Shown piece by piece: positions 1-49,564 of a DNA stretch of 49,564 nt. The notes below the pieces were generated by a model, which was given only the letters and a program-made list of their open reading frames with translations, was not told where the DNA came from and ran no database searches. This stretch comes from a bacterium (lineage in GTDB: Bacteria > Patescibacteriota > Patescibacteriia > Buchananbacterales > GWA2-38-13). The translations under genes and the position numbers were made by a program. Within the stretch, counting starts at the first letter, position 1. Every line of letters begins with the position of its first letter. The DNA lies in the NCBI GenBank assembly GCA_030648715.1, contig JAUSGZ010000007.1, positions 1-49,564 on the forward strand. The letters run 5' to 3'.

Positions 1-7565: not shown

Positions 7566-9863
7566 ATGAAACATGAAACTCACAACATGAAACAAGGGAC
7601 GGAGAAGCAACCGCCGCAGTGTTCCATGTTCTATGTTCCATGTTCCAGGGGCCAACGGCGCGGCTACACGCTCCTGGAAACCATTCTCGCTATCGCCATC
7701 GTGGGCACGCTGGTGGTCGGTGTGCTGTCCGTGTTCAACTACGCCCTGGCGGTCATCGCCGAAACAAAGGCGCGTACGGGCGCGATCACTTTAGTTGAAC
7801 AGCAGCTGGAGATGGTGCGCAATCTTCCGTACGACGCCATCGGCACCACCGGCGGCATTCCGGCGGGACCTTTGCCGCAAACCCAGACCGTCACCCTGAA
7901 TAACGTCAGTTACACCATGACCATCCAGGCCGTCTACTTTGACGACCCGTTCGATGGCACGGTCGGCGGCGCGCCCAACGACCTGCTGGGCAACGACTAC
8001 AAAAAGGTCCGTATTGCGGCGGCCTGGCAAGGGCGATTCTCGGCAAAAACCTACGTCGGGCTGACCATTGTGGCCCCCAAGGGCGTGGAAACGAACGCCG
8101 GGGGCGGCACGCTCTCCATCCTGGTCTTTGATGCCGGCGGCGCCGGGGTGCCCCAGGCGGACGTGACGGTCGTCAACAGCCTGGTCAACCCGCCAGTCAA
8201 CCTGACGGTGCAAACGGATGCCAGCGGCCGCTACCTGCTGCCCGGGGCTCCAGCCTCGGTGAACGGCTACCAGGTCACTGCGACCAAGGCCGGCTTCAGC
8301 ACGGACAAGACCTGCACGACTGACCCGGCCGGGGCGGGCTGTAGCGGCGCCATCGGCAACCCGACGCCCACCAAGCCGCATGTCACGGTCATCGCTGGCC
8401 AACTGACCGATATCAGTTTCGCCATCGACCGGCTTTCCAGCATGGTCGTGCAGACCATCCGCCAACCCACCCCCAGCGATTGGGTCATTAATACCGGCGG
8501 TAACGGCTTTGACCAGGATAACCCGGCCATCGCCCTCTGCCCGAACGGCAACTACCTGTTCGTCTGGCGCGACGCCCGGCAGAACAACAATCCGCGCATC
8601 TATGCCCAGCAGTACACGCCGGCCAAAACCGCGGTGTGGAACCCCGACCTCGCCATTACCACGTCCAATAACCAGAACAACCCGGACGTGCAGCCGGACA
8701 GCAGCTGCAATATCTACTACGCCTGGCAGGACGACCGGAACGGCAACCAGGATATCTACTTCGACAAATACGATTCAGCGGGCGTGGATGCCTGGACCGA
8801 CGCCAAAAAAGTCAACGTCGCTGCGCAGAACGCCGACCAGACCTACCCGCAAGTCGTGGTCAACGCCAGCTCCACGTTCGAATACATCGTTTGGCAGGAC
8901 GCCTCGGCGGATGCCGGCGACATCTACGCTCAAAAGTTCGATACCGCCGGCGATCCGGTGTGGGGCAGCGAGGTCAAGGTCAACTCCGACGTCGGCGCGG
9001 CGACGCAATCGCTGCCGGTGCTCGCCTTGGACGTGGATGAGAATCTGATCTTGGTGTGGCATGATGACCGGGACGGCCACAACGATATCTTCGGCCAGAA
9101 ATTCACCAAAGACGGCGTTCGCCTGTGGTCGCCCGATAAAAAACTGAACACCGACAACGGCGCGACCGAACAGATCAACCCGGCGTTCGTTTTGGATGCC
9201 AGCGGCGTGTTCTACGCCGCGTGGGAGGACGGCCGCAACGGCGACAGCGACATCTACGCCCAGCGGTATGACGCCAACGGCGTTCCCCAATGGGGGCAAG
9301 ACGTGCGCGTCAACAGCGACCTCGGGACGGCCAACCAAGGCGACCCCTCTATCGTGCTTTCGGGCAACGGAACGCTGGTCATCGTCTGGGAAGACCACCG
9401 CAACGGCACCAACGACGTCTACCTGCAGCAGCTGGACAGCAACGGGACAAAATTGGTTCCCTTCGACACGCGCGTGAACAGCTCGACGAACGGCGAGCAG
9501 GAGAACCCCGAGGTAACCCTGAATGCGAGCGGGAAGATCGTCATCGTCTGGCAGGATAACTCGGAGGGCAACTTCGACATCCGCGCCGCCATCTACGACG
9601 ACAACCCGCAGACCGTCACGCCGGTCGCGAACGTGCCGTTCACGCTCCGGGGGAACAAACGCATTGGCGAAAACCCGGTCATTAATAAATACGTGCAGAC
9701 GCATACCACCGACGGCAGCGGCACCCTCACCATCCCTAATCTGGAGTGGGACCCCGGCTATACGCTCACACCCATCGGCTACACCCTCCTGCGCTCCGAA
9801 CCGGCGCAGCCAACCGCGCTTGATCCCAACACCACGCTGACGGTCATCCTCAATCTGCAATGA
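7566..9863 (+). CDS. giant pilin-like protein (PilV-like N-terminus + CarboxypepD_reg-like domains + seven-repeat propeller-like body)
   Basis: Class III signal and prepilin motif RRG|YTLLETILAIAIVG. The start is uncertain (ATG at 7566, 7587 or 7626). Seven repeats of the type (V/A)W.D.R.G..DIY.Q. CarboxypepD_reg-like stretch QTDASGRYLLPGAP..YQVTATKAGF. ATGA overlap with the next gene. Confidence 0.8.
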   Translation: MKHETHNMKQGTEKQPPQCSMFYVPCSRGQRRGYTLLETILAIAIVGTLVVGVLSVFNYALAVIAETKARTGAITLVEQQLEMVRNLPYDAIGTTGGIPAGPLPQTQTVTLNNVSYTMTIQAVYFDDPFDGTVGGAPNDLLGNDYKKVRIAAAWQGRFSAKTYVGLTIVAPKGVETNAGGGTLSILVFDAGGAGVPQADVTVVNSLVNPPVNLTVQTDASGRYLLPGAPASVNGYQVTATKAGFSTDKTCTTDPAGAGCSGAIGNPTPTKPHVTVIAGQLTDISFAIDRLSSMVVQTIRQPTPSDWVINTGGNGFDQDNPAIALCPNGNYLFVWRDARQNNNPRIYAQQYTPAKTAVWNPDLAITTSNNQNNPDVQPDSSCNIYYAWQDDRNGNQDIYFDKYDSAGVDAWTDAKKVNVAAQNADQTYPQVVVNASSTFEYIVWQDASADAGDIYAQKFDTAGDPVWGSEVKVNSDVGAATQSLPVLALDVDENLILVWHDDRDGHNDIFGQKFTKDGVRLWSPDKKLNTDNGATEQINPAFVLDASGVFYAAWEDGRNGDSDIYAQRYDANGVPQWGQDVRVNSDLGTANQGDPSIVLSGNGTLVIVWEDHRNGTNDVYLQQLDSNGTKLVPFDTRVNSSTNGEQENPEVTLNASGKIVIVWQDNSEGNFDIRAAIYDDNPQTVTPVANVPFTLRGNKRIGENPVINKYVQTHTTDGSGTLTIPNLEWDPGYTLTPIGYTLLRSEPAQPTALDPNTTLTVILNLQ

Positions 9864-10498
9864 GAATTTTGAAATTCAGAATTACCGGTTTGCCCCTTGT
9901 GGCACGGGCGGGACTGACCATCCTGGAGGTCGTCATCTCCATCGCGATCTTCACCACCGCGACGCTGATCATCGCCGGCTATATCGTCCAGGGTTACCGC
10001 GTCAACCGCTTCGCCATGGAACAAGCCGATGCCCTTGAGCATGCCCGCCGCGCCATGGACAGCATGGCCAAAGAGATCCGCGAGGCGGACTTTTCCGACC
10101 TCGGCAGCTACCCAATAGCCTCGGCGACCAACCAAAGCTTTTCGTTCTACAGCAACCTGGATGGCGACAACGCGGTGGAAAAGATCCGTTACTTCCTGGA
10201 GGGGACGAACTTCAACAAGGGGGTTATTGAACCGGGCGGCAACCCGCTGGCCTATAACCCCGCCGGCGAAAAGATCACCGTCATTTCGAGCTATGTACGC
10301 AACGGGGCCGACCCCATCTTCAACTACTACGACGGCAACTACCCCAGCTCCACCACCCCGCTTGCCGCGCCCGCGAATCCCAACCAGGTGAAGCTCATCC
10401 AGCTGAACCTGCGCGTCAACATCGACCCGAGCACCGCCCCCGACGACCTGACTCTGAACACGTTCGTCCAGATACGGAATTTGAAGGACAACTTATGA
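9860..10498 (+). CDS. minor pilin-like protein (PilW/GspJ-like)
   Basis: 212 aa. Prepilin motif ARAG|LTILEVVISIAIF with Glu5. ATGA overlaps at both ends. Confidence 0.75.
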   Translation: MRILKFRITGLPLVARAGLTILEVVISIAIFTTATLIIAGYIVQGYRVNRFAMEQADALEHARRAMDSMAKEIREADFSDLGSYPIASATNQSFSFYSNLDGDNAVEKIRYFLEGTNFNKGVIEPGGNPLAYNPAGEKITVISSYVRNGADPIFNYYDGNYPSSTTPLAAPANPNQVKLIQLNLRVNIDPSTAPDDLTLNTFVQIRNLKDNL

Positions 10499-11982
10499 GA
10501 TTTCGAAATATCGAAATATCGAAATATCGAAATATCAGGGATGGTTCGATCTTGGTATCAACACTGGTCTTTTCCTTCATCTTCTTGATGATCGCAGGGG
10601 GACTGCTCGGGTTTGTCAGCCAACAACGCAAGCTGTCCCTGTCGCGGCAGGCGCAGCTGTCGGCGCTCCAGATCGCGGAGGCCGGCGCAAACTACTACCG
10701 CTGGCACCTCGCGCACGCCGTCAACGATTACGCCGACGGCACCGGGCAAACGGGATGCAATCCATGCGGCCCGTACGTACATAACGTTACCGACCCTTCC
10801 GGCACGGTCCTGGGCAGCTACAGTCTACTGGTCACCCCCCCGCCCCAAGGTTCCACCATCGTCAAGATAAAATCATCGGGTTCCAGCATCGCCAACCCGG
10901 CGTTGCGGCGGCATGTGGTCGCCCGCTACGGCCGGCCGTCGCTCGCTGCTTTCGCGGTGGTCGCCGACGCCAACCTGCGGTTCGGACTGGGCACCACCGT
11001 GAATGGACCGCTCCACTCCAACTACGGCATCCGTTTTGACGGACTGGCCTACAACGTCGTGACCAGCTACCAGCAGACCTACACCGACACCGATTCGGAC
11101 GCCTGCACCGCCAGCTCGTGGGCGGTTCACACCTGCGTCAGTCCCGCCGACCCATCCCCCAACACGCCGACGCAAACGCGGCTTGACGTATTTGCGGCCG
11201 GCCGGCAGTATCCCGTACCCCAGGTGGACTTCAACGCCATCACCGTCAACCTGGACCAGCTGCAGGACCTGGGTAACGCCCCTGACGGCTCCTATCATAA
11301 CCCATCCAACCAGCAGGGCTGGCACATCCAGTTCCTGGGCAACGGCACGTACCGCTATCGCAAGGTCAAGACCACCCGCACCTGTACCTACGGCGACCCG
11401 GAGGTGACCGTCGCGGTCGGCGATGTGTACGCGTACCAAGGCAACTGGGCGACGACTGCACTGCCGGCGAATGGTATAATCTTCGTGGAGGACAATGCCT
11501 GGGTGGACGGCACGCTGCAGAGCGGCGAACGCATCACGCTCATCGCCGCGATGGAACCACTCGCCTCGGGCAACGCAACCATCTGGGTCAATAATGACAT
11601 CCTCTACACCGTGCGGGACGGCACCGCGGCGCTCGGCCTGATCGCCCAAAAAGATATCTCGGCGGGGTTGTTCAGTGAGGATAACCTGGAGATCGACGCG
11701 GCGCTGCTGGCGCAAACCGGGCGCGTGGGACGTCCCTACTACCCGTCTGATTGCAGCCCCTCGTACTACCTGCGCGACACCATCACCGTCTACGGGTCCA
11801 TCGCCACGAAGCAACGCTACGGCTTTGCCTGGGTCTGCAGCGGCGTGCCCTGCTCCGGCTACAACATCCGTAACCTTAATTTTGACGGCACGATGACCTA
11901 CACGCCGCCGCCGTCGTTCCCCACGTCGGGTGAATACCGTTTTATTTCCTGGGAAGAGGTGCTCTCCGACGAAATCTATTAA
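10495..11982 (+). CDS. pilin-like protein without Glu5 (PilX/GspK-like N-terminus), large C-terminal domain of unknown fold
   Basis: 495 aa. Hydrophobic N-terminal helix DG|SILVSTLVFSFIFLMIAGGLLGF followed by QAQLSALQIAEAGANYY (PilX_N-like). Third gene of the ATGA-coupled pilin triplet. Confidence 0.65.
   Translation: MRFRNIEISKYRNIRDGSILVSTLVFSFIFLMIAGGLLGFVSQQRKLSLSRQAQLSALQIAEAGANYYRWHLAHAVNDYADGTGQTGCNPCGPYVHNVTDPSGTVLGSYSLLVTPPPQGSTIVKIKSSGSSIANPALRRHVVARYGRPSLAAFAVVADANLRFGLGTTVNGPLHSNYGIRFDGLAYNVVTSYQQTYTDTDSDACTASSWAVHTCVSPADPSPNTPTQTRLDVFAAGRQYPVPQVDFNAITVNLDQLQDLGNAPDGSYHNPSNQQGWHIQFLGNGTYRYRKVKTTRTCTYGDPEVTVAVGDVYAYQGNWATTALPANGIIFVEDNAWVDGTLQSGERITLIAAMEPLASGNATIWVNNDILYTVRDGTAALGLIAQKDISAGLFSEDNLEIDAALLAQTGRVGRPYYPSDCSPSYYLRDTITVYGSIATKQRYGFAWVCSGVPCSGYNIRNLNFDGTMTYTPPPSFPTSGEYRFISWEEVLSDEIY
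10503..10536. repeat. perfect tandem octamer repeat (TCGAAATA) x 4.25
   Basis: Sequence atgagatt-tcgaaata-tcgaaata-tcgaaata-tcgaaata-tc-aggg, read directly. Occupies codons 3-14 of the 10495..11982 ORF. AT-rich island in GC-rich DNA. Confidence 0.95.
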
Positions 11983-11986
11983 CGCC

Positions 11987-13054
11987 ATGCTGACCATTCC
12001 GGAACAAAATCTGTTCGGTCTCGACATCAGCCAGTCCAAGCTGCGCCTGGTGCAGATCCGCACCAAACACCGTCGCAAGTTGATCACGGCGCTGCGGGAA
12101 CTGCGGGTACCGGACGGCGTGATCGTCGACGGAGAGATTGCTGACCCCAAACAACTGGCCCAGCTGGTTGCAACCATCTACCGCGGCAAAGAACTGCGCG
12201 ACCGCATCGCGGGGAACGGCGTCATCTCCGTTTTGCCCGAAAGCAAAACCTTCATGAAACTCATCACCTTGCCAACCTCGGAGGTGGCCCAAATCGACGC
12301 CTTGTTGCGGGACGAGATCCCCCGCCACATCCCCCTCCCCCTGGAAGAGATCTACTATGACTGGCAGCCTTTGCCGAACGGCGTGGATGGCAAAACGCTC
12401 GTACTGCTGGGGGTGGCACCCAAACACCTGGTCGACGGGTACCTCGGCGTGCTGCGCGCCGCCGGGCTCCTGCCATTCGCCCTGGAGATCGAAGGGGCGC
12501 CGATCGCCCGCTGCCTGTTGAAGGACACCGCGACTGACGACCAGGCCGTCACCGTCATCATCGACATGGGGGCCGCCAGGACCGGCTTGATGGTAGTACG
12601 GTCAGGCGTCATTCAATTCACCGTCAGTCTGCCGGTCTCCGGCGACCGCATCACGCATACCATCGCCGAAACGCTCAAGATCAGCGGCCAGGAAGCCGAG
12701 GAGGCCAAGATCGTCTGCGGCCTGGACACGGAGCGCTGCCAGGGGGCGCTGAAAAAAGTGCTGTACGAAACCTTCGACGACCTGGTCAAAAAGATCGAAT
12801 CGTCGCTTGATTTCTACCGCGACAACTTCGCCGATGCCAAACCAGTCGGCGATATCCTGCTCACCGGCGGCGGCGCGAATTTTCTCAACGTCGACCAGAT
12901 CCTCTCGGAACGCCTGCAGCTCCCCATCCACATCGGCAACCCGCTGACGAACGTCAATCTGGCTAAGGCCTCGGTGCCGGCCGCAACGCTCCAGTCGTAC
13001 GCCACGGCCATCGGGCTGGCGCTGCGGGGTACGCACCGCGAAGCGGTCATCTAG
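11987..13054 (+). CDS. pilM: type IV pilus assembly protein PilM (actin-like ATPase fold)
   Basis: I chose the internal ATG at 11987 (MLTIPEQNLFGLDISQSKLRLVQI), 5 nt after the upstream stop at 11980-11982. The track start at 11930 overlaps the upstream gene. PilM-like strings FGLDIS, IIDMGAARTGL, LLTGGGANF. Confidence 0.85.
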   Translation: MLTIPEQNLFGLDISQSKLRLVQIRTKHRRKLITALRELRVPDGVIVDGEIADPKQLAQLVATIYRGKELRDRIAGNGVISVLPESKTFMKLITLPTSEVAQIDALLRDEIPRHIPLPLEEIYYDWQPLPNGVDGKTLVLLGVAPKHLVDGYLGVLRAAGLLPFALEIEGAPIARCLLKDTATDDQAVTVIIDMGAARTGLMVVRSGVIQFTVSLPVSGDRITHTIAETLKISGQEAEEAKIVCGLDTERCQGALKKVLYETFDDLVKKIESSLDFYRDNFADAKPVGDILLTGGGANFLNVDQILSERLQLPIHIGNPLTNVNLAKASVPAATLQSYATAIGLALRGTHREAVI

Positions 13055-13059
13055 CGCCT

Positions 13060-13617
13060 ATGCCGACCGTCACCCTCAACCTCATCCCGACCAGGGACAA
13101 ACAGGAACTTCGCCTGGTCAACCTATTTTTGGCGATCAAAAATCTCGTGTCGTTGGCGCTCATCGGCATGATCACGCTGGCGCTCGGATTGATCGCCGCC
13201 AAAGGGTTTCTCCAAAGCTACTTCAACCATCTGGTCGCCTCTAATACCCTCACCCGGGAAGCCGGACGGTTCGCGAATAACGACATTCGGACCTTCCGCA
13301 CCGAACTGGCCGCCGTACAGCAAGTGCAGCAAGAGTACATCCCGTTCAGCGAGCTGTTGCTGCAGCTGGGCAACCATATCCCGCCCGGCGTGGCCCTCAC
13401 GGATTTCAGCGTGGACAAGACCGGCGCGGCAGAGCTGTCGGGCATCGCGGCGCGCCGGGACGACCTGCTCGCGCTCCACGACCGGCTGGTCAAATCCGGT
13501 TTTGCCGATGAATTCGTCATCCCGCTGACCACCAAGTTCCAGGAGAATAACATCAAATTCCGCTTGTCCCTCAAATTGCGGGTTCCGCGCATCATCATCA
13601 CTGAACATGTCAATTAA
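13060..13617 (+). CDS. pilN: PilN-like pilus assembly protein
   Basis: 185 aa. N-terminal VTLNLIP motif followed by a single TM helix. Sits after pilM. Confidence 0.7.
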   Translation: MPTVTLNLIPTRDKQELRLVNLFLAIKNLVSLALIGMITLALGLIAAKGFLQSYFNHLVASNTLTREAGRFANNDIRTFRTELAAVQQVQQEYIPFSELLLQLGNHIPPGVALTDFSVDKTGAAELSGIAARRDDLLALHDRLVKSGFADEFVIPLTTKFQENNIKFRLSLKLRVPRIIITEHVN

Positions 13618-14227
13618 ACGGAAGATCTACATCACGATCAGCTTGGTCATCATCGCCCTGGCGGCCATGGGCTATTTCCTGGTCTGGCCGACCCTGCGCG
13701 AGATCACCGGTATCACGCAGGCGATCCAGCGCGAGCAGGAAGACCTCGAGCTGAAGTACCAGCGCGGGCAGCGCATCCGCAAGATCGCCTCAGAATACAA
13801 GAAGATCAAGCCCCAGCGCGACCGGCTCAACACGATTTTCGTTCCCAGCGGCGATGAGCTGCAGTTCATTACGACGCTGGAGCGCCTCGAACGTCAATAC
13901 CAGGTGGAGGTCGTGCCGACGCCTGACCAGCGTTCCAATGCGCTCGGGCCGAACGACCCGCTGCCGCTGTTGCTCTCCATCCGCGGCAACTATCCCAAGG
14001 TACTGCAATACCTCATCGCCCTGGAGCGGCTGAACTACTACTTCAACGTCGGCAGCATGTCCATTACCGGCGCCAATCCCGACACCGGGGCGCTGACCCT
14101 GAATCTTTCCGGCAGTATCCACCGCAAGCCATACCAGGCCAAAACCGCCGACAAACCTCCCGCCGCCCCGCCCGTACCGGAGGTTCCGACGGCCACCAGC
14201 GTCCCGCCCATCCTCCCGACCGAGTGA
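13607..14227 (+). CDS. pilO: PilO-like pilus assembly protein
   Basis: 206 aa. N-terminal TM helix, a coiled-coil stretch (QAIQREQEDLELKYQRGQ) and a Pro-rich tail. Called mainly from position after pilN. Confidence 0.5.
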   Translation: MSIKRKIYITISLVIIALAAMGYFLVWPTLREITGITQAIQREQEDLELKYQRGQRIRKIASEYKKIKPQRDRLNTIFVPSGDELQFITTLERLERQYQVEVVPTPDQRSNALGPNDPLPLLLSIRGNYPKVLQYLIALERLNYYFNVGSMSITGANPDTGALTLNLSGSIHRKPYQAKTADKPPAAPPVPEVPTATSVPPILPTE

Positions 14228-14571
14228 CCCCCGCCAAGCGTATGAAACTCAATTTCAAACTCACGCTCCACCGCAGTGCCGTGCCGCGCAAACGCAAGCG
14301 TCGCATCGCGCTGCCGCCGCAAGCGCTCTACCTGACCGCCATCATCCTGATGGCGCTGGCCATCGGCGGCGGGATCCTGGGCATCTATCGCGTCGTGGAG
14401 ACCACGCTCACCGCCTCTGAAGAGGTGCTCCGGCTGCGCCAAGAGGTTTCGGATGAGTCGTTCCAGACCGACGACTTTCTCACCGCGGTGGAACGCTTGG
14501 AAAAAAAGATGGCACAACCGGAACCTCCGGACTGGTCGGCCATCATCAACCCCTTCCTGGCCAACCGCTGA
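14224..14571 (+). CDS. hypothetical single-pass membrane protein in the PilP position
   Basis: 115 aa. Basic N-terminus (PRKRKRR) followed by TM helix LYLTAIILMALAIGGGILGIY. Its GTG start overlaps the pilO stop (GTGA); an alternative ATG is at 14242. Last gene before the terminator. Confidence 0.45.
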   Translation: MTPAKRMKLNFKLTLHRSAVPRKRKRRIALPPQALYLTAIILMALAIGGGILGIYRVVETTLTASEEVLRLRQEVSDESFQTDDFLTAVERLEKKMAQPEPPDWSAIINPFLANR

Positions 14572-14590
14572 TCGACATTTTCAGCAAGAT

Positions 14591-14618
14591 AAAAAACGCC
14601 GCGCCTGCGGCGTTTTTT
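14591..14618. terminator. bidirectional Rho-independent terminator
   Basis: aaaaaACGCCGC-gcct-GCGGCGTttttt between the convergent pil operon (+) and the nifU-like gene (-). Confidence 0.75.
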
Positions 14619-14638
14619 GATGATCAAACCCTTCGGCG

Positions 14639-14863
14639 CTAGACGGCTTCCACCCTGGTCACTCCGGGTACTTTGGCCTTCAGCGTCCGCTCGACGCCTG
14701 CCTTGAGCGTCACATTCGCCAGCGAACAGCCCGCGCAGGCGCCCTGGAGCTTGACGGTCACCACGCCGGACGGTGCCTCCACCCCGACCAGCTCGATATC
14801 GCCGCCATCGGCGTTGATGAACGGGCGCAGCTCGTCCAACACTTTGCGCACTTCGTTTTCCAT
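14639..14863 (-). CDS. NifU-like (Nfu C-terminal domain) Fe-S cluster protein
   Basis: 74 aa. VRKVLDELRPFINADGGDIELVGV...LQGACAGCS, the typical Nfu/NifU_C CxxC domain. Confidence 0.85.
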   Translation of the reverse strand: MENEVRKVLDELRPFINADGGDIELVGVEAPSGVVTVKLQGACAGCSLANVTLKAGVERTLKAKVPGVTRVEAV

Positions 14864-14872
14864 AAGATAACC

Positions 14873-15730
14873 CTACCAACGCTCGCCCGCCCTGCCCACG
14901 ATGATAGCAACCGGGGGGCTGGCGCGCAACAGCGTTTCCGTCACGTCATCCTTGGTCTTGCCGGCCAACGGCCAGTCGTGCACGGCCGACAGCAGCGTCG
15001 TTTCCGCGTAACGGTACTGCTCGCCGCGCTTGGTACCGGGGTCGTTCGTCACGAACTCGCGCCGCTCGGGGTCGTGGCCGCGCACCACCAGCATATGATA
15101 CAGCGGCCCCGGCTGGCGGAAGTACGGATTGCCGAGGTCCCGGCCGGCAAGCGGCAGCAGCACCAGCCGCCCCGCGGAGAGGTGCCCCCGGATGCTCTCG
15201 GCAGTCGGGTCGGATTCTACCGCGGCCGACAGCTGGAAATAATCGCGCAGGATGAGCGCGGTTTCGGCGGCCGTCACATCCACGCCGTAGCCGTTTACGG
15301 CTTCCCACTTCGCCAGATTCAATATCCCCTGCTCCATCAAGTGGGCATTCAACGACGCTCCCGAAAAAAATGCGTCCGCCATCAGCATCGACGCCTCTTC
15401 GCACGCCTCGTTATGCAATTCGTCCCACACCGCGTACGGAGCCTGCGGCGCGAACGGCACTGGCAAAATGAGCTGCCCCGAAACGGCGGACGGGGACGGG
15501 CTGGGACTGGGAAGCGGGGGCGGCAACGGCGAGGGCGTCGGACTGACCGGAGCGCTCGGTGAGGGCGCAGGCACCGACGGAGTTGTCCCGGGACTAGGCT
15601 CCGGAGATGGCGACCCCACCGGCACAGGGCTAACCGATGTCACTCCAGCTGCTCCATCCCTAACCGGGACCCGGCTGCAGCCGGCAAGGATCACCACGAA
15701 CGCCGCAAACACAAAACAACGAGTACGCAT
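14873..15730 (-). CDS. lipoprotein with Pro/Ser-rich linker and C39-like cysteine peptidase domain
   Basis: 285 aa. Lipobox VILAGC|S, then about 70 aa of P/S/V linker. C39_2-like core LPVPFAPQAPY...NEACEEASMLMA ... HMLVVRGHD ... NDP. Confidence 0.6.
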   Translation of the reverse strand: MRTRCFVFAAFVVILAGCSRVPVRDGAAGVTSVSPVPVGSPSPEPSPGTTPSVPAPSPSAPVSPTPSPLPPPLPSPSPSPSAVSGQLILPVPFAPQAPYAVWDELHNEACEEASMLMADAFFSGASLNAHLMEQGILNLAKWEAVNGYGVDVTAAETALILRDYFQLSAAVESDPTAESIRGHLSAGRLVLLPLAGRDLGNPYFRQPGPLYHMLVVRGHDPERREFVTNDPGTKRGEQYRYAETTLLSAVHDWPLAGKTKDDVTETLLRASPPVAIIVGRAGERW

Positions 15731-15871
15731 AGATCTATCCTAGCGGAATGCTCCCGCGCCGGCAATCAATGATTGACTTTCCGTTTGAACTGTGGTACGG
15801 TTCGTGGTCGCCTCAACTGGCGGCCTCAAAGCCACGAGATGTGTGGCTAGCACTTTTTCAAGGAGACACTA

Positions 15872-16450
15872 TTGGACGTCACGCAAGTCCAGGCTTTCGC
15901 TCGCGAAATGCAGCGGCTGGAAAATCCGCTCCTCGCCGTCGATCCAGAAGTGGTCAAGAAAGCCGTCGCCATGGGGCTTTCCCTCATCGACCCGACGCAG
16001 CCATTCGGCAGCACCCTCTTCAACGCCCTGTGCCAGGTCACCGTGACCGTCGCCATCGAAGCGGTGGCGCTGCGTACTAACCCGGGTAGCGGTGGCATTG
16101 AGGTGCTGCTGACGCAGCGTCCCAAGACCGAGCCCGCGTACCCGGGAGAATGGCACTGTCCGGGGTCTGCTCTGCGACCCGGGGAGCTCATCCAGAGCGT
16201 GTTCGCACGGCTCAGCCGCGCCGAATTCTTCACGTCCATCGCGATGTGGAAAGATGCCGGAGTCTGGAACAACCCCAACGAGGCGCGCGGGCACTTCCTC
16301 CACCTCGTCTACCTATGCCTAGTGGAAGGCGGCAGCCGCGGCCAGTGGTTCCCCGTTGAACTACTCCCGACCCCGACCGTCGACCACCACGGCGAACAGA
16401 TCATTCCGATGGCGCTGCGCGTCTACAACGCCCTCGAGATGCCATGGTGA
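15872..16450 (+). CDS. hypothetical protein, Nudix-fold-like with a degenerate Nudix box
   Basis: 192 aa. TTG start at 15872, preceded by AAGGAG (15860-15865) with a 6-nt spacer. YPGEWHCPGSALRPGELIQSVFARLSRAEF resembles GX5EX7REUXEEXGU but lacks the RE..EE residues. A terminator follows. Confidence 0.5.
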   Translation: MDVTQVQAFAREMQRLENPLLAVDPEVVKKAVAMGLSLIDPTQPFGSTLFNALCQVTVTVAIEAVALRTNPGSGGIEVLLTQRPKTEPAYPGEWHCPGSALRPGELIQSVFARLSRAEFFTSIAMWKDAGVWNNPNEARGHFLHLVYLCLVEGGSRGQWFPVELLPTPTVDHHGEQIIPMALRVYNALEMPW

Positions 16451-16463
16451 GTCGCTGATCCCG

Positions 16464-16506
16464 GGCCAGCCCGCGCCGATAACGGCTGCGGCTGGCCTCT
16501 TTTTTT
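16464..16506 (+). terminator. Rho-independent terminator
   Basis: GGCCAGCC...GGCTGGCC stem (16464-16471 / 16490-16497) with an inner gccg-ataa-cggc pairing, followed by tcttttttt. Confidence 0.65.
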
Positions 16507-16517
16507 AGGTATGCGGC

Positions 16518-16546
16518 TTGACAATTCGCTCCGTATCCGGTATCTT
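16518..16546 (+). promoter_or_regulatory. sigma-70-like promoter candidate for rpmA
   Basis: TTGACA (16518-16523), 17-nt spacer, TATCTT (16541-16546). It lies 34 nt upstream of the rpmA ATG. Confidence 0.5.
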
Positions 16547-16579
16547 TGAACAATCCTAACCCAAGATTTCTGAGCAGAT

Positions 16580-16894
16580 ATGGCGCATAAAAAAGCAGGC
16601 GGCTCCACCAGTTTAGGCCGCGATTCGCAGTCCAAACGGCTGGGCGTCAAGGTCGCCGATGGGCAATACGCAACCCATGGCGCCATCATCGTCCGCCAGA
16701 AAGGCACGCGCATCCGCGCCGGAGAAAACGTCGGCATGGGCAGGGACTACACCCTATTCGCGAAGGCCGCGGGGTTGGTCAAATTCACCCGGCACCAGAT
16801 CGTGAACTATGATGGCCGTCGTAAGGTCGTGAGTTTCGCGAGCGTCCAGCCCAAGGCCAAAGCTGCGACAAAGCCCAAACGAAAGGCGAAATAA
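16580..16894 (+). CDS. rpmA: 50S ribosomal protein L27
   Basis: 104 aa. [24 protein letters not shown]... is the canonical L27 N-terminus, followed by a Lys/Ala-rich C-terminal tail. No rplU is adjacent. Confidence 0.95.
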
Positions 16895-16904
16895 CCTCAA
16901 TAGC

Positions 16905-16937
16905 AAAACCGTCCCGCATCCGCGGGGCGGTTTTTTT
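16905..16937. terminator. bidirectional Rho-independent terminator
   Basis: aaaaCCGTCCCGC-atc-CGCGGGGCGGttttttt between convergent rpmA (+) and pyrG (-). Confidence 0.7.
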
Positions 16938-16953
16938 GCGCTGCGAGAATGTC

Positions 16954-18588
16954 CTACTTCCGACCGACGGCTCGCTGCTTGGCGGCAGCCACCAGCCCGG
17001 TAAACAGCGGATGCGGATGCAGCGGCCGCGACTTCAATTCGGGGTGAAATTGGGTGCCGACGAAAAATGGGTGTTGCGGCAGCTCGATTATTTCCACCAG
17101 CTGCCCGTCCGGGGACAGCCCCGCCAAAGAAATACCGGCCTTCGTCAGCCGCTCGCGGTAGGCGTTATTGAACTCATAGCGGTGGCGGTGGCGTTCATTG
17201 ATGCGGCGCGTGCCGTAGAGCTTGGCGCTCCGGGAGCGGCGGTCCAGGACGCAGGGCCAGCCACCCAGCCGCATCGTATTACCATACTGCTTTTTGGCGA
17301 GCTTCTCCGCCTGGTCAGGCATGATGTGAATGACGGGGTGCTTGGTTTTGGGGTCGATCTCGGTCGTATTGGCGCCGGACAGCTTGCAAACGTTGCGCGC
17401 GAACTCAACGGTCGCCAACTGCATCCCGTAGCACAGCCCGAGGAACGGCAGGCTATGCTGCCGCGCATACTGAATGGCCAGGATCTTGCCCTCCACGCCG
17501 CGGCTGCCGAACCCGCCCGGCACGATGATGCCGTGGTAGCCGCTCAACTCCTTGACCTTCGCGCGGTCCTTCTCGTAGTCGTCGGAGTTCAGCCAATCGA
17601 TCTGCAGCTTGACGCGGTTGGCGCCGGCCGCATGGCGCAACGCCTCAATGACCGAAATGTACGCGTCCGGCAGGATGAACGCGCCGGTCGCGAAGTACTT
17701 GCCGACCATGCCGATCTTGACCGTGGTTTTCGCCCGCAGCATCCGCTGCACCATGGTGCGCCATTCGCGCAGGTCCTGGCGGCGTGAACGCAGTTTCAAC
17801 TTTTTCAGGATCTTGTCGCTGAGGTGCTCCTTTTCGTAATTCAACGGCACCTGGTAGATGGTCTCCACATCGGGCGCGGAAATAACGGCCGATTCATCCA
17901 CGTTGCAGAACACCGACAGCTTTTTCTTGCGCGGCCCGTCCAGCGGAGCCGTCGAGCGGCAGATGATGAAATCAGGCTGGATCCCCGCCTCGTTGACCTG
18001 GCGCACGGCATACTGGGTCGGTTTGGTCTTCATCTCCCCCAGCGTTCCCGGAACCGGCAGGTAGCTGACCAGCATGAACAGCACGTCGTCGGGCTGCTCG
18101 TAGTGCATCTGTCGGGCGGCTTCCAGGAACAAAATGTTCTGGTACTCGCCGACGGTCCCCCCGATCTCGATGATGGTGATCTCCGCGCGGGCTTTGGCCG
18201 TGGCGCGCCGGATACGGCGGATGACCTCTTCGGGAATATGCGGCACGACCTCGACGCACTTGCCGCCGTACTCAAGGTTCCGTTCGCGGTTAATGACCGA
18301 CTGATAGATGCGGCCGGTGGTCATGTAGTTATCGCGTGGCAGATCCACGTCCAGAAACCGCTCGTAATTGCCGACGTCCTGGTCAGTCTCGTCGCCGTCG
18401 ACCGTAACGAATACTTCGCCGTGTTCGGTCGGGTTCATCGTTCCGGCGTCAACATTGACGTAGGGGTCGATCTTGAGCGCGGTCACGCGGTAACCGCGCG
18501 CCTGCAGGATCTTGCCCACCGACGCCGAGGCGACTCCCTTGCCGACCCCGGACATCACGCCCCCGAACACGAAGATGTATTTTGCCAT
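16954..18588 (-). CDS. pyrG: CTP synthase
   Basis: 544 aa. KYIFVFGGVMSGVGKG synthetase N-terminus, glutaminase GLCYGMQL (Cys nucleophile) and HRHRYEFN. Confidence 0.97.
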   Translation of the reverse strand: MAKYIFVFGGVMSGVGKGVASASVGKILQARGYRVTALKIDPYVNVDAGTMNPTEHGEVFVTVDGDETDQDVGNYERFLDVDLPRDNYMTTGRIYQSVINRERNLEYGGKCVEVVPHIPEEVIRRIRRATAKARAEITIIEIGGTVGEYQNILFLEAARQMHYEQPDDVLFMLVSYLPVPGTLGEMKTKPTQYAVRQVNEAGIQPDFIICRSTAPLDGPRKKKLSVFCNVDESAVISAPDVETIYQVPLNYEKEHLSDKILKKLKLRSRRQDLREWRTMVQRMLRAKTTVKIGMVGKYFATGAFILPDAYISVIEALRHAAGANRVKLQIDWLNSDDYEKDRAKVKELSGYHGIIVPGGFGSRGVEGKILAIQYARQHSLPFLGLCYGMQLATVEFARNVCKLSGANTTEIDPKTKHPVIHIMPDQAEKLAKKQYGNTMRLGGWPCVLDRRSRSAKLYGTRRINERHRHRYEFNNAYRERLTKAGISLAGLSPDGQLVEIIELPQHPFFVGTQFHPELKSRPLHPHPLFTGLVAAAKQRAVGRK

Positions 18589-18709
18589 AAGGAAAAGAGA
18601 GAAATAACAAAAGCAACCCCAGTAGGCCGGCTACCAACCGCGAATTGTGAAAATCCCACCGTGCGGTGGGACTTGACTGGCAGGTGCGGTGGGGAACATG
18701 GCTGGAAAA

Positions 18710-19153
18710 TTATGCCTGGGCGACCACATTGACCGTGACCGTGCTTTCCAGACCGTGGGGCAAGCTAATGACGACCTGGTGCTCGCCGACCTGCTTGAGA
18801 TGTCCGGCTCCCACCTGGTCCTTGGTCACAGAAAAACCGCGCCCTTGGAGCGCGGCGGCGATCTTGACCGGGCTGATAGCCGCGTAGAGGGTACCCTCCG
18901 GAGAGGCCTTCGCCTTCACCGTAACCTCCTGGCCTTCCAATCGCGCAGCCAACTGCTCGGCTTTTTCCAGATCCATTTCGGCGGCACGATCCTGGCGCTC
19001 GCGCCGGCGCTTGACCTGGGCGACCAATTCCGGCGTCGCAATGTCCGCCAAGCCGCGCGGGAACAAATAGTTGCGCGCATACCCAAGCGCGACCTCGCGA
19101 ATCTCGCCCTCGCGACCCAATTTTTCCACCGGTTTGAGCAAAATGACCTTCAT
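18710..19153 (-). CDS. rplI: 50S ribosomal protein L9
   Basis: 147 aa. [36 protein letters not shown] is the canonical L9 N-domain. Confidence 0.92.
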
Positions 19154-19159
19154 GAAGAA

Positions 19160-19450
19160 CTAGGAATGGTTATCGGTCGCGATATTGAACCCCTGGTAGA
19201 GGCCTTTCGGCTGCCCCCAGACGGTCCGGATACGGTCAACGCGCGCCGACCTGACGCCAGTATAGCACCAGTCCAAAAATGCCTGCAAGCGCGTCCGGTC
19301 GGCTTCCGCAATGATCGTGACGCTGCCGTCGGGATTGTTCTTTACGCAGCCGGAAATGCCCAAAACCCGCGCATGCCGGCACACTCCGTACCGGAAACCG
19401 ACCCCCTGAATCGACCCGGTGACCGCCATCGTGAGCGCTGTTGCTACCAT
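19160..19450 (-). CDS. acyP: acylphosphatase
   Basis: I chose the internal ATG (MVATALTMAVTGSIQGVGFRYGV...). The track start at 19552 overlaps the upstream S41 gene. Acylphosphatase signature G.IQGVGFR and GCVKNNPDGSV. Confidence 0.8.
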   Translation of the reverse strand: MVATALTMAVTGSIQGVGFRYGVCRHARVLGISGCVKNNPDGSVTIIAEADRTRLQAFLDWCYTGVRSARVDRIRTVWGQPKGLYQGFNIATDNHS

Positions 19451-19517
19451 ATCCCTACCCCACAAAACCACCCTCCCGCCCAGGGAAGGCGCCCGATATA
19501 ATAATAAACGATACTTA

Positions 19518-20822
19518 TTAGCGGCTGGAAGTTGGGGCCTGCAGCAATTCAACCGCCTTGTCCAACTGCGGATCCAGCTGTTCTTCGGAGCCGTTCTCCG
19601 CGGGCTTGACCTCGACGTCCGGCGCGATGCCCGTGCCGTGGATCTGCCGGCCTTTCGGCGTCAGCCATCTGGCGATGGTCAATTTCACCGACGCGCCATC
19701 CTCGAGCTGCCGCAGGTCCTGCACGGAACCCTTGCCGAAACTCGTTTCCCCCACCAGGGTGGCGACCCCGTAATCCTGCAGGGCGCCGGCCACGATCTCG
19801 GAACCCGAAGCGCTCCCGCGGTTGATCAATACCACCGTGGGAATACCTTCGAACAGCGCCTGCTGGTTCTCGGGCTTATGGCCGACCGTTTCGGCGTTGC
19901 GCTGCTGTTCGCCGACCACGACGCGGTTGGGCCCGGTCCAGAACGACACGACCTCGATGGCGGTGGTCAGGAATCCGCCGGGATTGTTGCGCAGATCCAA
20001 AATAATACCCTTGGGCTTGGCCGCGGCGATCTGATTGGCGGCCTGGCGGAAGCGACCCAACGTGTCTTCGTTGAAATACTTCAGTTGCAGGTGCGCTATA
20101 TCATCGTCCAGCATCTGCCAGCTGACACTGACAATGGCGATGGTATCGCGGGTGATAGTAAAGGTGCGTGGCTCCTTCTCGCCGTTACGGAGGATCTCCA
20201 GGGTCACCTTCGTTCCCTTGGGGCCGCGGATATGGCCGACCGCCTCATCCAGGGCCAATTCAACGGCGTTATAATCGTCGATCTGCAGCACCGTGTCACC
20301 GGCCTTCAGTCCGGCGCGTTCCGCGGGGTTGCCCGGAAGCGGCGCGATGATGGTCAGTCGATCATTGCGGATGCCGATCTCGGCGCCAATACCCTCGAAG
20401 CTGCCCGAGAGGTCCTGCTGGAACTGGGCGGACGTGGTCGGCTCCAGGAATACGGAATAAGGGTCTCCTAATGAACCGACCATCCCCTGCAGCGCGCCAT
20501 AGAACAGTCGTTCGTCGGAAACCTCATCGGCAACGTAGTTGTCTTTCACGTAGTCCCAGACCTCCCAGAACTCATTGAAATCAACTCCCTGCAGCTCGCG
20601 CGTATTGTCGGCATCCCGGACGCGGGAGATAAGCAGCGGCCGGGCTGCCCGCTGTGTCCCTTCCGGCAGCTCCAGCGCGACAAAGCTCAGCCCGATGAAC
20701 ATGCCCGCACAGATCCCGACGGTCGCAAGGAAGACGGCCAGCCAGAGGCCCGTCCAACGGGAAAATTTCATCAACCCCGGAGGGATGAACGGTCGCTTGG
20801 GAACGACGGGCATCAATGCCAT
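19518..20822 (-). CDS. ctpA: S41 C-terminal processing (tail-specific) peptidase with PDZ domain
   Basis: 434 aa. N-terminal TM helix, PDZ GLKAGDTVLQIDD, catalytic GSASGSEIVAGALQD (Ser) and TSFGKGSVQ (Lys). Confidence 0.9.
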   Translation of the reverse strand: MALMPVVPKRPFIPPGLMKFSRWTGLWLAVFLATVGICAGMFIGLSFVALELPEGTQRAARPLLISRVRDADNTRELQGVDFNEFWEVWDYVKDNYVADEVSDERLFYGALQGMVGSLGDPYSVFLEPTTSAQFQQDLSGSFEGIGAEIGIRNDRLTIIAPLPGNPAERAGLKAGDTVLQIDDYNAVELALDEAVGHIRGPKGTKVTLEILRNGEKEPRTFTITRDTIAIVSVSWQMLDDDIAHLQLKYFNEDTLGRFRQAANQIAAAKPKGIILDLRNNPGGFLTTAIEVVSFWTGPNRVVVGEQQRNAETVGHKPENQQALFEGIPTVVLINRGSASGSEIVAGALQDYGVATLVGETSFGKGSVQDLRQLEDGASVKLTIARWLTPKGRQIHGTGIAPDVEVKPAENGSEEQLDPQLDKAVELLQAPTSSR

Positions 20823-20842
20823 AGGATATAGAGAAACGCGAT

Positions 20843-20861
20843 CGCGGCAGAGTCTGCCGCG
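20843..20861. promoter_or_regulatory. perfect 19-bp palindrome CGCGGCAGA-G-TCTGCCGCG
   Basis: Read directly. Lies 21 nt upstream of the ctpA ATG (minus strand), in the 20823-20975 spacer. Candidate operator or 5' UTR hairpin. Confidence 0.4.
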
Positions 20862-20975
20862 GAACAGTTTGCGGAAACGCCGGCTGCTGCGCTACAATCA
20901 TCATCAGCTTGAACGCTGCCGCTTTCCAACAGTGTAACCCGAAAAGGTACCCGCGACAAGCACTCCCTCCCCGCA

Positions 20976-21086
20976 ATGCGCCTGGCTGTCCGCCGCCTGC
21001 TCTATCTCTCGTTCATCTGCGCGTTCTTCGTGACCGCCGCGGTCGTGCTGCTGTACCTGGGAGGCTATTCCCTCCCGTGGTTGTAA
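20976..21086 (+). CDS. possible 36-aa membrane micro-protein (MRLAVRRLLYLSFICAFFVTAAVVLLYLGGYSLPWL)
   Basis: Below the length cut-off of the ORF track; found by manual translation. Basic N-terminus plus one TM helix. A TACAAT box lies at 20893-20898 upstream and a terminator begins 13 nt downstream. No homology evidence. Confidence 0.3.
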   Translation: MRLAVRRLLYLSFICAFFVTAAVVLLYLGGYSLPWL

Positions 21087-21098
21087 CCGCACGTGGGG

Positions 21099-21127
21099 AA
21101 AAACCGCGCTCCGAGCGCGGTTTTTTT
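21099..21127. terminator. bidirectional Rho-independent terminator
   Basis: aaaaaCCGCGCT-ccg-AGCGCGGttttttt. Serves minus-strand rfbA (stop at 21126-21128) and any plus-strand transcript from 20976. Confidence 0.7.
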
Positions 21128-21860
21128 ATGCGTCCGGCTTTTCGGCCGCCCGATTTGCCGCCAATACCCCCGCCTGCAGCAAGCTGTCGAAAGATTCCCC
21201 GCCGTCGCCCCACCACCCCTTGAGCACCTCGTAGGTCATGGTTCCTTGCTTGACGTAAAAGTTATTGACGTCAGTGATCTCAAGCTCGCCGCGCGCCGAT
21301 GGTTTCAGCTGCTTGACGGCGTCCCACACCTGCCCGTCATAACAGTACAGGCCGATGACCGCCAGGTTGGACTTCGGCTGAACCGGCTTTTCCACAATAC
21401 TGACGATCTTGGCTCCCGAAACTTCCGCCACGCCGAACGACCGCGGGTTCTCCACTTCTTTCAAGAAGATCTTGGCCCCGCGTTTTTGGTTCCGGAAATC
21501 CTTGATGGCCGGACTGATATCGTCGTACAAAATATTGTCGCCCAGGATGACGGCGACCGGTCCGCGGTCGGCGAAATCCTCGCACAAGGCGAGCGCCTGC
21601 GCGATGCCGCCGGCCAGGTCCTGGACGCCATAGGAAAACTTCGCGTTAAACTGCGCACCCGACTGCAACAATTCCAAAAATCCACCCGCATGCCCCTTAC
21701 CCGACACGATCATAATGTCGGTGATGCCGGCCTGCGTCAACGTCTGGATCGGATAGTAGATCATCGGCCGGTCGTAGACGGGCAGCAGGTGCTTGTTGGT
21801 CACCAGGGTCAGCGGACGCAGCCGCGTCCCGGTGCCGCCGGCGAGGATGATGCCTTTCAT
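21126..21860 (-). CDS. rfbA: glucose-1-phosphate thymidylyltransferase (short form nucleotidyltransferase)
   Basis: 244 aa. MKGIILAGGTGTRLRPLT..NKHLLPVYD.PMIYYP signature. Other dTDP-rhamnose genes are nearby. Confidence 0.85.
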   Translation of the reverse strand: MKGIILAGGTGTRLRPLTLVTNKHLLPVYDRPMIYYPIQTLTQAGITDIMIVSGKGHAGGFLELLQSGAQFNAKFSYGVQDLAGGIAQALALCEDFADRGPVAVILGDNILYDDISPAIKDFRNQKRGAKIFLKEVENPRSFGVAEVSGAKIVSIVEKPVQPKSNLAVIGLYCYDGQVWDAVKQLKPSARGELEITDVNNFYVKQGTMTYEVLKGWWGDGGESFDSLLQAGVLAANRAAEKPDA

Positions 21861-22045
21861 AGACGGGGAATGTGAACTACGGAATCAAGGAAATAGTTTG
21901 GATACTTGGACATTTATCCCTATGGTAACGGCAATAGCAGTATTTGTCGAGCTGACGGCCCAACAGAGAGTCTTGACTAAACCAACGCACGGTAGTAGCC
22001 TGTAGTTTCCGGGCGATGGTGCCTGGGAGTTTTAGGAGGTGCACC

Positions 22046-22414
22046 TTGAATGCACGACTATCTGGAGCGCTCGCGCAGGCGCAACTGCTAAGCCCCGAAA
22101 ACGTAGTCGGCAGGATGTTCGTTTTTACCGCGGACGAAATCCACCACCACCAGGGGGGAGGAGCGTACAAGGTAACGGCCGCCCACATCGAGCTTGCAAG
22201 TTTTGTCACCGGCATCACGCTCGTGGACAAAACCCTTTGCCTTTTTTCGGCCCACCTGGAAATCGATGGCGCCGAGGTCCTGCGGTTCCGCTGGCATGGA
22301 AGCGAAGAGGGATGGCGCGCGGACCTCGTGTGGCACAGCTATGAGCCAAACAACGGGTACGTCGCTGGCCACTTCAAACTGCTCAAACATCCTGCGACGC
22401 TGGCCGCAAACTAG
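22046..22414 (+). CDS. orphan hypothetical protein (122 aa)
   Basis: TTG at 22046, preceded by AGGAGG (22034-22039) with a 6-nt spacer. The track ATG at 22016 would place the SD inside the ORF. No TM helix and no recognisable domain. GC and GC3 are visibly lower than in neighbouring genes. It is the only plus-strand gene between minus-strand rfb genes. Confidence 0.45.
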   Translation: MNARLSGALAQAQLLSPENVVGRMFVFTADEIHHHQGGGAYKVTAAHIELASFVTGITLVDKTLCLFSAHLEIDGAEVLRFRWHGSEEGWRADLVWHSYEPNNGYVAGHFKLLKHPATLAAN

Positions 22415-22505
22415 CGGTGCTGCCCCTACCCTGCATACCCCTGATGTAAAAGCAGTCGCTCAACAAAACATAACGTTGGGCGATTTTTTTTATTTGGGTA
22501 AAAAA

Positions 22506-23387
22506 TCACGCAATACCCCGGCGCGCCGCCACATAGTCCTGCAGCGCCTCGCGCCATGGCTGCAGCGGCGGCAGCTTGGTATTCGCGAGCAAACTATGCA
22601 CAGGCCGGGCCGCCGCCTGTGGGAATTCATGCGACGCACAAGGAGTGACCGGTATTTTTAATCCCACCAGTGCCACAATGGCCGCGCCAAACTCGTACCA
22701 TGTGATGCCAGCATCGGGCGCCGCGTTGGTGACGTGGTAAATACCGTCGGATTTTTCCTGCGCCGCCAAATCGAGCGTGACGGCAGCAAGGTCTTTAGCG
22801 TACGTCGGTTTCCCCCAGCGGTCGTTGACCAACCTCAACTTCCCGTCCTGCTGTGCGCGCGCAATGATCTTTTCTACCACGTTATCGCGTCGCCCTGGAC
22901 CGAACAGCCAGGACGTTCGAATCAGGAGGTACTTACAGCCGCTTGCTCGCAGGAGCCGCTCCCCTTCCAATTTGCTTTTGCCATAGACCGATAAAGGGTT
23001 GGGAGCGGCGTCCTCCGCGTACCCGGCAGGGTCAGTCCCGTCAAAGACGTAGTCCGTGCTGTAGTGCACCAGCACCGCTCCGATATCCCGACACGCGTTG
23101 GCCAAGACGCCGACTGCCTCGCCGTTGATAGCGTTGGCCAAGCCAGGATGTTCCTCACACCCGTCAACGTCCGTGTACGCTGCCGCGTTGAGGACGTAGC
23201 GCGGGACGATTTTCTTCAACTGATAGGCGACGTCTTCGTGGTTGGTCAAATTGAACTTAGGCAAGTCCAATGCGGTCACCGGGAAATCACTTCTCGTGCA
23301 TGCCTTCAGCAGTTCTCCGCCCAGCATGCCATTGGCACCAATAATAGCCACCGGCAGAGCGGCCGGGTCAACCCTAACGGTTTTCAT
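22506..23387 (-). CDS. rfbD: dTDP-4-dehydrorhamnose reductase
   Basis: I chose the internal ATG at 23387 (MKTVRVDPAALPVAIIGANGMLGG). The track start at 23603 would overlap rfbB by 230 nt. RmlD strings STDYVFDG and YGKSKLEGE. Confidence 0.85.
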   Translation of the reverse strand: MKTVRVDPAALPVAIIGANGMLGGELLKACTRSDFPVTALDLPKFNLTNHEDVAYQLKKIVPRYVLNAAAYTDVDGCEEHPGLANAINGEAVGVLANACRDIGAVLVHYSTDYVFDGTDPAGYAEDAAPNPLSVYGKSKLEGERLLRASGCKYLLIRTSWLFGPGRRDNVVEKIIARAQQDGKLRLVNDRWGKPTYAKDLAAVTLDLAAQEKSDGIYHVTNAAPDAGITWYEFGAAIVALVGLKIPVTPCASHEFPQAAARPVHSLLANTKLPPLQPWREALQDYVAARRGIA

Positions 23388-24387
23388 ATTGACGACGGTA
23401 GTAGTCACGGTATTCGCCGCTCTTGACGCGCTGCCACCACGCTGTGTTTTTCTGGTACCAGGCAACGGTTTTCCCCAGCCATTCGTCAAACGAGTGCGCC
23501 GGCTGGTACCCCAGCTCGCGCTCGGCCTTGGACCAGTCAATGGCGTAGCGGCGGTCATGAGCTGGCCGGTCTTTGACGAATTGAATGGCGGACTCATTCG
23601 CACCCAGCAGCGCGATGATCTTTTTGACCACTTCCAGGTTGCTGACGTCCTGGGTCAACCCGCCGATGCAGTAGGTCTCCCCCGTCTTCCCTTTTTCCAA
23701 AATGAGATCGATGGCGCGGCAGTGGTCATCAACGTACAGCCAATCGCGTACGTACTTACCGTCCCCATAGATAGGAACCGGTTTACCTTCTAGCAAGTTA
23801 GTAATAGCCAGAGGGATGAGCTTTTCCGGAAACATGTAGGGCCCAAAGTTGTTGGCGGTGTTTGAAACGGTCACCGGCAGACCGTACGTGGTATGGTAGG
23901 CGCGGACGAGGTGGTCGGCGGCGGCCTTGGTTGCCGAGTAGGGATTGCGCGGACGGTAGGGTGTATCCTCCCGGAAGGCTTCATTGGTGCCCAGCATCAG
24001 TTGCCCGAAGACCTCATCGGTGGAAATATGGTGGAACCGCTGGACCTTCGCGGCCAGCGCCGCATCCAGTAGCACTTGGGTGCCGACCACGTTGGTCTGC
24101 ACGAACACCGTCGGCCCGAGAATGGAACGGTCCACGTGCGTCTCGGCGGCAAAGTGTACCACCGTATCCGAGCCAGCCATCGCCCTGGCGACGGCCGCGG
24201 CATCGGTAATATCACCCTTGATGAAGCGGTAGCGCTTGTTACCCTCCGCTCCGCGCAGATTTTCTAAATTGCCGGCGTAAGTCAGGGCGTCAAAGTTGAC
24301 AACCTCGTCGCGGGCGTGTTCGCGCAGCCAGTAGTGGATGAAGTTTGAGCCAATGAATCCCGCGCCCCCGGTCACGAAAATTTTCAT
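23374..24387 (-). CDS. rfbB: dTDP-glucose 4,6-dehydratase
   Basis: 337 aa. MKIFVTGGAGFIGSNF, HFAAETHVDRS and YSATKAAADHL (YxxxK). Confidence 0.95.
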   Translation of the reverse strand: MKIFVTGGAGFIGSNFIHYWLREHARDEVVNFDALTYAGNLENLRGAEGNKRYRFIKGDITDAAAVARAMAGSDTVVHFAAETHVDRSILGPTVFVQTNVVGTQVLLDAALAAKVQRFHHISTDEVFGQLMLGTNEAFREDTPYRPRNPYSATKAAADHLVRAYHTTYGLPVTVSNTANNFGPYMFPEKLIPLAITNLLEGKPVPIYGDGKYVRDWLYVDDHCRAIDLILEKGKTGETYCIGGLTQDVSNLEVVKKIIALLGANESAIQFVKDRPAHDRRYAIDWSKAERELGYQPAHSFDEWLGKTVAWYQKNTAWWQRVKSGEYRDYYRRQYENR

Positions 24388-24938
24388 AGGGGAAAATATT
24401 TCCGCGCCAACAATAAGCCGGCCATCGTTACGCTGTCATAGATGCCACCCTGCGCGAGCAGCGACCGCACTCGAGCCGGGGTTGCCATGACGACCTTGAG
24501 CATTTCGCCGTTCGTTTCCGGCTGCGCGACACCGGCGTGCAGCCCCTGCGCCAGATAGACGTAGCCGGTCTGATTGAAATACCCTGGCGCCACCATCAAG
24601 CGCGCAAGACGACGCCAACGCCTCGCGGTAAAACCGGTTTCCTCGCGCAGCTCGCGCTTGGCCGCGGACATCGGCGCTTCGCGGCGCTCGATACCGCCCT
24701 TGATGACCTCCCAGGCCTGCCCCTGCGGGTAACGACGCTGGCGCACGAGCACCAGCCTATTTCCCTGCACCGCGAGCACCATCACGAACGGGGATTTTAT
24801 CAAATACGTCCAGGTCCGCACCGCGCCGGAGGGAAAGCGCAACCGCGTCTCATGGACGCTTCCCACGCCGTCGCCGCGGAACGCCACGCGGGAGGAGAGC
24901 ACCCGCAGGCCCGATCTAGTACGTGATTTCCGGCGCAT
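24384..24938 (-). CDS. NUDIX hydrolase
   Basis: 184 aa with an intact Nudix box GGIERREAPMSAAKRELREETGF. 4-nt overlap with rfbB. Confidence 0.85.
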   Translation of the reverse strand: MRRKSRTRSGLRVLSSRVAFRGDGVGSVHETRLRFPSGAVRTWTYLIKSPFVMVLAVQGNRLVLVRQRRYPQGQAWEVIKGGIERREAPMSAAKRELREETGFTARRWRRLARLMVAPGYFNQTGYVYLAQGLHAGVAQPETNGEMLKVVMATPARVRSLLAQGGIYDSVTMAGLLLARKYFPL

Positions 24939-24951
24939 GAGGAAAGCGCGC

Positions 24952-25359
24952 TTACGATACTGCGGCGGCGATATCCTTCGCCAACGCCGCGCCTTCCCCC
25001 GGACCGTACCGCTGATGCGGCCATGACTTCAGCCCGTCGCCGTCAGTTCTCGGGATAAGGTGAAAATGGGTATGCGGCACGACCTGCCCCGCGGCGGCGC
25101 CATTATTGATGCCGACATTGAATGCCGGAGCATGGGTTACCCGCAGCACCGCCGGCGCGATGAGTTGCAATACACGCATCATCGCGGAAACCGTCTCTGC
25201 CGGAGTAACCGCCAGATCCTGGAAATGCCGCTTCGGTGCGACCAAGGCGTGCCCGCGCGAGATCGGCGCGATGTCCAAAAACGCGATCACTTCATCGTTC
25301 TCGTATACTTTGTCGCACGGGATCTTCCCGGCGATGATCTTGCAGAAGATGCAGTCCAT
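24952..25359 (-). CDS. HIT-family nucleotide hydrolase/transferase
   Basis: ATG at 25359 (MDCIFCKIIAGKIP...). The track start at 25386 is a TTG. Histidine triad HTHFHLIPR. Confidence 0.85.
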   Translation of the reverse strand: MDCIFCKIIAGKIPCDKVYENDEVIAFLDIAPISRGHALVAPKRHFQDLAVTPAETVSAMMRVLQLIAPAVLRVTHAPAFNVGINNGAAAGQVVPHTHFHLIPRTDGDGLKSWPHQRYGPGEGAALAKDIAAAVS

Positions 25360-25382
25360 ATCGGAGAAGCAAGAAGCTAGAA

Positions 25383-25547
25383 TCAAGAAGCAAGGGGTGA
25401 CCCATCTTCGACGACCGGATTACCCCACTCGTACCTACAATCATTGCAGCGATAGTGAAGCTCTTTATGGCTTACGGGCTGCCCATCGGGACGTAACGAA
25501 GCCATCGGCGGCACAACATTTTCGCCTCGGCATTTTGGGCACTTCAT
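25383..25547 (-). CDS. small zinc-ribbon protein (54 aa)
   Basis: MKCPKCRGENVV...YRCNDCRYEWG has two CxxC pairs. The internal ATG at 25547 avoids overlap with rfbC. It lies in a local AT-rich patch. Confidence 0.5.
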   Translation of the reverse strand: MKCPKCRGENVVPPMASLRPDGQPVSHKELHYRCNDCRYEWGNPVVEDGSPLAS

Positions 25548-25564
25548 ATATACAATGAATGAGT

Positions 25565-26044
25565 TTACTGATATTTCTCCCAATCAAAACTGATGGTTGG
25601 GTCGTCGTAGGCGAGCCGCTCTTCGTCGGGGTCCTTGGCGTCGTAGGACTGCGTCGTGTGGTAGAACAGCAGCACCGGTTCATTACCCAAAACCTTATAG
25701 CCGTGCACCACGCCGGCCGGAATGACAATGACCTTGTAATCATCTTTCCCGGCCCTGGTGGTCTGGGTCTGGCCGAACGTCGGTGAATTCTTCCGCTGAT
25801 CGTACAGCACGACCAATGCCGTACCGCCGGCGACAAACCACACGTCATCCTGTTTCCGGTGCCAGTGGAACGCTTTGATGGCGCCCGGATAGGTCACGGT
25901 GAACGTCGACTGGCCGAAACGGGACAATAATACTTCGTCATCTCGGACGACTTCCATCAAAAAGCCGGGCCGCGAGAGCACTTCGCGACCCTGGGCCTGA
26001 TCGGGCCACACCTTCAATGTTTTGATCTTAACTCCATCAATCAT
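25565..26044 (-). CDS. rfbC: dTDP-4-dehydrorhamnose 3,5-epimerase-like cupin
   Basis: 159 aa. Cupin strings GAIKAFHWHRKQDDVWFVAGG and VIPAGVVHGY. Located with rfbB and rfbD. Confidence 0.75.
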   Translation of the reverse strand: MIDGVKIKTLKVWPDQAQGREVLSRPGFLMEVVRDDEVLLSRFGQSTFTVTYPGAIKAFHWHRKQDDVWFVAGGTALVVLYDQRKNSPTFGQTQTTRAGKDDYKVIVIPAGVVHGYKVLGNEPVLLFYHTTQSYDAKDPDEERLAYDDPTISFDWEKYQ

Positions 26045-26405
26045 GCTGTTGCTCCCCTAAGGCGGCCAGTACGCTCCCCCACGCGACGACCGCAAACAGC
26101 CATCCGACCGGCGAGGACACGGCCGCACCGACTCCGACGGCCGCCGCGATCCCGGCACCGACGGCCAGCCAATGCCGGTACCAAACCGTCGCCGGCGGCG
26201 CGCCGCGGAACGTCAGAAACGCGGTCAGCGTAGCAGAAAATATCAGCCCAAGCAATACCCAGTGCGGATTGAACGTATTGCCGACAAAATGCGGCTTGCC
26301 CCACTCCAACGCCATCAGGCCGGCCCACGTCAACAGCAGCCCGCCCGTCTGCGTGCGGCAATACACGAGTGCGATTGATCGTTGGAGTCGCGATATGGAG
26401 CGCAT
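26037..26405 (-). CDS. hypothetical membrane protein (122 aa, about 4 TM)
   Basis: Track ORF in the operon, 8-nt overlap with rfbC. Hydrophobic helices. No domain recognised. Confidence 0.45.
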   Translation of the reverse strand: MRSISRLQRSIALVYCRTQTGGLLLTWAGLMALEWGKPHFVGNTFNPHWVLLGLIFSATLTAFLTFRGAPPATVWYRHWLAVGAGIAAAVGVGAAVSSPVGWLFAVVAWGSVLAALGEQQHD

Positions 26406-26416
26406 AGAGTAGAACC

Positions 26417-27244
26417 CTAGCGGAACCAGCGGGCAGCCCAGCCGCGCAGTACCGGCCAGGTGACCCGGTCACCCGACAAGGTCGCGCGGAACATCCGGAA
26501 TGACGCGCCCCCCCTCGGCAACGGCCGTTCAGGGACGGAGACGACCACGCGTAACGAGGAGGCGGACTGTTGTTCCGTGGTCAAAAGAAAACTCCGCACG
26601 ATCTTCCGCCAGCCATCAGGAACACCAGTTGGTTGGTAGCCGGTCAGGATGAAATCCGTACTGCTGGCAACGCCGGACGGCGGCAACGCTGCAGCCGTGA
26701 ACGGCAGATCGAATGGGACACGGTAGACGGCAATCTTCTCTTCGGCGGGGGGCTGCCGCAAAAAGTCATCAAGATTGAGGTAGACGGACGTGCGCTGCAG
26801 GAGCACCAGTCCTCCTCCCTGGAGCTGGGTCCACTTGCCTTCCTGCGCCAGATGCTCCAGCACCCGATGGTAGGCCGGCTGCAGGGTCATGTGGTCGGCG
26901 CGCCCGTCGGGAATAAGGCCCAGATCGATCACCTGCGCGCCTCCGGGATCAAGCTCAAGTTGGATGGAAAGCGTACGGAATGGCCGCGGCTGTTGCAGGT
27001 CAATATAGACGGGTTCCGCGAGCACTCGGTACCCGAGGGCAAAATCTGATGGTAAAAGCGGTTCGATCCTGCTTTCGGGAACCGGTCCGCGCAGGTACGG
27101 TCCCCTGATCGGCCAGGCTTCCGCCAGGAGCTGGCCCGATGGCACCAGGTCGACCCAAGCCAGCCAGGCGAACAACGTCAGCGGGATCGCGGCCCAGGCC
27201 AAGCGCGACAGCGTCAACCAGCGGGGACCGAAACGTTCTGGCAT
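26417..27244 (-). CDS. hypothetical protein with N-terminal TM anchor (275 aa)
   Basis: Track ORF beginning 3 nt after the stop of the upstream GT-C-like gene. TM helix LAWAAIPLTLFAWLAWV followed by a soluble domain. No motif recognised. Confidence 0.5.
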   Translation of the reverse strand: MPERFGPRWLTLSRLAWAAIPLTLFAWLAWVDLVPSGQLLAEAWPIRGPYLRGPVPESRIEPLLPSDFALGYRVLAEPVYIDLQQPRPFRTLSIQLELDPGGAQVIDLGLIPDGRADHMTLQPAYHRVLEHLAQEGKWTQLQGGGLVLLQRTSVYLNLDDFLRQPPAEEKIAVYRVPFDLPFTAAALPPSGVASSTDFILTGYQPTGVPDGWRKIVRSFLLTTEQQSASSLRVVVSVPERPLPRGGASFRMFRATLSGDRVTWPVLRGWAARWFR

Positions 27245-27247
27245 ACC

Positions 27248-28855
27248 TCATTCCGCACCGCGACGCACGCGAAATAATCGCTCTGGCGTAGGAGCAGCTG
27301 CAATGGACACCGGCGCATCCAGGGTGAGTCCCAGGGGCAACAATTGACCGCGGACGGCAGCGATAGCCTCATCATCCATGAAAGTGTACCAATACACCGG
27401 ACGGTGTTCCAAGAGCGCGGGGAGTGCTCGCTGCACTTGCGGGTCGCGGAGCGTGGCAATAACCGGCAGCTGGGGGAAGAACAGCTTATCGGCCCGCTCG
27501 GCGACGACCACGGCGTCGGACGGGACGTAGCGGACAACCGCCTCGCGTTTGACGTAGCCGGCGCGAACCGCGTTCGTGACGGCCCCTAACCCGTCGAGTG
27601 GTTCATCCAGGGTCAGCCGAATAGACCAGACGGAAAACCCGGCAAAGACGGAAAGAAGAACGACGCGCCGCAACCATGGGCCCCGAAGGCGGCCCATGGT
27701 CCACAGTAACCCCGATACCGCATAGGGCAGCATCATGACCGACAACGGCAACCAGTAACGCACATAGGAACCGGCCAGGGTCACGGCGTTGGGGTCGAGG
27801 TTGTCGAACAGTGCGGCGCTGCCGTAGTATGGCACCAACCACACCGCTGTGCCGACCAGCGCCACCATCGCCCACCGCGCGGCCACCGACTGGCGGCGCC
27901 AACGTTGCACCTGCAGCAGCAGGCCCAGTGCTGCCGGCCAGGCGACTACGGACTGCAAGCCGAACATAAAACGCCAAAAATTCAGCAGCGCGCGCCGCGG
28001 GTGCAAACCGAAGGGAAGCAGTGCGGACGTCGCCGCAACGGACGCACCCCCATCTGCCGACGGCAGCAGGTAACCGCTCGCGAACGGGTGGCCGAAGGTT
28101 GCTTGCTGCTGCAGCAATACCGGCGCCACCCCGGCGGCCAGGCCCAGAACGAAGACCCAGCCTACGCGCCGCAGCCGCCGCCGTTCGCACCACGCCGCAA
28201 CGACCAGCAACGGCACGACCCATATCGCTTCCACGGGACGGATCGCAACGGCGGCGCCGAGCGCGGCTCCCGCCACGAATGCACCCACGCGGCGCCCCGT
28301 GCGGAGTGCCGCGATGCTCGCCCAACCTCCTATGAGCGCAAGGGTTACGAACGGCACGTTGGGAAATAACCCGCGACCGCTGTAGTACCACCACGGCGGC
28401 AGCAGCGGCAGGGAAATCGCCGACCACCAGGCCACCGCCGGAGAAAAGAACGCCAACGCCAATCGGTACAGCGCGTACCCGCCGAGGGCCGCCAGGAACG
28501 GCGTCAGGTACGGCAACACGCCCACCCCGCCGACCCGCGCGGCCATTCCGTACCATACCGGAAGCCCGATGAAACTGGCGGGAACCAGCCGGCCCGCATA
28601 CACCAGCATGGATCGCGGATGCACGACGCCGGACTTATCATCCGCGAGCGCGGGGGCCGCCAACGGCAGATCCTGCGCCACTCGGCGCGCAAAAAAGTAG
28701 TTCGCCGTCTCATCCGGCGAATTAAAACTGCGCGGCCCTGCCGGAGGCCCACCGTGCCAACCGACCGCGGCATGCACGATCGCCCACCCGAACAACCACA
28801 CCACCAGCACCGTGCCGCGCCAACGCGTGCCCTTCATATACCTGCAGTATAGCAT
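27248..28855 (-). CDS. polytopic membrane protein, GT-C (PMT/ArnT-like) glycosyltransferase candidate
   Basis: 535 aa, more than 10 TM helices. First-loop acidic motif FNSPDETANYFFA and a soluble C-terminal domain. An alternative start is ATG at 28837 (MKGTRW). Confidence 0.6.
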   Translation of the reverse strand: MLYCRYMKGTRWRGTVLVVWLFGWAIVHAAVGWHGGPPAGPRSFNSPDETANYFFARRVAQDLPLAAPALADDKSGVVHPRSMLVYAGRLVPASFIGLPVWYGMAARVGGVGVLPYLTPFLAALGGYALYRLALAFFSPAVAWWSAISLPLLPPWWYYSGRGLFPNVPFVTLALIGGWASIAALRTGRRVGAFVAGAALGAAVAIRPVEAIWVVPLLVVAAWCERRRLRRVGWVFVLGLAAGVAPVLLQQQATFGHPFASGYLLPSADGGASVAATSALLPFGLHPRRALLNFWRFMFGLQSVVAWPAALGLLLQVQRWRRQSVAARWAMVALVGTAVWLVPYYGSAALFDNLDPNAVTLAGSYVRYWLPLSVMMLPYAVSGLLWTMGRLRGPWLRRVVLLSVFAGFSVWSIRLTLDEPLDGLGAVTNAVRAGYVKREAVVRYVPSDAVVVAERADKLFFPQLPVIATLRDPQVQRALPALLEHRPVYWYTFMDDEAIAAVRGQLLPLGLTLDAPVSIAAAPTPERLFRVRRGAE

Positions 28856-28896
28856 CCCGGCCGGGTCATTGTAGCGCGCGGGGTTATGCTACACTG
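28845..28896. promoter_or_regulatory. imperfect inverted repeat CAGTATAGCAT / ATGCTACACTG (10 of 11) in the divergent promoter spacer
   Basis: The left arm (28845-28855) covers the upstream ATG candidate of the GT-C-like gene. The right arm (28886-28896) contains an extended -10-like TGCTACACT on the plus strand. Confidence 0.3.
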
Positions 28897-28997
28897 GAAG
28901 CGTCTTCCGGTACACCAACGGGCCGTGCGAAAGGGGCAGAAACGGACGCCCCGCAACAAATCACCGCAACCTGAACCCACGCATTTGACCGTTGTCC

Positions 28998-29106
28998 CCG
29001 GGTATGCCCCATAGGACAATGGACTGACGAAAACGACTTGAGAATTGCGTCGAGGTCACGTACTTCATTACGAGAGCAAACACACCCGAGCATTGTACTA
29101 CGGGGT
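28998..29106 (+). promoter_or_regulatory. 109-nt conserved leader element, copy B (immediately upstream of the ATG at 29107)
   Basis: CCGGGTATGCCCCATAGGACA...TTGTACTACGGGGT-ATG. Same length, same termini and same position relative to the ATG as copy A (3814-3922, minus strand). Confidence 0.5.
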
Positions 29107-31254
29107 ATGCGCAAGCAACCTTCCTGGCTCCTGACGGCGCTGTTGATCGCCGCGGTCCTCGCCAACCTGCGCTGGCACAACGCCGGTATCGGGCTGACGT
29201 TTGGCGTTTTCTATTTCTTGTGGTGTGCCTGGCTGGCCGGCGGAGTGCTGGCGCCGAATGAACCCCGCCGCTGGCAGCTCGTGGCCGGACTCGTGGGAAA
29301 TCTCGCCCTCCTGACGGTGGTCGGGACGGCGGCCTACTGGCTATTCCGCCTCAATGGCACGGTCATCGCTGTCATTGCGATCGTCACGCCCTGCGTTTGG
29401 CTGACGTTGCCGCATGCGCCCGGCCGGCCGGGTTCCCCGATGTGGCAGCGCGACCCGTTGCGCGGTTTGCCGCGCACGATGGGCGTCACCACGTTCCTCC
29501 TGCTCGGGTTCATCGGACTACTGGCGCTTGCTATCCGACAACTGCTCGGCGCCCAAACGACGGAAGCGATCCGCACGCCGTGGCAGATCGTACCGCCGTC
29601 GTTTTGGGTCGGTTTCATCGGCGCGACGATGGCGCTGCTGGGCCTCCACCTCCGCACGGACCGGGCCGGCCGGCGGCTGCTCCTCACCCTGCTGCTGCTT
29701 GGCGTGGGCACCAGCGTCGCGCTGTCTGTCTATCCTCTCGGCTACGGCTATGACCCTTTCATCCACCAAGCGGCGGAACGAACGATCGCGGAAAGCGGTG
29801 TCATCACGCCGAAAACCCCCTACTACATCGGCCAATACGCGCTGGTCGTGCCGATCGCGCGGATCCTGGGCGTGGACGTCGTTGCGGTGGATCGCGTGAG
29901 CTCTCTCGCTGGCCTGCTGCTGATCGCGGCGCTCGCCTACTGGCCGTGGCGACGCTACCACCCCACTGCCGCTGCCCTGCCGCTGACTCTGCTGCTACTT
30001 CCGCTGGGCAGCCTCATCGCCACCACCCCGCAAGGGATGGCGAATCTCTGGCTGCTGGCGACTGCAACCATTGTGGCGCTGCCTTGGACGCCGGTTCCAC
30101 AGCCGCCGCAGCTACGGTGGCTGCCGATCGCCTTACTGACTGCCGGCGCCGCCAGCGCGACGCATCCAATCGCCGGCGTGCCCGCGCTCGCACTCGTGGC
30201 GTTCGGCTTGATCGCCGCTTGGCGACCCGCGACTTCCTATGTCGTCAAGTGGGGACCGCGTCTCGCAAGTGGCGCGGTCTTTGGCCTGACCGCCACGACT
30301 CTTCCCTTACTGTTCCTTCTTAACGCGCAACGCGCCGGCATTGCGCCATCAGAGGCATGGGAACCGCAGCCGCTCGGACAAATGATAGCCGCGACGGCCG
30401 CCGCCGCGCTCCCCCGATTCCCCGTAAGCACCGATCCCCTGCTGGATTTCGCGGCCGTCCTTGACCTCAACCGCGGGTGGCTCTTGGCGGTCGGCGCGGC
30501 GGCGGGCGCGTGGCTCGCCTGGTCACGAAAAAAACAGGCGGTGCTGCTACCAAGCGTGGCGACCAGCATCGCGTTATTGACAACCTACCTCGCGCTGCGA
30601 CAAATGCGTTTCCCGCAACTGATCGCTGATGAACAAGCGGTGTTCGGCCAACGCGTGCTGGAACTCGCGGGTTTTGTACTTCTTCCGCTCCTCATGGCCG
30701 GGGCGCAGATGCTGCTGGAACGCATGAGTCAGGAACGCGTACTGCGCGCCGCGGTTGTGGTGCTGGGGAGCGCGACGCTGGCGGCCGCCGTCTACTTGAA
30801 CTACCCCCGCGTCGACCGGTACCGCGTGGATCGCGGGTACAATCTCAGTGCCGCCGACGTGGCGGCGGTGCGGTTGGTCGCCGCGGACGCGCACGGCACC
30901 TACCTGGTGCTGGCCAACCAGATGACGTCGGCAGCCGCAATTCGCGAGTTCGGTTTTGCGCCCGCGTATCCCACGGCGGCCGATCCGCGACGAACGATGT
31001 ACACCTACCCCGTACCGACGGGGGAACCCCTGTACCAAAAATTTCTGGCAATGGTGCGCGAGGGGCCCGAGCGTTCCGTGGTACAAACGGCCGCGGCGCT
31101 GAGCGCAACCCCGATCAACACCGTCTACTTCATCCTGCCGCACTATTGGAACGACTTCGATCGCACCTCTGCGGCTGCCCAGGCAGCCGCAGACCAATGG
31201 TGGCCGCTGGATAACGGCAAGATCCTGGTCTTCCGCTACGACCTCGGGCGCTAA
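29107..31254 (+). CDS. large polytopic membrane protein (715 aa), possible GT-C-type transferase/polymerase, function unknown
   Basis: ATG at 29107 (MRKQPSWLLTALLIAAVL). The track start at 29038 is a TTG inside the conserved leader. More than 12 TM helices plus a C-terminal soluble domain. No diagnostic motif recognised. Confidence 0.65.
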   Translation: MRKQPSWLLTALLIAAVLANLRWHNAGIGLTFGVFYFLWCAWLAGGVLAPNEPRRWQLVAGLVGNLALLTVVGTAAYWLFRLNGTVIAVIAIVTPCVWLTLPHAPGRPGSPMWQRDPLRGLPRTMGVTTFLLLGFIGLLALAIRQLLGAQTTEAIRTPWQIVPPSFWVGFIGATMALLGLHLRTDRAGRRLLLTLLLLGVGTSVALSVYPLGYGYDPFIHQAAERTIAESGVITPKTPYYIGQYALVVPIARILGVDVVAVDRVSSLAGLLLIAALAYWPWRRYHPTAAALPLTLLLLPLGSLIATTPQGMANLWLLATATIVALPWTPVPQPPQLRWLPIALLTAGAASATHPIAGVPALALVAFGLIAAWRPATSYVVKWGPRLASGAVFGLTATTLPLLFLLNAQRAGIAPSEAWEPQPLGQMIAATAAAALPRFPVSTDPLLDFAAVLDLNRGWLLAVGAAAGAWLAWSRKKQAVLLPSVATSIALLTTYLALRQMRFPQLIADEQAVFGQRVLELAGFVLLPLLMAGAQMLLERMSQERVLRAAVVVLGSATLAAAVYLNYPRVDRYRVDRGYNLSAADVAAVRLVAADAHGTYLVLANQMTSAAAIREFGFAPAYPTAADPRRTMYTYPVPTGEPLYQKFLAMVREGPERSVVQTAAALSATPINTVYFILPHYWNDFDRTSAAAQAAADQWWPLDNGKILVFRYDLGR

Positions 31255-31275
31255 AACATGCGCCTCGAAATATTC

Positions 31276-31305
31276 AAAAAACGCCCGCGCGCAGCGGGCG
31301 TTTTT
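31276..31305. terminator. bidirectional Rho-independent terminator
   Basis: aaaaaaCGCCCGC-gcgca-GCGGGCGttttt between the convergent genes ending at 31254 (+) and 31319 (-). Confidence 0.75.
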
Positions 31306-31318
31306 CCATTGGCCAAGT

Positions 31319-32488
31319 CTAGGCCGACTCCAGCATCTTCTGCAAGTACATTTTCAGATCAAAGGAGGCGCGGGTCCGCGCTGCGCCTTCCCGCAGCGGC
31401 GCCAGCAGTTCGGGATGGTCAAGATACTGCAGCAGCACCCCGCGCAGACTGCGCGGGTCGGACGGCGCGAACGTGAATCCGTTGACGTTGTCCTCCACCA
31501 GCTCGCTGATACCGCCGATGTCCGCCGCAACGACCGGCACGCCACAGGAAAAACTTTCCGCGATCACGGTCGGCGAGTTTTCGTAGCAGAGCGACGGCAC
31601 GACCGTCGCGTCAGTCTGATTGAAGACCGCGCGCAACCCCGAACGCTTCACGTACCCGAGATACCGATAATTCGGCTTGTCCGCGGTCAGCGCCCGGACC
31701 TCCACGCTCAAGCTGCCGGTCCCAACGATCCGCAGTGTCCAGTTGGTCCGCGGCAGCCCTTCCAGAACCTCCAACAGCAGCAGAATTCCCTTGCCCCGTT
31801 CCAGCTGTCCCAGGTACAACAAATTGACGTGGTTGCTCGGGTGCTCACGGACCGCGGGCGGCGCGGGGTCGAGGCGCGGCAAAGGATTCGGCAGCACCAG
31901 CCAACGCGACCGGCGGAAGAACCCTCGAGTGCGATGATAGTCCGCGACCCAGTGCGAAGGTGCGACGACCACCGTCGGCGAACCGAACAGGTACCGGCAC
32001 CATTTCTCGTACTGGAGGTCCAGGACGAGGAAGGGTTTCTCCTGCCCCGAGATCAGCAGGCCGGAGGGGCGGGACAGCTGAATGTCATGCAGCGTATGAA
32101 TGTGCTTGATACCCAGGTCGCGCACCAGTCGCGGGATCAGGTAACTGACCCCCTTCAGATTATGGGTCATCACCAGCGCCGGCCGTTCCGCTTTCAGGAT
32201 CCGTTTGACCTGCTGACGCCCGGACCAGCCGAACAGGTCCAGCAGATGCCACGGCAGGCGCAGCCACAACGGGCGCTCACCCAAAGAGAAAAATGAAAAA
32301 AGATTGAACGGCCGGATGCGGTAGACCATCATTCGGTCACCCCGCTCCACCGCGCGCTGCCGGCCGAGCGCGATGACCACCACCTCGTACCCGAGCTCGC
32401 GCAGCCCCAAAGCGATGGCTTCCACCATCACCTCGGCACCGCCCCGGCGATCCGGGGGGTAAAGATTGTTGATAAGACACACCTTCAT
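31319..32488 (-). CDS. GT-B glycosyltransferase (family 4/1-like)
   Basis: I chose the ATG at 32488 (MKVCLINNLYPPDRRGGAEV), which forms an ATGA overlap with the VanZ-like gene. C-terminal E..7..E-type string ENSPTVIAESFSCGVPVVAADIGGISELV. Confidence 0.85.
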   Translation of the reverse strand: MKVCLINNLYPPDRRGGAEVMVEAIALGLRELGYEVVVIALGRQRAVERGDRMMVYRIRPFNLFSFFSLGERPLWLRLPWHLLDLFGWSGRQQVKRILKAERPALVMTHNLKGVSYLIPRLVRDLGIKHIHTLHDIQLSRPSGLLISGQEKPFLVLDLQYEKWCRYLFGSPTVVVAPSHWVADYHRTRGFFRRSRWLVLPNPLPRLDPAPPAVREHPSNHVNLLYLGQLERGKGILLLLEVLEGLPRTNWTLRIVGTGSLSVEVRALTADKPNYRYLGYVKRSGLRAVFNQTDATVVPSLCYENSPTVIAESFSCGVPVVAADIGGISELVEDNVNGFTFAPSDPRSLRGVLLQYLDHPELLAPLREGAARTRASFDLKMYLQKMLESA

Positions 32489-32847
32489 ACTTTTTTTTGA
32501 ACCTTGAGGAAACGGCGTAACAGCAGCAGCAATGCCGCCCCGGCAACATCGACGCCGACGTCGGCGATGCGGCCGCTCCGGCCGCGGACCGTGGTTTGAT
32601 ACCACTCATCGGCTGCCGCCACCGCCCCGGCGAATACCAGGGCGGAAACCGCCGAGGAACGTGCTGGTGCGCGACTGCGGATCCAGAGGAACGCTAAGAC
32701 GAAATATTCCGCCAGGTGGGCCGCTTTGCGTAACACCAGGTCCTTCCACGTCTCCAATCCCGAGGACAGGTCCGGCTGCGATGAGAACCAAAAAATTACC
32801 ACGATCCAGGCGCCGAGCGCAAGATAATAAAAACTCCGTCGGAACAT
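32485..32847 (-). CDS. VanZ-like membrane protein
   Basis: 120 aa, 4 TM. LRKAAHLAEYFVLAF and ADEWYQTTVRGRSGRIADVGVD resemble VanZ family motifs. Confidence 0.7.
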   Translation of the reverse strand: MFRRSFYYLALGAWIVVIFWFSSQPDLSSGLETWKDLVLRKAAHLAEYFVLAFLWIRSRAPARSSAVSALVFAGAVAAADEWYQTTVRGRSGRIADVGVDVAGAALLLLLRRFLKVQKKV

Positions 32848-32849
32848 AC

Positions 32850-33980
32850 TCAGTGCAGGAGCGAGTGATAGAGCGCCAAGAGCTGATCGCCCACTACCGT
32901 CCAGCGGTACTTCGTGAGCACGGCCTCATGGCCGGCCTTCCCGCAGGCATCAGCCCGAGGCGGGTCGTCCAACAATTGCGTCAATTTTTCCGCCAAATCA
33001 GCGGCGTCGCCGGGTTTCGCCAACAAGCCGGCGCCATTTCCGACCACCGTGCGCACGCCCGGCAACGCCGTGGCCACGACCGGCTTCTGCACCGCCATCG
33101 CCTCCAGGAGCGCGACGCCGAACGCCTCGGAACGCGTGACCGAAGGCAACGTGACCACGTCCGCCAATCGGTAGTGGTCCGGCAGGTCGTTGGTCGGAAT
33201 GGCGCCGGTAAACCGCACGCGGGCGGCGAGACCGGATCGTTCGGCCATACGGCGGTACCGCTCCAGGAATCCGCCGCCGCCGACGACCACCAGCCGCACG
33301 TCTTGCGGCAAACGGGTCATTGCTTCCAACAATACCGGCACCCCCTTGAAGTAGTGCGCGGCATCCAGACTGCCGACAAATAGCACGATGCGCGCTCCCT
33401 GCAACCCGTACTCCACCACCAACCGTTGGGGCTTGGGCCCGGGCGTGAACCGCCGCGCTTCAACGCCGTTGGGCAGCACCGTGAAACGCTGCGGATCGCG
33501 CGAGATCATCGAGGACAGCTTCCCCTGTTGCGCGTAGTCCAACGACAGCACCACGATACGATCGGCCGCGCGCACCAGGGACGGGAGTACTGCACGCTGC
33601 CAGCCCCGCAACAGGATACCGCGCAAACCTGGCGCCAGCAGATCCATATGATAGTGCAACACCAGCCGCGGATGGCGGCGGCGGAACGCCCGCAGCACCG
33701 GACGGGCAGCGCCGATAAAGGGATAGTGCAGGTGTACCAGCGCAAAACCATCGAGCATTGCGGCAAGCGTCGGCAACAACGCTGCGTTGCCAATGGTCAA
33801 CGCGGGACGCAGGTACACGACTCGGAAATCGGGATGATCGAGCCGGGAGCGGCCGTAGTCGGGGGTAAAAACGGTCACCTCATAGCCGGCCGTGCTCAAC
33901 ACGCGCGCATGATGGTAGGCAATGACGCCGATACCCCCGCCGTACGGAGGCATGACCGGAGTAACGATGGCGATCCGCAT
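32850..33980 (-). CDS. GT-B glycosyltransferase (family 4-like)
   Basis: 376 aa. MRIAIVTPVMPPYGGGIG N-terminus and SEAFGVALLEAMAVQKPVVAT. Confidence 0.85.
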   Translation of the reverse strand: MRIAIVTPVMPPYGGGIGVIAYHHARVLSTAGYEVTVFTPDYGRSRLDHPDFRVVYLRPALTIGNAALLPTLAAMLDGFALVHLHYPFIGAARPVLRAFRRRHPRLVLHYHMDLLAPGLRGILLRGWQRAVLPSLVRAADRIVVLSLDYAQQGKLSSMISRDPQRFTVLPNGVEARRFTPGPKPQRLVVEYGLQGARIVLFVGSLDAAHYFKGVPVLLEAMTRLPQDVRLVVVGGGGFLERYRRMAERSGLAARVRFTGAIPTNDLPDHYRLADVVTLPSVTRSEAFGVALLEAMAVQKPVVATALPGVRTVVGNGAGLLAKPGDAADLAEKLTQLLDDPPRADACGKAGHEAVLTKYRWTVVGDQLLALYHSLLH

Positions 33981-33984
33981 ATGG

Positions 33985-35046
33985 TTACCAGCGGATCAGC
34001 GGCAACACCGCCCGCCAATACCCGCCAAAGACGATATTTGCCACCCGCGTCGTTCCCGTGGACGGCGAATCCTGAAATTCTATCCGGCTGACAAACCGCT
34101 TCACGACCTCGCGGTCGGGCACCCGCCGCAGCCGCTGCACCTCGCGTCGCCGCCGCCACAGCGGCAGCCACGTCGAGGGCCGAAAAAAATAGGCATGGGC
34201 CGCCAGCAGTTGGCGCAAAAACCCGTGCCGGATCGAAAGGCAGATCATGCCGCCATCCACCACCAGCACCGCGGGTACCAAGAGCGCGAGCGTCCGCCAC
34301 CGGTAATGCGTCATCAGGACGCGAATGCGGTTCCGCTCCATCCAATACCATTTCGTAACGCTGCGGGAAAACTCGTACTTATGGTAGACCACGGACTGCG
34401 GCGCCACCACGCACCGGTAACCCGCCAGCCAAAGGCGCCATCCCAGCTCCAGGTCCTCATGGTACATGAACAGCGGCCCGTCCAACAGGCCGACCTGCCG
34501 CAGGACCGCACACCGCAGCAACACGGCGGCGCCCGACGGGTAGGCGATATCGCGCACCGTCAACGGCGCATCCGGCATCCCGTTCCCTCCGGCATAGCCA
34601 AATCCCATGAAATGAATGGCATTGCCCCAGCTATTGATCTTCGCCGTGCCGTACAACAAGAGCTTGGATTGCACCGCGGCGATCACGACATCCGTTTCCG
34701 CCACGCTCTGGACTTCCCGCAAGAACCTGGGGGTCACGACGGTGTCCTGGTTAAGGAGATAGGCATAGTCAAAACCGCGGTCCAGGGCATACTGGAGTCC
34801 GCGGTTATTGGCACCCGCAAATCCGGTATTGGTATCCTGTACCAGCACGGTCACGCGCGGAAACGCCTGGCGGATGTATTCCACCGTACCGTCGCCCGAC
34901 GCATTGTCCACCGCGACGATCTCCCAGCGGTCGGCGGGATAATCAACCGCGTGCAACGACGATAAACAATCCGGCAGATACTGACGGCCATCGTAAGTGG
35001 CAATAATGACGGCAATGCGGGGCAGCATTGTTGAGGGAGGAACCAT
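33985..35046 (-). CDS. GT2 glycosyltransferase (rhamnosyltransferase-like)
   Basis: 353 aa. IAVIIATYDGRQYL, VDNASGDGT, NTGFAGANNRG. Confidence 0.85.
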   Translation of the reverse strand: MVPPSTMLPRIAVIIATYDGRQYLPDCLSSLHAVDYPADRWEIVAVDNASGDGTVEYIRQAFPRVTVLVQDTNTGFAGANNRGLQYALDRGFDYAYLLNQDTVVTPRFLREVQSVAETDVVIAAVQSKLLLYGTAKINSWGNAIHFMGFGYAGGNGMPDAPLTVRDIAYPSGAAVLLRCAVLRQVGLLDGPLFMYHEDLELGWRLWLAGYRCVVAPQSVVYHKYEFSRSVTKWYWMERNRIRVLMTHYRWRTLALLVPAVLVVDGGMICLSIRHGFLRQLLAAHAYFFRPSTWLPLWRRRREVQRLRRVPDREVVKRFVSRIEFQDSPSTGTTRVANIVFGGYWRAVLPLIRW

Positions 35047-35049
35047 GAA

Positions 35050-35433
35050 TTATGGGGTCGGGCCGGCCGGATCGATCCGATCCCCTGATTCCTTATTCTT
35101 CATCCCCAATTCCCCGCGCCGCAGCGCCTCGTGCCGCACGATCTCGGTGATCTCGCGCTCGACGCGCTCAACACGGGCAAGCAACCAGGAAACCAGGACA
35201 AAAAGCGCTACGATCGAAGTAAAGATGAGCAGGTCTGCGCCTCGGCCTACCCCGACCCAGCGCGCCACCACGTCGGTTGCATGCGGAAACCATGCGGCAG
35301 AAAGCACCCCCACCCAGAGCACCGACCATAGCACTGCCTCTCCCCCGCCCAGCTCATGCCGGTACTGCCGCCGCCAAACTTTGACCAGCAGCCAACCGAC
35401 AACAAGCGTGGTGATGATTTTCAGCATACTCAT
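35050..35433 (-). CDS. small membrane protein, DUF2304-like
   Basis: ATG at 35433 forms an ATGA overlap with the upstream GT2 stop. 127 aa, 4 TM plus a charged tail. It follows a GT2 gene, the typical context for this family. Confidence 0.55.
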   Translation of the reverse strand: MSMLKIITTLVVGWLLVKVWRRQYRHELGGGEAVLWSVLWVGVLSAAWFPHATDVVARWVGVGRGADLLIFTSIVALFVLVSWLLARVERVEREITEIVRHEALRRGELGMKNKESGDRIDPAGPTP

Positions 35434-36161
35434 CGAAAGAGACGGGAGAACAGCAGATCGCGGACGATCTTCCCCGCCTGCCACCACCCCTGACCTTTCG
35501 CGCGCGAATACTCCGTGTACCGGATACGGACGGGAGCCTCGGCAAACTGCAGCTTGCAACGGACGACCTCGTCGAGCAGCTCAGAGGCATGGGCCATGCC
35601 ATCCTGGCGGATGACCATGGCCGCGGCCGCATCGCGACGCAACGCGCGTAGGCCATTATGAGTATCGGTCAGCGGCAACCCCGTGCGCAGACGGTCGAAC
35701 CAGACGGCGGCGCGCAACAAAAATCGGCGCGCCGGCGGTACCTGTTGCGCTCCGTCGCCCAAAAACCGCGACCCGAATACGACATCGGCGAAACCCTGAC
35801 GGATCGGGGCCAATAACGCCGGAATGTCGCGACCGTCGTGCTGGCCGTCGGCGTCCACCGTCACGATCACATCTGCGTCCAACCCGAGCGCATAGGTGAT
35901 CCCGGTCTGCAGCGCCGCCCCCTGGCCGCGGTTCAAAAAATGCCGCACGACTGCGGCGCCTTCCGCCTGAGCGCTCCGGGCCGTCGCATCGGTAGAACCG
36001 TCATCGACCACCACAACGGCAGTAACATTCTGGCGCAGCCCCCGAATGACTGCGCCCACGGTCGCCTCTTCGTTGTACGCGGGAACCACCGCCACCACGT
36101 TCATAGCAAAGGAGGTAGGGTTGTAGTTGGGTAGTTGCGTAGGGTTTAAAAAAATCGGCAA
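35430..36161 (-). CDS. GT2 polyprenyl-phosphate glycosyltransferase (GtrB/DPM1-like)
   Basis: VAVVPAYNEEATVG, VVVDDGSTDAT, DADGQHD. The start is ambiguous. TTG at 36161 has a perfect AGGAGG plus 6-nt spacer. ATG at 36104 gives the canonical MNVVAVVPAYNEE N-terminus but has an anti-SD (CCTCC) upstream. Confidence 0.85.
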   Translation of the reverse strand: MPIFLNPTQLPNYNPTSFAMNVVAVVPAYNEEATVGAVIRGLRQNVTAVVVVDDGSTDATARSAQAEGAAVVRHFLNRGQGAALQTGITYALGLDADVIVTVDADGQHDGRDIPALLAPIRQGFADVVFGSRFLGDGAQQVPPARRFLLRAAVWFDRLRTGLPLTDTHNGLRALRRDAAAAMVIRQDGMAHASELLDEVVRCKLQFAEAPVRIRYTEYSRAKGQGWWQAGKIVRDLLFSRLFR

Positions 36162-36196
36162 CGACTACCTCCTACGTACTACAAACTACGAACGGG
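36105..36196 (-). promoter_or_regulatory. GTAG/CTAC-repeat structure containing an SD and a complementary anti-SD
   Basis: Plus strand aGGAGGTAG (36110-36118) is perfectly complementary to CTACCTCCt (36165-36173). The flanking GTAG repeats (36117-36140) are imperfectly complementary to the CTAC repeats (36171-36193). On the mRNA (minus) strand the SD AGGAGG is at 36173-36168. Confidence 0.4.
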
Positions 36197-37225
36197 TTAG
36201 AGCGCCTGGCGCTCCATGCCCACCAGCGGTTTGTTCGCTTTGGTGTATTCGATGATCTCCTTCAATCCATCCTCCAACATCACAACCGGGAACCAGCCCA
36301 ATTTTTCACGCGCCTGCCGGATATCCGGCATCCCTTGCGGCGACATGAACAGCAGCGGCTCCTCGTACACCACCTGGGAACGACTATCGGTCAGTTCAAT
36401 GATCTTTTTCGCCACGTCCGCGAGCTTGTATTCCAGGTCGGAACCGAAGTTCATCGGGCCGGTCTCACCGCTGCGCATGAATTTTACGAGGCCGCTCACC
36501 AGATCACTGACGTGACAGAAGGACGAAGAGAAGTCCTCGCTGCCGTAGATGACCAAGTCCTTGTTGTCCAGGGCGGCCGCGACGAAATCCGGCAGCATCT
36601 GGCCGTCGCTGAGCCGCATCCGCGAGCCGTAGGTGCGGAAAATGCGGGCGATCTTGGCATCCAAATTATGCACCTCACGGTAGGTCGTCACCAGGGTTTC
36701 CGCGAACCGCTTGCCCTCGTCATAGCAGGCGCGGGGGCTGATCGGATCCACGTACCCCCAGTACTCCTCCTGAAAAACCTTGAGGTCATCGCGGCGCGGC
36801 CCATAGATGACCGCGGAGGATGCTTGCAGCAGCTTGGCCTGATATTTTACCGCCAGATCCAAAACCGTTTTTACCCCCAGCGAATTGGCCAGCGCCGTTT
36901 CCACCCGCCGCGTCTCGAATTGCTTGGGCGAGGTCGGACAAGCCAGGTGGTAGATCTCCTGGATCCCCTGGAATTGGACGCGGAAGCGCTCCAACTCCCG
37001 CCGTTCATCCAACGCCAGCGGCTCGGTCAGGTCGACGCGCAAGAACACGAAATTCGGGTTGGACAGCAGGTGGTCGATATTGCGCTCGTCGCCGGAACTG
37101 AAATTATCCACGCAAATGACTTTGGCGGTCTTGACCAGTTCGTCGCACAGGTGCGAACCGATGAAACCGGCGCCGCCGGTCACCAGGATGTTCTTTTGGT
37201 CGAAGATCGGCTTGGTTGCAGGCAT
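36197..37225 (-). CDS. UDP-glucuronate decarboxylase-like SDR (UXS family)
   Basis: ATG at 37225 (MPATKPIFDQKNILVTGGAGFIGSHLCDELV). The track start at 37276 is a TTG. VDNFSSGDERN and the catalytic CYDEGKRFAE (YxxxK). Confidence 0.8.
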   Translation of the reverse strand: MPATKPIFDQKNILVTGGAGFIGSHLCDELVKTAKVICVDNFSSGDERNIDHLLSNPNFVFLRVDLTEPLALDERRELERFRVQFQGIQEIYHLACPTSPKQFETRRVETALANSLGVKTVLDLAVKYQAKLLQASSAVIYGPRRDDLKVFQEEYWGYVDPISPRACYDEGKRFAETLVTTYREVHNLDAKIARIFRTYGSRMRLSDGQMLPDFVAAALDNKDLVIYGSEDFSSSFCHVSDLVSGLVKFMRSGETGPMNFGSDLEYKLADVAKKIIELTDSRSQVVYEEPLLFMSPQGMPDIRQAREKLGWFPVVMLEDGLKEIIEYTKANKPLVGMERQAL

Positions 37226-37291
37226 AGGTGGTATTTTTACACGGCCACTATACCACGCGCGCGCGCTGCCGGGCAACGCCGCGGCGCGACG

Positions 37292-37750
37292 CTAATGGCG
37301 AAAAGCCCAAAATTTCGTGACCGTAAAATTCCATATCGTCGTGAATCCAATGGTCACGATATTGGCGGCAATGTCGTGCCAGCCGAACCGCTCGACCAGG
37401 ATGAAGAGCGCGATATTCGAGCCCACCCCGCTCACGAGGTTGGTGACGATGAACCGGCGGTAGTGATCCCGAGAACCCCCGCCGCCGACGCGGAAAGTCC
37501 AGCGCCGGTTCCAATAAAAGCTCCAGGAGACCGCGACCAGGAACGACAGAATGCTGCCGGCCAGAAAATACCAGCGCAGCCCGCGCGTCAGCAGCAGGTA
37601 GACGGTGAAATAGACCGCGACGTTGCTGGCGCCGACCAGGCAAAATTTGATGAACTGACGCGCCCCGCGATAACGGTCAAGAATCGGGAACCAGCGCGTG
37701 ATGACCCGCCGCGCCGCCACAACGCCGGAACGCAAGCGATCTGCGAGCAT
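37292..37750 (-). CDS. GtrA-like membrane protein (putative lipid-linked sugar translocase)
   Basis: 152 aa, 4 TM. FIKFCLVGASNVAVYFTVYLLL and the FxxxxxWxF-type C-terminus (NFTVTKFWAF). Confidence 0.8.
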   Translation of the reverse strand: MLADRLRSGVVAARRVITRWFPILDRYRGARQFIKFCLVGASNVAVYFTVYLLLTRGLRWYFLAGSILSFLVAVSWSFYWNRRWTFRVGGGGSRDHYRRFIVTNLVSGVGSNIALFILVERFGWHDIAANIVTIGFTTIWNFTVTKFWAFRH

Positions 37751-37757
37751 ACCAAAC

Positions 37758-40040
37758 TCAGCGGCCTGGATTAGCCAGGAACGTCACCCGTACGCCGCCG
37801 CGGAAGGTCGCGGCATGCGCGAAATACTCGCCTTTCAGAACGCCATCCATCGTCAACACCCGCACGTGCGGACCCCCGCCTTGCCCGACGCCCGTGATGA
37901 TCTCGTCCCTGCCGTCGTCATCCACGTCGCCCGCCGCCAGGGTCAAACCGGACTGCATGCTCGTCGCGTACGCGTAGAATTCTGCAACACGGGCATAGTC
38001 CGGAGCGCGAAACACCCGCACCAGCGGAGGGCCCGAACGGGCGACGCTCGCCAGCACCTCGTCGACCCCGTCCCCGTCAACGTCACCAGCGGCGACCGTC
38101 ACGCCGGTACGCGACAGGGCATTGTAGGCAAAAAATTGCCCCCGCCGGTTCCCGCTGCCGGAAAAGATGCGTACCTGCGGGCCGCCGCCCGCACCGGCGC
38201 CGGTGATGATCTCGTCGACCCCGTCCCCGTCGACGTCACCGGCGGCGACCGTCACGCCGCCGCGGAAAGTCGGCTCATATGCGTACCAGCTGGCGAGTTT
38301 TTCTCCGGCTGCCGTGAACACGGCGACCTGCGGCGCGGCGTTGCCCGCCACCGCGACGATGATCTCAGCCGACCCCTTGCCGTCGACATTGCCGACCGCC
38401 ACGTTCACGCCGTGCCGGGTTCTGCGGTCAAAGGCGAAGAACTGCCCCCGCACCTGACCTTCACGGCTGAAGATGCGCACGTGCGGGCCGCCGCCCGCAC
38501 CGGCGCCGGTGATGATCTCGTCGACCCCGTCCCCGTCGACGTCACCGGCGGCGACCGCGATGCTGCCGTTGAACGACGGCGCGTAGGCAAAGAACGATTT
38601 CAATTCCTTAAATGCGGAAGTGTGCATCTTGAGCTGCGGGAACGAACCGAAACCCAGAGCCGACACGATCAAGCCCGATGACTGCGACGGGGTTGTCGCG
38701 GACGAACTGCGATATGCAACGGTCTGCGTCACGGCCTTGGAAAGATTGATCTGCCCGCGGCCGATACGGCCGACATGCCGCGGGTTGGCGGTCGTAATGT
38801 CGTCGACGCTCGCCAGAAGGATATCGCGCACCGCCGCCGCGCTCAACTCCGGCCGCAGCGACCGGACGATCGCCGCCGCGCCGGAAATGATCGGCGCGGC
38901 CACCGAAGTACCGGCCCACGACCCTCCGTACGGTTGCGTGTAGCCCAAGCGCGTCGGGTCGACGACCAAAAGCCCGTAGAACTCCTGCCCGGGCGCCGCC
39001 AGGTCAACACAGCCCTTCCCGTAGTTGGAAAAACTGGACAGCTGGCGCTGACGATTGAGCGCGACGACGCCGAGGATAAAATTTTCCTTGCTGCCCGCGT
39101 CAAGGCAGATCGGGTACGACGGCGTGAGCTCCAAGTCCTTGCCGGGCGTGCCATCACTGGTATTGCCCGCCGCCGCCACGATAACGACGTTCTTGTCGGC
39201 CGCCGCCTTCAGTCCATCGTAGAGCGCCTGGCTGAAGTCAACGCCAACGAAACTCAAATTGATGATATCCGCCCGCTGGGCGACGGCATATTCGACGGCG
39301 CGCAGCACATCGAACACTGTGCCGTTACCCTCCGCGTCCAGCACTCGCAACGCCATGATCTTGGCTTTCCAGCTCACCCCGGCGATGCCGACGCCATTAT
39401 GGCTGTCGGCGGCCGCAACGCCTGCCACGATGGTGCCGTGGTGGATAGCCTCGGGGAGGAACGCGCCGTCGAACCGCGGATTCGGATCGGGCGTGTTGCC
39501 GATGAAATCCCAGCCTTGCCAGTCATCGACGTAACCATTCTGGTCGTTATCCACGTGGTCGCCCGCGCGTTCCAACGAGTTGGTCCACAGCTTGCCGATC
39601 AACTCCGGCTGGTCGGTATCCACCCCGGTGTCCACCACGGCAATGACCGGCGTTTTCACCTGCTGGCCTTCTTCCTCCAGCAACTCGGCCGACCACGCGT
39701 CGCGCGCTTGGATGGCCGCCAGATACCACTGTTTGGCGTAGTCTGGGTCACTCGGGAACGCACTGGCCTGAACGCGAAAATTCGGCTCCACATACGCGAC
39801 GTCCAACCGCTGCCGGTATTCCTCCGCGACGGTGGCGAGACTGACGTCATCGGCAAAACGCAAACGCAGGACGCCGCCTGAACGCAGACCGACCAGCAAT
39901 TCCGCAGGCTGCGGGTGACTGACGGCCGTTGGCGCCGGCACCGGCCAGGCGCCGACCACGATCGCGCACGCCGCCAACACCAACCGCCACGGTCGGACCG
40001 AGGAGGGTGCGGCGCTGAAGTGCGGCGGATGCTGCGCCAT
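37758..40040 (-). CDS. secreted S8 (subtilisin-like) serine protease with C-terminal FG-GAP/VCBS-type repeats
   Basis: 760 aa with a signal peptide. Catalytic triad contexts VIAVVDTGVD, HGTIVAGVAAA and GTSVAAPIISGAAA. Five repeats of AAGDVDGDGVDEIITGAGAGGGPxVRIF type. Confidence 0.9.
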   Translation of the reverse strand: MAQHPPHFSAAPSSVRPWRLVLAACAIVVGAWPVPAPTAVSHPQPAELLVGLRSGGVLRLRFADDVSLATVAEEYRQRLDVAYVEPNFRVQASAFPSDPDYAKQWYLAAIQARDAWSAELLEEEGQQVKTPVIAVVDTGVDTDQPELIGKLWTNSLERAGDHVDNDQNGYVDDWQGWDFIGNTPDPNPRFDGAFLPEAIHHGTIVAGVAAADSHNGVGIAGVSWKAKIMALRVLDAEGNGTVFDVLRAVEYAVAQRADIINLSFVGVDFSQALYDGLKAAADKNVVIVAAAGNTSDGTPGKDLELTPSYPICLDAGSKENFILGVVALNRQRQLSSFSNYGKGCVDLAAPGQEFYGLLVVDPTRLGYTQPYGGSWAGTSVAAPIISGAAAIVRSLRPELSAAAVRDILLASVDDITTANPRHVGRIGRGQINLSKAVTQTVAYRSSSATTPSQSSGLIVSALGFGSFPQLKMHTSAFKELKSFFAYAPSFNGSIAVAAGDVDGDGVDEIITGAGAGGGPHVRIFSREGQVRGQFFAFDRRTRHGVNVAVGNVDGKGSAEIIVAVAGNAAPQVAVFTAAGEKLASWYAYEPTFRGGVTVAAGDVDGDGVDEIITGAGAGGGPQVRIFSGSGNRRGQFFAYNALSRTGVTVAAGDVDGDGVDEVLASVARSGPPLVRVFRAPDYARVAEFYAYATSMQSGLTLAAGDVDDDGRDEIITGVGQGGGPHVRVLTMDGVLKGEYFAHAATFRGGVRVTFLANPGR
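38176..38557. repeat. 76-bp perfect direct repeat pair (38176-38251 and 38482-38557), offset 306 bp
   Basis: Both copies read tgcgggccgccgcccgcaccggcgccggtgatgatctcgtcgaccccgtccccgtcgacgtcaccggcggcgaccg. They encode two FG-GAP repeats of the S8 protein. A more diverged copy lies near 38035-38100. Confidence 0.95.
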
Positions 40041-40045
40041 GCTGT

Positions 40046-42508
40046 CTAGGGTTTGCTCTCAAGCTGCTTGATGAAAGCGTCAAAGTCGGATTGTAGCCCG
40101 GGGTCGAGCTGCAAGGCGCGCTCCGCAGTCTGCCGCGCCTTGACTTTGTCGCCATTACGGGCGTACACCGTGGCCAGTTTGGCATAATGCTCGGAGGTCG
40201 GCGGATACACGGTGAGCAAGTCTTCGTAGAGGGCGATCATGGCCCCCCACTGGGAAGCACTTTCGGCGGCGCGGATAACTCGCAGATACTGGTCTTCCGG
40301 CACGACGCGCTGCAGCTCATCCTTAATGATACGGAATTCGTTGAGTGCGTCGTTTGGCCGCGTGGCCAATGCGAACGCGACGGCCATGTCGATATGCGAC
40401 TCCATGACCGTGCTGGAGAGCGCAAGACCCTGGCGGTAGTACTCCAGCCCTTGCGTGATGTTGCCATCCATCAGGTAGGCTTGACCGAGTTCGAAATACA
40501 ACTGCGGCCGCGTCGGGCTCAAGTTGATGGACTGCTCCACCAGCCGTGCAGCATCGCGCGGCGCATCGGCAATGACGGCCCGCGCACGATTGGCGACGCT
40601 CAAATAGAACAGCTGGTTACGGATGTTGGTCGGCTCCTCATCGACGCTTTTGCGCAGTTCCACAAGCGAATCACGCACGACGTCCCCGACCGTGGCGCGG
40701 GGAATGTTGGAGGCTCCCGCCAGACCCAGCGCATAGGTGGCGTATTGCTGACGGGCTTCCATGCGGCCCGTGTACGATCCGGCGATCGCCTCGTGGAACA
40801 ACACGCGCTGCTTTTCCGGATCGGCCTCCGAGAACGTGAGCAGCGCTTGATAGATCTTATGATTGGTAGTCAGGAGCTGATAGTTGAACAGGTAAAGCGA
40901 GCCCAGCATCGCCACGCCCAACCCCACGAGTCCCGCGCTCTGCACCGAGGTCATGACCGCCCCACCGCGGCCGGCCGGGAGCGGCTGCTCATCGCCGCGG
41001 ACAACGATGGCCGCCAGCACCAGGTGCAACAGCAGAAAAGACTCCAGCGTGTCAAAAACGAACATGTTCTGCACCAGATAGCCAAGCAGGGTTGCCCCCA
41101 GCAGCGTGGCGCCGAACAGGTCGTTGGAGCGCCGCACGTACCGGGCAAGCCACCACCCGGCCACGACGAACATCGTAAGAAATCCGGCCAGCCCCAGCAA
41201 CCCGGTCGTGACCGCCGTATCCAGGATGATATTGTGCGCGCGATCAAACCAGATCTGCGACCCCAGGTCCTTGAAGATCCGCGCGGGAAAATGCGCATTG
41301 AATACCTGCGAGTAGTTCTCCAAACCGTAGCCGATGATGAACCGCACGGGCTCCTGGGTCCACCCCTGCCAACTCGCCCGCCAGGTGTCCAGCCGCGACT
41401 GGGAGGTCACATCTTCCAGCGAGATGGACGCCAGCCGCGCCAACGTCATGTCGCTCTTCACGAATGCGGTATCGCGTGCCAGATAGAGGAGCACGGGCGT
41501 GAGCATTCCCGCGGCCAGCAGCCCCAGGCTGATCTTCCCGGAGAGCGTCCGGCGGCGCAGGAATCCGAACAGCGCGCCGACCATCAGCAATCCGGCCAGC
41601 AACCCGATGAGCGCGCCGCGCGTCTGGGTCTGGTAAAAAATGAAAAAATCAAGCGCCCCCAATCCGGCGACAACGCCGCGGATGACCCAGCGGTTGTGGC
41701 GGAGAAAATAGCCGGCCAAGGCCGCGGCCTGCACCGCCAGGAGTGCGGTCAACAAGCTGGGCGAGGCAACCAGCTGAGAAATCAGCGTCGTTTGCGCCTC
41801 CGAATCCAGCCGGGTTACGAGGTCAAAACCGATCAGGAACACGTCAAAACCCAGAAAACTCCACCACAACAGCTTAACGTCGAATTCGCGGTCGCGGATG
41901 AAGAAATATGCCAAAAAGAACAAGTGGAACAGCAGGTACCCGGCCAAGTACGTGGCGTTGCCGATGGTGCCGGTCAGCCGGGCCCCGCCCGATGACTTGA
42001 GCAGGAACGGGATCTGCAGCCACTGCCCCAGCGCGAACAGGCTCATCAGCGTGCTGACGAAAATGGAAAAGGTCAACAGTGACCGCCAATCTTCCCAGCG
42101 CCGGAACGTATTGGCAACGATGAAGAAGAATGCGCCGACGTGCAGGTACCCGAACAACCCGCCCATCCGCTCGTAGTTGCCCCAGAACCCCCAGGTCGGC
42201 TCGATACCGGTCAACGTAGTGAGCGCGGCAATACCGACGAAACTCAGCACCGCAATGGTCAGCGGCGTCCAACGAGGCCGGAACCTTGGATCGCGGATGG
42301 CCAACGCCGCGTAGGCGACGGCCAGCACCTCGACGATGGAACGGAACAGGACGTTCTTGAGGACGATGAACGGGAAGAAAAATTGGCTCCCCACGGCCAG
42401 CGGCAACAAGAGCGTGGCGAGCGTGCCAAACCGGACCACCCACCACAGTAATTCCGCGACGGGATCTTCGGTCCGCCGTCGCAACCAGGCCGGAAATTTG
42501 ATGACCAT
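40046..42508 (-). CDS. Wzy_C (O-antigen ligase/polymerase-like) polytopic membrane protein fused to C-terminal TPR repeats
   Basis: 820 aa with about 12 TM helices. GTIGNATYLAGYLLF and YQTQTRGALIGLLAGLL (Wzy_C-like loop). C-terminal TPR-like YFELGQAYLMDGNITQGLEYYRQGLAL and YAKLATVYARNGDKVKARQTAERALQLDP. Confidence 0.8.
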   Translation of the reverse strand: MVIKFPAWLRRRTEDPVAELLWWVVRFGTLATLLLPLAVGSQFFFPFIVLKNVLFRSIVEVLAVAYAALAIRDPRFRPRWTPLTIAVLSFVGIAALTTLTGIEPTWGFWGNYERMGGLFGYLHVGAFFFIVANTFRRWEDWRSLLTFSIFVSTLMSLFALGQWLQIPFLLKSSGGARLTGTIGNATYLAGYLLFHLFFLAYFFIRDREFDVKLLWWSFLGFDVFLIGFDLVTRLDSEAQTTLISQLVASPSLLTALLAVQAAALAGYFLRHNRWVIRGVVAGLGALDFFIFYQTQTRGALIGLLAGLLMVGALFGFLRRRTLSGKISLGLLAAGMLTPVLLYLARDTAFVKSDMTLARLASISLEDVTSQSRLDTWRASWQGWTQEPVRFIIGYGLENYSQVFNAHFPARIFKDLGSQIWFDRAHNIILDTAVTTGLLGLAGFLTMFVVAGWWLARYVRRSNDLFGATLLGATLLGYLVQNMFVFDTLESFLLLHLVLAAIVVRGDEQPLPAGRGGAVMTSVQSAGLVGLGVAMLGSLYLFNYQLLTTNHKIYQALLTFSEADPEKQRVLFHEAIAGSYTGRMEARQQYATYALGLAGASNIPRATVGDVVRDSLVELRKSVDEEPTNIRNQLFYLSVANRARAVIADAPRDAARLVEQSINLSPTRPQLYFELGQAYLMDGNITQGLEYYRQGLALSSTVMESHIDMAVAFALATRPNDALNEFRIIKDELQRVVPEDQYLRVIRAAESASQWGAMIALYEDLLTVYPPTSEHYAKLATVYARNGDKVKARQTAERALQLDPGLQSDFDAFIKQLESKP

Positions 42509-42638
42509 AATTCGCGGGATGACAAAAAATGAAATGGAGTAAGCGGAAACGCAACGCCGCGTAAAAAACGGCGTGGTTACGCCACTCTACAGTGTTCGCA
42601 CTCTACCATACCACTCTATGACGGACAAGGGCGAAGAT

Positions 42639-42667
42639 TTGCAAAAAACCATAAATTACGCTAAAAT
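42639..42667 (+). promoter_or_regulatory. sigma-70-like promoter candidate for the WbaP-like gene
   Basis: TTGCAA (42639-42644), 17-nt spacer, TAAAAT (42662-42667). It lies in the AT-rich divergent spacer, 26 nt before the ATG at 42693. Confidence 0.5.
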
Positions 42668-42692
42668 TCGGGCCATCTGTAAAGAGCTGCCT

Positions 42693-44093
42693 ATGGACCG
42701 TGCTAACCGTCGACTACGAACAACGATCCTGGTCATCGGCGACATTGCCTGGATGTACCTGGCGCTGTTTGCGACGCTCGAACTCCGTTACGGGGCCGTT
42801 GACGCAACGCTTTGGTGGGAACACTTCGGCCCGTTCACCATTGTCTTTGCGTTGTGGCTCGTGGTGTTCACCGTCTCTCGGCTGTACGACCTGAGCGTCA
42901 GTGGCGGGCGGACCGACCTGGGCTTCCGGTTGTTCGGCGCGCTCCTGGCCTCGGGCACCATTGCTGCCGCGTTCTTCTACCTCGGGCACAACCGGCTGTT
43001 CACCCTGCGGCCGCAAAAAGTATTGGCTTTGGTGCTGGTCGCCAGTTATGTGGCGCTCTACGTGTGGCGGCTGCTCCTCCTGACGGCGCTGCGGTCGCAA
43101 ACCCTCTCGCGCCGCGTGGTATTCGTCGGTATCCAGCCCATTATCCCGCAGCTGATCGCGGAGTTGATCACCAAACCGCAACTGGGGTACACCCCGGCCG
43201 CCTGGATCAAAGTCAACGGTGAGGTCGCACAAAATATCGAAATATCAAAATATGGAAATGTCGATATTCCAGCGTACCGCGAGGTCACGGGTCTGCCCGA
43301 CCTGTGCCGGCGCCACGGCGCCGATCTTATCGTTTCCGGCATCAGCCCGCGTCAGCACACCACTCTGCTCAAAGAGCTGATCGCATGCCTGCCGCTGAAA
43401 ATAGATTTCTCCGACCTTTCCACCTTCTACGAACGCATCAGCGGAAAAGTGCCCGTCGACGCCATCGAGCAGGTCTGGTTCCTGGAAAATCTTCAGGAGG
43501 GCACCAAACGGCCGTATGAATCCATCAAGTGGGTCGCCGACCTGGCTCTGGCGGCCGTACTCCTGCTGCTGACGCTGCCCATCCTCCCCATGCTGTACCT
43601 CCTGGTGAAGATCACCAGCCCCGGCCCGTTCCTCTTCAAGCAGACCCGCGTCGGCCAGGCCGGGCACAGGTTCACGGCGATGAAGATCCGTACCATGGTG
43701 GTGGACGCCGAAAAGCACGGACCGCAGTGGGCCAGCCATAACGACGCGCGCGTCACGACGGTCGGCCGCCTCCTGCGCCAGATCCGGCTGGACGAAATTC
43801 CGCAGCTCGTCAACGTCCTGCGCAGCGAGATGAGCCTGATCGGTCCGCGTCCGGAGCGGCCGGAGTTCATCGAGCAGCTCAAACAAAGCATCCCCTTTTA
43901 CGAGGAGCGGCTGCTGGTCAAGCCCGGCCTGACCGGGTGGGCGCAGGTCAATTTTCCGTACGGCGCTTCGGTGCAGGACGCGCTGGAAAAACTGCAGTAC
44001 GACCTCTTCTACATCAAACACCGCTCACTTGGGTTGGACCTGAGCATCGTGCTGCGAACGATCGGCACGATGCTTGCCCACAGCGGCCGCTAA
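42693..44093 (+). CDS. polyprenyl-phosphate hexose-1-phosphate transferase (WbaP/WcaJ-type initiating sugar transferase)
   Basis: ATG at 42693 (MDRANRRLRTTILVIGD). The track start at 42573 runs through the promoter-like AT-rich spacer. C-terminal bacterial sugar transferase domain: SPGPFLFKQTRVG, DEIPQLVNVLRSEMSLIGPRPERPEF. Confidence 0.9.
   Translation: MDRANRRLRTTILVIGDIAWMYLALFATLELRYGAVDATLWWEHFGPFTIVFALWLVVFTVSRLYDLSVSGGRTDLGFRLFGALLASGTIAAAFFYLGHNRLFTLRPQKVLALVLVASYVALYVWRLLLLTALRSQTLSRRVVFVGIQPIIPQLIAELITKPQLGYTPAAWIKVNGEVAQNIEISKYGNVDIPAYREVTGLPDLCRRHGADLIVSGISPRQHTTLLKELIACLPLKIDFSDLSTFYERISGKVPVDAIEQVWFLENLQEGTKRPYESIKWVADLALAAVLLLLTLPILPMLYLLVKITSPGPFLFKQTRVGQAGHRFTAMKIRTMVVDAEKHGPQWASHNDARVTTVGRLLRQIRLDEIPQLVNVLRSEMSLIGPRPERPEFIEQLKQSIPFYEERLLVKPGLTGWAQVNFPYGASVQDALEKLQYDLFYIKHRSLGLDLSIVLRTIGTMLAHSGR
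43231..43270. repeat. degenerate tandem array of the GAAATATC octamer (5 units)
   Basis: aaaatatc-gaaatatc-aaaatatg-gaaatgtc-gatattcc, inside the linker of the WbaP-like gene (encodes NIEISKYGNVDIP). It shares the 14-mer aatatcgaaatatc with the repeat at 10503-10536. Confidence 0.7.
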
Positions 44094-45407
44094 TCCGAAT
44101 ATTCCCGCAACGGCCAGCGCGAACAGCTGCGGCTGCACCGGCTGGCGGTAGCGCGCGTGCGACAACGGACTGGAAAGCAGCGCGGTCAGCACGATGGCTG
44201 CCGCGAACAGAAAGGCTAACGTCCGGGCCGGCGGAGACAGACGACGGACCGCAAAGGTTCCGGCCAGGGCCAGCAACGTGATGACCGCGCTGAACGCCAT
44301 ACCGACCAGGTGCGCCAAAGAGGGAGCGTCGGTTCTGGTCAGCGCGCCGACCACGGTCCCCCACTGCCGGCGCGCCAATGCCGTCGTGATATCGACCGGC
44401 CGGCCCCCGCTGGGTAATCCGACCGATTCAGCCACGTCCCGCCATCCCGACTGCAGAAAGAACGGGGCGGTTTTAATGATGTAGAGGGGGACGTACGAGC
44501 GCCACTCGGCAAGCAGGATCTCGCGCGCCCGGCGCCCGGCAAACGCATCCCGCACGCGTTCGTCGTTCGGCAGCGCCTCCCACTCGCGGATCAGCTCGCC
44601 GCGCACTTGCCCCGGAGTTTTGCCTTCGCGCAAGGCCTGGGCCTGGTTGGCGTGAAAAAAGAGGAGCAAAAAATTGCTCTGCATCGTCAATTTCCATAAC
44701 CCGAACTGGCGTCCGTTGCGGACTATCCACGGGGACAGCAACCCGCCAACCACGACCACCATGACCAGCGTGCCTGCCAACGCGCGCCGCAGATCAGCCT
44801 TGCCGTGCCCGAACAGCCACCAGAGTATAAGCAACGCCGCCAGGTAGATGCCCGAAAAGCGCACGTAGGTAGCCGCGGCAAGCGTGACCCCGCACGCCGC
44901 GAGCCACGGCCAGCCCCGAGTCCACGCGCGCACGTACCAGTAGAACGCCAGCATCAAGAGGGCAACGAACAACGTATCGCTCATCAAAAGATTTGCCTGC
45001 AGCACCGTGAACGGTTCCAAGCCGTAGAGCAAGGACGACCAGAACGCTATTTGGCGTCCGAACACCACATCCATAACCAGGAATGCGAGCGCAATGGTCG
45101 CGAGCGAAAACAGCTGCTGGACCAGGGCGGTGAACCATGGGGCTGGATAGGCCGCCGTGGTCGCCACCAAAAACAACGGATAACCGGGCAGGTGCAGCAT
45201 CGTGGGCGTGGGAGGATCCCCGGGGTACTCGGAGAACACGCCAGAGCGCCGCAAATTTTGCGCCGCCGTCAGGTACAGCGGCGAGTCATTGGAACGCAAA
45301 AATACCGCGTCTCCCTGCGTGACGGCGGAAACGAACAGGGCTGCGCGCAGCGCGGCGGCACACATCAGCACGATGAGGAGCGGGCGGGAAACGGCGGGCA
45401 GCGCCAT
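44025..45407 (-). CDS. polytopic membrane protein, GT-C (PMT_2/ArnT-like) glycosyltransferase candidate
   Basis: 460 aa with more than 10 TM helices. N-terminal loop NDSPLYLTAAQNL...LHLPGYPLFL resembles PMT_2/ArnT family motifs. Its last 69 nt overlap the convergent WbaP-like gene. Confidence 0.6.
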   Translation of the reverse strand: MALPAVSRPLLIVLMCAAALRAALFVSAVTQGDAVFLRSNDSPLYLTAAQNLRRSGVFSEYPGDPPTPTMLHLPGYPLFLVATTAAYPAPWFTALVQQLFSLATIALAFLVMDVVFGRQIAFWSSLLYGLEPFTVLQANLLMSDTLFVALLMLAFYWYVRAWTRGWPWLAACGVTLAAATYVRFSGIYLAALLILWWLFGHGKADLRRALAGTLVMVVVVGGLLSPWIVRNGRQFGLWKLTMQSNFLLLFFHANQAQALREGKTPGQVRGELIREWEALPNDERVRDAFAGRRAREILLAEWRSYVPLYIIKTAPFFLQSGWRDVAESVGLPSGGRPVDITTALARRQWGTVVGALTRTDAPSLAHLVGMAFSAVITLLALAGTFAVRRLSPPARTLAFLFAAAIVLTALLSSPLSHARYRQPVQPQLFALAVAGIFGLAAAVGKHRADRSQHDAQVQPK

Positions 45408-45410
45408 AGG

Positions 45411-47761
<2,351 letters not shown>

Positions 47762-48766
47762 CTACTTACCTACTAACCTGCCTTCGAGCCCCGCCGCCTT
47801 CAGATCCGCCTCCAGCATGATGTGCACCAGCTCCTTGAAACGCACCTTGGGTTCCCACCCGAGCTGGCGCTTGGCTTTGCTGGCGTCGCCCTGTAGCACA
47901 TCCACCTCCGATGGCCGGAAGTACTCCGGGTCGATGCCGATGTGCTTTTGCCAGTCGGTGACTCCGACCAGCCGGAAGGCTTCGGTCACGAACTCGCGCA
48001 CCGTATGCGCTTCCCCGGTCGCGATGACATAGTCTTCGGGCGTGTCCTGCTGCAGCATCCGCCACATCGCGTCCACGTACTCGGGAGCAAAGCCCCAGTC
48101 GCGCTTCGCGTCCAGGTTGCCCAGATAGATCTTGTCAATCTTGTCCGACAGCAGATCGGCAATACCGCGCGTGATCTTGCGCGTGACGAACGTTTCACCG
48201 CGGCGCGGCGATTCGTGGTTGAACAATATCCCATTGCAGGCGTACACGCCGTAGGACTCGCGGTAGTTGACCGTCATCCAGTAGGCGTAGACCTTGGCCG
48301 CTCCGTATGGGCTGCGCGGGCAGAACGGGGTTTTCTCCGTCTGCGGCACCTCCACGGCGCGGCCGAACATTTCGCTCGACGACGCCTGGTAGAAACGGCA
48401 ATTCACGCCGGTCTCGCGGATGGCCTCCAGCAGCCGCACAGTGCCCAAGCCGGTAACGTTGCCGGTGTACTCGGGCAGGTCGAAACTGACGCGCACGTGG
48501 CTCTGCGCGCCGAGGTGGTAGATCTCGGCCGGGTTGATCTTGGAAACCAAGCGCGCCAGCGCGCTGGAGTCGGTCAGGTCGATGTAGTGCAAAAAGAATC
48601 GCGTGTCGGGCCGGTGCGGGTCGGCGTACAGGTGGTCAATGCGGTTGGTGTTGAGCGAGCTGGAACGGCGGATGAGGCCGTGCACCTCATAGCCCTTGGC
48701 AACCAGCAGCTCGGCCAGGTAGCTGCCGTCCTGCCCGGTGACGCCGGTGATGAGCGCTTTCTTCAT
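47762..48766 (-). CDS. gmd: GDP-mannose 4,6-dehydratase
   Basis: I chose the ATG at 48766 ([21 protein letters not shown]). The track start at 48862 overlaps the upstream GT2. SSSEMFG and [12 protein letters not shown]. Confidence 0.95.
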
Positions 48767-48767
48767 A

Positions 48768-49564
48768 TCAGGCGCTGTGGCGCGGGCCGTTGAGCACCTC
48801 GCGCACGACATACTTGGGCCGCCGCTTGACCTCTTCGAAAATGCGCCCCAGATACTCTCCAATGAATGACAGCGACAGCAGCTGCACGGTGCCGAAGAAC
48901 AGCGTCAGCAAGATGATGGTGCGGATGCCGCGCTGGCCGGCCGGCAGGTACCCAAAGATATAGCCGCCCAGGTAAAACAGGATGGCCAACGACGTCACGG
49001 CGACTAAAATGCCGGAGAGCGTGGTTATCCACTCCAGCGGCGCATAGGAGAACGAGAACAGGCCTTTGCGCGCGGTGCGCAAGTACCCCAGCATCGTGAA
49101 CTTGGTCGTGCCGGCGGTGCGCTCGCCCCGGTGGTACGGGATGCCCGTGTGCTTGAACCCCACCCAGGCGCGCAACCCGCGCACGAAGCGGTTGCGCTCG
49201 GGCATCGCATTGATGACGTCCACCACCTTGCGGTCCATCAGCGAGAATTCGGAAACATCCAAGGGAATATCCAGGTACGACGTTGATTTCATCAAGCGGT
49301 AGAACAGTTTGTACCCCGCGCGTCGCAGCACGCTCCCCTGGCGGCGCTTCCGGATGCCGTACACGATTTCGTATCCCTCCTGCCACTTGCGCACGAATTC
49401 GGGGATCATTTCCGGCGGATCCTGCAAGTCGGCGTCGATCCACACCACGGCGTCCCCCGTCGCATACTCGGTGCCTGCCGAGTACGTATGGTCCGGAGAG
49501 CCAAAGTTGCGCGACAGCAGCACCACCACGACGTTGGGGTCGGCATGCGCCAGCTCGCGGTAGA
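48768..49564 (-). CDS. GT2 glycosyltransferase with C-terminal TM helices (ArnC/DPM1-like), 5' end beyond the window
   Basis: The reading frame stays open upstream of the track start to the window edge ([21 protein letters not shown]). [12 protein letters not shown] motif and two C-terminal TM helices. Confidence 0.85.

Follow-up and report, generated by a model that had tools for sequence, protein, structure and literature searches.

A repeat family of probable MITE type in a Parcubacteria clade, located at start codons in a fixed orientation to the adjoining gene

Two 109-nt sequences, copies A and B, directly precede the genes for MraY and for a 715-aa membrane protein in a 49,564-nt contig from a member of the Patescibacteria (JAUSGZ010000007.1, assembly GCA_030648715.1; this whole stretch is called the window below). 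We propose, with a probability of about 0.72, that both are resident insertions of a MITE-type non-autonomous mobile element that targets the TATG of start codons and is transcribed as a hairpin leader. This reading is carried by direct observations, namely, a repeat family, a target duplication, empty sites, a uniform orientation, and a defined placement relative to promoters. The element shows the features of a MITE, since it has terminal inverted repeats, a flanking duplication with corresponding empty sites, a small size, no transposase gene, and several copies.

The positions of both copies, of their parts, and of the adjoining genes are given in Table 1. Each copy measures 109 nt when counted from the first C of CCGGGTATGCCCC and ends immediately before the ATG. 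Nucleotides 1 to 13 and 15 to 21 are identical in A and B, 31 of the 39 positions at the 5' end match, and the last 14 nt together with the ATG are again identical. From A to B, the pair C23-G95 changes to U23-A95 and G22-U96 to A22-U96, and in B A14 stands opposite C104. An earlier note on this DNA had reported the length, these identities, and these pair changes, and each detail was confirmed by direct reading of the sequence. The same note held that the similarity is not due to chance, which is borne out by the counts: TGTACTACGGGGTATG has two exact occurrences in the window, compared with 0.17 matches (with up to 3 mismatches) expected per shuffle, and CCGGGTATGCCCCRTAGGACA also occurs twice, compared with 0.00 expected. 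The termini shared by A and B are thus beyond chance. A scan of the 49.6 kb with a covariance model made from 11 copies returned A and B as the only full copies, plus one decayed partial copy. The decayed copy B0, next to B, was matched by the model at 28916-28994 (13.7 bits, E = 0.044). Its arm remnant, CCGTTGTCC--CCGGG, is the counterpart of CGCTGTACCACGAGG in the orthologous locus L010, and remnants of B0 are visible in both the window and L010.

Table 1. Positions of the element copies, their parts, and the adjoining genes in the window
Feature	Position	Strand	Remarks
mraY	2677..3813	-	Pfam Glycos_transf_4 and MraY_sig1; start codon within the proximal TATG of copy A
Copy A	3814..3922	-	Abuts ATG at 3813; covariance model score 105 bits
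Copy A, flank CCGGG	3922-3918	-	
Copy A, distal TATG	3917-3914	-	
Copy A, distal arm	3913-3898	-	
Copy A, interior	3897-3831	-	
Copy A, proximal arm	3830-3815	-	
Copy A, T of proximal TATG	3814	-	
Copy A, ATG of proximal TATG	3813-3811	-	
Candidate divergent promoter block 5' of B0 and B	28868..28895	.	Direct reading; conserved in L010; putative promoter role
TACAAT	28873-28868	-	12 nt before ATG (28855) of a PMT_2-like gene
TACACT	28890-28895	+	Faces B0, B, and the 715-aa gene
B0, decayed older copy	28909..29002	+	Same orientation as copy B and immediately 5' of it (tandem insertion)
Copy B	28998-29106	+	Abuts ATG at 29107; direct sequence reading
Copy B, distal TATG	29003..29006	+	Distal half of the 4-bp target duplication; direct reading
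Copy B, distal 16-nt arm CCCCATAGGACAATGG	29007..29022	+	Pairs with 29090-29105
Copy B, interior, 67 nt	29023..29089	+	A-rich, weakly structured; opening motif ACTGACGAAAAC
Copy B, proximal 16-nt arm GCATTGTACTACGGGG	29090..29105	+	
Copy B, proximal TATG	29106..29109	+	ATG 29107-29109 is the start of the 715-aa gene; homologues span 100% of the protein from there
Gene for 715-aa polytopic membrane protein	29107..31254	+	GT-C glycosyltransferase fold

Copies were collected by two-arm pattern scans and by fetching orthologous loci via MraY, the 715-aa protein, and QueA. The earlier note had proposed a search for further copies with a tabulation of the genes that follow them; this yielded nine independent element loci and eight abutted genes of unrelated function. 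The nine loci are distributed over the lineage of the window, the MAG Gr01-1014_31 (Parcubacteria group bacterium), and one JGI contig, and the sample behind them is small, with about 170 kb of sequence. The copies outside the window are L001, L002a, L002b, L003 (one and the same copy as L022 9900-9999), L022b, L022c, and L014. Six loci belong to the MAG lineage, including three copies within 21 kb in L022, and the two-arm pattern scan of species-representative genomes provided three more copies, all in MAG Gr01-1014_31. Tandem arrangements were observed for L002a with L002b and for B0 with B. In addition, orthologues of copy A were present in L004 and L005 (MraY 96% identical), an orthologue of copy B in L010 (protein 88% identical), and an orthologue of the queA element in L021 (QueA 87% identical).

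A looser pattern applied to the JGI metagenomes gave four matches, among which L014 alone was genuine; L012, L013, and L015 were discarded as chance matches of this pattern. The strict two-arm pattern returned 0 matches in the JGI metagenomes and viral contigs, and neither copy A nor copy B had a blastn match among plasmids and phages. The covariance model found nothing in relatives that lack the arms. Searches against Rfam, covering the whole window at gathering thresholds and the surroundings of copy B at permissive thresholds, returned nothing relevant, and a tRNA/tmRNA search returned none.

The genes whose ATG touches the element encode MraY, the 715-aa membrane protein with a GT-C fold, a 191-aa hypothetical protein, MerR, QueA, a T4SS-pilin-like protein, an AI-2E transporter, and a beta-lactamase2/S11 peptidase. 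These eight adjoining genes have no common function.

Read in gene sense, every copy has the same layout: a TATG, a 16-nt distal arm, an interior of 66 to 70 nt, a 16-nt proximal arm, and a second TATG that leads into the ORF. The element measures 98 to 102 nt, the distance from arm start to arm start is 82 to 86 nt, and the arm consensus is CCCCGTAG(G/T)ACAACGG ... CCGTTGT(A/C)CTACGGGG. Identity between loci amounts to 85 to 87% for the arms and about 39% for the interiors. The interiors have a motif in common next to the distal arm, RCTGGCG ... GAAG(A)AC, their G+C content is 42 to 55% (62% for the window), and the gene-sense strand has more A than T in each of the six gene-abutting copies tested. 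When folded alone, they showed z-scores from -1.8 to +1.75 and thus no more structure than shuffled sequence. Reading frames conserved between orthologous copies were not found inside the element. A small-ORF reading was abandoned accordingly, as the upstream ORF that opens with the distal ATG has neither a constant length nor a constant frame and is unconserved in orthologues, and the antisense ORFs behave likewise. The idea of the interior as a guide or antisense RNA was also rejected, with no complementarity of 14 nt or more to the flanks or to other loci.

The two arms can pair with each other. Over 15 positions, 92% of the cells are paired, as compared with 30 to 52% when the partner strand is slid. 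The earlier note had taken one covarying pair as a sign of a selected RNA helix, and the enlarged set agrees with it (n = 11): this pair is CG in eight sequences and UA in three, the U-A replacement of copy B recurring independently in L014, and a further pair covaries, with CG in seven sequences and GC in four. The ninth helix position is mismatched in 11/11 sequences, as G.A at three loci and as U.C at six. In the sense RNA, the flanking UAUG repeats would contribute the extra pairs U.G, A-U, U-A, and G.U. Fold z-scores range from -3.9 to -5.5 in all copies except B. Copy A is predicted to fold with -39 kcal/mol (z = -4.0) and copy B with -27.8 kcal/mol (z = -0.8), the termini being paired in both; the weaker fold of B is due to its two extra mismatches. 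Single helix changes, read in the gene-sense RNA, comprise seven wobble pairs versus two A.C mismatches, a ratio that is not significant (p ~0.09).

Evidence for insertion comes from the flanks and from sites that lack the element. TATG is present on both flanks in 10 of the 11 copies. At the gene for the AI-2E transporter, the empty site in L021 reads GCGTACAATGAGGG-CATG-CAAC and the filled site in L022 reads GCGTACAATGAGGG-TATG-(101 nt)-TATG-CAAC; this pair represents an insertion with a 4-bp duplication that takes in the start codon. Five relatives lack the element at mraY (MraY 89, 88, 83, 81, and 77% identical), and their stop-to-start spacers of 103, 1, 60, 28, and 239 nt are in no case akin to it. 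Relative to the nearest empty site (TAG directly followed by TATG in L009), the filled mraY site has an extra CCGGG. The site of copy B is empty in L011 (GT-C protein 64% identical), and the queA site is empty in L023. An 11-nt match upstream of mraY in L019 was considered as a remnant of copy A and dismissed, being within chance. Transposase genes were absent from the fetched loci and from the window ORFs scanned, and the fetched loci contained no autonomous partner bearing the same arms.

The position of the element is strikingly non-random, and so is its orientation. At all eight independent insertion sites, the start codon lies inside the proximal TATG. Among the TATG sites of the window that are not wholly genic, 17 of 53 are start codons, so that an outcome of 8/8 has p ~1e-4. 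The start of MraY is the ATG at 3813, as the N-termini of 11 homologues align there and extra length is C-terminal. All eight gene-abutting copies have the same orientation relative to the gene. This was supported by the interiors, which align weakly but significantly, and in gene sense only, with a mean z of 1.78 when all were taken in sense versus 0.13; sense was favored in 29 of 36 pairs, and the best pairs reached z = 3.7-4.4. Most MAG copies show the G/T arm asymmetry in the reverse form from that of the window copies, and a view derived from this asymmetry alone, according to which copies occur in both orientations, was overturned by the interior comparison; it is just the type of mismatch (G.A or U.C) that swaps. 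The earlier note had named random position and orientation relative to genes as an outcome that would favor a MITE-like repeat over its own reading. This is borne out by half: the element is mobile, but neither its position, at the start codon, nor its orientation, the same in 8/8, is random.

The window genes carry no Shine-Dalgarno motif, and 17 of their 27 ATG starts are TATG. In this clade, T is usual at position -1 and the promoter often lies merely 6 to 12 nt 5' of the ATG, as in two promoters without the element, TACAAT-GAGGGC-ATG in L021 and TTGACA-17-TACCAT-12 nt-ATG in L023. Where the element is present, comparable promoters stand outside it. In the queA copy, TTGACA-17-TACGAT ends 11 nt 5' of the distal TATG; in L022b, TACAAT ends 6 nt 5' of the ATG (5 nt 5' of TATG); and in L014, TGTATAAT ends 8 nt 5' of the distal TATG. 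Copies A and L022c are operon-internal and fill the stop-to-start spacer exactly. A consensus scan revealed no sigma-70-like promoter within copies A and B and the queA copy. Since the visible promoters lie just 5' of the distal TATG, the element is therefore expected to be transcribed as a leader or as an intercistronic segment.

In the mechanism that we propose, insertion into TATG would duplicate the TATG and regenerate an intact start codon, so that the gene would survive the insertion. The element would come to lie, in one orientation, 3' of the promoter (or of the upstream cistron) and 5' of the ATG and would give rise to a leader RNA. In this RNA, the arms and the two UAUG repeats are predicted to pair over about 20 bp, interrupted by one conserved 1x1 mismatch; this helix would close an unstructured A-rich loop of about 67 nt and place the AUG at its 3' foot. 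The hairpin probably forms in vivo and the gene-proximal copies may have been co-opted, as far as can be judged from the sequences. It could then influence translation or mRNA stability, with a 5'-terminal stabilizer, an RNase III-type processing site, and masking of the start codon as candidate modes. Any such effect would be generic to the gene struck and would not define a carrier-lipid regulon.

Orthologous copies differ little from each other. Between copies A and A', 12 of 109 positions have changed (7/67 in the interior), as compared with 27% of the four-fold degenerate sites in the flanking genes (p = 0.004), and copies B and B' (L010) differ at 6 of about 100 positions (interior 4/67), compared with 25 to 33% at such sites (p = 1e-5). 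Neither pair contains an indel. B0, in turn, differs from its counterpart in L010 by 21% substitutions plus indels. The queA copies in L021 and L022 show 0/108 differences, and they lie inside a tract of about 330 nt that is 97 to 100% identical within a mosaic alignment; their identity was dropped as a sign of constraint because of this recombination-like high-identity tract. Recombination could inflate the apparent constraint on the orthologous copies. Divergence of the interiors from locus to locus goes well beyond what typical MITE families show, which speaks against our reading; combined with a length held within 2 nt, it fits better with long residence under selection than with a recent burst.

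The gene following copy B encodes a protein without a match to a Pfam or NCBIfam family and with about 70 homologues in Patescibacteria. Its AlphaFold2 model has a pLDDT of 89, and the top Foldseek matches are AftA, STT3, PglB, and ArnT. Its neighbors include dTDP-rhamnose genes, GT4 and GT2 transferases, a Wzy_C protein, and a Bac_transf priming transferase. Judging from the modeled fold, the protein may plausibly use a polyprenyl-phosphate-linked donor. Even if this is right, it does not make the element a carrier-lipid regulator.

The earlier note had suggested a shared leader that could co-regulate consumers of the carrier lipid, and in its developed form this would be a dedicated cis-regulatory leader, similar to a riboswitch or thermometer, that coordinates MraY and the glycan-cluster protein via undecaprenyl phosphate. 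The predicted fold, in which the helix sequesters the AUG, the two covarying pairs, and the sense orientation in the 5' UTR are in line with it, as is the GT-C fold of the 715-aa protein, given that ArnT, whose structure has been solved with undecaprenyl phosphate bound, belongs to this fold group. The link to carrier lipids consequently survives in part, as a plausible lipid-linked donor, and the regulon does not. Against it stand the other copies, which precede genes outside a single pathway (those for QueA, MerR, the AI-2E transporter, the peptidase, and the pilin-like and hypothetical proteins), the lack of the element at orthologous genes (mraY in five relatives and the GT-C gene in L011), and the 4-bp target duplication with its clean empty site. 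Moreover, the interior, where any ligand-binding or sensor core would reside, is 39% identical and unstructured, and Rfam gave no match. We regard a dedicated leader of this kind as very unlikely. A more credible option, although still a minority one, is that a once mobile element became a domesticated leader module, whose gene-proximal copies the host now retains as working parts of 5' UTRs or of intercistronic spacers; they might serve as a 5'-terminal stabilizer, as an RNase III-type site that frees a near-leaderless mRNA, or as a standby loop for the ribosome in a clade without Shine-Dalgarno motifs. In favor of this, orthologous copies have no indels and an evolutionary rate 2.5 to 5 times below that of four-fold degenerate sites, while B0, which is not gene-proximal, decays. 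The uniform orientation, the A-rich unstructured loop on the sense strand, the single conserved mismatch in its two forms (G.A and U.C), the 7:2 ratio of wobble pairs to A.C on the sense strand, and the exact fit of A and L022c to the stop-to-start spacer point in the same direction. However, recombination mosaics confound the argument from conservation, the 7:2 ratio is not significant, and the uniform orientation could stem from oriented insertion at the asymmetric TATG. A combined version, in which a start-codon-homing transposable hairpin inserts in one orientation at the TATG of SD-less and often leaderless genes, provides them with a structured 5' leader, and is then held by purifying selection as a movable module of post-transcriptional control or processing in CPR bacteria, is put forward tentatively and is somewhat doubtful at present.

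Two further readings concern the DNA rather than the RNA. The copies could be inverted REP-like doublets, moved as single-stranded DNA by a vertically inherited, single-copy HUH tyrosine transposase, as in the REPIN/RAYT system. The layout matches that of REPINs, for which two inverted 16-mers, a spacer of kept length, the potential to form a hairpin, and compensatory changes have been described (PMC3116915), each arm contains GTAG or CTAC, and copies persist at orthologous sites. The arms nevertheless do not conform to the definition of a REP, as the GTAG sits inside the long-range helix and not in a terminal unpaired position followed by a stem-loop of its own of 6 to 13 bp (PMC3733652). The sole local stem, CCGT/ACGG, spans 4 bp and does not hold in several copies; across the set, 85% of its cells pair, without net covariation. 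The copies lie 5' of genes and not mostly 3', and the fetched loci contain no RAYT gene, which is a weak test. There is also a 4-bp direct target duplication, and HUH single-strand transposition is not known to produce one. This origin is therefore improbable. Still less can be said for an inverton or an attC-like site, in which the arms would be recombinase targets that flip or exchange the interior. Inverted repeats around a short, AT-richer segment directly 5' of genes, several of them envelope-related, are what an inverton would look like, and the arm mismatch does occur in two forms swapped relative to the interior. The interior, though, is in gene sense in 11/11 sequences, including three orthologous pairs, the promoters are external, with no sigma-70-like promoter inside A, B, and the queA copy, and the window ORFs scanned include no recombinase. 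An attC site would be expected 3' of cassettes, whereas the element is found 5' of core genes (mraY and queA); its ends (CCCCGTAG ... CTACGGGG) carry no RYYYAAC/GTTRRRY boxes, and no integrase was seen. Neither an inverton nor an attC site explains the target duplication with the empty site, and we consider both highly implausible. The reading as MITE-type insertions at start codons is thus the one that we retain.

This removes a tempting regulon idea, that of a leader common to users of carrier lipids, and documents a repeat family in Parcubacteria, for which the literature searched gave no earlier description of such elements. For a bacterial MITE it is unusual that the start codon forms part of the target duplication, that the orientation is fixed, and that copies are placed between near-leaderless promoters and the ATG. 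If the hairpin is functional, a mobile element would be rewriting the architecture of translation initiation in organisms without Shine-Dalgarno motifs, and it would offer a simple sequence handle on gene expression in uncultured CPR bacteria.

Among known systems, the nearest functional analogues, by comparison of features, are the Correia/NEMIS elements together with the Neisseria REP2 and Borrelia IR-A repeats. Correia/NEMIS of Neisseria, RUP, and ERIC are bacterial MITEs that become part of mRNAs (PMC3184786). The element resembles them in its size (approximately 100 to 150 nt), its terminal inverted repeats, its short target duplication, and the many dispersed copies, often 5' of genes; like them, it would form a long RNA hairpin if co-transcribed, and hairpins of those families can alter the expression of neighboring genes. 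In contrast, there is no sequence similarity, and the target is a TATG with the start codon and not the TA of Correia. The orientation to the gene is fixed, there is no detectable internal promoter, and the interiors are nearly unalignable, yet their length is kept within 2 nt. The hosts differ as well, being Parcubacteria (CPR) with SD-less and often near-leaderless genes. With REPINs, in which two invariant inverted 16-mers flank a less conserved spacer of kept length and give a hairpin with compensatory changes (PMC3116915), the element shares the inverted, conserved 16-mers, the variable spacer of kept length, the compensatory changes, and the long persistence at orthologous sites, but it departs from them in arms that do not fold by themselves as REP units, in its target duplication, and in its location at start codons, whereas REPINs are scattered in extragenic space. 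The REP2 and IR-A repeats provide upstream expression signals and the ATG for unrelated genes (PMC3184786), and the element is likewise a dispersed repeat that directly precedes unrelated ORFs and includes their initiation codon; unlike them, it has no recognizable promoter or ribosome-binding site, and it is palindromic with signatures of insertion. Taken together, these findings describe a repeat family of MITE-like character in a clade of Parcubacteria, unusual in that it targets start codons and keeps one orientation to the gene; an RNA role acquired by co-option is possible, at about one chance in three.

Insertion-site bases were read from the reconstructed sites of all copies of the palindromic, MITE-like element. 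The flank 5' of the duplicated TATG was GGG or SGG at 6 of the 8 sites, and the base 3' of it was C at 7 of the 8, a bias that resembles the junction between two element ends (GGGG-TATG-CCCC). This likeness of the target to the element-end junction may account for the tandem insertions, namely L002a/L002b and copy B with B0, the decayed older copy directly upstream of it. In L019, the locus of a relative without the element, the spacer 5' of mraY measures 239 nt and contains a long inverted repeat, which may be a member of another palindromic repeat family at the same mraY site. Loci of two related genomes that share the queA copy, L021 and L022 (9728-11400), aligned as a mosaic of tracts of 97-100% and 64-75% identity, each a few hundred bases long, which indicates that homologous recombination is frequent between these populations.

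Throughout the window, genes lacked Shine-Dalgarno motifs and had pyrimidine-rich bases immediately 5' of ATG. Of the 27 ATG starts, 17 were TATG, and in several genes -10-like hexamers were located just 6-12 nt 5' of the ATG. This pattern suggests that leaderless or near-leaderless mRNAs are widespread in this Parcubacteria clade.

The C-terminal extension of MraY was shared only with the 96%-identical relative and was absent from all other homologues. The hairpin with a U-tract, which sits directly 5' of the 119-aa gene preceding mraY and is kept in the related locus L004, has the appearance of a terminator in the leader or of an attenuator. An opposite-strand ORF of 119-147 aa, with no Pfam match, was called between murD and mraY in all relatives examined.

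Features of the window and of related loci
Feature	Position	Strand
MraY C-terminal extension, ~30 residues (…VVPSKKNPPSAGAAQLWPPDGGASTVKVP)	2677-2770	(-)
Operon promoter, TGGACA-18-TAAAAT	4390-4361	(-)
Region of operon promoter and following hairpin + U-tract (CCGCCA…TGGCGGCTTTTTT)	about 4302-4390	(-)
ORF between murD and mraY, strand opposite both	2277-2636	(-/+ region)
Same ORF, relatives	L004 2562-2933; L009 1571-2014; L006 11234-11632	
Region with -10-like TAGGAT, 6 nt before gene at 15730	15731-15745	(-)
Region with -10-like TACAAT, 12 nt before PMT_2-like gene	28853-28873	(-)
715-aa membrane protein, without Pfam or NCBIfam family	29107-31254	(+)
Inverted repeat in mraY spacer, unlike element (GAATTCCAAATTTCGG … CGAAATTTGGAAC)	L019 9790-9930	

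The 715-aa protein has about 70 homologues, almost all from Patescibacteria, and its AlphaFold2 model is confident (pLDDT 89) and matches the GT-C glycosyltransferases AftA, STT3, PglB, and ArnT. It appears to represent an uncatalogued GT-C family.
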